Shown here: in pieces, positions 1 to 64,000 of the stretch
How positions within the stretch are numbered: position 1 is the first letter of the stretch
Layout: every line of letters starts with the position of its first letter
Source: an uncultured Acidobacteriota bacterium
GTDB taxonomy: Bacteria; Acidobacteriota; Thermoanaerobaculia; Multivoradales; UBA5704
Assembly (NCBI GenBank): GCA_963700145.1
Contig: OY969474.1
Coordinates: forward strand, 3,904,001 to 3,968,000
Length of the DNA stretch: 64,000 bases
Direction: 5' to 3'
The notes under the pieces: model-generated
Told to the model about the DNA's origin: nothing
What the model saw: only the letters and a program-made list of their open reading frames with translations
Database searches by the model: none
Made by a program: the position numbers and the translations under genes

Positions 1-2
1 CG

Positions 3-1085
3 GAGCTGCCGCTGGCGCTCGGGCTCGCCGACGAGCTGGCCTCCCGCGGGCTCGCCGTCTTCGGCCCCTCGGCCCGCGCCGCCGAGCTCGAGGGGAGCAA
101 GGCCTTCGCCAAGCAGTTCATGGAGCGGCACGGCATCCCGACCGCGCCCTTCCGGCTGGCCCACGACGCCGCCGAGGCGCGGGCGGCGCGGCAGGAGCTC
201 GGGCTCCCGATCGTGCTCAAGGCCGACGGCCTGGCCTCGGGCAAGGGGGTCTTCGTTTGCGCCTCGGAAGACGAGCTCGACGACGCCCTCGCCGCCCTCT
301 TCGAGGAGCGCCGCTTCGGCGCCAGCGGCGAGCGCGTCGTGGTCGAGCAGTTCCTCGAGGGCGAGGAGGTCTCCTTCCTCGCCCTCGCCGACGGCGAGCG
401 CCTGCTGCCGCTCGCCACCGCCAAGGACTACAAGCGGATCGGCGACGGCGACACCGGCCCCAACACCGGCGGCATGGGGTGCCACAGCCCGTCCGGCCTC
501 TTCACGGCCGAGATCGCCTCCGAGGTCCTCGACAAGGTCCTGCGGCCGACGATCGCCGGCATGGCCGCCGAGGCCCGCCCTTTCGTCGGCGTCCTCTACG
601 CCGGCCTGATGCTCACCGCCGAGGGGCCGCGCGTCCTCGAGTTCAACGCCCGCTTCGGCGACCCGGAGGCGCAGGCGATCCTGCTGCGGCTGGAGGACGA
701 CCTCCTGCCGATCCTCGCCGCCGCCGCCGCCGGGCGCTTCGAGACGCCGCGCCTGCGCTTCCGCCCGCAGGCCGCGGCCTGCGTCGTCCTGGCGAGCCCC
801 GGCTACCCCGGGAAGCCGGTGACCGGCGAGCCGATCGGCGGCCTCGAGCGAGCGGCGAAGCTGCCTGGGGTCGAGATCTTCCACGCCGGCACCACGCTCG
901 ACGAGGACGGCTGGCTGGTCTCCGGCGGCGGCCGCGTGCTCGACGTCTGCGCCCTGGGCGCGGACCTGGTCGAGGCGCTCCACCGCGCCTACGCCGCCGT
1001 CCAGCAGGTCGAATGGGCGGGCAAGACCTACCGCCGCGACATCGGCCGCCGCGTCGTCGATCGCATCGCCGAAGTCCAGCATTGA
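3..1085 (+). CDS. purD: Phosphoribosylamine--glycine ligase (5' end lies before the window)
   Basis: Motifs LEGSKAFAKQFMERHGIPTA, VLKADGLASGKGV, DYKRIGDGDTGPNTGGMG and EFNARFGDPE; the frame is open from the window edge. Confidence 0.97.
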   Translation, partial: ELPLALGLADELASRGLAVFGPSARAAELEGSKAFAKQFMERHGIPTAPFRLAHDAAEARAARQELGLPIVLKADGLASGKGVFVCASEDELDDALAALFEERRFGASGERVVVEQFLEGEEVSFLALADGERLLPLATAKDYKRIGDGDTGPNTGGMGCHSPSGLFTAEIASEVLDKVLRPTIAGMAAEARPFVGVLYAGLMLTAEGPRVLEFNARFGDPEAQAILLRLEDDLLPILAAAAAGRFETPRLRFRPQAAACVVLASPGYPGKPVTGEPIGGLERAAKLPGVEIFHAGTTLDEDGWLVSGGGRVLDVCALGADLVEALHRAYAAVQQVEWAGKTYRRDIGRRVVDRIAEVQH

Positions 1086-1210
1086 CGCGGACTTAGCCCG
1101 CTGCCACAATGCCCGCGGCCCTCGGCCGCCAGGAAAACTCCGCGCTGGTACCCAACGTGCATCGGGTACGCGAGCGGTATCGGCGCGTTCGCAGGAAGGA
1201 AGTCGTCAAC

Positions 1211-1939
1211 ATGGGATGCTCCGGTTGCTCCTTCGCAGGGATGTCCACCGCCGTCGAAGACACCTACGTCGGCGTTCGCTTTCGTGAAGAGACGAACTTG
1301 ACCCTCTGCGCCACCAACGGACAGATCTACGCGCGCGGCGCGCGCGTGGTCGTCGAGCTCGAAGGCGGGCCCGCCTTCGGCGTCGTCGAGGCCTCGCCGA
1401 TGCCGGTCTTCAAGCCCTGCCAGAAGTCGAGCGCGCGGCCGATCCTCCGCCCCGCCTCGGCCGGCGACACCGCCGACTTCGACCGCCAGCGCCAGCACGA
1501 GCAGCAGGGCAAGCTCTTCGCCCAGGAGCGGGTGCGCGCCCTCGGGCTCGACATGAAGGTCTCGCGCGTCGACTTCGCGCTCAGCGGCAAGAAGGCCACC
1601 TTCTACTTCACCGCCGAGCAGCGGGTCGACTTCCGCCAGCTCGTCCGCGACATCTCCTCGCGCTTCTCGGCGCGGGTCAAGATGGTGCAGGTCGGGGCGC
1701 GCGACGAGGCGGGTCTGGTCGGCGGCATCGGCGTCTGCGGCCGCACGCTCTGCTGCTCGACCTGGCTCCACGACTTCCGGCCGATCTCGATCCAGATGGC
1801 GAAGCGGCAGAACCTGTCGCTCAACCCGTCGAAGATCTCGGGGCAGTGCGGGCGGCTCCTCTGCTGCCTGGCCTACGAGGACGACCAGTACCGCAGCAAG
1901 AACCCGGAGGGGCGCGCGCCGGCGTCGCCCGCTGCCTGA
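1211..1939 (+). CDS. ricT: PSP1/RicT (YaaT) family Fe-S regulatory protein
   Basis: [33 protein letters not shown] and [21 protein letters not shown] are PSP1 C-terminal signatures; ATG at 1211 follows AAGGA. Confidence 0.9.
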
Positions 1940-2292
1940 TGGCCAACCGCAAGCTGATCCGCCCCGACATGAACGAGCTCAAGAAGGAGCTGCCGTCGCG
2001 CAGCGTGCGCCGCAAGCAGTCGCCGCCCGAGCAGACCAACGCCGAGGAGTTCTACTACCTCAAGAACATGGCGGCGCGGACGCCGATGGTGGTGGTGCTG
2101 GTGAACGACGAGGAGCTGCACGGCTGGATCGAGTGGTACGACAAGGGCGCGATCAAGCTCAACCGCAACTCCGGCCCCAACCTGCTGATCCAGAAGCACG
2201 CCATCCGCTACCTCTTCAAGGAGGAGGAGCTGCGACGCCGCTCCCCTCGGCGCGGGCCGGCGGGCAGCGACGAGTCGCCGTTCCCGCGCTGA
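1939..2292 (+). CDS. Hfq-like (Sm-fold) RNA chaperone
   Basis: [25 protein letters not shown]...[11 protein letters not shown] resembles the Hfq Sm1/Sm2 motifs (YKHAI); ATG overlaps the upstream stop (TGATG). Confidence 0.75.
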
Positions 2293-2322
2293 CGCCGGAG
2301 GGCGTCTCCTGAGCACCTCCGC

Positions 2323-2360
2323 TGTCATCCCGAGCGCAGCGAGGGATCTGGGCGGGGGGC
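2323..2360. repeat. REP-like palindromic element, half copy
   Basis: TGTCATCCCGAGCGCAGCGAGGGATCTGGGCGGGGG matches the left arm of the full copies at 21930 and 59859. Confidence 0.85.
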
Positions 2361-2368
2361 CTCGCTGG

Positions 2369-3370
2369 TTGGCCTTCACGCAAGGCGACCCGGCGGGCGT
2401 CGGCCCCGAGATCCTCCTCAAGCTGCTCCAGTCCTCGCCGCCCACCGCATCCTGGCGTCCTTTGCTTGTCGCCGAGCGCGCCGCGTTGGAAGCGCTGCGG
2501 CCGGTCCTCCCCGCCGCTCCCTGGGACCGCCTTCTCTACCTGAGCGGTTCTCCCACGCGAGGAGAGCTGGATCGGGTGAGCGGCATCCCCGTCCTCGACC
2601 CCGTCGGCGCGCCGCGCCCGATCGCCTTCGGCGCCTCCGGCCCCGCCGACGCCGCCGGCGCCCTCGCCGCGCTCGACCTCGGCGCGCGGCTGGCGCGCGA
2701 CGGCGTGGCCGACGCCCTGGTCACCGCACCGGTCTCCAAGGAGTCGATCGCCCGCCACGTCCTCCCCGGCTTCACCGGCCACACCGAGCGCCTGGCCGAA
2801 GCCTGCGGCCTCGAGCGCTACGGCCGCGACTATCTGATGGCCTTCCTCGCCCCCGACCTCCAGGTCGTGCTGCTGACCGTCCACCTGCCGCTCGCCGCGG
2901 CGCTCACGCGGGTGCGGCGCGAGGCGGTCGAGGAGGCGCTCGCCTGCCTCGCCCGCCACGCCGGCGGGCGGATCGCGCTCGCCGGGCTCAACCCGCACGC
3001 CGGCGAGGGGGGGCTCCTGGGAGCGGAGGAGGAGCGGGAGCTGGCGCCGGCGGTGGCGGCGGCGCGGGAGCGCGGGCTCGACGTCCACGGCCCGGAGAGC
3101 GCCGACTCGCTCTTCGCCCGCGCCCGCGGCGGCGAGTTCGACTGGGTGCTGGCGCTCTACCACGACCAGGGGCTGGTGGCGGTCAAGACGGCGGCCTTCG
3201 GCCTGGCCACGAACTGGACGCTCGGCCTGCCGTACCTGCGCACTTCGGTCGATCACGGGACGGCGTTCGGGATCGCGGGGCGCGGCGTGGCCGACGCCAG
3301 GCCGCTGGCGCAGGTGGTGGAGACGACGCTGAAGCTGCTGTCGGGCGAGCTGCCGCTGCGGCGCTACTGA
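2369..3370 (+). CDS. pdxA: 4-hydroxythreonine-4-phosphate dehydrogenase PdxA (true start may be CTG at 2309)
   Basis: Motifs TQGDPAGVGPE, GFTGHTE, GLNPHAGE, YHDQGL and RTSVDHGTAFGIAGRG. Confidence 0.95.
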   Translation: MAFTQGDPAGVGPEILLKLLQSSPPTASWRPLLVAERAALEALRPVLPAAPWDRLLYLSGSPTRGELDRVSGIPVLDPVGAPRPIAFGASGPADAAGALAALDLGARLARDGVADALVTAPVSKESIARHVLPGFTGHTERLAEACGLERYGRDYLMAFLAPDLQVVLLTVHLPLAAALTRVRREAVEEALACLARHAGGRIALAGLNPHAGEGGLLGAEEERELAPAVAAARERGLDVHGPESADSLFARARGGEFDWVLALYHDQGLVAVKTAAFGLATNWTLGLPYLRTSVDHGTAFGIAGRGVADARPLAQVVETTLKLLSGELPLRRY

Positions 3371-4776
3371 AAAAACCCGTTCACGTCCACGATCAGATGG
3401 ACCATTCCATTTGCCCCTGAGCTGTGGTGGACGGCGAGGGTGCCGGTGCCGCTCGAGGCGAGCATCAGCACGGCGTTATTGCCGCGGACCTGGCCGGCGG
3501 CGAAGTTGACGGTGCTCGTCGCGCCGCCGTCGGCGTTGCCGGGGAAGAAGGTGAGGTAGCCGCCCGCGGTCGCGCCGGCCACCGTCACGTTGACCGACAC
3601 CGCCTTGGCGGCCGCCGGGATGCCGCACCGCCCCGTCATCTGGAACACCCGGTGCCAGCCGGGGAAGAGCGCCGGCGCTCCCCAGGGACCGAAGGGGTTG
3701 CGGGTGTCGAGCACGCGGCAGGGGGTGAGGGTGTGGAAGCCGAGACTCGCGGTGCCGGTCCCCACCACCGGCCGCCAGCCGAGCTGGATCACCTCGAAGT
3801 CGTCGCGGTGGAGCGAGGCGAAGGCCGGGTTCAGCACGTCGTTGTTCCAGCGCGTGTCGTAGGTCCCCTGGACGTAGAGGTCGCTGCCGTTGTCGGCCAC
3901 CACCAGGCCGTAGGTCTTCATCGCCTGCGCGATGCGCTGGATCGCCGCGGCCTCGGCAGGCGTGGCGTCGCCGGGGATCGTCGGGTTGACGTTCGCCTTG
4001 AGGCGCAGGCGCGCGCCGAGCGGCAGGGCGTTGGCGCCCGTCGTGGCGTCGTGCGAGGCGGGGTAGACGTAGCCGGTCGTCGGGTGGACGGTGACGCGAA
4101 AGGCGCGGCGGATGGGGTCGGTGCCGAAGGCCTCGTCGTAGCGCGCCAAGCCGGGCAGGATGGCGAGCCCGGCGGCGTCGGCGCTGGTCCAGGTCTCGGG
4201 GCGGCGGTTGTTGCCGTCGAGCGAGAAGATCGCGCCGGAGCTCGCCTCCCAGCGTCCCAGCCCGGCGTTCCAGAAGGCCCGGTAGAGCTCGTAGAGGAGC
4301 CGGTTGTCGCGGTCGACAATCAGCAGGTGCCGGTCGCCGCCGGGATCGACGTTGCCCGGGTAGCCGCCCTCGATCCACTTGGCCTGCGTCTTCGCCTCCT
4401 CGGGGACCGGATAGCCGACCGGCCGGCCCGGGACGCCGGGGTCGCTCTGGCTGCCGAACTCGACCCAGGTGATCGGCTGGAGCGGCTGGCTGCCGGAGAC
4501 CGAGACGTACGGCATGCCGTAGATCTCCGGGAAGTCCGGCGCGTCGCCGCCGAAGTCGGGGTGCAGGCCGACGTTCGAGGCGATTGTGGTGTTGAGCAGG
4601 GCGGTGCTGTTGCCGGCGACCGGCGCCGCCGAGACGTCCACGTTCCACCAGTTGTCCGCCGGAAAGAGCGGCAGCGGCTGGGGCAGCGGGCCGTTGCGCT
4701 GGGGCTGGGCGAGGGCGGCGGTGGAGATGGCCGCCAGGACGAGTGCTGCGATCGATGCCAATCGTCGAATAGCCAT
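3364..4776 (-). CDS. Secreted hypothetical protein with C-terminal 'TLTPCRVLDTR...VDVNGFFQ' surface domain
   Basis: Signal peptide; GDRHLLIVD and SADAAGL core; a C-terminal module I recall from Acidobacteria/Actinobacteria surface proteins. Confidence 0.75.
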   Translation of the reverse strand: MAIRRLASIAALVLAAISTAALAQPQRNGPLPQPLPLFPADNWWNVDVSAAPVAGNSTALLNTTIASNVGLHPDFGGDAPDFPEIYGMPYVSVSGSQPLQPITWVEFGSQSDPGVPGRPVGYPVPEEAKTQAKWIEGGYPGNVDPGGDRHLLIVDRDNRLLYELYRAFWNAGLGRWEASSGAIFSLDGNNRRPETWTSADAAGLAILPGLARYDEAFGTDPIRRAFRVTVHPTTGYVYPASHDATTGANALPLGARLRLKANVNPTIPGDATPAEAAAIQRIAQAMKTYGLVVADNGSDLYVQGTYDTRWNNDVLNPAFASLHRDDFEVIQLGWRPVVGTGTASLGFHTLTPCRVLDTRNPFGPWGAPALFPGWHRVFQMTGRCGIPAAAKAVSVNVTVAGATAGGYLTFFPGNADGGATSTVNFAAGQVRGNNAVLMLASSGTGTLAVHHSSGANGMVHLIVDVNGFFQ

Positions 4777-4824
4777 TCGGCAATGGCTACTCTACCGCGG
4801 TACGGGCTTACTGCGGGCGCGCCG

Positions 4825-6234
4825 CTACCCGTGCGCCAGCCGCTTCGTGCCCTTGAGGCCCGAGCTGAAGTCGCGCAGCGTCTGCTTGGCGTCGCCGAGG
4901 ACCATCAACGTGTTCGGCTGGACGAAGAGCTCGTTCTCGATCCCTGAGAAGCCGGGGTTCATGCTCCGCTTGAGCACGATGACCGCCTGCGCCTCGTCGA
5001 CGTGGAAGACCGGCATGCCGTAGATCGGGCTTCCCGGGTTGTCGCGCGCCGCCGGGTTGACGACGTCGTTGGCGCCGATGACCAGCACCGCGTCGGTGCG
5101 CGCGAACTCGTCGTTGATCTGGTCGAGGTCGTAGATCTGGTCGTAGGGGACGTTGGCCTCGGCGAGGAGCACGTTCATGTGCCCGGGCATCCGCCCGGCC
5201 ACCGGATGGACGGCGTAGCGCACCTGGACGCCGCGCCCCTCGAGCGCCTGCGTCAGCTCGTGGGTGGCGTGCTGCGCCTGCGACACCGCCATGCCGTACC
5301 CCGGCACGATGACCAGCGACTGCGCCGCCTCGAGGACGCCGAGCGCGTCGTCGACCGTCGCCAGGTTGTAGCTCGGCTGCCCGGCGCCGGGGGCTGTCGC
5401 GTCGCCGGCGTCCTCGGCGGGCGCCTTGCCGAAGGCGCCGAAGAGGACGTTGGCGAAGGAGCGGTTCATCGCCTGGCTCATCTTGAGCGAGAGGAGGAAC
5501 CCCGAGGTGCCGTCGAGCGCGCCGGCGATGATCAGCACGTAGTTGTTGAGCGCGAAGCCGGTCGCCGCCGCGGCGAGACCGGCGTAGGAGTTGAGGAGCG
5601 AGATGACGACCGGCATGTCGGCGCCGCCGATCGGCACGACCGCCAGCACCCCGACCGCGAGACCGAGCGCCCCCATCAGGTAGAAGAGCGCGGCGCGGCT
5701 TGGATCGGCCACCACCAAAACGAGCAGGACGAGCGCGCCGGCGAAGAGCGCGATGTTCGAGGCGTTCTGGCCACGGTAGGTCACCGGCCGGCCGGTCACC
5801 AGCCCTTGCAGCTTGCCGAAGGCCATGAGGCTGCCGGTGAAGGTGAGGAAGCCCAGGAAGACTTCGAGCGCCAGGGCGCCCATGGTGAAACGGTCGATGC
5901 CGCTGCCGCGGTGGACGTACTCGGAGACGCCGACGAGCGCCGCCGCCAGGCCGCCGAAGGAGTGCGAGAGCGCGATCCGCTCCGGCATCTTGGTCATCGG
6001 GATCCAGATCGCCATCGAGGCGCCGATGAGGGAGCCGATGATCAGGCCGGCGATGATCCATTCGAAGCGGATGATCTCGGTGGCGAGGAGGGTGCCGACG
6101 ACCGCCACCAGCATGCCGAAGGCGCCGAGGAGGTTCCCCTGCCGCGCGCGCTTCGGCGACGAAAGCGCCTGGAGGGCGAGGATGAAGCAGACCGAGGCGA
6201 CGAGGTAGGCGAGCGGGATGAGCGACGAGTCCAT
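4825..6234 (-). CDS. pntB: NAD(P)+ transhydrogenase beta subunit
   Basis: Motifs PIGGADMPVVISLLNSYAG, VPGYGMAVSQAQH, HPVAGRMPGHMNVLLAEA and GANDVVNPAA; start MDSSLIPLAY at 6234. Confidence 0.97.
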   Translation of the reverse strand: MDSSLIPLAYLVASVCFILALQALSSPKRARQGNLLGAFGMLVAVVGTLLATEIIRFEWIIAGLIIGSLIGASMAIWIPMTKMPERIALSHSFGGLAAALVGVSEYVHRGSGIDRFTMGALALEVFLGFLTFTGSLMAFGKLQGLVTGRPVTYRGQNASNIALFAGALVLLVLVVADPSRAALFYLMGALGLAVGVLAVVPIGGADMPVVISLLNSYAGLAAAATGFALNNYVLIIAGALDGTSGFLLSLKMSQAMNRSFANVLFGAFGKAPAEDAGDATAPGAGQPSYNLATVDDALGVLEAAQSLVIVPGYGMAVSQAQHATHELTQALEGRGVQVRYAVHPVAGRMPGHMNVLLAEANVPYDQIYDLDQINDEFARTDAVLVIGANDVVNPAARDNPGSPIYGMPVFHVDEAQAVIVLKRSMNPGFSGIENELFVQPNTLMVLGDAKQTLRDFSSGLKGTKRLAHG

Positions 6235-6254
6235 CGCGGCCGAGCGCCTCCTGC

Positions 6255-6563
6255 CTACCGCGACTTGGCCGGCGGGACCGGCCGCCGCGTGCGGAACATG
6301 CGCAGCATGCGGTCGGTGATCATGAACCCGCCGACCGTGTTGATCGTGGCGCAGGTGACGGCGACGAAGCCGAGGATCGTGGAGAGCGTGTTGTAGTCGG
6401 CGCCGGCGGCGACCAGCGAGCCGACCAGCGAGATGCCGGAGATCGCGTTGGTGCCGGACATCAACGGCGTGTGCAGCAGCGGCGGCACCTTGGAGATCAC
6501 CTGGTAGCCCAGGAAGCCGGCCAGCACGAAGACGTAGAGCCCGAAGAGCAGCTCGTTCGACAC
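6255..6563 (-). CDS. pntAb: NAD(P)+ transhydrogenase alpha subunit part 2 (membrane)
   Basis: KVPPLLHTPLMSGTNAISG and INTVGGFMITDRMLRMF; GTG start preceded by GGAGG. Confidence 0.95.
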   Translation of the reverse strand: MSNELLFGLYVFVLAGFLGYQVISKVPPLLHTPLMSGTNAISGISLVGSLVAAGADYNTLSTILGFVAVTCATINTVGGFMITDRMLRMFRTRRPVPPAKSR

Positions 6564-6681
6564 CGGGACCTCCGATCTGGACGGCGCGGGATCGTAGCAC
6601 GCGCCTCCGCGATCTATTGCCGATCGGCGATGAAATGGACGGCAGGCCTGCGACACCTCCGACAGACCCAAGGAGGTCAAT

Positions 6682-9312
6682 ATGAAACGCAAGTCGCTGT
6701 TCACGATCGCCTGTCTGCTGCTCCTGGGCGGGCTGCTGCCGGCCGCGGGCTTCGCCGCGGCGCCGCAACCCACCTCGGACCTGCTGCTCCCGTATTTCGA
6801 AGTCGACACGGCCGGCCCCGGCATCACGACGCTGCTCGGCGTCGGCAACGCCCTCGACCGGCCGGTGGACGTGTCGATCACGCTCCACACCAACTGGGGC
6901 CTACCGGTCTGGGAGACGACGCTCCGCTTCCAGGCCGACGAGGTCAAGACATTCAACTTGCGCGATTGGCTGCTCGGCGACTTTCCCGGCGCCGACCCCG
7001 GCGCCGCCGAGCTCGCGCACATCCAGGCCGCGCTGGCGGGGCAGGCCTCGCCCGCCGACGGCCTCTACTACGGCAGCTCGGTGGCGAACGACCGCGCCGT
7101 GGGCTACGTCGTCCTGCGCACGCAGGGGGACCGCCCCGACGCGCTCTGGGGGGACTTCTTCGCCGTCGACGTGCCGCAGGATTTCGCGCAGGGCGACAAT
7201 CTGGTCGACATCGACCCGGCCAAGGAGTGCGGCAGCGGCCTGTGCCGGCGCCACGCTCTCCGCTTCCTCTCGGGGGGTGCCTTCGACGGCGGCACGCAGC
7301 TGGTCGTCTGGACGCCGCGGCAGATCCAGCCGTCGCCGGCGGAGCCGCTCTTGGCGGCCGACCAGCTGGCCGTCGAGGCCAGCGTCTACGACGAGCCGGG
7401 GCAGCGCGTCGAGGAGCGCGTGCTCCTGGCGCTGCCCGTCGCCAAGATCGCGGTCGCCGATCTCGGCCTCGCCCCGTCCTTCGGCTGGCTCGACCTGGTG
7501 ACCGAGACGGAGTCCTACATCGGCGTCGACTACAGCGCCGAGAACCGCTACGCCTTGAGCCTGCGGGCCACCTGTCTGCCCATCGTGGTGCCGGAGGGGC
7601 CGCGCATCCGCATCAAGAAGTACACCAACGGCGACGACGCCGACACGGCGCCCGGCCCGTCGATCGCGGTGGGCGGCGCGGTGACCTGGGAGTACGAGGT
7701 GACGAACACCGGCGGCGTGGCGCTCGCCGAGATCACCGTCACCGACGACAAGGGGGTGGCCGTGAGCTGCCCCGAGACGGCGCTCGCGCCGGGCGAGTCG
7801 ATGACCTGCGTCGGGCACGGCGTCGCCGCCGCCTGTCAGTACCGCAACGTCGGCACCGCGATCGGCAGGACGGCCGAGGGGGAGGAGGTCAGCGACGACG
7901 ACCCCAGCCACTACGTCGGCACGCAGCAGGCGTCGATCGCCATCGTCAAGTCGACCAACGGCCAGGACGCCAACGACGCCCAAGGCCCGAAGATCGAAGT
8001 GGGGAAGCCGGTCGCCTGGACTTACGCCGTGACCAACAGCGGCGCCGTGCGGCTGACCGACGTCCGGGTGAGCGACGACGACCCGGGGGTCGCTGTCTCC
8101 TGCCCGAAGACCGAGCTGCAGCCGGGCGAGTCGATGACCTGCACGGCCAACGGCATCGCCAAGCTCGGCCAGTACCGGAACGTCGGCACGGCGCGCGGCA
8201 ACCCGCCCTGCGGCCCGGCGGTCGCCGACGACGACCCGAGCCACTACTTCGGCGAAGGTCCGCCCGACCCCGGGATCAAAATCGAGAAGCTGACCAACGG
8301 CCAGGACGCCGACCAGGCGCCGGGGCCTTCGATCGCGGTCGGCTCGCCGGTGACCTGGCAGTATCTGGTGACCAACACCGGCGGCGTCACGCTCGGCAAC
8401 CTCAGCGTGACCGATGACCAGGGCGTGGCCGTCTCCTGCCCGAAGACGACGCTCCAGCCGGGCGAGTCGATGACCTGCACTGGCCACGGCGTGGCGCAGT
8501 CCTGCCAGTACCGCAACCTCGGTACGGTGACGGGGAAGACCCCGACCGGCACCGACCTGACGGCGAGCGATCCCAGCCACTACTTCGGCCAGCACCACGC
8601 CGCGATCCGGATCGTCAAGTCGACCAACGGCCAGGACGCCAACTCGGCCCCGGGCCCGACGATCGCGGTCGGCGCTCCGGTCCTGTGGAGCTACGTCGTT
8701 GCCAACACCGGCGACGTGGCGCTCACCGGCGTCGCGGTGAGCGACGACCAGGGCGTGGCGGTCTCCTGCCCGAAGACGACGCTGCAGCCGGGCGAGTCGA
8801 TGACCTGCATCGGCAACGGCGTGGCCGTGGCCGGCCAGTACCGGAACGTCGGCGCCGCCCGCGGTACCCCGCCCTGCGGCGCCGCGGTCGCCGACGACGA
8901 CCCGAGCCACTACTACGCACCGTCGCCACCGCCGCCCGGCGGCGAGGGGTGCACTCCCGGCTACTGGAAGAACCACGAGGACTCCTGGCCGCCGACGGGT
9001 TACTCCACGAGCCAGACGGTGCAGAGCGTGTTCGGCCAGGCGAGCAACTACCCGACCCTCGCCTCGGCCACTCTCCACCAGGCGCTGTCGTTCCAGGGGG
9101 GCTCGACGCTCGAAGGGGCGGCCGACAACCTGCTGCGCGCGGCCGTGGCGGCGCTCCTCGACAGCGCCCACCCCGGCGTCGACTACCCGCGGACGACGGC
9201 CTCGGTGATCGGCGACGTCAACGCCGCCCTGGCGAGCGGCGACCGGGACACCGTGCTCGGCCTCGCCTCGGCGCTCGACCGTGACAACAACCTGGGCTGC
9301 CCGCTGAACTAA
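6682..9312 (+). CDS. Large secreted/surface protein with four tandem DUF11-like Ig repeats and C-terminal GCTPGYWKNH domain
   Basis: AAGGAGG SD and signal peptide; four repeats of about 110 aa (K..TNG.DA..W.Y.VTN.G..V.DD.GVAVSCP.T.L.PGESMTC..QYRN..DDPSHY). Confidence 0.85.
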   Translation: MKRKSLFTIACLLLLGGLLPAAGFAAAPQPTSDLLLPYFEVDTAGPGITTLLGVGNALDRPVDVSITLHTNWGLPVWETTLRFQADEVKTFNLRDWLLGDFPGADPGAAELAHIQAALAGQASPADGLYYGSSVANDRAVGYVVLRTQGDRPDALWGDFFAVDVPQDFAQGDNLVDIDPAKECGSGLCRRHALRFLSGGAFDGGTQLVVWTPRQIQPSPAEPLLAADQLAVEASVYDEPGQRVEERVLLALPVAKIAVADLGLAPSFGWLDLVTETESYIGVDYSAENRYALSLRATCLPIVVPEGPRIRIKKYTNGDDADTAPGPSIAVGGAVTWEYEVTNTGGVALAEITVTDDKGVAVSCPETALAPGESMTCVGHGVAAACQYRNVGTAIGRTAEGEEVSDDDPSHYVGTQQASIAIVKSTNGQDANDAQGPKIEVGKPVAWTYAVTNSGAVRLTDVRVSDDDPGVAVSCPKTELQPGESMTCTANGIAKLGQYRNVGTARGNPPCGPAVADDDPSHYFGEGPPDPGIKIEKLTNGQDADQAPGPSIAVGSPVTWQYLVTNTGGVTLGNLSVTDDQGVAVSCPKTTLQPGESMTCTGHGVAQSCQYRNLGTVTGKTPTGTDLTASDPSHYFGQHHAAIRIVKSTNGQDANSAPGPTIAVGAPVLWSYVVANTGDVALTGVAVSDDQGVAVSCPKTTLQPGESMTCIGNGVAVAGQYRNVGAARGTPPCGAAVADDDPSHYYAPSPPPPGGEGCTPGYWKNHEDSWPPTGYSTSQTVQSVFGQASNYPTLASATLHQALSFQGGSTLEGAADNLLRAAVAALLDSAHPGVDYPRTTASVIGDVNAALASGDRDTVLGLASALDRDNNLGCPLN

Positions 9313-9449
9313 GCGGCCCGGCCTCTCCTCCCGCCCTCGGCGGCCCGTCCGGCGCCGGGGGCGGACGTGTCTCTAGGACGTCGCGAGCGCCGGCACGGCC
9401 TGTCCGGCGTGGAGTCCGTCCGGTATCATCGCCAGCCAACCGCGCCGCG

Positions 9450-23428: not shown

Positions 23429-24274
23429 GGCGAAACCTCCTCGGGTCGCGGGACCCGTTGCGAGCGTGCGCGGCGCGCTCCAGACGTAGCGCCGGCCGGG
23501 GAGCAGCCGGTCGAGGAGCGGCACCGCGGGGGAGAGGAAGAAAAGCGAGAGGAGAAGCCCGTTCGGGCGGTAGAGGACGAAGGTCACGTACCCCGCGCCG
23601 AGCGCCACGAGGAGCGCGAAGAGGATGCGGCCGGCGCGCGAGTCGGGCGTCGTCTTGGGGTCCGAGATCATGAAGAAGCAGAAGATCAGGAAGGCGCCGT
23701 TGGCGAGCTGGTGCAGCGGGATCGCCGCCGGCTGCCCGAGCCAGAGGGCGCGCCCGAAGAGCAGCGCCAGGTAGAAGCCGAGGAAGGCGTAGGTGACGTC
23801 CGAGCGCGCGGCGCGGTTGACCACCAGCCCGCCCAGGCAGGCCAGCGCGAAGCCGAAGACTGCCACGTTCCCCCACTGCCCCGGCGACACCCAGACCTGC
23901 CCGGTCGCGAGCATAGCCGCCACGATCCCGAAGTTCGTCGGGTTCCAGAGGTGCTTGCCGTCGAAGCGGAGCAGGAACTTCGAGGCCACCGTGGCGACGG
24001 CGGCAGCGACGGCGAGCAGCAGGAGGTTGGTGCGCAGCAGGAGACAGAGCGAGAGCCCCGAGATCAGCGCGCTCCGCGGCTCGAACGCCGGCAGGCGCCA
24101 GAGCCGGGTGCAGGCCCACTGCGTGAGGAGCACGGTCCCAAGGAGGACCGCCGCCCGCAGCGGCTCGATCTCGAGGTCGAGCCTGGCGATCCCGTAGACG
24201 AAGAGCGAGGCGAGGACGGCGATCTGGTAGTGCCGAGGGTCGCGGGCGAAGGCGCGGAGCGGGGCGGCGTTCAC
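23429..24274 (-). CDS. NqrB/RnfD-family membrane protein; no stop before the in-frame DUF2330 gene
   Basis: DPRHYQI, SALISGLSLCLLLR, KHLWNPTNFG and FFMISDPKTTP; one continuous ORF spans 22019-24274. Confidence 0.8.
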
Positions 24275-24391
24275 GGGCGGTCTCCTGTCGGCGGATTAGA
24301 CACCTCACCGGGGGCAAAGAAAACCGCGCTTCCCGGGCGGGCCTCCCTCCAGGCTCCGCTAGGAGTAGTCTTGAGTCTCTGAGGCTCAACT

Positions 24392-24868
24392 ATGGCACCT
24401 CTCATCGTCCTGATCGTTATGACGCTTCTAGCGCGGCTCGCCGGGCAGCTCGGGGTGGGCGCGCTGCGGGATTGGGCGGCGGCGACGCGGGTGGGGCTGG
24501 CGGTGATGTTCTGCTTCACCGCCGCCGCGCACTTCAACGCCATGCGGCCGGACATGGTGCGGATGGTCCCGCCGTCGGTGCCGGCGCCGGAGCTCATGGT
24601 GACGTTCACGGGGGTGTGCGAGATCCTCGGCGCCATCGGGCTGCTCGTGCCGCGCACGCGGCGCCTCGCGGCGGTGGCGCTGATCGTCTTCCTCGTCGCG
24701 GTGCTGCCGGCGAACATCCACGCCGCCATGACCGGTGGGACGATCGGCGGCGAGCCGGTGACCCCGCTGGTGCCGCGGATCGCGCTGCAAGCGCTGTTCA
24801 TCGCGCTGATCTGGTGGTCGGGCATCTATGCGGAACATAAGCGCCTCGGACCCGATCGTGCGGCCTGA
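24392..24868 (+). CDS. DoxX-family membrane protein
   Basis: AHF...MVPP...TGVCEILGAIGLL..R.RRLAA...PANIHAA. Confidence 0.8.
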   Translation: MAPLIVLIVMTLLARLAGQLGVGALRDWAAATRVGLAVMFCFTAAAHFNAMRPDMVRMVPPSVPAPELMVTFTGVCEILGAIGLLVPRTRRLAAVALIVFLVAVLPANIHAAMTGGTIGGEPVTPLVPRIALQALFIALIWWSGIYAEHKRLGPDRAA

Positions 24869-24879
24869 CTGGCTGGTTG

Positions 24880-25087
24880 CCGGTGCGGCGGGCATCTACA
24901 GCATGAAGATCGACGAGTCGGGCAACGTGACCGACGTGCGCGTCGAGCGCCGCGGCCATCCGGAGGTGGACGAAGGCCATCATGGCCGCCGGCCGCCCTC
25001 GAGCAGTGGCGCTACAAGCCGGCGACGCGCGACGGCAAGCCCATCGCCGTGTGCTACACGCAGTCGTTTCGGATCCACTATCGCTAG
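24880..25087 (+). pseudogene. Frameshifted TonB C-terminal domain remnant
   Basis: IDESGNVTDVRV...EVD in one frame, then ALEQWRYKPATRDGKPIAV in another. Confidence 0.65.
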
Positions 25088-25088
25088 C

Positions 25089-25826
25089 ATGCGACCGGCC
25101 GTGATCGACAGGTTCTTCCCCGAAGGCCGCGAGCAGTGGGAGACGTCGCCGGAGTATCGGCAGCGGCGGCAGGAGGCGATTGCCGCCGTCCGCGCCCGCT
25201 ACGCGCCGCTCCTCGCCGGCGCCGGCCCCGTCCGCCGTCTCTGGCTGTGGTGGCAGCGCCGGCGCGCCGTCGAGCGCGAGCTGGAGACGCTGTCGCCGAC
25301 GGACGCTTGCTTCCTGATGGCGCCTTCCTCCGCGGACCCGAGCCCGATCTCGACCGCCGTCGACTTCCACGGCTGGCGCTTCCTCGTGAACCGGGAGGCG
25401 ACGGCCGCCGCCTATGCGGCGAGCAGCTCGCGCGGCGCGGAGGACTGCTCCTGCGCTCACTGCCGGAACCTCATCCGGCAGCGGGAGCGCGAGCTTCCCT
25501 CGGAGCTGCTCGACTTCCTCCGGCGGGTGGGCGTCGATCCCAAGAAGGAGGCGGAGGTCTGGGAGGGCGGCGGTCTCGAAGACGGCCTGTCGTTCAACTC
25601 AGGCTGGTGGCACTTCATCGGCGAGGTCGTCGCGACCGGCGAGGAAGTCATTCCCCTGGAGCCCAACGCGGGGGCCCTGGGCAAGGACTGGACGGTCTTC
25701 TTCCTTCCGGGCGAGACTTCGCTGAAGCTGTCCACCCTCCCCAGTGCGCCTCTCGTGCAGGTCGAGTTCACCGCCAGCCTTCCGTGGGTCCTCGAGGAGC
25801 CCTATCCCGAACCCGCCCCCACATAG
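25089..25826 (+). CDS. Hypothetical protein with CxCxxC motif (possibly two fused ORFs)
   Basis: VNREATAAAY...CSCAHCRN...LRRVGVDPKK...GWWHFIG. Confidence 0.6.
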   Translation: MRPAVIDRFFPEGREQWETSPEYRQRRQEAIAAVRARYAPLLAGAGPVRRLWLWWQRRRAVERELETLSPTDACFLMAPSSADPSPISTAVDFHGWRFLVNREATAAAYAASSSRGAEDCSCAHCRNLIRQRERELPSELLDFLRRVGVDPKKEAEVWEGGGLEDGLSFNSGWWHFIGEVVATGEEVIPLEPNAGALGKDWTVFFLPGETSLKLSTLPSAPLVQVEFTASLPWVLEEPYPEPAPT

Positions 25827-25845
25827 AGGCTGCAGGAGCCGAAAA

Positions 25846-27126
25846 ATGGGAGCAACCAAGAGAGCAAAAGAAAACCACTTGCGGGTGTTCTGGTGGTTCG
25901 CCGTCGGCGCCATGTTCATCCAGCTCGCCGTCGGCGCCCTCGTCGTCTACTTCTTCGAAAAGTGGGACGAGAGGAGCTACTTCGGCGAGATGTTCGGTGT
26001 CGCGAGCTGCCTCTTCTCGGGCTTGGCGCTCGCCGGGATCATTCTCAGCCTGAGGTTCCAGTCCGAAGAGCTTTCCACCACGCGGGAGGAGTTGAGCCGC
26101 CAGTTCCGCCTCTCCCTGCTGAAGAACGTGCTGTCCGAGATCGACCGGCACGACGTGCACCTCGCGCGGAACTACGTGTACCGCAATGCGGCCAAGTACG
26201 CGGCCGTCACCGACGACCCGGTCACTCTCCAACAGCTCGATGAAGAGTCTTACGTCAAGGCTGGCATCGTGAGCAACTCGTTCGATCGGGTGGGAGTCCT
26301 GGTGGTCGACGACGAGGAGTCCAAGGAACTGGTGCTCAAGAGCTTCGGCCCGAGCATCGCGAGGTCGTGGGTTGCTCTCGAGCCCCTGATCAAGGTGCTG
26401 CGCAAGGGGCGATATGGCGCGGAGTACGAGACCTTCTTCCAGAAGCTGGCCGAGGAGGCCATCGAGCGCGCCGATCGGGCAAAGGTGGACGCAATGCTGC
26501 GTGCGTGGGCGGTGGATTCTGGTGGCGATCCCGTCGCGCGGCACGAGCGGGAGGTGGGGCAGCTCGCGCCCCTGCCGCTCGCTGAGCGTGCCACCTACTG
26601 GGAAAGGTTCTACGGCTCCGCCGAGAGCGACTTCCTTTTTGCCGATCGTGAAGTAGGGCGGTTCGGCGTGATCGCCGAGCTCATCGGGCGCCGGCCGGGC
26701 GCCGTGCGCGTTCTCGACGTCGGCTGCGGCGCCGGGGGCCTCTCCGCGCTGCTGCGGCCGGACGACGATTACCTGGGCATCGACATCAGCAGCGCCGCGA
26801 TCGGGCGCGCCGCGGCCGCGCACCCGGGGAGATCCTTCCAAGCAACATCGCTGGAGGAGGTCTCGCTCAAGGCAGGCTCGTTCGACTTCGTCGTGCTCTC
26901 CGAGGTGCTGTTCTACACCGACGCAGTGAGCGCCTTGAAGCGGGCGGCCGCCCTCCTCAAGCCGGATACGGGCCGGCTCGTCGTGTCGATATACTCCTCG
27001 CCCTCGGGAGACGAGATCCATCGGCTGCTTCGGGAACAGGTGGATGTCCTGCAAGAGATTCGGATCACGTCCACGGTCCCCGGGCTCGTGTGGACCGTCA
27101 TCCTCGCGAGGCCGGTGATCGTCTAG
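25846..27126 (+). CDS. Membrane-anchored DUF4760-like domain fused to a class I SAM methyltransferase
   Basis: Two N-terminal TMs (FGEMFG..LFSGLALAGII..Q..EL), a helical domain, then VLDVGCGAG, YLGIDIS and FDFVVLSEVLFY. Confidence 0.7.
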   Translation: MGATKRAKENHLRVFWWFAVGAMFIQLAVGALVVYFFEKWDERSYFGEMFGVASCLFSGLALAGIILSLRFQSEELSTTREELSRQFRLSLLKNVLSEIDRHDVHLARNYVYRNAAKYAAVTDDPVTLQQLDEESYVKAGIVSNSFDRVGVLVVDDEESKELVLKSFGPSIARSWVALEPLIKVLRKGRYGAEYETFFQKLAEEAIERADRAKVDAMLRAWAVDSGGDPVARHEREVGQLAPLPLAERATYWERFYGSAESDFLFADREVGRFGVIAELIGRRPGAVRVLDVGCGAGGLSALLRPDDDYLGIDISSAAIGRAAAAHPGRSFQATSLEEVSLKAGSFDFVVLSEVLFYTDAVSALKRAAALLKPDTGRLVVSIYSSPSGDEIHRLLREQVDVLQEIRITSTVPGLVWTVILARPVIV

Positions 27127-27129
27127 CCC

Positions 27130-27681
27130 ATGTCCTCCTACCTCAGCAACCGCGCCGGCGACCCTCCCGACCAGATCAAGCTCTACACCGCGGCCCTTCT
27201 CGAGACGCTGGGCGACCGCAACCCGCTGGAGGTCATGGGCGCGATGCCGGCGGCGCTGGGGGAGGCGATCGCCGGGGTCTCGCCCGAGCAGCTCGCGACG
27301 CCGGAGACGCCGGGGAAGTGGTCGATGCGGCAGGTGGTGCAGCACCTCTCCGACTCGGAGCTCGTCGGCGGCTTCCGCTTCCGCATGGTCCTGGCGCACG
27401 ACCGGCCGGCGCTCGCGGGCTACGACCAGGACCTGTGGGTCGAGCGGCTGCACCGGGACGACGTGGACCTCGAAGCGGCGCTCGCCGAGTTCACGGCCGT
27501 GCGCCGCGCCAACCTGCGGCTGCTCGAGCGGACGACACCTGAGGACCGCGAGCGCGTCGGCCTCCATTCCGAGCGCGGCGAGGAGAGCCTCGGCCTCTTG
27601 ATGCGCCTCTACGCCGCGCACGACCTGATCCACCTCCGCCAGCTCGCCCGCATCCGCCAGGCCGTCGCCCCGGCCGCCTGA
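27130..27681 (+). CDS. DinB family protein
   Basis: Motifs GKWSMRQVVQHLSD, YDQDLW and HDLIHLRQ. Confidence 0.9.
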   Translation: MSSYLSNRAGDPPDQIKLYTAALLETLGDRNPLEVMGAMPAALGEAIAGVSPEQLATPETPGKWSMRQVVQHLSDSELVGGFRFRMVLAHDRPALAGYDQDLWVERLHRDDVDLEAALAEFTAVRRANLRLLERTTPEDRERVGLHSERGEESLGLLMRLYAAHDLIHLRQLARIRQAVAPAA

Positions 27682-27712
27682 CGCGGGCCTCGAGGCCCTA
27701 GTCAACCGCCGG

Positions 27713-28510
27713 TCAGTTCGCCGCCGCCATCGCCGCCGGCGCCCGGTAGGAGAGGTCGGGGCGGCGGATGCCGACGCGGCGCTCGAAGCGGCGCACGAGC
27801 TGGAGGGTGCGCAGGTTGAGGGCCTCGCCCTCGGCGCCGAGCTTGGCGGCGGCCGCCTCCTGCTTGGCCGCCAGGTCGGCCGGGCTGGCGCCGTAGAAGG
27901 CGACCGCCCAGACCGGTAGGTCGTGGCCGGTGAGCGCCTGGTAGACCATGTAGCCCTCGGTCATCCCCTTCTGCTTGTAGAGCGCCTGCCACTCGCGGGC
28001 GATGGCCTCGGCGTCCATCTCGCGGCCGGGCAGCACGTAGTAGATGTCGTAGCTCACCGCCTTCGACTCGCTTGCCGCCTTGGCATAGTCCGCCGGCCAG
28101 TAGGAGAGGTCGGGGCGCGAGGTGACGACGGAGTCGTTCGAGGCGTGCACCGGCTCGCCGGCGCGGCGCATCATCTCGGCGAACTTGGCCTCTCCGAGCT
28201 TGCCGGCGACCTCGGCGAAGCCCTGCGGCACGGCGCCGATGTCGGCCCACCCCTTGATCGGCGCGACGAAGAAGAAGGAGAAGTCGTCGGTCATCACCAC
28301 GTCGAAGCTGGGGAAGCTCGCGGAGTTGCTGGCCTTGAGGGCGGCGATGAACTCCTTGGTCGTGCTCTCGTAGTCGGCGAGGCGCGACGGGTTGGCGAGC
28401 TCCTCGTGGAGCAGGAAGAGCTGCTGTTGCGACATGTCCTGGGCCGGCAGGGCGAGGCTGCCGGCGAAGAGGGCGGCGGCGAACAGGGCGGTGCACTTGA
28501 GCGTGCGCAT
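27713..28510 (-). CDS. Secreted hypothetical protein (internal duplication, RPDLSY twice)
   Basis: AAGGAGG SD, signal peptide, two halves each ending in RPDLSY. Confidence 0.75.
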   Translation of the reverse strand: MRTLKCTALFAAALFAGSLALPAQDMSQQQLFLLHEELANPSRLADYESTTKEFIAALKASNSASFPSFDVVMTDDFSFFFVAPIKGWADIGAVPQGFAEVAGKLGEAKFAEMMRRAGEPVHASNDSVVTSRPDLSYWPADYAKAASESKAVSYDIYYVLPGREMDAEAIAREWQALYKQKGMTEGYMVYQALTGHDLPVWAVAFYGASPADLAAKQEAAAAKLGAEGEALNLRTLQLVRRFERRVGIRRPDLSYRAPAAMAAAN

Positions 28511-28589
28511 CTCATCCTCCTTGGCAAGTTATGGGTCAGGAATTTCACCCCCTCTACGCGGCGAAGGGGCTGTTTGGATGGGCGCGCCG

Positions 28590-30920
28590 CTACTCGACGC
28601 GGAATGTCACGCCGTCGCTCCGCCCCAGGTCGTCGGTGACGACCAGGCGGTGCGTGCCGGTCTCCGACGCCAGGTAGAGGCGCTCGCCGGGGGCGGCGGC
28701 GCCGACCAGGAGGCCGTCGCGGTACCAGTAGAGCTGGCCGACGCCGGGGCCGGCGCGGGCGAGGAGGGGGATGCGCTGGTCCTCGGCCGGCACGCCGCGG
28801 CGCAGGCGGTAGGGGGTCGCCGGGTCGGGGGAGACGATCGCCGGCGGCTCGCCGACCGGGACGCCGCCGCAGCCGGGGCGCGGGCGCGGCGGCTCGGGGA
28901 CCGGGCGCCCCTGCGCCCGCCACCAGGCGGCCAGCTCGGGCGGGTAGAGGGTGAGGAGCGCGGCGCGGCTCGGGCGGCTCGCCAGGCAGTCGCCGGCCAG
29001 GAGCTTGCCGCTCTCGGCGTCCACCAGCGCCTCGCGGTGGTAGGTGCAGGCGCGCAGGCGCGAGCGGCCGGGGAGGTAGGGCGCGGTCAGCCGCTCGCGG
29101 CAGGCCGGGCCGGGCAGCTCGCGCGAGAGGGCGCAGAGCTCGATCGGTTCGAGCCGGGCGCGCAGCGGCTGCGGCGCGCGCCCGCCGGGATCGACGGCGC
29201 GGAAGAGGTCGAAGAGGAGCGGCCCGGCGTGCTCGCTCCCGGAGATCCCCTGCCGCGGCCGGCCGTCGAAGTTCCCCACCCAGACGCCGATCGCGTAGCG
29301 GCCGGAGAGGCCGATCGCCCAGGCGTCGCGGTGGCCGTAGGAGGTGCCGGTCTTCCAGGCCACCGCCGGCGCGTCGCGTGCCAGCGCCCAGGAGTCGGGC
29401 AGGTCGGGGCGGCGGAGGTCGGTCAGGATCTCGACGATCACCTGCGCCGCCTCGGGCGAGAAGAGCGGCTCGGGCCGCGGCTCCTCCGGGCGGGCCGCGG
29501 TCTCGAGGAGGCGCGGCGCGCGGTGAAGGCCGCCCTCGGCGAGGGTGGCGTAGAGGTTGGTCAGGTCGAGGAGCGTCACCTCGCCGGCGCCCAAGACGAG
29601 CGGCAGGCCGTAGGCGAGCGGCTCGCGGTCGAGGGTGGCGAGGCCGCCGCGCTGGAGGAGCTTCTGGAAGCGCGGGAGCCCGACCTCGGCGAGGAGGCGC
29701 ACCGCCGAGGCGTTGAGCGACTGGATGAGCGCCTCGCGCACCGTCACCCGGCCGCGGTAGCGCTCGTCGTAGTTCTCGGCGACGTACCCCGAGAAGTCTG
29801 TCGGCACGTCGAGGAGATAGGAGTCGGGCAGCACCCGCCCCTCGTCGAGCGCCATGGCGTAGAGGAACGGCTTGAGCGCCGAGCCCGGCGAGCGCGGGGC
29901 GACGGCGCCGTTGACCTGCCCCTGGAAGGCGGTGTCGAAGAAGCCGCCGGAGCCGACCAGGGCGCGCACCGCGCGCGGGCCGTTCTCGACGATGACGACG
30001 GCGGCGTTGCCGATCCCCTGGGCGCGGAGGTCGGCGAGGCGGCGGCGCACCTGCTCCTCGGCGGTGCGCTGGAGGCCGGCGTCGAGGGTGGTGGCGAGGC
30101 GCGGCGTCGCGGGGTAGCGCGCCACGGCCAGCTCGGCGAAGTGCGGCGCGGCGAACGGCGGCGCGCGGCGCGCCTCCGGGAGCGGCTGGCGGCGGGCGTC
30201 GGCGACCGCGGCCGCGGGGAAGGCGCGGAGCTCGGCGAGCCGGCGCAGGACGCCGTCGCGGGCCGCGCGCGCCGCCGCCGGCGCCGTCGCCGGGTCGAAG
30301 CGGTTGGGGGAGCGCGGCAGCGCCACCAGCAGCGCGATCTCGCCGAGCGAGAGCTGGTCCGGCGGCTTGCCGAAGTGGAACCAGGCCGCCGCGCCGACCC
30401 CCTCGACGTTGCCGCCATAGGGCGCGAGGTTGAGGTAGTGCTCGAGGACCTCGCGCTTCGTGAAGCGGCGCTCGAGCTGGAGGGCGCGGAAGCTCTCGCG
30501 CAGCTTCGAGGCGAGGGTGCGCGGCCCCGGCTCCGCCATCCGCGCCACCTGCATCGGCAGCGTCGAGGCGCCGGAGACGACGCGGCCGGCGCGCAGGTTG
30601 GTCCAGGCGGCGCGCACGGCGGCGAGTGGGTTGACCCCCGGATGGCGCCAGAACCAGCGGTCCTCCGCCGCGACGAGAGCGCGCGGCAGCTCGGGGGGTA
30701 ATTCGTCGAGGCGCACCGGCAGCCGCCAGCGCTCGTCGGCCGGCAGGAAGAACCGCAACGGCGCTCCCTCCCGGTCCGCCACCACGACCGCCGGCGGGCG
30801 CTCGAGGGCGTGCCAGGGGAAGGGGAAGAGGAGGTCGAGCGCGCGGAAGTACAGATAGGGGAGGAACGGCATGGCGGCCAGGAGCCACCACCTCCGGCGC
30901 GCTGTCACCCCGAGCCTCAT
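28590..30920 (-). CDS. pbpC: Penicillin-binding protein 1C
   Basis: Transglycosylase EDRWF/GASTLPMQVAR; transpeptidase SALK, SLN and KTG; directly downstream of alpha-2-macroglobulin. Confidence 0.93.
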   Translation of the reverse strand: MRLGVTARRRWWLLAAMPFLPYLYFRALDLLFPFPWHALERPPAVVVADREGAPLRFFLPADERWRLPVRLDELPPELPRALVAAEDRWFWRHPGVNPLAAVRAAWTNLRAGRVVSGASTLPMQVARMAEPGPRTLASKLRESFRALQLERRFTKREVLEHYLNLAPYGGNVEGVGAAAWFHFGKPPDQLSLGEIALLVALPRSPNRFDPATAPAAARAARDGVLRRLAELRAFPAAAVADARRQPLPEARRAPPFAAPHFAELAVARYPATPRLATTLDAGLQRTAEEQVRRRLADLRAQGIGNAAVVIVENGPRAVRALVGSGGFFDTAFQGQVNGAVAPRSPGSALKPFLYAMALDEGRVLPDSYLLDVPTDFSGYVAENYDERYRGRVTVREALIQSLNASAVRLLAEVGLPRFQKLLQRGGLATLDREPLAYGLPLVLGAGEVTLLDLTNLYATLAEGGLHRAPRLLETAARPEEPRPEPLFSPEAAQVIVEILTDLRRPDLPDSWALARDAPAVAWKTGTSYGHRDAWAIGLSGRYAIGVWVGNFDGRPRQGISGSEHAGPLLFDLFRAVDPGGRAPQPLRARLEPIELCALSRELPGPACRERLTAPYLPGRSRLRACTYHREALVDAESGKLLAGDCLASRPSRAALLTLYPPELAAWWRAQGRPVPEPPRPRPGCGGVPVGEPPAIVSPDPATPYRLRRGVPAEDQRIPLLARAGPGVGQLYWYRDGLLVGAAAPGERLYLASETGTHRLVVTDDLGRSDGVTFRVE

Positions 30921-30922
30921 CG

Positions 30923-33900
30923 TCACTGCCTTACCTGAACCTCCATCTCCCCCCGCTCCCCGGTCGCCCGTAGCGCCGGGTCGTACATCGCTTCGGCCTG
31001 CACCGGCGGCAGGCGGAACTTGCCGGGGGAGACCGCCCGTGCCACGGCGTAGAACTCCTGCCACGAGTCGGCGGGCAGGTCGGTGAAGATCAGGATCCGG
31101 TCGTCGCGCAGATCGAAGTGCCGCGGCTGGGCGGCCCTCGTCACCCAGGGCAGGGTCTCCGTCGTCTCGAGCCGCGGGTTCTCGACCTCCAGGCCCGACG
31201 GCAGGAGCTGCACCAGCGCCACGTTCCAGACCGGGCCCGAGACGCTGCGCACCCGCGTCTTCAGCACCACGAGGTCGCCCTGCCGCACGCTCCCGAGGTT
31301 GACCGGCGCGCCGTCGCGCGACAGCACCTCGCGCTGCACCTCGAGGCCGGCCGCGGCCGGCTGGAAGGCGCGGTCGGTCGGCACGCCGCGGGTGCGCAGG
31401 CTGTAGAAGGCGGCGCCCGGCTTGTAGCCGGCGTTCATCCGCACCCGCAGTGGCGCCGTGCCGCGGATGTCGCGGAAGACGACCGTCTGCTGGGTGAAGC
31501 TCCCGACTTTCTTGTCGCCGGCGAAGACGGTGCCCGAGTACGGCCCGAGCGCCGCCTGCCGCTTGAAGAGCTGCCCCAGCGCCAGCAGCGTGAAGCCGCT
31601 CTCCTGCGTGTTCCACGGCGTCGTCGCGGCCTGCGCGTCGCGGGCGAGCGTGTCCACCAGCGCCGGGATGCGCGGGCTGCGCGGCGCGGCGTCGAGGAGG
31701 GCGAGGAGGAGCAGGGCGCGGTTCCTCACCGTCGAGTTCCAGTTGCCGCCGGTCTGCCGCGCCACGCGCTCGACCTCGGCGAGCCCGGCGATCAGCTCGT
31801 TGAGCGCCTGCGGGTTGCCGGTCGCGGCGTAGGCCGCGGCCAGCAGCGCCCGCGACTCCGGCCGCAGCGCCGCCTTGTGCTTCTCGCGCAGGAAGTCCAT
31901 GGTGCCGGCGTCGGGCCGCCCGCCGCGCGCCAGGACGAAGAGCGCGTAGGCCGTGCGCTGCAGCTCCTCGGCGCCGTACTGGGCCTTCGCCCGCACCTGC
32001 CCGGCGAGGTAGTCGAGCCCGCCCTTGAGCAGCGCGTCGTCCACCGGGTGGCCGGCGCGCCGCGCCTCGACCAGGAAGTGGGTGGCGTAGACGCTCCCCC
32101 AGGGGTGCGCCGTCTGCTCGCCGGGCCAGAGGGCGAAGCCGCCGTCGAAGAGCTGCATCGTCGAGACCCGCCGGATCCCCTCCTGGACGTACCCCGCCGG
32201 CTGCGCCTTCTTGAAGAGATCCGGATCGAGCCGCTGGGCGAGGTCGGCGAGGTAGACCAGCGGAAACGCCGTCGAGACGGTCTGCTCGAGGCAGCCGTAG
32301 GGGTAGGTCAGGAGGTCGCGGAGCTTCCCTGAGAACTGGACGATCGGCACCGGGCCGAGCGCCAGCTCGCGGGTCAGCGTCTCGGGGCGGAAGCGGCCGG
32401 GGTCGGCGAGCGGCAGCTCGGCGGTGGCCTCCTGGAAGGCGCCGACGCGCTCCTCGGTCGTGATCGGCAGGTCGGGCCGCACCGGCACCGCCTCGCTGGT
32501 CTTCGAGGTCTCGCCGTTGCCCGTGGCGGTGACGGTCATGCGCACGCCGCCCGAGCGGTCGCCGGTGCGCACGTCGAAGTGGACCATCCCCTCGCGGCCG
32601 TTCGCCACCTCGACCTGCCGCGCCGCGTCCCCCTCGACCCGCGCCGGCCCGTCCACGCCGAGCGCCACGCGGAAGGCGCCGTCGCGGCCGGTGTCGTTGC
32701 GCAGCGAGACCGGCAGGCGCAGCGTCTCGGCGAACGACAGCACGCGCGGGAAGGTGGGCAGCAGGACGAGCGGGCTCCGCACCCGCACCCGGCGCTCGGA
32801 CGAGCCGAACTGCTCGCCGCGCACCGCCACCGCCATCAGGCGCACCGCCCCCTGGAACTCGGGGACGCGGAAGCTGACCGTGGCCTTGCCTTCGGCGTCG
32901 GCCTCGACCGGGCCCGACCAGAAGGCGACCGGCTCGGTGCGCCGGATGCCTTCGGTGCGCAGCGACTGCGCGAGCCCCTCCATCCCCTCGCCGCCGCCGC
33001 GCGCCGCCGCCCCCTCGGGCGCCACGTCGGGCAGCAGCAGGCTGAAGGTGTCGAAGGAGGCGACGGTGAGCGCGAGCTTGCGGTAGAAGTGCTCGAAGGG
33101 CTGCGGCGTCTCCTGCGCGATGAGCTGTAGCACCCCCTCGTCCACCGCCGCCACCGTGACGATCGCCTCCGGCGCGGTCTTCACCGCCACCGTCACCTTG
33201 GTCTCCGGCCGCACCTCGGCCGGCGCGGCGATCTCGACCGGCAGGCGGTTGGCGGTGCGGTCGACGCCGATCGGCACCGCGCCGAAGGCCCGCCCGGCCG
33301 AGCCGGGCTCGAGGTCGCCGACCTTGCGCACCAGGGTCGCCGTGACGTAGGCGTTGGGGCGGTAGGCGACCGTCACCGGCAGCTCGATGCGCGCCGTGTT
33401 GCCGTCGAGCATGTGGACCGAGGTGTGGAACACCCGCTCGCGCTCGACGGTCAGGAGAAGCTTGCCCGGGAACGGCGCGCGCACCTGGACGGTGGCGGTG
33501 TCGCCGGGCGCGTACTCGGTGCGGTCGAGATCGAGCTCCAACCGCGCCGGGTTCTTGAGCGCCCAGGGCGAGTACCCCCACTCGCTGACGAAGAACTCGA
33601 CCGCCGCCGCGGCCTGCGTGTCGGGGTCGGTCAGCACCACGCGGTAGCTGCCGGCCCGCCGCGGCTGGAAGCGGAAGCGGTCGCGCGCCTCGCCGCCGGC
33701 GATGGCGCGGGTGTCGACGAGCAGCGAGTCGCGCGTCGATTCGTAGCGGAAGGTCCCGGCCGGCGTGCGGCGCAGGACGGTGTTCCAGCGGTCGAGGAAG
33801 AGGTCGGCGCGGAGCGGCTTCGCCGGCGTCGCCTTGCCGTCGAGGCCCACCGCCGCGTACTCGAAGACCGCCGCCTGGCCGGGGCGCACGAACCCCTCGC

Positions 33901-36415
33901 CCTCGGTCTCGCCCTCGCCCGCTACCCGCTTCAGGCCGACGTAGTAGGGGTACGGATGGATGCGCAGCCGCTGCAGCGCCGCCACGCCGCGGCCGCCGCG
34001 CTCCTGGACGCGCGCCGTGATCACGGCCTCCAGCGACGACGGCACCGGCGCGCCGGCCGGCATCGTCGCCTTGAAGGTGGCGCGCCCCTCGTCGTCGAGC
34101 GTCCCCTGCTGCGACAGCACCTCGCGCTCGTCGAGCTCGCGCTCGGGGTTGCGGAAGGTGAAGCCGGGGAAGCCCTCGGGCGCGAAGTCGGAGTCCACCA
34201 GGCGCACCCGGCTCTCGACCGGCAGGTCCGCCGCCGGCGGCCCGAAGAGGTAGGTGCCGGCGACGCGATAGGCCAGCTCCTGCCCCGGGCCGACCCGCTC
34301 GGCCGGCGGCACGATCTCGACCTCGATGCGGTCGGGGACGAACTCCTCGACCTGGAAGCGGTACGTGCCGATCACCTTCTCGGCCACCTCCAGCTCCAGC
34401 GTGTGGTGGCCGGTCAGGGCGTAGGGCGGGAGGTCGAGAGTGAAGGGCGCGAGGCCGCGCGGCGTCGTCTCCAGCCGCTGCGTGCCGCGCTCCCGCCCCA
34501 GCGGGTCGCGGTGGCGGAGGAGGGCCGGCATCGGCTCGGGGGCGCGCAGGTCGCCGTCGCGCACGATCGCGAGGCCCTCGACCTTCTCGCCCGGCCGGTA
34601 GATGTCGCGCTCGCCGTAGAGGTAGGCGGTGTAGCCGCGGCCGGGGGCGGCCTCGCCGCCGACGTCGAGGCCGGCGCTGTCCACCTGCATGGCGTCGAGG
34701 AGCAGGAAGCTGAAGTCGCCGCCGCGCTCGATCGTCACCATGTAGGGCCGGTGGGCGCGCATCGCCTCGGCGTCGGTGAAGCGCCAGAGGCCGGCGCCGT
34801 CGGTGCGCCCCTCGCCGATCACCTGGTTCTGGTCGGAGATGAGGGTGACGCGCGCGCCCTCGACGGCGCCGAGGTCGCGGAAGGACGACACCCAGAGCAG
34901 GAGCTCCCCCTCGCCGCGCTTGGCGACGGCGCCGAGATCCGTGACCAGGAGCCAGCGCTGCGCCCCCTCCCAGTGCCCGGCGCGCGAGACGACCACGCGG
35001 TAGAGCCCGTTCTTGCCGCGCGGCACGCGGCGGTCGAGCGAGAGCGGCGTGCGCACCGTCTGGTTGGGGCGCGAGCGCACCGGCAGCGTCGCGTCGGTCA
35101 CCCGGTCGCCGAGCGCGTGCGCCACGCCGCCGCCGGCGTAGGTCGTCTCCCCCTCGAAGAAGCCGCCGTACTGGAAGAGGAAGAAGAGGTTGTTGAGATA
35201 GACGCGGTCGATCGTGAGCTGCACCTCGCCGACGTTGACCGTCTCGACCGCCACCGTCTTGGTGCCCGAGGCCGAGAGGAACATCCCCTGGCTCTGGAAG
35301 CCGACCGAGGGCTCGAGGTCGGGGAGGCGCACCTGCGCCTTGTACTCCTCGGGGAGAACGGCGTCGTCGGTGGCGGGAAGGCCCTTGGCGATCGTCAGCG
35401 CGTAGCCCTCGCCGGGGCGGAACTCGCCGGTCAGCGACAGGACGTTGCGCTCGGCCGACGGCCGGTAGCGCACCGCCGGCTCGACGCGCACGTACTTCTC
35501 CGCCACCGCCGCCGAGATCGGCGAGGAGAACCGCACGCGCAGCGTCGACTCGCGCGCCCCCGGCTCGGTCTCCACCCCCCAGACCGCCAGCCGCGTCGAG
35601 GAGCCCACCGGGATCTCGTGCACGAACTCCTCGGGCAGTGGCACGTTGCCCTCGAACGGCGTGAGCGAGCCGTCGATCACCAGCCGCACCTTCCGCTCCT
35701 CGCGCCGCTTCTGCACCGCCGCCGTCTGGAAGCCGATCTGCGGGCTCGGCCAGTCGGTCTCGAGCGTGACCTCGACCGGGTTGTCGTCGCCCAAGTCGGG
35801 ATCGACCAGCCGGATCTTCGAGACCAGGAGCTCGGGGTGCACGGGGTAGTTGAAGCGGATCGTGCCCCGGTAGACGACCCGCGCCTTGCCTTCGAGCGCC
35901 GGCTCCTCCTGCACGTCCACCCCCTCGACCAGGAACTGGTCGGTGCGGACGACGAGCTCGGTGTCGCCGACGAATTCCTGGCCGGGCTTGAGGAGCCGCT
36001 CCGGGATGAGCGTCAGCGTGTACTGGCTGGCGATCGGGAACTGCCCGGAAGGCTGGAAGCGGAGAGCGTTGGTGTCCTGCCACTTCCAGCTCCCGGCGAG
36101 CGCGGGCGAGAGCGTCGCCGGCTCCTCCTTGAGCACCTCGCCCACCGCCCCTTCGCCGAGCGGCCGGTCGAAGAGCACGTCCACGTACGCTCGCCCCTCC
36201 CGGTCGATCACCACGTCGAAGACCTTGACGGCCTCCCCTTCCGGCCCGAGCTTCAGCGCCGCCCCGAGCGGCTCGCGGAAGGCATACGCGGCGAGCGTCG
36301 CCACCAGCACCGAGAGCACGCCGATCGCGACGTCCTTCCAATGCCAGCGGCGCAAGAAGAGAGAGCGGAACCGAGCGGGAAACTTGTCCCGCAGGGTGGC
36401 GAACGGGTTGGGCAT
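30923..36415 (-). CDS. Bacterial alpha-2-macroglobulin
   Basis: 1830 aa; thioester motif YPYGCLEQ, ERDIYRPGE, AAVDEG, C-terminal PPVQAEAMYDP; paired with pbpC. Confidence 0.95.
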   Translation of the reverse strand: MPNPFATLRDKFPARFRSLFLRRWHWKDVAIGVLSVLVATLAAYAFREPLGAALKLGPEGEAVKVFDVVIDREGRAYVDVLFDRPLGEGAVGEVLKEEPATLSPALAGSWKWQDTNALRFQPSGQFPIASQYTLTLIPERLLKPGQEFVGDTELVVRTDQFLVEGVDVQEEPALEGKARVVYRGTIRFNYPVHPELLVSKIRLVDPDLGDDNPVEVTLETDWPSPQIGFQTAAVQKRREERKVRLVIDGSLTPFEGNVPLPEEFVHEIPVGSSTRLAVWGVETEPGARESTLRVRFSSPISAAVAEKYVRVEPAVRYRPSAERNVLSLTGEFRPGEGYALTIAKGLPATDDAVLPEEYKAQVRLPDLEPSVGFQSQGMFLSASGTKTVAVETVNVGEVQLTIDRVYLNNLFFLFQYGGFFEGETTYAGGGVAHALGDRVTDATLPVRSRPNQTVRTPLSLDRRVPRGKNGLYRVVVSRAGHWEGAQRWLLVTDLGAVAKRGEGELLLWVSSFRDLGAVEGARVTLISDQNQVIGEGRTDGAGLWRFTDAEAMRAHRPYMVTIERGGDFSFLLLDAMQVDSAGLDVGGEAAPGRGYTAYLYGERDIYRPGEKVEGLAIVRDGDLRAPEPMPALLRHRDPLGRERGTQRLETTPRGLAPFTLDLPPYALTGHHTLELEVAEKVIGTYRFQVEEFVPDRIEVEIVPPAERVGPGQELAYRVAGTYLFGPPAADLPVESRVRLVDSDFAPEGFPGFTFRNPERELDEREVLSQQGTLDDEGRATFKATMPAGAPVPSSLEAVITARVQERGGRGVAALQRLRIHPYPYYVGLKRVAGEGETEGEGFVRPGQAAVFEYAAVGLDGKATPAKPLRADLFLDRWNTVLRRTPAGTFRYESTRDSLLVDTRAIAGGEARDRFRFQPRRAGSYRVVLTDPDTQAAAAVEFFVSEWGYSPWALKNPARLELDLDRTEYAPGDTATVQVRAPFPGKLLLTVERERVFHTSVHMLDGNTARIELPVTVAYRPNAYVTATLVRKVGDLEPGSAGRAFGAVPIGVDRTANRLPVEIAAPAEVRPETKVTVAVKTAPEAIVTVAAVDEGVLQLIAQETPQPFEHFYRKLALTVASFDTFSLLLPDVAPEGAAARGGGEGMEGLAQSLRTEGIRRTEPVAFWSGPVEADAEGKATVSFRVPEFQGAVRLMAVAVRGEQFGSSERRVRVRSPLVLLPTFPRVLSFAETLRLPVSLRNDTGRDGAFRVALGVDGPARVEGDAARQVEVANGREGMVHFDVRTGDRSGGVRMTVTATGNGETSKTSEAVPVRPDLPITTEERVGAFQEATAELPLADPGRFRPETLTRELALGPVPIVQFSGKLRDLLTYPYGCLEQTVSTAFPLVYLADLAQRLDPDLFKKAQPAGYVQEGIRRVSTMQLFDGGFALWPGEQTAHPWGSVYATHFLVEARRAGHPVDDALLKGGLDYLAGQVRAKAQYGAEELQRTAYALFVLARGGRPDAGTMDFLREKHKAALRPESRALLAAAYAATGNPQALNELIAGLAEVERVARQTGGNWNSTVRNRALLLLALLDAAPRSPRIPALVDTLARDAQAATTPWNTQESGFTLLALGQLFKRQAALGPYSGTVFAGDKKVGSFTQQTVVFRDIRGTAPLRVRMNAGYKPGAAFYSLRTRGVPTDRAFQPAAAGLEVQREVLSRDGAPVNLGSVRQGDLVVLKTRVRSVSGPVWNVALVQLLPSGLEVENPRLETTETLPWVTRAAQPRHFDLRDDRILIFTDLPADSWQEFYAVARAVSPGKFRLPPVQAEAMYDPALRATGERGEMEVQVRQ

Positions 36416-36665
36416 GGGGGCGGTTCTCCTGCGTTGCGGTAAGGGAGCGCTACGCTACATCAAGAGCCCGGCGCAAACGATGCGCAGGATGTCCCGTTCC
36501 CCTGGTTCGGCGGCCCCCTCGCGGTCAGGGCAAGAGGCGGGCCGGGCTCTACGAGAATTGCGCGAACACATCACTTATCGGATGGATCACGACACCGGCT
36601 TCGCTTGAACCGACCTCGCCAACGTGCGAGACTGGAAGAGGTTCGGAGACAGAGAGGAGATTTCC

Positions 36666-36935
36666 ATGGGGAACAGCGACACCACGACCGTCACCATCGC
36701 CAATCTGGGCACCAGCCCGATCTCGTACGCGGTCACTTCGGGCACTCCGGGTCAGGAACCGATCCAAGGCTCGTTGCCGGGCCACAGCTACGGCATCGTC
36801 GAGCACGAGTTCTCCGAGAGGCTTGCGGTCACGGTCGGCGACCAGCAGGTCACCGTCCGACCCAACGGTATGGTCACCTTCGTGCCGCCGGGCGTGAGCG
36901 GCCTGGTCAGTACCTTCGAGTTCACGGTTCGCTGA
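36666..36935 (+). CDS. Small beta-rich hypothetical protein (89 aa)
   Basis: GAGGAG SD before ATG at 36666; lies between two copies of the A2M 5' end. Confidence 0.6.
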   Translation: MGNSDTTTVTIANLGTSPISYAVTSGTPGQEPIQGSLPGHSYGIVEHEFSERLAVTVGDQQVTVRPNGMVTFVPPGVSGLVSTFEFTVR

Positions 36936-36961
36936 CGCCGAGCAACCTCACACCGGCCGGA

Positions 36962-37212
36962 CCGCCTCCCCCTCCGGCCCCGGCTTGAGCCACCCCGGGA
37001 GAGCGGCGGCCAGCGGCTTGCGAAAGGCGTAGGCCGCGAGGGAGACGGTCAACAGCCCGAGCCCCGCGATCGTCAGGTCCTTCCAGTGCCAGCGGCGGGA
37101 GAAGACGGAGCGCAGCCGGGCGGGGAAGCTTGTCCCGCAGGGTGGCGAACGGGTTGGGCATAAAGGCGGATCTCCTGGCGTGGCACCGCGAAAGCGCGCT
37201 TACGCTACATCA
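36962..37212 (-). pseudogene. Diverged, frameshifted copy of the alpha-2-macroglobulin 5' end plus upstream region
   Basis: MPNPFATLRDK...RRWHWKD...AAYAFR..L..GPEGEAV aligns with 36230-36462, including the upstream TACGCTACATCA. Confidence 0.85.
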
Positions 37213-37331
37213 GGCGCGTGACCGACACGACGACCGGCGCCGTCGAGACCTACAGGAACCCGGCGGGCACCTATTGCGGAGGGCTGGACGAGGCGTTTTA
37301 GACGCCGTCGGCCCTTACGGCAAGATGCAGG

Positions 37332-37982
37332 TCACACGATGATGTTCGTCTCGGTGGAATCTATCGCAGCTCGGAAGACCTGCAGAGTGAGCCGTGCCGG
37401 CCCCAGCACGATCTCATCTAAATCGGCGAGCGGTGCTGCCTCAAGAAGGCACCGGCCGTTGAGCAGCGTCCCGTTCTTGCTGCCGAGATCCTCCAGAATC
37501 GCGCTTTGTGGACTCACGAGGATACGCGCGTGGCGGCGCGATACCAAGGGATGGGAGATCCAGACGACCGCCTCTCTAGTCCGACCTAGGAGGTTTTCCC
37601 CGTTCTCCAGCGCGACCACGCGCTCGTTCCAGACCAGACGATAGATGTGATCTGCCGCCGCCGGCGGCTGATCAACCCGCCATGCAGTGCCGCACCAGGC
37701 GTAGCCGAAGCTGTGCACGGTCCGGATGAGATGAGGTTGGCGTGAATCGTCACCGAGCACGCGACGAAGCTCCGCCACCAAATTCGACAGACTGGCCTCT
37801 GTGACGAACGCTCCCGGCCAGAGACACCCCAGCAAGTGGTCCTTCGATAGAGCCTGAGGCCGCTTCTCGAGCAAGACCTCGAGAAGACGAAAAGCCTTCG
37901 GGGAAAGATGTACGACTTCCCCGCTGCGTAGCAGCTCCCGGGTGTCGGTATCCAGAACGCAGTTGCTGAAGGCTATGCGCAT
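37332..37982 (-). CDS. Winged-helix (OmpR/CadC-type) transcriptional regulator with C-terminal FHA domain
   Basis: LSPKAFRLLEVL...LRRVLGDD...IRTVHSFGY; FHA motifs GR..VSRRHA..EDLGSKNGT. Confidence 0.92.
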   Translation of the reverse strand: MRIAFSNCVLDTDTRELLRSGEVVHLSPKAFRLLEVLLEKRPQALSKDHLLGCLWPGAFVTEASLSNLVAELRRVLGDDSRQPHLIRTVHSFGYAWCGTAWRVDQPPAAADHIYRLVWNERVVALENGENLLGRTREAVVWISHPLVSRRHARILVSPQSAILEDLGSKNGTLLNGRCLLEAAPLADLDEIVLGPARLTLQVFRAAIDSTETNIIV

Positions 37983-37987
37983 TGGGA

Positions 37988-38051
37988 AATCCTTGGAGAA
38001 TCCTTGGCCTTTCTTTAAGCCTTTGCCTCTCTACGTGGCCGATTATACACC
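37988..38051. promoter_or_regulatory. 11-bp-spaced direct repeats (AATCCTTGG twice) and candidate promoter for the peptide array
   Basis: AATCCTTGG at 37988 and 37999, a degenerate third copy at 38010; TTGCCT-17-TACACC. Confidence 0.5.
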
Positions 38052-38125
38052 TGAGTGGCCGACGCATTGATGCCTCGACCGGCCGGCCACGAGGACTAGC
38101 GACCCTCGGCTGCAGAGGAGGATTT

Positions 38126-38196
38126 ATGCGAAGAACGTCCAGACCAACCTCAAGGCGGGAGCTAGGTACGTGGTCATCGACTGGGGGATGGGTTGA
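38126..38196 (+). pseudogene. Small peptide gene copy 1, (MA)KNVQTNLKAGARYVVIDWGMG; ATG is one base out of frame
   Basis: GAGGAGG SD, then ATGCG-AAG...; homologous to copies 2-4; a 1-nt deletion or sequencing error. Confidence 0.7.
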
Positions 38197-38236
38197 TGAA
38201 GGGCGACCTAATCCCAGCGGAGGGAGGTGAAAAGCG

Positions 38237-38302
38237 ATGAAAGTTCAGACCAACCTCAAGGCAGGCGCTAGGCACCAGATCATCGACTGGGGGATGGGTT
38301 GA
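38237..38302 (+). CDS. Small peptide MKVQTNLKAGARHQIIDWGMG (21 aa)
   Basis: Perfect SD GGAGGTGA, ATG and TGA; tandem paralogs. Confidence 0.85.
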   Translation: MKVQTNLKAGARHQIIDWGMG

Positions 38303-38341
38303 TGAAGGGCCACATAGTTCAGTGAAGGGAGGTGAGAAGCG

Positions 38342-38401
38342 ATGAAAGTTCAGACCAACCTCAAGGCGGGCGCTAGGCACCAGATCATCGACGTCGGGTA
38401 G
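38342..38401 (+). CDS. Small peptide MKVQTNLKAGARHQIIDVG (19 aa)
   Basis: Perfect SD GGAGGTGA, ATG and TAG. Confidence 0.85.
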   Translation: MKVQTNLKAGARHQIIDVG

Positions 38402-38435
38402 TCCCAGGCTGTCCACGAAGGGAGGTGAGAAGCGA

Positions 38436-38495
38436 ATGAAAGTTAAGACAAACCTCAAAGCGGGAGCTAGGCACCAGATCATCGACTTCGGGTAA
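38436..38495 (+). CDS. Small peptide MKVKTNLKAGARHQIIDFG (19 aa)
   Basis: Perfect SD GGAGGTGA, ATG and TAA; synonymous changes relative to copies 2 and 3. Confidence 0.85.
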   Translation: MKVKTNLKAGARHQIIDFG

Positions 38496-38668
38496 CCAGG
38501 ATCATTTGAAACAGCTCGGGTCATGTTCAGACCTCGCTCCATAAGAGTCCAGGGTGACCGCGTCCCATCCACCAAAGAAGGAGAGCCCGAGTGACTCGTA
38601 AGACACCACGAAGACCGGGAGCACACGGCTTGCCGGCCAGCATGACCACATACGAGAAAGGACACCTC

Positions 38669-39760
38669 ATGAAGACCGCAGCTTCGATGGCCCTGATCGG
38701 ATCACTTCTCTTCGCCGGCGGTGCCGACGCCGAACTCTGTCAGTTCGGCTATGCCGACGCCGTAGTCGTCCGCGACGGCACTCCGACCGTCGGTTGGGTC
38801 GCCGCCCAGAACGCCGGGGTGCCGCAGGACTCCGGTCGCATTATCCCGCTCGACAGCCCGCCCGGGGGCGCCGGCATTGAGGCGCACATGCGCGACATCC
38901 GCTCGTACATCCAGGCGATGAACGCCAATGGCATTCGCCCCCTGGTGGACCTCTCGGACGTCCTCTTCAAGCGGGATCCGTTGGTCAACCCCAACTGCGG
39001 CGCCGACTACGAGCGCGGGTACTTGCGAAACACCACGGCTTGGGAACGCCAGGAGTTCAAACCCGGCGCCGCGGCGAAGCTCGACAGCTTCCTAGCGCTC
39101 AACGCCAGCGAGCTCGGCACGGACAGCATCCGGGGCTTCATCGTCCACGTGGAGGTCAACAACAACTGCGTGCCCGCATGGCGGGTCAACAGCGGAGCCC
39201 GGATGTTGAAGGACCGCGGCTACGGCCCGGCGCAGGGCTACGTTCTCGCCGCCGGGTACGGGCTGGACCGTACCCCCCAGGCGCCGGCGATCTCCACGGG
39301 CATGCCGACGGGCCTCTTCCCCTTCGAGCTGACCCACATCACGCCCTGGGCCTACGACATCCACTCCCTGTACGTGGACTCGGTCTACAACCTCAACATC
39401 GACGTGACCCAGCTCGGCGTCGCCGGCTTTTGGAACAAGCTCGTCGGCAAGCTCAGGCCCAATCAGCAGGTGATCTGGGGGCTGTTGGCGATATGCGGGC
39501 CCACCCAGCAGCAAATGTTCAATGGCTCGCATCTGGCGCCGGAGCACCGGATCGCCACCCAGTGCACGACGCCTCCCTTCCAGGGGACATGGCCGCTCGC
39601 ATCGGTCGCGGACCACTGGCAGTGGTTCGCCGAGCAGCAGCCCCGGGTGGAAGGCCTGATCGCGATCCAGTGGACCGGTCCGAACGGCACCAATGTCTTG
39701 CACTCGGCGGTCACTGGCGCCCACATCGATGTCGGCAACAGCGCCTTGACGTGCGAGTGA
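38669..39760 (+). CDS. Secreted hypothetical protein (possibly a glycoside-hydrolase-like TIM barrel)
   Basis: AAAGGA SD, signal peptide ending ADA, alternating beta/alpha pattern; family not recognised. Confidence 0.65.
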   Translation: MKTAASMALIGSLLFAGGADAELCQFGYADAVVVRDGTPTVGWVAAQNAGVPQDSGRIIPLDSPPGGAGIEAHMRDIRSYIQAMNANGIRPLVDLSDVLFKRDPLVNPNCGADYERGYLRNTTAWERQEFKPGAAAKLDSFLALNASELGTDSIRGFIVHVEVNNNCVPAWRVNSGARMLKDRGYGPAQGYVLAAGYGLDRTPQAPAISTGMPTGLFPFELTHITPWAYDIHSLYVDSVYNLNIDVTQLGVAGFWNKLVGKLRPNQQVIWGLLAICGPTQQQMFNGSHLAPEHRIATQCTTPPFQGTWPLASVADHWQWFAEQQPRVEGLIAIQWTGPNGTNVLHSAVTGAHIDVGNSALTCE

Positions 39761-40013
39761 GGTCGGCGGCGTGAAAAGGGCCGCTGCGCCTGCGGGCGCG
39801 GCGGCCTGTTCCGTCGTCGAGCTCATCCGACGGCATGGCCCCGGGAGCCAAGCTGGTGCTGCAGGGCACCGGCTACCAGGTGGACAAATGAGTGCTCTGC
39901 GAGCCCGTCGTCTGCCCCGGCACGCTCTTCGGTTCCCATGGCACTCCTCTCCAAGGAGGGGCTGGAGCTCGCCGCGGCCCTGGAGAAGGTGGCGTAACGC
40001 CCGCCGGAAGCCC

Positions 40014-40328
40014 CGGAATATCCCTGCGCGACCTGCAGACGCCCCGGCGGAGCCTCCTAATGTCCTCCCGGGACCTCGGAACCTGTTGCGCGCCCTCCGG
40101 AACCTCCTGCGCGACGCCGGGAATCGACTGCGCGACGCCGGGAATGGGTTGCGCGCGCTGCGGAACCTCCTCCGAGCCGCTCGGAAAGGGTCCCCGGCGC
40201 TCCGCAACCTGTTCCCCGGCCCGCGCAACCCATTCCCACGCTCCGGGGGAGGGTTCCGGAGCCGCCGCAGGACGTTCCACGCCTCCCGCAGGCCATTGGC
40301 CGCCGCGCGCCGGCCGATCGCCGCCGCT
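40014..40328. repeat. 21-bp-period degenerate tandem array A (about 15 units, SG[G/C]AA...TTSC core)
   Basis: Unit starts at 40077, 40098, 40119, 40140, 40161, 40182, 40203 and 40224. Confidence 0.8.
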
Positions 40329-40578
40329 CGGCGGGCGTCGCGGAGCGTCGCACCCTCAATCCCTAGGACGAGACCCAACCGCCGCGGAGACCGGCTGCCC
40401 GGGGGAGTCAGGTCCAAGGTGACGGGCGACGACGACTTCTGACGCCCAGAGCATGATGTCCAGATTCTGGACGGCGGTTGGTGGTGGCCGGCACCTTCTT
40501 TGCAGTTTCGCACCAACCGAGATTGGGGCGGCAGCCATCGCGGGGGTTTACCGCGCCGAATTCGCAGGAGGAATTCAC

Positions 40579-41514
40579 ATGGCTCGCACGTTCCCTTCGT
40601 TGCTCACGGCACTCGCACTGTTGTTCGGTTCGTCCGTCCTGTCTGCTGCCCAGCGTCCGCGAGATCGCATACCGCCAACGGCGCCAACCAACCTCGTCGT
40701 CACGGCGACGACGGAGCACAGCGTGTCGCTGGCATGGGACCCCTCAACGGACAACTCGGGCCGTTTCAGCTACATCATCCGCGGCGGGGAGAGCACCGTG
40801 ACCGTCGGTCAGGAGACGACGAGTCACACTCTGGAGGACCTGCAATCCGGCAAAACGTACACCTTCCACGTCTATGCCAAGGATGCTGCCGGTAACCTCT
40901 CCGACCCCAGCAACCCTGTGACGGTCACGTTGCCCGGGGAGCTCGGCGCGCCGACGAAGCCTGTCGTAGCAATGTCGGCTGCCGGCCCGACGCACGCCGC
41001 GCTGAACTGGTCGTCCACCGACGACGGTCCGTTCATCTGGTACACCATCTACATCGACGGGGAGCCCGTCTCCACGCTGAACTCGAGGTCGGACACGTTT
41101 ACCTGCGCCGAAGTTCTGGTGCCCACGGGTTGTATTCCGCTGGATCAAGAGAGGACATACACCTTCACCGTCGATGCTCGGGACGTCGACGGGAACTTTT
41201 CGCCGCCCAGTGATCCCGTTTTCGTAACGACCGACCCCGCCCCCAACGACCACACACCGCCGGACCAGCCGATGAACCTCGCGACGGATTTCAATGGGCA
41301 CATCGTCGTGACATGGGACCCCTCGACCGACGATGTCGCCCCGCAGGAGTTCATCCGCTACGACGTTTACGTCAACGGTGAGCTGCGCGCGGTCGTGGTC
41401 GGCAGGACGACGGCGGAAGTCGAGGGCGAGATCGGTGTCAACGAAATCGCGGTCATCGCCGTGGATACCGCAGACAACGAGTCGGTCCCCGGCACGACCA
41501 CGAGGGACCTCTAA
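40579..41514 (+). CDS. Secreted fibronectin type III repeat protein (three FN3 domains)
   Basis: AGGAGG SD, signal peptide, PPTAPTNL..LAWDPSTDN..YTFHVYAKDAAGN.S..S repeats. Confidence 0.85.
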   Translation: MARTFPSLLTALALLFGSSVLSAAQRPRDRIPPTAPTNLVVTATTEHSVSLAWDPSTDNSGRFSYIIRGGESTVTVGQETTSHTLEDLQSGKTYTFHVYAKDAAGNLSDPSNPVTVTLPGELGAPTKPVVAMSAAGPTHAALNWSSTDDGPFIWYTIYIDGEPVSTLNSRSDTFTCAEVLVPTGCIPLDQERTYTFTVDARDVDGNFSPPSDPVFVTTDPAPNDHTPPDQPMNLATDFNGHIVVTWDPSTDDVAPQEFIRYDVYVNGELRAVVVGRTTAEVEGEIGVNEIAVIAVDTADNESVPGTTTRDL

Positions 41515-41582
41515 GTCCCGGGCGGCTCTTCTCCAGGCTCCCGTGAGGCGCTAGCGTGTGGCCTACGGGAGGTCACACCGCC

Positions 41583-43676
41583 ATGCGCAGGATCGCCGGC
41601 TCCACCCGTCTGTTCGCCGTTGGCCTGATCTGCGTCGCTCCGGCGGTCTTCGCGAATCCCGCCATGCGCTTGCCTCGCCCGCCCATCAACTGGCCGGAGA
41701 TCACCTCCGACTGGGTGTGGGTGACGACGGCCAAGCAGTTGGAGGACGCGCTCCAACAGGGCCTCGACGGGACCCTCAAGGGCCCCATCATCGTCGCTAA
41801 GAACATCGAGTTGACCGGAAAACGCCGCCTCACGCTGTCATCCGGCGTCCAACTCATCGGCTGGAGCGGCCTCGGGCGGCGGCCCATCCTCTGGACCAGG
41901 ACCGCGTCCTTCAAGGACCCGGTGACGGAGAAGGACCTGGGCTACAGCCTCTTCGAGGTCTGGGGCAATGGCGTGCGCGTCGGGGGCATCCACTTCTGGG
42001 GACCGGCCCAAACCGACATCAACCGTAGCAGCAGCCAGGCCCCGGTTTCAGCGATCACGGTCTTCCAGCACAAGGCGCAGGAGCCGGTGCCGGACGAGTC
42101 AGGCATCCCCCGTGTGACCGGGCAGTCGAGCGGCCTCTCAGTCGTCATCGCCGACTGCGAGTTCAACGAATGGACCGATAGCGGCGTGCAGGTGATCAGC
42201 GACCCGACCCAACAGCCACGTCGTCACGTGAAGTCACCCGAGGAGTGGAACCCGGATTGGCCCCTCCCCACCGAGGAGGAGAAGACGCGCGTCGAGCGCA
42301 ACTACTTCCACCACATCGCCACGGAGGGACACGGCTACGGCGTGAGCGTGAACGGCGGCACCTACGCCGTCATCGAAGGCAACGTCTTCGACTTCAACCG
42401 CCACGCCGTGACCTCCGACGGCTACGCCAAGTGCGGCTACACCGCCCGCTTCAACTACGTGCTCCAGGGCGGCTACAGGGAGGGCGGCGTGGATACGCAC
42501 GTCGTGGGCACAGTGGGCAGCTACTACAACCAGCACTTCGACGTGCACGGCAGCGCCGGCGGCAACGGCGGCTGGGCGGGCGAGAAATTCGAGATCGCCT
42601 TCAACACCATCCGCGGCGACCAGTCGTACCACGCCGGCTTCTCGACCCGGCCCGCGCTGTCGCTGCGCGGCACGCCGGAGACGAGCCTCCACTTCAGCAA
42701 CAACGTGCTCGTCCACGACAGCCATGACGACGCGCTCTCGTTCAAAGGCGGCGTACCTGGTCGCTTCGTGCTTGTGGAACTAATCGGCACCGGGCAGTAC
42801 GTTTCCAGCGGCAACCGGTACCGCACCGATTACAGCACCGAGCTGGCCACCGGCGACTTCGACGGCAACCGCCTCACCGACGTCTTCGTCGCCACCGGCA
42901 CCGCCTGGTTCTTCTCGCGCGGCGGGCAGCAGCCCTGGGAATACCTCCAGGCGTCCCGCTTCCGCACCCGCGACCTGGGCTTCGCCGACGTCGACAACGA
43001 CGGCGTCACCGACGTGCTCTGGCGGCTTGCCGGCGGCGCGATCGAGTACTCGAAGAGCGGCACCGGCTATCCGGCGCCTCTCACCTTCGTGCCCGTGTCG
43101 ATGGCGGAGGTGCGCTTCGGAGACTTCAACGGCGACCTCAAGACCGACCTCTTCTACACCCTAGCCGGCCAGTGGAACGTCTGGTACGGCCCCGCCGGTC
43201 CTTGGACGCCCACGCTCCGCGCGGACCGTCCCGTCACCGAGCTGCTCTTCGGCGAGTTCGACGACGTGCGCGGCATGGACCTCGCCGCCGCGTTGCTCAA
43301 CGAATGGGTCGTCTCGAGCGGAGCGGTCGTGGCGTTTGCGCATCTGAACGACCGGCTCACGACCTCCTTCGCGAACGCGGTGGCGGCCGACTTCGACGGC
43401 AACGGCAGGAGCGACATCGCCTGGAGCGACGGCCAGAGGTGGGTCTACAGCCGCGAGGGCCGCGACCCCCTGGTCACCTTCCGGCAGGACGACGGACTCG
43501 ACTACCCGCCCTTGAAGTCGCTGCTCATCGGCCAGTTCGGCGGCGACGCCGGCGCCGAGGTCGTCACCTTCAACCGCTACCGCTTCTTCACCGAGACCGG
43601 CGTGCGCCTGGTGATCTGGCGGGGCCTCGGCAGCGGCGACGCCTTCAGCAACCTCTCCGACCAGAACATGCGCTGA
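41583..43676 (+). CDS. Secreted right-handed beta-helix protein with C-terminal FG-GAP/VCBS repeats
   Basis: VERNYFHH..GYGV..IEGNVFDFNRHAV; repeated GDFDGN/DVDNDG/GDFNGD. Confidence 0.8.
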   Translation: MRRIAGSTRLFAVGLICVAPAVFANPAMRLPRPPINWPEITSDWVWVTTAKQLEDALQQGLDGTLKGPIIVAKNIELTGKRRLTLSSGVQLIGWSGLGRRPILWTRTASFKDPVTEKDLGYSLFEVWGNGVRVGGIHFWGPAQTDINRSSSQAPVSAITVFQHKAQEPVPDESGIPRVTGQSSGLSVVIADCEFNEWTDSGVQVISDPTQQPRRHVKSPEEWNPDWPLPTEEEKTRVERNYFHHIATEGHGYGVSVNGGTYAVIEGNVFDFNRHAVTSDGYAKCGYTARFNYVLQGGYREGGVDTHVVGTVGSYYNQHFDVHGSAGGNGGWAGEKFEIAFNTIRGDQSYHAGFSTRPALSLRGTPETSLHFSNNVLVHDSHDDALSFKGGVPGRFVLVELIGTGQYVSSGNRYRTDYSTELATGDFDGNRLTDVFVATGTAWFFSRGGQQPWEYLQASRFRTRDLGFADVDNDGVTDVLWRLAGGAIEYSKSGTGYPAPLTFVPVSMAEVRFGDFNGDLKTDLFYTLAGQWNVWYGPAGPWTPTLRADRPVTELLFGEFDDVRGMDLAAALLNEWVVSSGAVVAFAHLNDRLTTSFANAVAADFDGNGRSDIAWSDGQRWVYSREGRDPLVTFRQDDGLDYPPLKSLLIGQFGGDAGAEVVTFNRYRFFTETGVRLVIWRGLGSGDAFSNLSDQNMR

Positions 43677-43724
43677 CCCGCCAACCGACTGCTGCTAGGG
43701 TCGCCTGCGCCAAGGCAGGAGAGC

Positions 43725-44486
43725 TTGCCCATGACCCATCGCCGGATTGCGTTCCCGTCGCACGCTCTGTTGGCAGTAGCGCTGGCGCTGGCGCCTGCGG
43801 TCACGGCACGAGCGGAGGAGCCCGTGGACTCGCTCCTCCGCCGCCAGACCCAGGAGCTCATGGATGCCGTCGCTCCCGGTGAGATCGACGTCTGGCAGCG
43901 GTATCTCCTCGACGACGTCGTCTACCTCGACGAGGACGGCGTCGTGCACGACAAGGCGTCGCTGCTCCGCGAGTTGAAGCCCCTGCCGCCGGGCCTGGTC
44001 GGGCGCATCGAGGTCGATCGCTTCGCGCTGACCCGGCACGGCGAGATCGCCGTCGTGGCGGCGGAGATCCAGGAGTACCTCGATTACCATGGCCAGCCGC
44101 TGCGCACCCGCTTCCGCTTCCTCGACACCTGGCTCCGCACGCCCGACGGCTGGCGCCTCGCCGCCCGCCACACCGCGGCCGTCCTCAAAGACCCGCCCGC
44201 GATCGTGCTGTCTCGCGAGGAGCTCTGCGCCCACGCGGGCATCTACCGGCTCACCCCGGAGATCGTCACGACCGTGAGATGCGACGCCAACGGCTTGGTC
44301 GCCGAGCGTACCGGGCGCCCGCCGGAGACCCTCCTCGCGGAGGCGCGCGACGTCTTCTTCGTCGCGGGCAAGCCGCGCAGCCGGCGCATCTTCCTTCGCG
44401 ACGACGGCAACGTCGCCGCGTTCGTCGACCGCCGTGAAGGCGAAGACGTCCGCTGGACGAGGGTGCCGGATGCGCCGGCACCCTGA
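43725..44486 (+). CDS. Secreted NTF2-like (DUF4440) protein
   Basis: Signal peptide; YLDEDG..HDK..RFLDTW..DGWRL. Confidence 0.75.
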   Translation: MPMTHRRIAFPSHALLAVALALAPAVTARAEEPVDSLLRRQTQELMDAVAPGEIDVWQRYLLDDVVYLDEDGVVHDKASLLRELKPLPPGLVGRIEVDRFALTRHGEIAVVAAEIQEYLDYHGQPLRTRFRFLDTWLRTPDGWRLAARHTAAVLKDPPAIVLSREELCAHAGIYRLTPEIVTTVRCDANGLVAERTGRPPETLLAEARDVFFVAGKPRSRRIFLRDDGNVAAFVDRREGEDVRWTRVPDAPAP

Positions 44487-44568
44487 AGCGAAGACCGCGG
44501 CGGCGGAAGACCTCTCCACGTCCTCCTCAGAGGTCGCCGGAAGGCTTCCGGGCGCCTCCCCGGGGCCT

Positions 44569-44778
44569 GCGGATGTATCCGGAAGGCGGGCGGATCTATC
44601 CGGAAGAGCCGCGGATCTATCCGGCGCGCCTGGGGATATATCCGGCGCGCCTGCGGATGCATCCGGAAGCGCTGCGGATGTATCCGGAACGCCCGCGGAT
44701 ATATCCGGAAGCGCCGCGGATGGATCCAGAGGGGCCGCGGATGGATCCGGAGGCGCCCCGGATACATCCGGACGTCTC
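44569..44778. repeat. 21-bp-period tandem array B (10 units, palindromic core GGAT-NN-ATCC)
   Basis: Units at 44569+21n for n=0-9, all containing GGATnnATCC. Confidence 0.92.
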
Positions 44779-44806
44779 GCTCCCTTATCCCCAGCCGTTC
44801 CGACCG

Positions 44807-46171
44807 GGATGTGTCCCGATTCTTGTGGAGATTCGGCGTAACCCCCTGACTGTCGGGTTGACGTTAGCTCCTCACGCGGCCTGCGTCCAAATCGTGGCGA
44901 GGAAACGTTGCAGGTCTTGGTGGCCATTGACGCTGCGTAGGCGGATCTGGCCGCAGGCCACCAGTGCCCAGAGCAGGGTCAAGGCCGCCTCTTCGGTGGC
45001 GAAGCTGGCCTGGGTCTTGGTGCGGCGTCGAAACTCGCGATGGAGGTTTTCCAGCGCGTTGGTCGAGCGTAGGGTCCTCCACAGCGAGCGGGGAAACTCG
45101 TAGAAGGTCAACAGCTCCTCTCCGGCCTCCTCGAGCGAGCGGGCGACAGCCGGACACAGGCGAGACCACTTGGCGAGGAAGGCCGCGTAGGCCTGATGGG
45201 CCGCCCCACCGTCGCGGGCCTCGACGATCGGGCGCCAGTCGCGCCGGAGCTCGCCGCGAGCATGGCGCGGGCAGTGCTCCAGCAGGTTTCGGAGCTTGTG
45301 CTGGGTGCAACGCTGCACGCGCACCCCCGGCCACGCCGCCAGCGCCTTGCGCAAGCCAGCGTGGCCGTCGACGATGAGCAACTCGGGCGCCGCCAAGCCC
45401 CGCCGCTGCAGATCCTCGAGCAGCTCGCCCCACAGCCGCGCCGCCTCGCTCGTGGCCAACCGTAACGCCACCAGGACCTTGCCGCCATCGGGGCGCACGC
45501 CCAGAGCGGCCAGCACCGGCACCGCCACCACCCGCCGGGCCAGCCGCACCTTGACGTGGAACCCGTCGAGAAACAGCAGCGCGTAACGCTCGCCCGCACA
45601 ATCGCGCTCCCGCCAGGCCGCAAACCGCTCTTTGAGCCGCCCCACCACGCGCGAGGCCGCGCTCTTGGACAGGTGCTCTTCTCCCAGCAGCGGCGCCAGC
45701 GCCTTGCCGATCCGTCGGCTATTGGCCCCCGCCAGATAGCACGACAGGATCGCCGCGTCGATCTCCCGCACCCGCCGCGCGTAGCGCGGCACCAACGCGC
45801 TGGCGAACTCTTCCGTCGTGCCCTCCACTGTGGCCACCCGACCGCGCGGCACCCGCAGCGGCCGGGTCCCCGCCACCGTCGTCACCCGCCGTAGCGTGGC
45901 TCCGTTGCGGTAGCCGCGGCGCACCGCCGTCCGCTCGTAGGGCTGCGCACCCAGCGCCTCCTGAAGCTCCTGCTCTAGCACCAGCTCCACGGCCTCCAGA
46001 AGCCTCTGCTCGAGCAGCCGCCGGATGTCCTGGCGCAGCGGCACCACCTCCTGCTCTGACGTGCTAGCCTCCCACATGGCGTAACCCTCCTCCGCCGCCC
46101 ACGCGACGGGATGTGCTTGACAGCTAGGAGGTTACGCCACTTTCTTTTTCCACAAGAATCGGGACGGATCC
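44807..46171 (-). mobile_element. IS256-family insertion sequence
   Basis: Terminal inverted repeats GGAT(GT/CC)GTCCCGATTCTTGTGGA; 8-bp target duplication TCCGACCG at 44799-44806 and 46172-46179. Confidence 0.93.
44872..46077 (-). CDS. IS256 (Mutator-like) DDE transposase
   Basis: Motifs YERT..RRGYRNG, LRVPR, LFLDG, LIVDGHAGL, QRCTQHK and STNALENLHREFRRRTK. Confidence 0.95.
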   Translation of the reverse strand: MWEASTSEQEVVPLRQDIRRLLEQRLLEAVELVLEQELQEALGAQPYERTAVRRGYRNGATLRRVTTVAGTRPLRVPRGRVATVEGTTEEFASALVPRYARRVREIDAAILSCYLAGANSRRIGKALAPLLGEEHLSKSAASRVVGRLKERFAAWRERDCAGERYALLFLDGFHVKVRLARRVVAVPVLAALGVRPDGGKVLVALRLATSEAARLWGELLEDLQRRGLAAPELLIVDGHAGLRKALAAWPGVRVQRCTQHKLRNLLEHCPRHARGELRRDWRPIVEARDGGAAHQAYAAFLAKWSRLCPAVARSLEEAGEELLTFYEFPRSLWRTLRSTNALENLHREFRRRTKTQASFATEEAALTLLWALVACGQIRLRSVNGHQDLQRFLATIWTQAA

Positions 46172-46271
46172 TCCGACCGCATCTCCCGCCTCTGCGGGAA
46201 CCTCCCGGAGCCCCGCTCCGCCAACCCGCCAACCCAGGGAGACAACCGCGGCCTTTGGAGCGATTCCCTGA

Positions 46272-46712
46272 CTAGGTCGCCGAGGAGGCGGTGAATGGGT
46301 TCTCGACAGTGATCCCTTCGTAGCTGCGCCCGTCGGTCAGATCCTCCGAGATCAAGCGGGTGCAGCCGGCCCGCCGCGCGGCTTCCAGGATCGTCGCGTC
46401 CCACGCGGAGATCTGGGCCCGGTGAGAGAGGCCGACGGCGTCCAGCACGAGGTCCGGCGTGACCTCGACGACGTGCCACACCGTGAGCACCCGCAGGTAC
46501 TCCAAGGCACGCGCATGCTCCAGCCGGGCCGCGACTTTGCGCGTTACGGTGACGTAGAGCTCGAGGAGGACCTGCGAGCTGATCGCATAGCAGCCTTCCG
46601 CGAACCCGCGCTCCAGAATCTCCCGGGCGATCTGGTGCTTCCGCGGGTCATCGCCTGTGACCGCATAGACGAGGACGTTGGTATCGAGGAAAGCGGTCGG
46701 CTCACCGCTCAT
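46272..46712 (-). CDS. PIN-domain (VapC-like) toxin
   Basis: Motifs FLDTNVLVY, SSQVLLE, WDATI and SEDL. Confidence 0.9.
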   Translation of the reverse strand: MSGEPTAFLDTNVLVYAVTGDDPRKHQIAREILERGFAEGCYAISSQVLLELYVTVTRKVAARLEHARALEYLRVLTVWHVVEVTPDLVLDAVGLSHRAQISAWDATILEAARRAGCTRLISEDLTDGRSYEGITVENPFTASSAT

Positions 46713-46941
46713 GGAGCTCGTCGCGCGAGGGCAGAGGTCGTCCGCCGAGCCTCACCGGGGCTTCGTCGATGAGGGGGCGGATCGACTCCCACGCGGCGAG
46801 GCGGCGCTGCTCGTCGTCGGTCAGGCGCTCGAGGAGCTGCCGAACCAGCTCATTGACCGTCGTGTGTCTCCTCGCGGCGACGCTCCGCGCCTGCTGCAGC
46901 AGCTCTTCTTCGACGACGAGAGTGAGGTTGCGGCGAGCCAT
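46702..46941 (-). CDS. Antitoxin (RHH/DUF6364-like)
   Basis: NLTLVVEEELL..AR..A..TTVNELVR..L..SRDELHER; overlaps the toxin; GCACGG-atc-CCGTGC palindrome in the promoter (46954-46968). Confidence 0.85.
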   Translation of the reverse strand: MARRNLTLVVEEELLQQARSVAARRHTTVNELVRQLLERLTDDEQRRLAAWESIRPLIDEAPVRLGGRPLPSRDELHER

Positions 46942-47040
46942 GGGGCGACCATAGCACGGATCCCGTGCAATGGCGCAGGGCGGGGGATACGGCGGGGGAC
47001 AGGCAAGCTGCCCCCCACACGGAACGTAAGGCTCGGCGAC

Positions 47041-48432
47041 TTAGATCAGCGACCGCCGCCGCACGCCCCGCGACGGGAGGCGCTTGCGGCCCATGGAGCC
47101 GATGGAGCGCTGGGGGGCGGCGGGGTCGGCGGTGGGGCCGGAGTGCTCGCCGCGCGGGCGGGGCTGGTGGTGCGGCTGGTGGGCCGCGGGCTGGGGCCGG
47201 AGCTTGCGCTCCGCCTTCTCGCGGGCCCGTGCCCGCTCGCCGGCGCGCTGGGCGCGGATGGCGGCGATGCGCTGCTCGACCGGGATCTCCAGCCGCTCGG
47301 CGGGCCGCTTCTCGTAGTCGAAGCCTTGCAGCGTCAGCCGCGGCAGCTTCGATCCGACCGCTCGCTCGATGGCGTGCAGGTCGCGCAGCTCGTGGTCGGC
47401 GACCAGGGTGATGGCGTCGCCGGTGGCGTCGGCGCGGGCCGTCCGCCCGACGCGGTGGATGTAGTCGTCGGGCACCGCCGGCACGTCGAAGTTGACGACG
47501 TGGGAGAGCTCGAAGACGTCGATGCCGCGGGCGGCGATGTCGGTCGCCACCAGCACCTGCGTCCGCCCCGCCTTGAAGCGGGCGAGCGCCTGCGTGCGCT
47601 GCGCCTGGCTGCGGTTGCCGTGGATGCGGTCGCAGGAGACGCCCTGGCGCTCGAGGAAGTCGGCCAGGCGGTTGGCGCGGTGCTTGGTGCGGGTGAAGAC
47701 CAGGGCGCTGTCGATGCTGCCGCCGCGCAGCAGCTCGAGCAGCAGGTGCGACTTGAGATCCTCGCGCACCGGGTAGGTGGCCTGCGCGACGCCGGTCGCC
47801 GGCGCCGACTTGCGCTCGACGTTGATCCTCACCGGGTCGACGAGGATGTCGCGCGACAGCGCCGCGATGGGCGCCGGCATGGTGGCCGAGAAGAGCAGGT
47901 TCTGGCGCCGCTTCGGCACCCGCGCGAGGATGCGGCGGATGTCGGGCAGAAAGCCCATGTCGAGCATCCGGTCGGCCTCGTCGATGACCAGCACTTCGAC
48001 GGCGTCGAGCTTGGCGTAGGGGTACTGCAGGTGGTCGAGGAGCCGCCCGGGGGTGGCGACGAGCACGTCGACGCCGGCGCGGAAGGCCTTCTCCTGCGGC
48101 CCCATGGCGACGCCGCCGAAGATGGAGGCGCTCTTGATCGCCGTGTGCTTGGCCATCGCCCGGCAGTGCTCCTCGATCTGCGCCGCCAGCTCCCGGGTGG
48201 GGGAGACGACGAGGACGCGGGTCGTGCCGCGCGGCTTCTCGAGCAGGTTGTGGAGGATGGGGAGAATGAAGGCCGCGGTCTTGCCGCTGCCGGTCATCGC
48301 GCACCCGAGCACGTCGCGGCCGGCCTTGGCCGGCGGGATGGCGTCGCTCTGGATGGGGGTCGGGCGGGTGAAGCCCAGGTCCTGGACCCCGCGCATGAGG
48401 TCGGGGTGCAGGTCGAACGTCTTGAAATCCAT
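47041..48432 (-). CDS. DEAD-box RNA helicase (RhlE-like)
   Basis: Q motif, GSGKT, PTRELA, DEAD, SAT, ARGID and HRVGRTARA. Confidence 0.95.
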   Translation of the reverse strand: MDFKTFDLHPDLMRGVQDLGFTRPTPIQSDAIPPAKAGRDVLGCAMTGSGKTAAFILPILHNLLEKPRGTTRVLVVSPTRELAAQIEEHCRAMAKHTAIKSASIFGGVAMGPQEKAFRAGVDVLVATPGRLLDHLQYPYAKLDAVEVLVIDEADRMLDMGFLPDIRRILARVPKRRQNLLFSATMPAPIAALSRDILVDPVRINVERKSAPATGVAQATYPVREDLKSHLLLELLRGGSIDSALVFTRTKHRANRLADFLERQGVSCDRIHGNRSQAQRTQALARFKAGRTQVLVATDIAARGIDVFELSHVVNFDVPAVPDDYIHRVGRTARADATGDAITLVADHELRDLHAIERAVGSKLPRLTLQGFDYEKRPAERLEIPVEQRIAAIRAQRAGERARAREKAERKLRPQPAAHQPHHQPRPRGEHSGPTADPAAPQRSIGSMGRKRLPSRGVRRRSLI

Positions 48433-48695
48433 GTCTTTTTGTCTAGTCCTTGACCGGGGCGCGCGGTGCTCCGGTGGAGGGAGCGCGCCCTACGTCGACT
48501 TCCGGCGGGTTAATTCGAGAAGGGGAGGGAACGGAGGGCTTGCCGGAAGGCCTTCGCTCGGGCTCGGACGGTTCTGAACGCGTCCGCAGCCCCGACTCGG
48601 TCGTCTGCGGCGCCGGCCCATGCCGGCGACCGCTGGAGAGTCGCACAGTTTCCAGGCTAAAGCAAATCCGGGATAAATCCAGTGGGACTCGCGGG

Positions 48696-49727
48696 TTACA
48701 ACCGATCGGGCGGTTCCGGCATTCCCGGCCGGCCGGCGATCTCCTCGGCGAGACCGAGGATCGAGAGCGGCGCGCAACCCTCGGCGTTGTTGGCGACGGT
48801 GACGTACACCTGTTGCCCGCGGGCCGCCGCCTCCAGCGCGACGTCGGCGACGGCGCGGCGGGCGGCGCGGTCGATCCGCGCCAGCTTGTCGAAGGGCATC
48901 CACTTCCGCCCCGCCTCCTCGTAGGTCATCCCCTCCTGCAGGAGCCAGCGGACGAGGACGGCCGGGGCCCGCCAGGCCTCGGCGAGGGCCGCCTGGGCGC
49001 GCACGTCGGGCATCCGCGGGTGGACGTTGGCGCAGTGGGCGGCGCCGGCGGCGGCCAGCGCCGCGGCGTAGTCGGGGGTCACCAGCTCGCGGTTGCGCAG
49101 CTCGACGGCGTAGAGCGGCCCGCGCGGCAGGGCGGTCAGGAAGCGCGCCAGCTGCTTGGCGAAGCGGGCGGGCGAGCCCATCTCCTGCGGCGCAAACTGG
49201 AAGAGGAGGGCGCCGCCCTTCTCGCCCAGCCCCTCGACGAACGGCGCCACCACCTGCTCGGCGGTGTAGGCCGGGTTGAGGAAGTTCGGGTTCGCGCCGC
49301 CGCGCTGGGCGCCGAAGCGCGGCAGGTCGGGCCAGCGGACGAGGGTGACGGCGTCGTGCGCCTTGACGACGAAGCGGAAGCCCTCGGGGACGGCGGCGGC
49401 GTAGGCGGCCAGCTCCTCGGCGGTGAGCGGCTGGTAGTGGGTGCGGTCGATGCCGACGGCGCGGAAGAGCGGGTGGCGGGCGTAGGCGGCGAGCCCTTCC
49501 TGCGCCAGCCGCGAGGCGGAGTAGCGGCGGTCGTAGACCAGGCCGCGCCAGCCGGGGAAGGCCCACGAGGAGCTGCCGAAGCGGAGCTGGGGCGGGAGCG
49601 CCACGGCGAGCTCGCGGGCGCGCGGGGTCGGAGGGGCGGCGCCGACCGGCGCCGGGCGCGGCGGAGCGGTGTCGCCGCCTTCGAAGAGGTCGAACTGGCC
49701 GGTCTCTTTCTTCGCCGCTCGCGTCAT
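48696..49727 (-). CDS. DUF72 family protein
   Basis: Motifs GSSSW..PGW, FRFVVKA, LLFQF, YAVELRN and NNAEG.AP. Confidence 0.88.
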   Translation of the reverse strand: MTRAAKKETGQFDLFEGGDTAPPRPAPVGAAPPTPRARELAVALPPQLRFGSSSWAFPGWRGLVYDRRYSASRLAQEGLAAYARHPLFRAVGIDRTHYQPLTAEELAAYAAAVPEGFRFVVKAHDAVTLVRWPDLPRFGAQRGGANPNFLNPAYTAEQVVAPFVEGLGEKGGALLFQFAPQEMGSPARFAKQLARFLTALPRGPLYAVELRNRELVTPDYAAALAAAGAAHCANVHPRMPDVRAQAALAEAWRAPAVLVRWLLQEGMTYEEAGRKWMPFDKLARIDRAARRAVADVALEAAARGQQVYVTVANNAEGCAPLSILGLAEEIAGRPGMPEPPDRL

Positions 49728-49753
49728 CGCTGAGGCATGATACGCGGCGCCCT

Positions 49754-51523
49754 ATGACCTTCCCGATCTTCCTCGTGCTGGCCCTCCTCGCCGCGGCGGT
49801 GGTGATCTTCTCCTTCGAGTGGCTGCCGGTGGACGTGACGACGCTCCTGCTGCTCGTGGTGCTCGTCCTCTCCGGCACCCTCACCTTCGCCGAGGCCTTC
49901 GCCGGCTTCGCCAGCGAGATCATCGTCATCCTGGCCTCGATCTTCGTCCTGACCGGGGCGCTCATGAAGACCGGGGTCGTGGACGCCCTGGGCGGGCTGA
50001 TCCACCGCGTCGCCGGCGGCGGACGCCGGCGCATCCTCGCCTGCGTGATGGGGGTCACCTGCGGGGTCTCCGCCTTCATCAACAACACGACGACGACGGC
50101 GGTGGCGCTGCCGGCGGTCCTCGGGGTCTGCCGGCGGAGCAAACTGAGCCCGAGCCAGGTGCTCATCCCGCTCGCCTTCGCCTCGATCCTCGGCGGCACC
50201 TGCACGCTGATCGGCACCTCGACCAACGTCGCCGCGAGCGGCTACCTGCTCGAGACCGGCCTCGCGCCGTTCACGCTCTTCGAGTTCCTGCCGGTGGGCC
50301 TGACGATGGTCGTGGCGGGGACCGTCTTCCTCCTCCTCTTCGCCCACCGCCTCCTGCCCGACCACCGGGAGGCGAGCTACACCGAGGAGTACGAGATCAA
50401 CGAGTACCTCTCGGAGATCGTCGTGCCGCCGGGGTCGCCGCTGGCGGGGAAGGCGATCCGCGACGCCGGCCTGGCGGAGATGGGGCTGACGGTGCTCTCC
50501 ATCCTGCGCGGCGGCGTGCGTCTCTACGCCGACCCCGACCGCCGGCTGGCCGAGGGGGACCTGCTGATCGTGCAGGCGAGCCGCGAGGGGCTGCTCAAGG
50601 TCAAGGAGACGGCCGGGGTCGAGATCCGGCCGGACTTGAAGCTCGGCGACCAGGACCTGATCGGCGACGCGCTCAAGATCGTCGAAGCCATCCTCATGCC
50701 GCAGTCGGCGTTGATCGGGCGGACGATCAAGGAGCTGGACTTCCGCACCCGCTTCGGGGTGACGGTCTTGGCCATCTACCGCCGCGGCCACGCGCTGGCG
50801 CGCAAGCTCACCGAGGTGCCGCTGGAGGTGGGGGACGTGCTGCTCCTGCAGGGGCGGCCGGAGAGCTTCAAGGCGATCGCCTCGGGCCGCGACCTCTGGG
50901 TGCTCCAGGAGACCGAGCACATCCCGGCGCGGCGGCGGAAGGGGCTCTACGTCGCCGGCCTCTTCGTCGCGGCGATCGCCGCCGCGGGGCTCGAGCTGAT
51001 CCCGCTGCCGATCGCCTTCCTGGCGGCGGCGCTCGGCGTCCTCCTGCTCCGGCTGATCACGCCGGAGGAGGCCTACGGCGCGGTGGACTGGCGGCTGCTG
51101 ATCCTGATCGCCGGCATGACGGCCTTCGGCGGCGCGATGCAGAAGACCGGCGCCGCCGAGTACCTGGCGGGGCTGGTGGTGGACTGGGCGGCGCCGCTGG
51201 GGATCTACGTCGTGATGGCGGGGTTCGCGGTGCTGACGATGCTGCTGACCCAGCCGATGTCGAACGCCGCGGCGGCGCTGGTGGTGCTGCCGGTGGCGCT
51301 CTCGGCCGCGGGGCGGCTGGACGTGGACCCGCGGAGCTTCGCGGTGCTGGTGACGCTCGCCGCGTCGCTCTCCTTCATCACCCCCTTCGAGCCGAGCTGC
51401 CTCCTTGTCTATGGCCCGGGCCGCTACCGCTTCGCCGACTTCGTCCGCGCCGGCGCGCCGCTGACGCTCATCGCGCTCGTCCTGCTGCTGCTTCTCGTGC
51501 CGGTCTTCTGGCCGCTGCGGTAG
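49754..51523 (+). CDS. SLC13-family permease with two TrkA-C domains
   Basis: Motifs SAFINNT, GGTCTLIGTSTN, QPMSNAA and GPGRYRFADF. Confidence 0.92.
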   Translation: MTFPIFLVLALLAAAVVIFSFEWLPVDVTTLLLLVVLVLSGTLTFAEAFAGFASEIIVILASIFVLTGALMKTGVVDALGGLIHRVAGGGRRRILACVMGVTCGVSAFINNTTTTAVALPAVLGVCRRSKLSPSQVLIPLAFASILGGTCTLIGTSTNVAASGYLLETGLAPFTLFEFLPVGLTMVVAGTVFLLLFAHRLLPDHREASYTEEYEINEYLSEIVVPPGSPLAGKAIRDAGLAEMGLTVLSILRGGVRLYADPDRRLAEGDLLIVQASREGLLKVKETAGVEIRPDLKLGDQDLIGDALKIVEAILMPQSALIGRTIKELDFRTRFGVTVLAIYRRGHALARKLTEVPLEVGDVLLLQGRPESFKAIASGRDLWVLQETEHIPARRRKGLYVAGLFVAAIAAAGLELIPLPIAFLAAALGVLLLRLITPEEAYGAVDWRLLILIAGMTAFGGAMQKTGAAEYLAGLVVDWAAPLGIYVVMAGFAVLTMLLTQPMSNAAAALVVLPVALSAAGRLDVDPRSFAVLVTLAASLSFITPFEPSCLLVYGPGRYRFADFVRAGAPLTLIALVLLLLLVPVFWPLR

Positions 51524-51568
51524 AATCTTTACCAATCGATCAGCCACTTCAGGAAGCAGGAGGTCGTA

Positions 51569-52414
51569 ATGCGCAAGGCGATGGCGAGCGCCACCGTCTG
51601 CCTGGTCGTCCTGGGAATCTTTTTCGTCCCGCGGTACGGCGTCGGTCAGACAATCAGGATCACCCACCGCTCCAGCAGCAAAGCGGATCAGCGCGCGCGC
51701 TTGGCGCTCAAGCTCGCCAAGCGGCTCGTCGCCGTGATGCCCAAAATCGTCCAGGACTTCCAGGCGCAGCGGCGAGACCTCCTGGGCCGCGGAGGCGGCG
51801 ACGCTTACCCGAAGGATGACCTCGCTCGGCTCCTCGACTCGACCGAAGCCTCGTTGAAGAAGCAGCTCAAGGGGGACGAGCTGGCGCCGCTGCGCGATCA
51901 CATCGCAGCGGTGTTCGAGGAGACGCGAGACGATCTCGGCCTTTCCTCCAGGGCCGCCCGCGTCCCGCCGCCCCCGCCGCAAATCGTCCTCGCCTCGATG
52001 CGGCCGGTCCGGGAGGAGTGGGCGGCTGCGGAGGAGCGGCTGGATCGCGAGGTCGTCGATCCCCGCCTCAACGTGGTTGATGCGCTCATTCAGGACCTCC
52101 GCGATCGAATGGCGAGAAAAGACCTGACGGTCGACCTCTGCGTCGCGAGCGTCCCCAAGGGGGCGAAGATCCTGCTGCGCGCGCGCAGCGGCAAGAGCCT
52201 CGAGCGGCAGAAGACGATCGCCAGGTACGAGAACCTGTTTCGCGGCCGATACTGCTACGAGGTCTCGGGCAAGGGCTTCAAGATCCGCTGCGGCACGGCG
52301 CCGGAAGACCAGATCAACATCTACGACAAGCGGCAGCCGTTCCTCGAGTGCGAGCGAAGCGACCAGGGCTGCTACCTCCGCGAGGGCTGGCCGCAGACCT
52401 GCCGTGGGCGCTGA
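51569..52414 (+). CDS. Secreted hypothetical protein with Cys-rich C-terminal domain
   Basis: AGGAGG SD, signal peptide, six C-terminal cysteines. Confidence 0.7.
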   Translation: MRKAMASATVCLVVLGIFFVPRYGVGQTIRITHRSSSKADQRARLALKLAKRLVAVMPKIVQDFQAQRRDLLGRGGGDAYPKDDLARLLDSTEASLKKQLKGDELAPLRDHIAAVFEETRDDLGLSSRAARVPPPPPQIVLASMRPVREEWAAAEERLDREVVDPRLNVVDALIQDLRDRMARKDLTVDLCVASVPKGAKILLRARSGKSLERQKTIARYENLFRGRYCYEVSGKGFKIRCGTAPEDQINIYDKRQPFLECERSDQGCYLREGWPQTCRGR

Positions 52415-52556
52415 CGCCCTATCCCGACTGTTAGAGCCGTCGGCATTTCAGGTCTAGGAGACCACCGTCGCGGACAGGAGGCCAAGACCAAGACGGTAAG
52501 CCCTGGAATGCAGCAAGCGGGTGCCCGGCACCTATTTTGAGCGGAGTACGACACGC

Positions 52557-53240
52557 ATGGCCGACATCTTCATTTCTTACGCGCGGGAGGATGTCGACGC
52601 TGCCCAACGCTTGGCGGCGTCCCTGGAGAAACGCGGATGGTCGGTGTTCTGGGACCGCCACATCATGGCTGGACGGCGGTATACCGACGTCATATCCGAG
52701 GAGCTAGCTTGTGCCAGATGCGTGATCACACTCTGGTCCAGAGCCGCGAACGACTCTGACTGGGTGCTCGACGAGGCCGAGGAAGCGCGAAAGCGCCACA
52801 TCCTAGCGCCGGCCCGGATCGAAGCCTTAGAACCGCCGATGGGATTCCGGCGCATCCACGCCGCCGACCTGCTTGGTTGGAATGGCGACGAGAAGCACGC
52901 CGGCTTTCAGCAGTTGCTCCTGGATATTGCGCATTATGTGCCAGCGCCAACTCCGCGATTCGGTGGAAAGGCTGCCGCTCTGAGCACGGAGGATGATAGA
53001 GAGCTGGGGTCTGTCCACTCGAAGCTAGCGGAGTCACCCCCCGTCCCGCGCCACAGGCCTCACCGCGGCGGGTGTCGCAATTGCTTTCTCCGCGAGGCCT
53101 GGCCGCAGATCTGCCGTGGGCTGACGGCGCTCGGCGGTTGGCTCGCCCGCGCTCTCGGCTGTGGCGCGGGCTGGGCGGCGCCGCGTTCGGGCTGGCCGTC
53201 TGGTTTGCGTTTTTCTACTTTCCCATCCTGGACCGGTTGA
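52557..53240 (+). CDS. TIR_2 domain protein, probably truncated (C-terminus is read-through)
   Basis: DIFISYARED, WSVFWDR, SDWVLDEA and PPMGFRRIHAADL. Confidence 0.8.
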   Translation: MADIFISYAREDVDAAQRLAASLEKRGWSVFWDRHIMAGRRYTDVISEELACARCVITLWSRAANDSDWVLDEAEEARKRHILAPARIEALEPPMGFRRIHAADLLGWNGDEKHAGFQQLLLDIAHYVPAPTPRFGGKAAALSTEDDRELGSVHSKLAESPPVPRHRPHRGGCRNCFLREAWPQICRGLTALGGWLARALGCGAGWAAPRSGWPSGLRFSTFPSWTG

Positions 53241-53680
53241 CGTATCTGATCCCGCTCAGCGTGCGCCCGCTGCTGAACCCCCTGACAGCGGTGCTCTTCG
53301 CGCTTGTCGGGTGGCTCTGGAGCGAGCGCCAGTCGCTCGCGCACCGTTGGCGCAGAGTGCCCCGGGTCTGGGTGTTGGCGGCGCCGGCCGGCGTGCTCCT
53401 GCTCTTCCTGTTCGAATGGGTGTTCGTGGTTCACTTCCCTTTCCAGGGTGGCCTAATGGCCTCGGAGATCATCGCCCCGCCGAGGATCGAAGGAGGCAAG
53501 TGCCCATGCACGAAGGAAGAATCGGATGTGGCCTGCCTCACGTCCCTGACCCTCGAGCCCGAGGAGCTTGCGCGCTGCTGGGACGGCTCTCGGCGCAAGC
53601 TCTACGGCGGTCTCTGGTCCCTCACCTATCTGCTCGCGCTCAGCGGTGCCCTGCTCGGCCTGCTCGTACGGCCCCGGTAA
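53140..53680 (+). pseudogene. Membrane-protein fragment lacking a clear start
   Basis: Four TM-like segments with a Cys-rich loop; the 5' end abuts a duplicated gene end. Confidence 0.45.
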
Positions 53681-53727
53681 GGTGCCCCGGCCCGAGCCTG
53701 CGGCCCGCCGGCGGCGCCGGGGCCGGC

Positions 53728-53867
53728 TTGTTCCTGAGCTACTCCTCCACGAATCCTACGAGAGCCCTCTCTCGCTCTGCCGCAAGGTCTGGGCGGACTT
53801 CACGTCGTCTTACGAGGAGGGGTTGGAGGCGCTGCTGGGCGGGCTCGGTGCCTCCTCAAGGCCCTGA
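53728..53867 (+). pseudogene. Internally deleted TIR remnant
   Basis: LFLSYSS (TIR beta-A-like) joined in another frame to PLSL.RKVWADFTSSYEEGLEALL (TIR C-terminal-like). Confidence 0.45.
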
Positions 53868-53930
53868 GCCGGGTACGTCATACTTGAAAATCCGAACCCC
53901 GCATTCGGGTTTTCAAGGTATATTCAGCCC

Positions 53931-55076
53931 GTGATCCCCCGGATTCGGGCCCTGCAGCGCATCGATGAAGCGTTCCGCGTTCACCCGGTAGCGGCGCTCC
54001 TCGGTCCCCGCCAGTGCGGGAAGACGACTCTCGCGCGCCTCCTCGTGGAGCGCGACGGTGGCACCTTCTTCGACCTGGAGAGCCCGGTCGACCGGCAGCG
54101 GCTCGCCGCCCCGCTGACCGCCCTCGAGCGCTTGCGGGGCCTCGTCGTCCTCGACGAGATCCAGCGGCGCCCGGACCTCTTCGAGCTGCTCCGGGTGCTC
54201 GTCGATCGGGTGGACAACGCGGCCCGTTTCCTGGTGCTCGGGAGCGCGTCCCCGGGACTCGTTCGCGACGTGTCGGAGACGCTTGCCGGACGGGTTGGCT
54301 TTGTCGATCTCGGCGGCCTTTCCCTGGCGGAGGTGGGTTCCGAGCACCGCGATCGGCTGTGGAGCCGAGGCGGTTTCCCGCGCAGCTTCCTCGCCGCCGA
54401 CGACCGCGCGAGCTTCGCCTGGCGGGAGGCGTTCGTGCGCACCTTCCTCGAACGGGACCTGCCGCAACTGGGGATCTCCATCCCCGCCGAGGCGCTGCGG
54501 CGCTTCTGGACCATGGTGGCCCACGCCCACGGCCAGGTGTGGAACGCGACCAGCTTGGGCCGCTCGCTCGGCGCCTCGGACCACACCGTGCGGCGATACC
54601 TGGACGTCCTGGCGGGTGCCTACGTCGTGCGCGTGCTGCCGCCCTGGTTCGAGAACCTGAAGAAGCGGCAGGTCAAGGCGCCCAAGGTCTTCGTCCGGGA
54701 CACCGGCCTGCTCCACGTCCTGCTCCAACTCCCCGACTTCGACGGGCTGGCCGGCCACCCCAAGGCCGGACAGTCCTGGGAAGGCTTCGCCGTCGAGGAG
54801 ATCCTCGGCCTGCTCGAGACGCGCGACGCATACTTCTGGGGGACTCATGCCGGCGCCGAGATCGACCTCTTCGTCATCCATCGCGGCCGGCGGCTCGGGT
54901 TCGAGATCAAGCTCGCCGACGCGCCGCGGGTCTCGCGCTCGATGCGGACGGCGATCGACGACCTGGGCTTGGATCGCTTGTACGTCGTCGTCCCGAGCGG
55001 ACCAACCTACGAGCTCGAGGAGCGGATCACGGTGACGGCGCTCGCGGCGCTCGCGAGCGATCTCGTCGCGGGTTGA
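53931..55076 (+). CDS. AAA+ ATPase with DUF4143 (AAA_14 family)
   Basis: Motifs GPRQCGKTT, VLDEIQ, LGSAS, ETLAGR, GGFP, DTGLL and EID..FEIK. Confidence 0.92.
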   Translation: MIPRIRALQRIDEAFRVHPVAALLGPRQCGKTTLARLLVERDGGTFFDLESPVDRQRLAAPLTALERLRGLVVLDEIQRRPDLFELLRVLVDRVDNAARFLVLGSASPGLVRDVSETLAGRVGFVDLGGLSLAEVGSEHRDRLWSRGGFPRSFLAADDRASFAWREAFVRTFLERDLPQLGISIPAEALRRFWTMVAHAHGQVWNATSLGRSLGASDHTVRRYLDVLAGAYVVRVLPPWFENLKKRQVKAPKVFVRDTGLLHVLLQLPDFDGLAGHPKAGQSWEGFAVEEILGLLETRDAYFWGTHAGAEIDLFVIHRGRRLGFEIKLADAPRVSRSMRTAIDDLGLDRLYVVVPSGPTYELEERITVTALAALASDLVAG

Positions 55077-55089
55077 TTCACGCCGTTCC

Positions 55090-56283
55090 CTAGGGAACGG
55101 GAAGCGCCCGGAAGCGCATCGGGTAGAGCGAGTAGATGCCGGCGCGGTCGTCCGCGCCGAGGCGGGCGCCGCGGCCGTCGCCGTGGGCGTAGGAGCGCAT
55201 CAGAGCTTCGCTCGTGGCGGCGTCGCAGGGGCCCGAGGTGCCGTCGCCGCAGGAGTGGCCGAGGCCGAGGGAGTGGCCCAGCTCGTGGCCCAGGACCTCC
55301 TCGAGCCGGGCGCTGGTCGTGAACCAGCAGCCGGCGCCGTCGTTGAGGACGACGCGCGAGCGGACGATCGGGTGGGGCTCGCCGCCCTGGGTCGAGAAGA
55401 CGATCTTGGTGATCGCGAGGATGCCGGCGCCCACCCCCGGCGAGCTGCAGGTGAAGGAGCCTTCGGCGGTCACGTCGCCCGGATCGTCGAAGTCCACGCG
55501 GTTGCCGTCGCGCCACTCGCCGCCGGCCGTCCTGCCGTCGTAGCGGTAGCGGATGTTGGTCGCCCGGTCCTGGTTCCACGCCGCCAGCGCCCGGCGCAGC
55601 TCGGCGAAGCCGCCGCCGGGGAAGCCGACGAGCCCGCCCTGCTCCGCCCGCCAGCCGACGCTCCCCTGGAGGTCGAACTCGAACCAGCGCTTGCGGAGCT
55701 GGCCGGCATAGGTGAACCGCTCGCCGATTGCTTGAAGGGCCGGCGCGGGGAGCGCGACGAGGTAGTCCGGCGCGCGCCGCAGGCCGGCGGCGTGGTCGGC
55801 GAGCCAGCGGGAGAAGCGGGCGAAGTCGCGTGCCGGCGCCGCGTCCGCGAAGCCGGGCACCGCCAGGCGGCGTCCGGCGGCCGCGACCTCGTGAAAGGCG
55901 CCGAGCGCCAGGTGCAGCGGCCGGTACGAGCCGTCGGCTCGCCGCCGCAGGAAGAGCAGCACGCGCTCGCCCTCGCCGAGCCGCGGCGCTCCCCAGACGA
56001 CCTCCGCCGTGCCGTCCCCCCGCTCGCCCCCGGGGACGCGGACGGCGATGCGGCCCCAGGCGCGTCCCTTGAACGCGCGTTCGACCCGCACGGTGTGCTC
56101 GGTGAGGAGAGAGCCGCCCGGCCCGTCGATCGTCCGGCGGGCCTCGACGGTCCCGGCGACGATCACCTCGGCCTGATCGGCGAGCTGGCCGTCCGGGACC
56201 GGGACGTAGGTCGTCGCGGCGGCGGGGAGGGCCGCGAGGACGAGGAACGTCGCCGAAGCGGCAAGGCCACGCACAGCGTTCAC
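55090..56283 (-). CDS. Secreted matrixin-like zinc metalloprotease
   Basis: HELGHSLGLGHS, Met-turn ALM, signal peptide; GTGA overlap with the upstream stop. Confidence 0.88.
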   Translation of the reverse strand: MNAVRGLAASATFLVLAALPAAATTYVPVPDGQLADQAEVIVAGTVEARRTIDGPGGSLLTEHTVRVERAFKGRAWGRIAVRVPGGERGDGTAEVVWGAPRLGEGERVLLFLRRRADGSYRPLHLALGAFHEVAAAGRRLAVPGFADAAPARDFARFSRWLADHAAGLRRAPDYLVALPAPALQAIGERFTYAGQLRKRWFEFDLQGSVGWRAEQGGLVGFPGGGFAELRRALAAWNQDRATNIRYRYDGRTAGGEWRDGNRVDFDDPGDVTAEGSFTCSSPGVGAGILAITKIVFSTQGGEPHPIVRSRVVLNDGAGCWFTTSARLEEVLGHELGHSLGLGHSCGDGTSGPCDAATSEALMRSYAHGDGRGARLGADDRAGIYSLYPMRFRALPVP

Positions 56284-58091
56284 TCCCAAGGCTGCGTCGC
56301 CAGCCGGGGCGGCGCGAGGACGCGGAAAACGGGGTAGAGGCCGAGCGTCGGGTCCCAGGAGGGGTGCCTGCGGTACCACCAGGTGAAGCGGGCGCCGGGG
56401 TCCTTGGCGAAGACCTCGTCGCGCAGCGCCGCCTCCCAGGCGGCGGCCACCTCGGGGTCGCGGAGCCGCTCCTCGGCCCAGGCCTCGAGCACTCGCGGCT
56501 CGATGTACTCCTTGCGCTCGAAGACGCTCGACAGCACCCCCCAGGCGACCAGTGAGTCGAGGGCGTCCGGCTCGAGGAGCTGCACGGCGACCTCGAAGTC
56601 CGGCTGGTCGGCCGGCACCCAGAGCGCGCCGGCCGGCACCTGCCGCTGCTCCTTCGCCCGCTCGGTGGTGAACTGGACGGCTGTCCGCCCCTGGTAGGTG
56701 AAGTCGGCGAAGTCCGCCCCCGAGAGGCGCGCGACTTCGGCCTCCAGCTCGGCCGGCACCGTCAGCGTCTCCACCCGCAGGCCGTGGCCGCGCAGCCGCT
56801 CCTCGATCGCCGGCCAGCCGGGGAGGACGAGGTAGCCGCGCGGCCGCGGCAGCGCCAGCGCGACCTTCGACTTGTGCGTCCACGGCACCTCGATCTCGCG
56901 CACCTTGCCGCTCTCGAAGCGCAGCACCGGCTCGCCGGTGACCTTCGACGGCGCGACCGACCAGGCGTAGACCGGGAAGCGGACCGGCGCGCTCTCCTCG
57001 CTCTCCTCGAAGCGCACGACGACCTCCGAGGGCGCGGCGTCCGGACGCCCGAGCGCCACCGTCCGCGCCTCCGCCTCGTCGACCGCCCGCACCAGCGCCG
57101 CCGGATCCTTGCCGATCTCGGCCAGCAGCGCGAGCAGGAAGCCGCGCGTCGCCAGCACGCGGTCGCGGTAGGGCTTGTAGGAGAGGGTCTCGACCAGGAT
57201 CGACGGCCGGTTGCGCAGCGGGAAGTAGGCGCTCGAGAAGCGCGGCGGCCCCGTCCAGGAGCTGAAGCCCTTCGTCGGGTCGAGCTCGTCGCGCAGGTCG
57301 ACGTAGGGGCCGTTCGGGTGGCCGGCCGCCGCCGTCGCCGCGCGCACCGCCGGCATGTGCGCGGCGAGCCAGGCGTCCACCGGCGCCGGCGCCTGCGGCG
57401 CCTCGGCCCACGACAGGCCGATCACCCAGGCGTGGTCGGAGCCGTCGGTGACGTGGTTGTCGACGTGGATGTGCGGCCGCCAGGTGTTGACCAGGCCCAT
57501 CAGCGCCCGCGCCTCGAGGCTGTCGAGCTTCAGGTGGTCGCGGTTCAAATCCAGGCCGGCGGCCGTGGTGCGGAAGCCCATCTCGCGCGGCCCGTTCTGG
57601 TTGGGGCGGTTGTGGGGCGAGGTCCGCTCGTGGCCGTCGGGGTTGTAGATCGGCGCGAAGAGGACGGTCGCCTCGTCCAGCCCCGGGAAGCTTCGGCCGA
57701 GGGCCAGGTCGCGGAGGATCAGGAGGGTGGCGTCCTTGCCGTCGATCTCGCCGGCGTGGATGCCGCTCTGGACGAGGACGATGGGCTTCCCGAGCCGCCG
57801 CGCCGCCTCCGGCGTGAAGGCCCCGTCGGCGGAGAGGACGACGAGCGGCAGCGGCCGCCCGGCGGCCGAGGTGCCGAAGCTGGAGAGGCGCATCCGCCCC
57901 GGCAGCGCCCGCTCGAGCCGGCGGAGGAAGTCGAGGGTCTCGTCGTAGGTCGGCGTCGAGACGAAGCCCGAGGCCTCGACCTCGGTCTGCCACTCCGCGG
58001 GCACCGCGCCGTTCGGCGCGGCGGAAGCGGAGGGTACGGGCACGGCGGAGAGGACGAGGAGGACGGTGAAGCGGGAGCGGCTCGGGCGCAT
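56280..58091 (-). CDS. M14 family zinc carboxypeptidase
   Basis: Motifs IHAGEIDG, NPDG, DLNRD and DNHVTDG. Confidence 0.9.
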   Translation of the reverse strand: MRPSRSRFTVLLVLSAVPVPSASAAPNGAVPAEWQTEVEASGFVSTPTYDETLDFLRRLERALPGRMRLSSFGTSAAGRPLPLVVLSADGAFTPEAARRLGKPIVLVQSGIHAGEIDGKDATLLILRDLALGRSFPGLDEATVLFAPIYNPDGHERTSPHNRPNQNGPREMGFRTTAAGLDLNRDHLKLDSLEARALMGLVNTWRPHIHVDNHVTDGSDHAWVIGLSWAEAPQAPAPVDAWLAAHMPAVRAATAAAGHPNGPYVDLRDELDPTKGFSSWTGPPRFSSAYFPLRNRPSILVETLSYKPYRDRVLATRGFLLALLAEIGKDPAALVRAVDEAEARTVALGRPDAAPSEVVVRFEESEESAPVRFPVYAWSVAPSKVTGEPVLRFESGKVREIEVPWTHKSKVALALPRPRGYLVLPGWPAIEERLRGHGLRVETLTVPAELEAEVARLSGADFADFTYQGRTAVQFTTERAKEQRQVPAGALWVPADQPDFEVAVQLLEPDALDSLVAWGVLSSVFERKEYIEPRVLEAWAEERLRDPEVAAAWEAALRDEVFAKDPGARFTWWYRRHPSWDPTLGLYPVFRVLAPPRLATQPWE

Positions 58092-58272
58092 GGGTCGAGA
58101 TAATACCGGCCGCTGACAGCGGTGGCGGAACGTAGGAGGGGGGTCCACCGCCGCCAGCGGCCGGGTTTCAATCCAGGCCACGAGCAACGTCAGGATGTCG
58201 CCGCGGCGAACCCCGGGCAATGAGGGGAACCCCTCAGGAACGCGGGGGGTTTTCCCTCAGGTGGTGGTTTTT

Positions 58273-58977
58273 CTAAAAATTGATGTAGTCGAGCTCGGGG
58301 CGGGCCAGGGGGGCGGGGCCGGCGGTGCGCAGCCCGGGCTGGTTCCAGTGCAGCGAGACCCAGGAGGCGAAGACCGCCCAGAACATCTCGACCCGCGCGC
58401 GCGAGCCGGGGGCGAGGCCGCGCTTCTTCTCCTTGACCAGGTGCTTGAGGCCGTGGAGGACCGTCGTCGCCAGCCGCGCGCCGAGCTGGCGCGCCGCCCA
58501 GTTGAGACCCGTCTCGATGGCGAAGCCGGTCAGGTGGTCCTCGGGGACCGCCTCGAAGATCTCGCGCCGCAGGCAGCGGATGCCGGACAGTAGCGGCCCG
58601 AAGCTGCGCTGCCAGGCGTTGAGGAGGCGCCCCCTGTGACGCACGCCGACGTTCATGCCGGCCTGCCCGGAGGCTACCGGGCGGATCAGCTCGGCGAGCA
58701 TCTCCTCGGAGAGGTTCAGGATGTCGCCGTCGACGAAGACCAGCAGCGGCGCGTCGGTGTGCGCCACCCCCACCGCCATCGCCGTCCCCTTGCCGCGGTT
58801 CTCGCGCATCCGGATGACCTTGACCCCCTCGGCGCGGGCGATCTCGACGGTCGAGTCGGTCGAGCCGTCGGAGACGACGATCACTTCCTGGATCAGGGGG
58901 GTGGACTTGAGGACACCGATGACGGCCGCCAGCGTTTCCTGCTCGTTGTACGCGGGAACCACCGCCGCCACTCGCAA
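58273..58977 (-). CDS. Glycosyltransferase family 2
   Basis: Motifs VPAYNE, VVSDGSTD, NRGKG and FVDGD. Confidence 0.92.
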   Translation of the reverse strand: MRVAAVVPAYNEQETLAAVIGVLKSTPLIQEVIVVSDGSTDSTVEIARAEGVKVIRMRENRGKGTAMAVGVAHTDAPLLVFVDGDILNLSEEMLAELIRPVASGQAGMNVGVRHRGRLLNAWQRSFGPLLSGIRCLRREIFEAVPEDHLTGFAIETGLNWAARQLGARLATTVLHGLKHLVKEKKRGLAPGSRARVEMFWAVFASWVSLHWNQPGLRTAGPAPLARPELDYINF

Positions 58978-58995
58978 GGGGCGCCTATCCTATCG

Positions 58996-59853
58996 CTATC
59001 CGATAGCCGCCGGGCCGCCGGCCCAGGCCGGGGGCGGTGGCACCCGTCCGGCCGCGGGGAGGAGCTCGCCGCGGGCGAGGAGGCGGGCGTCGCCGGTCAG
59101 GGTCCAGCGGCCGTCCCGGGCGTCCACTTCCAGGGGGAACCCGCCGGCGGTGAGGACGGTGAGCGGCGTCTCGACCGCGCCAAGCGCCAGCCCGGTCGCC
59201 GCGCCGGCGAGGACGCCGGTGCCGCAGGAGAGGGTCTCGGCCTCGACGCCGCGCTCCCAGGTGCGGATCTCCATCCGCCGCCCGCCGCCGCTCGCCGGGA
59301 AATGGACGAAGTTGACGTTGGCGCCGGCGGGGGCGAAGGCGGGGTGGTGGCGGAGGGCCGGGCCCAGAGTGGCGACCGGCGCCTCGGCCAGCCCGTCGGG
59401 CAGGACCAGCACGAAGTGCGGCACGCCGACCTTGACCGCCCAGCCGCGCCGGCGCCCGCCGGCGGCCTCGACCTCCAGCTCGCGCGGCGCCTCCGGCGGG
59501 GCGGGCAGCTCGACGGCGATCCGCTCGTCGCCGGCGGCGCGGCCGGCGAAGGCGCCGGCAGGGGTCTCGATCGTGACGCGGTCGGCCGCCCAGCCGAGGT
59601 GGAGGGCGAGGCGGACGGCGCAGCGGGTGCCGTTCAAGCAGAGATCGGCGGGGAGGCCGTCGGCGTTGAAGTAGTCCATGGCGACGGCGGCGTCGCCGCG
59701 GCGGCGGAGGACGAAGAGGCCGTCGGCGCCGAGCGAGACGCCGCGCCGGCACCAGGCGCGGATCTCCGCGGCGGTGGGCTCCGCGGGCGGCTCGGCGAGG
59801 GCGAGGAAGTCGTTGCCGCTGCCGGAGACTTTGAAGTAGGGAATCACTGCCAT
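58996..59853 (-). CDS. dapF: Diaminopimelate epimerase
   Basis: Motifs GSGNDF, GADG, NADG..CLNG, GVPH, NVNF and ERGVEAETLSCGTG. Confidence 0.93.
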   Translation of the reverse strand: MAVIPYFKVSGSGNDFLALAEPPAEPTAAEIRAWCRRGVSLGADGLFVLRRRGDAAVAMDYFNADGLPADLCLNGTRCAVRLALHLGWAADRVTIETPAGAFAGRAAGDERIAVELPAPPEAPRELEVEAAGGRRRGWAVKVGVPHFVLVLPDGLAEAPVATLGPALRHHPAFAPAGANVNFVHFPASGGGRRMEIRTWERGVEAETLSCGTGVLAGAATGLALGAVETPLTVLTAGGFPLEVDARDGRWTLTGDARLLARGELLPAAGRVPPPPAWAGGPAAIG

Positions 59854-59858
59854 GCCCT

Positions 59859-59946
59859 TGTCATCCCGAGCGGAGCGAGGGATCTGGGCGGGGGTTCCGA
59901 TCGGCGCCGGCCCGCCCCCAGATTCCTCGCTTCGCTCGGAATGACA
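59859..59946. repeat. REP-like palindromic element, full copy
   Basis: TGTCATCCCGAGCGGAGCGAGGGATCTGGG...CCCAGATTCCTCGCTTCGCTCGGAATGACA. Confidence 0.9.
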
Positions 59947-59961
59947 TCGCGGTACGTCTGC

Positions 59962-61077
59962 TCACGGCACTGTCGCCTGCGTCTCGGGCCCGGCCTCGCT
60001 CTCGTTGCCCTGTTGGTCGACGGCGGTGACGCGGTAGGTGTAGGCGCGGCCGGCGGCGACGTCGGTGTCGCTGTACTCAAGGGCGGCGAGCGGCTCGGCG
60101 GTGAGCTTGCGCCAGGCGCCGGCGCCTTCGCGGCGGTAGACCAGGTAGCCCGCGAGGTCGGCGGCGGGGCTGGAGCGCCAGACGAGGCGCACCCGGCCGC
60201 TCTCGGCGAGCGCCACGAGGTCGGCCGGCGGCGGCGGCGCGAAGCGGTCGAGGTAGCGCACCTCGCGCTCGGCCTGGACGGCGCTCTCGACGAGCGGCGC
60301 GGTGCGCCCGACGCTGGTGACGGCGTAGATGTAGCTGGCGCCGAAGGCGGCGGTGGTGTCGAGGTGGCGGGTGGCGGTGGGCGGCAGGGTCGCCAGCGGC
60401 TGGCGGCCGTCGCGCGCCGTCGCCTCGCGGCGGTAGACGTTGAACCCCTTGACCGCCTCGCCGCCGTGCGACGGCGGCCGCCAGGTGATCTCGATCCCCT
60501 CGGCGGTCGGCGTGACGTTCAGCTCCTCCGGCGCCGGCGGCGGCGCCTGGGTCACCAGGATCGCCTGGTTGGAGATCGCCGAGCGGTCCCCCTCGGGCCC
60601 GACGGTGCGGACGACGTAGTGGTGCGCCACCGGCCCCTCGGCCGGCACCGGCGGCGCCGGCAGGCGGAGGAGCAAGCGGTCGCCGGCGGCGGCGGAGGCC
60701 AGCTCGGGCCCTTCGAGGCGGAGGAGGAGCTTGGCGGCGGCCTCGAGCTGCCGCGGGTCGAGCGGCGGCGGCTCTCCCTCGCGCGGCGCCGGGCGCACCG
60801 CGTCCCAGACCTCGAGGGCGCTGAGGCCGCCGAGCAGGACGCCCGCCGGCGTCGTCTGCGGGTAGCCGAGCTCGAAGAGGAGCTGCGGGCCGCGCTGCAC
60901 GACCGTCAGGTCCTGCGTCGGCGCCGGCACCATGCGCAGCGGCGGCGCCGGCGGGCCCTCCTTGCCGCAGGCGGTGAGGGTGAGCAAGAGGCAAGCGACA
61001 ACCGCTGTCGCGCCACCCTGCCCCCAGATCCCTCGCTCACGCTCGGGATGACAATGGTGGCCGTTCGTGCGCTTCAA
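59962..61077 (-). CDS. Lipoprotein with fibronectin type III domains (start TTG overlapping the hslU stop is inferred)
   Basis: Lipobox [24 protein letters not shown] and YRVTAVD..GNES. Confidence 0.8.
61021..61053. repeat. REP-like palindromic element, half copy within the lipoprotein 5' region
   Basis: CCCCCAGATCCCTCGCTCACGCTCGGGATGACA. Confidence 0.85.
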
Positions 61078-62468
61078 AGCACGTACCGGGAGAGGTCCTG
61101 GTCCTGGACGATGTCGACCAGGGCCTTGCGCACGTAGGCGCCGTCGACGGCGAGCGTCACGCCCGCCATGTCGGGGGCGCCGAAGGAGACCTCGTCGAGC
61201 ACCCGCTCCATCAGCGTCGCCAGGCGCCGCGCGCCGATGTTCTCGGTCGCCGAGTTGACCTCGACCGCCAGCCGCGCCAGCTCGGTCACCGCGTCGTCGG
61301 TGAAGGAGAGCGACAGGCCCTCGGTCGAGAGCAGCGCCGCGTACTGCTTGGTGAGCGCGGTCTCGGGCTCGGTCAGGATGCGCACGAAGTCGTGCTCGGT
61401 CAGGGCGTCGAGCTCCACGCGGATGGGGAACCGCCCCTGCAGCTCCGGGATCAGGTCCGAGGGCTTGGAGACGTGGAAGGCGCCGGCGGCGATGAACAGG
61501 ATGTGGTCGGTCTTGACGACGCCGTACTTGGTCGAGACCGTCGTCCCCTCGACGATCGGCAGCAGGTCGCGCTGCACCCCCTCGCGCGAGACGTCCGGGC
61601 CGCGCGAGCCTTCGCGGCCGGCGATCTTGTCGATCTCGTCGAGGAAGATCATGCCGCCCTGCTCGACGCGGTGGCGGGCCTCGCGCGCCACGGTGGCGCG
61701 GTCGATCAGCTTCTCCGACTCCTGCTGGTGGAGGATCTCCTTGGCCTCGGCCACCGTCACCTGCTGCTTCTTCTTCCGCCCGAAGAGGCCGGGGAGCATG
61801 TCCTTGACGTTGATCCCCACCTCCTCGACGCCCTGCGGCGTGAACATCTCCATGCTCGGGAAGCTGGCGTCGTCGACCTCGATCTCGACGTGCCGCGCGT
61901 CGAGCGCCCCCGAGCGCAGCTTGGCGCGGAACTTCTCGCGCGTCGCCGACAGCTCGTCGAGGTCCTCGTCGCTCTCGCTGCGCAGGTAGCTCGACACCGG
62001 CCGCGGCGGCACCAGGAGCTGGAGGAGGCGCTCCTCGGCGTTCCTGGCGGCGGCCTCGCGCACCGCCTCGCGCTTCTCCTCGCGCACCATGCCGACGGCG
62101 ATCTCCACCAGGTCGCGCACCATCGACTCGACGTCGCGCCCGACGTAGCCCACCTCGGTGAACTTGCTCGCCTCGACCTTCATGAAGGGCGCCTTGGCGA
62201 GCTTGGCCAGGCGGCGGGCGATCTCGGTCTTGCCGACGCCGGTGGGGCCGATCATCAGGATGTTCTTGGGCGCGATCTCCTCGGCGATCTCGGGCGGCAG
62301 CTGCTGGCGCCGCCAGCGGTTGCGCAGGGCGATCGCCACCGCGCGCTTGGCGTCGTGCTGGCCGACGACGTACTTGTCGAGCTCGCCGACGATCTGCCGC
62401 GGCGTCATGTTGTCGAGGGCGCCGGCCTGGGCGTCGCCGGCGGGGTGCCCCTTGAGCTCGAGCGACAT
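61074..62468 (-). CDS. hslU: ATP-dependent protease ATPase subunit HslU
   Basis: Motifs [43 protein letters not shown] and ENIGARRL. Confidence 0.98.
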
Positions 62469-62471
62469 GGC

Positions 62472-63020
62472 CTAGAGCTCCTCGACCGTCAGCTGCTCGT
62501 TGGTGAAGACGCAGATCTCGGCGGCGATGCGCATCGCCTCGCGCACGATCTCGGCGGCGTCGAGCTTCGTGTGGCGCAGCAGGGCGCGCGCCGCGGCGAG
62601 GGCGAAGTTGGCGCCGGAGCCGACCGCCAGCACCCCGTCCTCCTCGTCCGGCTGCAGCAGCTCGCCGGTGCCCGAGACGTAGAAGCTCTTCTCCTTGTCG
62701 GCCACCAGGAGCATCGCCTGGAGCTGGCGCAGGGCGCGGTCGGTGCGCCAGTCCTTGGCCAGCTCGACGACGGCGCGCTCGAGGTTCCCGCCGAACTCCT
62801 CGAGCTTGGCCTCCAGCCGGGTGAAGAGGGCGAGGGCGTCGGCGCCGCCGCCGGCGAAGCCGACCAGCACCTTCCCCTTCCCCGCCCGCCGCACCTTGCG
62901 CGCGCTCGCCTTGACGATGGTGTTGCTGTTCATCGTCACCTGGCCGTCGCTCGCCATGCACACCTTGCCGTCGCGGCGCACCAGGAGCACGGTCGTCGAA
63001 TGGAAGGTAGACGTGTCCAC
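62472..63020 (-). CDS. hslV: ATP-dependent protease peptidase subunit HslV
   Basis: [29 protein letters not shown] and ICVFTN. Confidence 0.97.
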
Positions 63021-63068
63021 GGGGGAGGGATTCTAGCGCGGGGCTCGCGGGAGGCCCGGGAAGGGTGG

Positions 63069-63383
63069 CGGAACGTCCCCCAGAGGCCCGGGAGATGCCC
63101 CGGCGCGGCCTGGAGATCCCCCGGCGGAGCCCGAGATGTCCTCCCGGAGCCTCGGAATGTCCTCCGCAGCCCGCGGAATGCATTCCCAGCGGCCGGGAAT
63201 GTATTCCGAGGCGCCGGGAATCCATTCCGAGCGCGGCGGAATCGATTCCGAAGCCCTGGGAATCTATTCCGAGCGCCCGGGAATCGATTCCCAAGCGCTC
63301 GGAATCCATTCCCAGGCTCCGGGAACCTATTCCGAAGCCTCGGGAGCTCATCTCCCACGGCTCGGAGGCGATCTCCAGCGGCT
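63069..63383. repeat. 21-bp-period tandem array C (15 units, palindromic core GGAAT-NN-ATTCC)
   Basis: Units at 63069+21n; seven consecutive perfect cores in units 63174-63300. Confidence 0.92.
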
Positions 63384-63438
63384 CGCGGGAGCCTCCCGCC
63401 GCTCCGGGGCCGAGCCGGACCCCTGAGTCCAAGCCAGT

Positions 63439-63468
63439 TTGACGCGAGGTACGCCTCTGGCGTACGGT
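63439..63468 (+). promoter_or_regulatory. higBA promoter with palindromic operator
   Basis: TTGACG-18-TACGGT enclosing GTACGCC-tct-GGCGTAC. Confidence 0.6.
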
Positions 63469-63480
63469 GTGCCGGGGCCG

Positions 63481-63798
63481 ATGCTCCTCATCGAGACCGC
63501 GGTCTTCACGCGCCGGGTGCAGGCGCTCCTGCAGGACGATGAGTACCGTCTCCTTCAGCTCCACCTGGCCGGGCAGCCGGATGCCGGGCCTGTGATCAAG
63601 GGCGCCGGCGGCTTGCGAAAGGCACGCTGGTCGGTTGGAGCACGCGGCAAGCGCGGAGGCGTACGGGTGATCTACTACTGGGCGAAGCCACAGGATCGCA
63701 TCCTCATGCTGTTGATCTACTCGAAGGCTGAGCGCGACGACCTCACCAGGGCTCAGATAGGAATTCTGCGAAAGATCGTGGAGGACGAGTATTCATGA
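63481..63798 (+). CDS. RelE/HigB-family toxin
   Basis: IET..F..PDAG.VI.G.GGLRKARW..GKRGGVRVIYY..IYSK.E.DDL. Confidence 0.9.
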   Translation: MLLIETAVFTRRVQALLQDDEYRLLQLHLAGQPDAGPVIKGAGGLRKARWSVGARGKRGGVRVIYYWAKPQDRILMLLIYSKAERDDLTRAQIGILRKIVEDEYS

Positions 63799-64000
63799 AG
63801 CAGGAGTTGTTCTCCGAGTTGGTTGAGAGCGTTCGCGAGGGTGGCGCCATTCTCAAGGGCAAGGCGAAACCGTCACGGGTCTTCGAGGTGAAGACGCCGG
63901 AGGTTCGGGAGATTCGGGAAGCCTACGACCTCTCGCAAGCCGAGTTCGCGGCATTGCTCGGCATCAGCGTCGACACCGTCCAGAACTGGGAACAGGGTCG
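63795..64000 (+). CDS. HigA-like XRE HTH antitoxin (truncated by the window end)
   Basis: MKQELFSELVESVREG...IREAYDLSQAEFAALLGISVDTVQNWEQG; ATGA overlap with the toxin. Confidence 0.88.
   Translation, partial: MKQELFSELVESVREGGAILKGKAKPSRVFEVKTPEVREIREAYDLSQAEFAALLGISVDTVQNWEQG

Follow-up and report, generated by a model that had tools for sequence, protein, structure and literature searches.

Array C is best read, with a probability of roughly 0.55, as one copy of a multi-copy, non-coding and modular family of interspersed repeats in Thermoanaerobaculia-like bacteria (Acidobacteriota), the palindromic cores of which are putative sites for a lattice of dimeric protein. The array was found in the window, by which we mean the whole stretch of 64,000 nucleotides that was analysed. 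As best it can be read, the family is probably BOX/BIME/MIRU-like, a known kind of bacterial repeat. The elements are dispersed between genes, gain and lose whole units, tolerate insertion sequences (ISs) and occupy sites of accessory-gene difference. The first-pass annotation had proposed an undescribed repeat system; the array is indeed non-coding and multi-copy, and literature searches found no published description of a 21-bp dyad repeat family.

Architecture and coding potential of array C

When the sequence is laid out in 21-bp rows, array C forms one unbroken register (window positions 63070–63405). Mismatches to the core GGAATNNATTCC run, row by row, 4, 6, 6, 4 and 2, then seven perfect units, then 1, 4, 4, 6 and 6, and approximately 13 of the 16 rows are recognisable as units; the earlier description of 15 units, seven of them perfect, with decay towards both ends was essentially right. 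The perfect GGAAT-NN-ATTCC units start at 63175, 63196, 63217, 63238, 63259, 63280 and 63301, and their central dinucleotides are, in order, GC, GT, CC, CG, CT, CG and CC. A unit comprises a 12-bp dyad of the form SGR-ATNNAT-YCS and, after it, a semi-palindromic linker of 9 bp. The linkers had been called unique, which is only partly right: they are semi-conserved and partly palindromic (roughly SAGSSSCYS in array C and CGGCGCTTC in array B), and are found in both orientations inside array C. Pseudo-dyads recur every 10.5 bp in the array. A 30-bp palindrome is centred on the core of the 63280 unit only, so extended palindromes were rejected as a general rule. The decayed 5′ units, which are homologous to the 5′ units of array A, retain the left half-site and have CCTCC or CCCCC as the right half. 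The tail contains a 15-bp palindrome (GCGGGAGCCTCCCGC, 63385–63399), and the leader, when compared with the alignment of B-type leaders, resembles these (GCGGGGCTC..GGGAGG..GGAAC).

Table 1. Repeat modules and neighbouring genes, in window coordinates.
Feature	Position	Strand	Description
Array C, leader-like module	63021–63069	+	directly upstream of hslV start (opposite strand)
Array C, five decayed 5′ units	63070–63174	+	21-bp register kept; 2–6 mismatches to core
Array C, seven perfect units	63175–63321	+	each GGAAT-NN-ATTCC plus 9-bp linker
Array C, decayed 3′ units and tail	63322–63405	+	GGAACCTATTCC, GGGAGCTCATCTCCC, GGAGGCGATCTCC
Array B	44483–44806	−	head CGGATAAGGGAG, 10 units CGGAT-NN-ATCCG with CGGCGCTTC-type linkers, tail with inverted repeat
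Array B leader	46172–46241	−	severed from array B by IS256-family insertion
IS256-family insertion	44807–46171		Transposase_mut, 1e-86; sits in array B leader
Array A	40002–40363	+	362-bp dispersed copy of same superfamily as B and C
hslV, proteasome-type peptidase	62472–63020	−	Pfam Proteasome; conserved flank, leader side of array C
hslU	61074–62468	−	Pfam AAA_2
RelE/HigB-like toxin gene	63439–63798	+	Pfam RelE 22.4 bits, below cut-off 27; variable flank, tail side of C
HTH_3 (XRE) antitoxin-like gene	63795 to window end	+	HTH_3 35.7 bits; after RelE/HigB-like gene
VapBC-like pair	46272–46941	−	DUF6364-like gene (46702–46941) and PIN-domain gene (46272–46712); upstream of array B leader

A lag scan of the window detected such periodicity at lag 21 (and 42) only, at three sites, where self-identity peaks at 0.71 (array C), 0.79 (array B) and 0.65 (array A); at lags 18–20 and 22–24 it is never above 0.57. 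A degenerate three-unit pattern matched the window 10 times, always within arrays B and C, and gave no match in 100 dinucleotide shuffles. The periodicity and dyads of array C lie far above chance expectation, and a chance origin is excluded. Symmetry was assessed at the positions left free by the scan pattern, in 47 loci of non-coding type and 15 of coding type. Units fully symmetric at these positions number 214 of 261 in the former and 18 of 61 in the latter, and symmetric units are in the majority at 36 of the 47 loci, where chance would give 25%. The outer triplets vary symmetrically between and within arrays around a constant AT..AT (L032 and L055), many cores are full 12-bp palindromes in which no loop is possible (for example GGAATCGATTCC and GGGGTTAACCCC), and the linkers within an array vary far more than its arms. 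A Fourier test for a 10.5-bp AT/GC harmonic, as a sign of DNA wrapping, was weak and inconsistent and was dropped as evidence.

Array C is non-coding. Several frames are open, as had been noticed at the outset (five of six are stop-free over 63131–63372), and arrays of this kind can therefore yield spurious open reading frames (ORFs) in high-GC genomes. The open frames would also suit a translated heptad ORF encoding a coiled-coil protein of 7-residue repeats, and the same DNA pattern does match genuine heptad-repeat genes elsewhere, where PF23991 (DUF7310) passes its cut-off at L038, L050 and L033 and gives weaker scores at L013 and L025, both from Nocardia. The probability of such translation here is nevertheless negligible. 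Third-position GC content (GC3) in array C is 0.59–0.66 in all six frames, against 0.85–1.00 in the genome's genes; three array ORFs have no Pfam match (E ≤ 0.01); and two plus-strand frames, searched at E ≤ 0.001 within a near-length range, have no relatives among approximately 5.8 billion clustered predicted proteins. On these three grounds a coiled-coil protein resembling PF23991 was rejected. In addition, no open frame spans the array at any of the comparable loci L003, L011, L015 and L049, and the coding-type loci mostly lack the dyad. An exact look-up of seven window ORFs, HslV included, found none of them in the protein collection. The suggestion that annotation pipelines would call the pseudo-proteins hypothetical found no support in the two plus-strand frames searched, which have no relatives.

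Related copies and accessory-gene junctions

By alignment, A, B and C prove to be kindred copies of a single modular element consisting of a leader, n 21-bp units and a tail, which corrects the view of them as independent lattices; that three arrays lie in 64 kb, all intergenic, had been stated correctly. Leader or 5′ unit sequence is common to all three, and sub-types can be distinguished by core: GGAAT..ATTCC in C, CGGAT..ATCCG in B and a decayed mirror form in A. The left units of array A read GGAAC-NN-GTTGC and the right units are their mirror, GCAAC-NN-GTTCC, followed by a non-periodic tail; the array is approximately 72% similar to array C and shares 93% identity with its copies at L014 and L041, and the left flanks of these three loci all differ. 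The B-type copies (L008, L014, L035, L053, L060 and array B itself) share leader, head unit and tail, and range from 3 to 10 units. The IS256 copy is unrelated to the array B leader and merely inserted in it; it is bounded by an 8-bp target duplication (44799–44806 and 46172–46179) and is missing from the orthologue L060. A stringent pattern requiring three perfect consecutive units found 8 array loci, orthologues of B and C included, in an approximately 95%-identical Thermoanaerobaculia metagenome-assembled genome (MAG), and the same core types occur in at least three species-level MAGs of Thermoanaerobaculia (L036, L039 and the DATLOC loci).

The comparison of orthologues covered two locus pairs, B with L060 and C with L061. 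Unit for unit, array C is conserved in L061, except for a single further 21-bp unit in the latter; the leader and decayed 5′ part (63021–63130) are identical at 84 of 109 positions, and synteny stops at approximately 63372. Its central part, at 95.5% identity, is no more conserved than fourfold sites (94.1%), and array B is 90.5% identical to L060, against 95–96% for the coding flanks. Differences between orthologues amount to 8/180 in the arms, 14/162 in the linkers and 10/36 in the centres, with 20/339 (5.9%) of fourfold sites changed. The centre has changed faster than fourfold sites (p = 1.5e-4); the arms (4.4%) are not significantly slower (p = 0.55) over this short divergence, so purifying selection on them is not demonstrated.

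Neighbours seen beside the arrays include hslVU (GC3 0.99–1.00; 95% identical to L061), toxin–antitoxin (TA) genes, DUF4440, IS256 and an fn3 protein. Two arrays adjoin TA modules, as originally claimed: C lies before the RelE/HigB-like and HTH_3 genes, and B after the DUF6364-like and PIN genes. At B and C, synteny is lost within approximately 20 bp of the element ends on three of the four flanks; these breakpoint flanks adjoin TA or accessory genes, and the breaks fall at the element ends and not inside cores. The VapBC-like pair by array B has no match in L060, and what remains of the RelE/HigB-like and HTH_3 flank in L061 is no more than a 141-bp match (86% identity). Gene content next to arrays (TA modules, DUF4440) differs between the two approximately 95%-identical genomes, which supports the first-pass placement at accessory-gene junctions. 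A clear TA-type neighbour was counted at 5 of 13 Thermoanaerobaculia-type arrays, a bare count from which no TA enrichment is claimed. Four or five of the seven B-type copies lie between convergent genes, i.e. at 3′ ends.

The breakpoint pattern would fit a recombination role without proving one, and could simply mark permissive, fast-turnover intergenic sites. Under such a role the arrays would be landing pads that capture or exchange neighbouring cassettes, with a site-specific recombinase or nuclease cutting the central dinucleotide of each core as a crossover site. The fast-changing centre, the synteny breakpoints, the array C linkers in both orientations and the mirror halves of array A all point in this direction, and in serine recombinases strand exchange takes place at a central overlap of 2 bp. 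We consider it very improbable all the same. No recombinase gene was found beside the 13 Thermoanaerobaculia-type arrays examined, the centre changes between orthologues are not reverse-complement flips, the breaks lie outside the cores, the comparison comprises two orthologous pairs only, and known recombinase sites are far longer than 12 bp.

Possible action of the cores

If array C belongs to an interspersed family bound by protein, its cores would be double-stranded dyad sites for a dimeric, HTH-like DNA-binding protein, the recognition elements of which would read the outer triplets, approximately 9 bp apart, and leave the AT-rich centre between them uncontacted. Since a spacing of exactly 21 bp corresponds to two helical turns, all dimers would sit on the same helical face, in which case the array would nucleate a cooperative protein lattice. 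As a secondary effect, the dispersed copies of approximately 300 bp may provide homology that promotes exchange of flanking cassettes. Taken on its own, we infer this dyad-site and lattice mechanism tentatively and put it somewhat short of an even chance. No protein that binds the cores was found, and no DNA-binding gene accompanies the arrays consistently; HTH_3 genes adjoin only array C, L019 and L052. The faster-than-neutral centre is not predicted by a simple model of an uncontacted centre and calls for a further cause, for instance short-patch conversion between units, or damage of a single-strand or enzymatic kind.

Alternatively, the palindromes might act single-stranded as hairpins, either as RNA (3′-UTR stabilisers or terminators, a role suggested for REP and BOX) or as single-stranded DNA (ssDNA) substrates of an HUH-type transposase (IS200/IS605 or RAYT-like). 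The ssDNA version would account as well for spreading in the absence of terminal inverted repeats and target duplications, neither of which was found at the ends of arrays B and A. The sequence from 63026 to 63425 folds as RNA far better than shuffles (z = −5.7 and −6.7); because this holds for both strands, folding fails to tell a DNA from an RNA role. The hypervariable centre is loop-like when set against the arms, the convergent setting of most B-type copies is as expected of such an element, and an inverted repeat in the array B tail could form a hairpin and shows one compensatory change in L014/L041. A hairpin role is nonetheless unlikely on the present evidence. A 5+2+5 unit cannot close a 2-nt loop, which leaves a 4-bp stem, yet the innermost A–T pair is among the best-conserved positions, and in the full 12-bp palindromes described above there is no loop at all. 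Broken pairs comprise 6 G.U on the leader-to-tail strand, 4 on the other strand and 15 other mismatches; this wobble-pair test gives no G.U strand bias and no sign of RNA-level selection. In 62800–63900 there are no promoter-like (sigma-70-like) and no intrinsic terminator-like sites, and inspection of the leader by eye for ECF-type or sigma-54 motifs gave nothing convincing. Rfam 15 returned nothing in the arrays in a gathering-level search of the whole window and, in an E-value search of 62950–63480, only far sub-threshold microRNA-like hairpins (best 36.7 bits against a threshold of 100). No HUH transposase or RAYT gene was seen in the flanks examined (64 kb plus the 4-kb loci).

A functionless minisatellite or selfish repeat, the palindrome-bearing 21-bp unit of which grows and shrinks in number by slippage and unequal exchange, is carried elsewhere by ectopic recombination and survives only where insertions are tolerated, would account for much of the evolutionary record: a central array C that evolves at approximately the fourfold-site rate, an array B that evolves faster than its coding flanks, whole-unit insertion or deletion, decay towards the array ends, a tolerated IS and permissive junction locations. 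We find it unlikely. Plain slippage would homogenise linkers and arms equally, so the greater uniformity of the arms counts against it, as do the symmetry at free positions, the persistence of core types across species-level MAGs, the leader and tail modules conserved across copies and the similar architecture in several phyla.

Significance and comparison with known systems

Genome plasticity, gene expression and strain typing all bear the mark of interspersed repeats such as REP/BIME, BOX and MIRU. These are known almost solely from well-studied pathogens and model organisms; the Thermoanaerobaculia are poorly studied. The design of this family is unusually crystalline, with perfect 12-bp dyads exactly two helical turns apart and pseudo-dyads at half that interval. 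Should a lattice-forming protein exist, the arrays would lend themselves to the study of how nucleoprotein assembles cooperatively on bacterial chromosomes; should the association with breakpoints prove genome-wide, they would be markers of hotspots for accessory-gene exchange. They can also break MAG assemblies.

A pattern scan of a genome collection found similar phased-dyad arrays in Verrucomicrobiota, Bacteroidota, Treponema and others; the scan fixed the 21-bp period and the core in advance, so this recurrence is uninformative on other periods. It is a long shot that phased 21-bp dyad lattices form a cross-phylum class, with a dedicated dimeric protein or recombinase acting at the centre and the arrays anchoring exchange of accessory cassettes such as TA modules. 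That class would take in Acidobacteriota, Verrucomicrobiota, Bacteroidota, Spirochaetota and others, with a symmetric 9-bp linker assumed, and would be a previously unrecognised platform for gene turnover, distinct from integrons, REP/RAYT and CRISPR.

CRISPR arrays have direct repeats of roughly 23–50 bp and unique spacers of similar length. This identity was rejected: the conserved part here is 12 bp, and the 9-bp linkers are semi-conserved, GC-rich and not unique spacers. Among the ORFs adjoining the arrays no Cas family was found. Tn7/Mu-like transposon ends carry a few asymmetric sites apiece, in inverted orientation and flanking transposition genes. Array A has mirror halves with no transposition genes between or beside them, and arrays B and C carry 10 or more symmetric sites in one block. 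Helically phased and often dyad-symmetric site arrays that nucleate cooperative protein lattices are familiar from sopC, parC, the omega heptads and the MetJ metboxes, and tandem ARG boxes lie 21 bp apart. Such centromeres and operator arrays are single-locus and sit beside their own par or regulator genes; the present arrays differ in occupying many loci per genome among unrelated neighbours, with no par or rep genes in the flanks. A plasmid-type centromere or iteron array was rejected for the same many loci, for neighbours lacking ParA, ParB, ParR or Rep, and for the absence of a match in plasmid and phage collections (blastn of 63020–63440, in which a low-complexity filter may hide repeats). 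The 'multicopy sequence' families of Geobacter, as far as the excerpted account gives them, have different motifs (PMC2700814).

MIRU units span 40–100 bp, and STAR is a 14-bp direct repeat with spacers of approximately 40 bp. Like the present family, MIRU/VNTR and STAR place short tandem units at many intergenic loci, where they expand and contract, but their units are not phased dyads. STAR spacer or linker sequence is locus-specific and stable within lineages, according to the abstract of PMC3532100. The likeness to REP/BIME lies in extragenic palindromes clustered with characteristic linkers, preferring 3′ ends and acting as hotspots for rearrangement and IS insertion. REP/BIME also bind gyrase and IHF, as duplex DNA. 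The differences are that the dyads here are 12 bp, untagged and in one strict 21-bp phase without alternating orientation; REPs are 20–40-bp imperfect palindromes tagged by GTAG or CGTC, in the portion of PMC3733652 drawn on here. REP/BIME identity was rejected, the units being 5+2+5 dyads that begin GGAAT or CGGAT and lack a GTAG/CGTC head.

The BOX elements of Streptococcus pneumoniae provide the remaining comparison. The internal module, boxB, is 45 bp, and the present unit of 21 bp contains a perfect dyad of 12 bp; the host phylum also differs, look-alikes occur in several phyla, and MITE-like terminal inverted repeats matching a host IS were not found in B or A. Homology to streptococcal boxA/B/C is unlikely given the different phylum and GC content. 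The resemblance is one of organisation: BOX elements, as partly set out in PMC3049150, have the form boxA-(boxB)n-boxC, with conserved end modules around variable tandem internal modules, and occur as many dispersed intergenic copies that are over-represented at 3′ ends and between convergent genes, vary in number between strains and carry ORFs on both strands that are prone to mis-annotation. The present family is alike in these respects; its copies are dispersed between genes (three arrays in 64 kb, 8 loci in the approximately 95%-identical MAG), and six aligned B-type copies keep their end modules around 3 to 10 internal units.

Layout and coding potential of array C

Array C, one of three arrays of 21-bp units in the window, consists of 12-bp dyad cores (two 5-bp arms around a central dinucleotide) joined by 9-bp linkers. 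Set in 21-bp rows, it keeps a single register throughout, with seven consecutive perfect GGAAT-NN-ATTCC units flanked on the left by five rows with 2–6 mismatches and on the right by four or five rows with 1–6 mismatches; a 15-bp palindrome closes the right side. The row layout confirms the unbroken phase, the seven perfect central units and the decay towards both ends described in the first-pass annotation. Its count of three arrays in 64 kb also holds: when the entire window is scanned by sliding lag, self-identity of at least 0.6 occurs only at lag 21 (and 42), at arrays A, B and C only, and lags 18–20 and 22–24 reach a maximum of 0.57. Tandem Repeats Finder calls the same three arrays (periods 21, 42 and 63). 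A degenerate three-unit pattern has 10 matches in the window, all within B and C, and none in 100 dinucleotide-preserving shuffles of it. Pseudo-dyads recur every 10.5 bp in the window; within ±150 bp their complementarity is 0.5–0.63, the background being 0.285 ± 0.046.

Positions of features, in window coordinates unless a locus is named
Feature	Position	Strand	Remarks
Array A	40002–40363		lag-21 signal ~40015–40207
Array B	~44520–44820	−	extent of lag-21 signal
Array C	63070–63405	+	extent of register; lag-21 signal ~63085–63409
Perfect units of C (starts)	63175, 63196, 63217, 63238, 63259, 63280, 63301	+	centres, in order: GC, GT, CC, CG, CT, CG, CC
Closing palindrome of C	63385–63399		15 bp
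DUF4440 region	43682–44482		
IS256-family element	44807–46171		Mutator-type transposase, Pfam 1e-86
Target duplication of the element	44799–44806, 46172–46179		8 bp
PIN pair	46242–46991		
FHA/OmpR-type regulator	37332–37982		
Tandem 106/94-bp repeats	38128–38494		intact ORF copy 38237–38302
330-bp repeat	7624–8914		3.9 copies, 71% identity, TRF score 1162
rRNA operon	11539–16712		16S, two tRNAs, 23S, 5S
Inverted hslU fragment	L061 2160–2279		120 bp
Repeat 3′ of glmS	L016 2000–2062		
HTH_3-adjoining Treponema array regions	L019 2212–2544, L052 2107–2439		
Arrays in coiled-coil genes	L013, L025, L033, L038, L050, ~1900–2350		

Array C is non-coding. The earlier reading that several frames are open yet the array is not protein-coding is borne out: over 63131–63372 five of the six frames are stop-free, as expected in DNA of such composition (window G+C 70%), and GC3 is 0.59–0.66 in all six, compared with 0.99 in hslV, 1.00 in hslU and 0.85–0.98 in other credible genes. 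Pfam gives nothing at E ≤ 0.01 for three array ORFs, and a search of about 5.8 billion clustered proteins, restricted to near-length entries, yields no relative of the two plus-strand ORFs at E ≤ 0.001. A translated coiled-coil ORF would have refuted the first-pass reading; GC3, Pfam and the protein search came out against it, leaving translation a negligible probability.

The window also holds tandem repeats in which a ribosome-binding site with a ~21-codon ORF occurs up to three times, one copy being intact (MKVQTNLKAGARHQIIDWGMG); these may be small-peptide or RiPP-precursor genes and adjoin an FHA/OmpR-type regulator. The 330-bp repeat is probably a repeated domain within a large coding region, and the rRNA operon is complete.

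A dispersed family at variable junctions

A genome contig collection was scanned for three SGRATNNATYCS units spaced 21 bp apart, which gave 62 loci. Eight belong to a single Thermoanaerobaculia MAG (contigs DATLOC01...) whose flanking genes are ~95% identical to the window; L061 is the array C orthologue (L061 1–2156 against window 61238–63372, 95.4%), L060 is the array B orthologue, and the remaining six are additional copies at unrelated sites. Array C belongs to a dispersed repeat family and is not an isolated oddity. B-type copies (L008, L014, L035, L053, L060 and window B) have a common polar architecture. A leader of ~65–70 bp is followed by a head unit that is fixed (CGGATAAGGGAG...) and then by 3 to 10 CGGAT-NN-ATCCG units, each with a CGGCGCTTC-like linker; the tail, ~85 bp long, contains an inverted repeat, and its units carry other dyads (e.g. 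CCTCT-GG-AGAGG). Array C shares this polarity, and its leader is related. Array A, a 362-bp copy, is 93% identical to the L014 and L041 copies, with left flanks that differ in all three, and ~72% similar to array C; within it, the GGAAC-NN-GTTGC units on the left mirror the GCAAC-NN-GTTCC units on the right. Arrays A and B were examined for terminal inverted repeats and target duplications at their ends, and neither kind was found.

Two arrays adjoin toxin–antitoxin (TA) modules, as the first-pass annotation had it: array C lies between the divergent hslV start and a RelE/HigB-like gene with an HTH_3 gene, and array B has a DUF4440 gene on one side and, on the other, a PIN gene that follows a small DUF6364-like gene. 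A clear TA-type neighbour is present in 5 of 13 Thermoanaerobaculia-type arrays (three in the window and ten loci), a raw count and not an enrichment. Four or five of seven B-type copies lie between convergent genes (best-case binomial p 0.013, genes being greedy ORFs backed by Pfam or GC3).

The B leader is split by a complete IS256-family element with near-identical 22-bp terminal inverted repeats and a target duplication; L060 lacks this element. The PIN pair and the DUF4440 region have no match in L060, yet array B between them is 90.5% identical. At array C the tail side varies, synteny with L061 stopping ~20 bp short of the tail end, while the hslV side keeps it (L061 1–2156). Three of the four array flanks are thus breakpoints within ~20 bp of the element ends, a pattern whose simplest explanation is that the dispersed copies provide recombination with portable homology. 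Right after its array tail, L061 carries an inverted internal hslU fragment (97.5% identical), followed by the last part only of the higB/higA region (86% identity); MAG-derived loci may hold assembly errors, and the fragment is either such an error or a genuine rearrangement where the array ends.

Two orthologous pairs (B/L060 and C/L061) allow change to be divided by position. The central part of array C is identical to L061 at 231 of 242 positions (95.5%), the leader part at just 84 of 109, and fourfold-degenerate sites of hslV and hslU at 319 of 339 (94.1%); the L061 array is longer by exactly one 21-bp unit. With B and C combined, changes affect 8/180 arm, 14/162 linker and 10/36 central dinucleotide positions, so that unit order and linkers are inherited and centres churn. 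The central dinucleotide changes faster than fourfold sites (p = 1.5e-4), which may reflect either new mutation or short-patch conversion between units with identical arms; a dedicated recombinase acting at this same centre is very improbable. The arms are not significantly slowed relative to fourfold sites (p = 0.55). Arrays devoid of function are an unlikely reading. The data show a dispersed family of modular, non-coding repeats whose members differ by entire units and mark variable junctions.

Core symmetry across phyla and a candidate protein lattice

Fifteen of the 62 loci (L006, L013, L025, L026, L027, L028, L033, L038, L042, L045, L050, L051, L056, L058, L062) were set aside as heptad repeats that are coding or probably so, several matching coiled-coil profile PF23991 or sitting within large proteins; the coding call is just probable for L026, L027, L045, L051 and L062. 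Two position pairs left free by the pattern are complementary in 214 of 261 units in the 47 kept loci and in 18 of 61 in the coding set, and 36 of the 47 have a symmetric majority (25% expected by chance). Five set-aside loci (see table) are genuine coiled-coil heptad genes, PF23991 DUF7310-like; such genes, found in Nocardia, Mycobacterium and Clostridia with cores mostly not dyad-symmetric, form a useful negative control class.

Outside Thermoanaerobaculia, multi-copy arrays of 8–20 units each occur in Verrucomicrobiota (GGGAT-NN-ATCCC; L004, L005, L011, L012, L032, L034, L054, L057, L059), Bacteroidota (L003, L010, L055, L024, L049), a Treponema MAG (GGAATGTATTCC; L019, L029, L043, L052) and Geomesophilobacter (L021), a recurrence in which period and core are fixed by the search pattern and which is silent on other periods. 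Their linkers are near-palindromes centred on G or C (AAAT-C-ATTT, AATT-C-AATT), and mirror-image decay is seen at the array ends. Outer triplets vary symmetrically within single arrays: GGTAT..ATACC stands beside GGGAT..ATCCC in L032, and L055 has blocks of GGGGTTAACCCC, GGGAACGTTCCC and GGGATCAATCCC.

Whole units with linkers are 72–80% similar between phyla (L003 of Prevotellaceae and L004 of Verrucomicrobiales; L059 of Verrucomicrobiaceae and L008/L035/L060 of Thermoanaerobaculia; L018 of Thermoanaerobaculia and L043 of Treponema), through either shared constraint or transfer. In the Treponema MAG, HTH_3 (XRE-family) genes end beside the GGAATACATTCC arrays of L019 and L052, which have conserved flanking sequence in common; the HTH_3 region of L019 appears duplicated. 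At L016, three exact copies of a 21-bp unit (CGGGATTTATTCC plus an A-run) lie directly 3′ of glmS, next to SMODS and DUF6602 genes; they may not belong to the array class but instead form one end of an element that has integrated at the glmS hotspot.

An AT-rich centre flanked by outer triplets about 9 bp apart is the operator layout of dimeric helix-turn-helix proteins. The constant feature of the cores would be such a centre between variable outer triplets, and with units exactly two helical turns apart all dimers would align on one DNA face; the arms would be kept alike and the linkers would drift. The symmetry also appears to be of the duplex type: full 12-bp palindromes exist, the 2-nt centre cannot form a loop and broken pairs have no wobble or strand bias (6 and 4 wobble by strand, 15 other mismatches). 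Together these features make a lattice of cooperating proteins on double-stranded DNA the preferred reading, to which we give a probability of roughly 0.35–0.4. A hairpin-based role in RNA or single-stranded DNA, HUH-type mobilisation included, would likewise draw on the dyads and is unlikely.

Relation to known repeat systems

A known RNA was rejected, no Rfam family being at threshold for the array, as were CRISPR identity and a plasmid centromere or iteron array. The suggestion of an undescribed repeat system agrees with the openly searchable full-text literature (main texts), where no description of the array family was found. Membership of the BOX, REP/BIME or STAR/MIRU families fails, since the element family has no terminal inverted repeat and no GTAG or CGTC tag, and its unit size and symmetry differ from theirs. 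In behaviour, REP/BIME clusters (PMC3733652) and STAR/MIRU-type loci (PMC3532100) come next after the closest system, the pneumococcal BOX elements, which are described as boxA-(boxB)n-boxC modules, commoner between convergent genes and with ORFs on both strands (PMC3049150).
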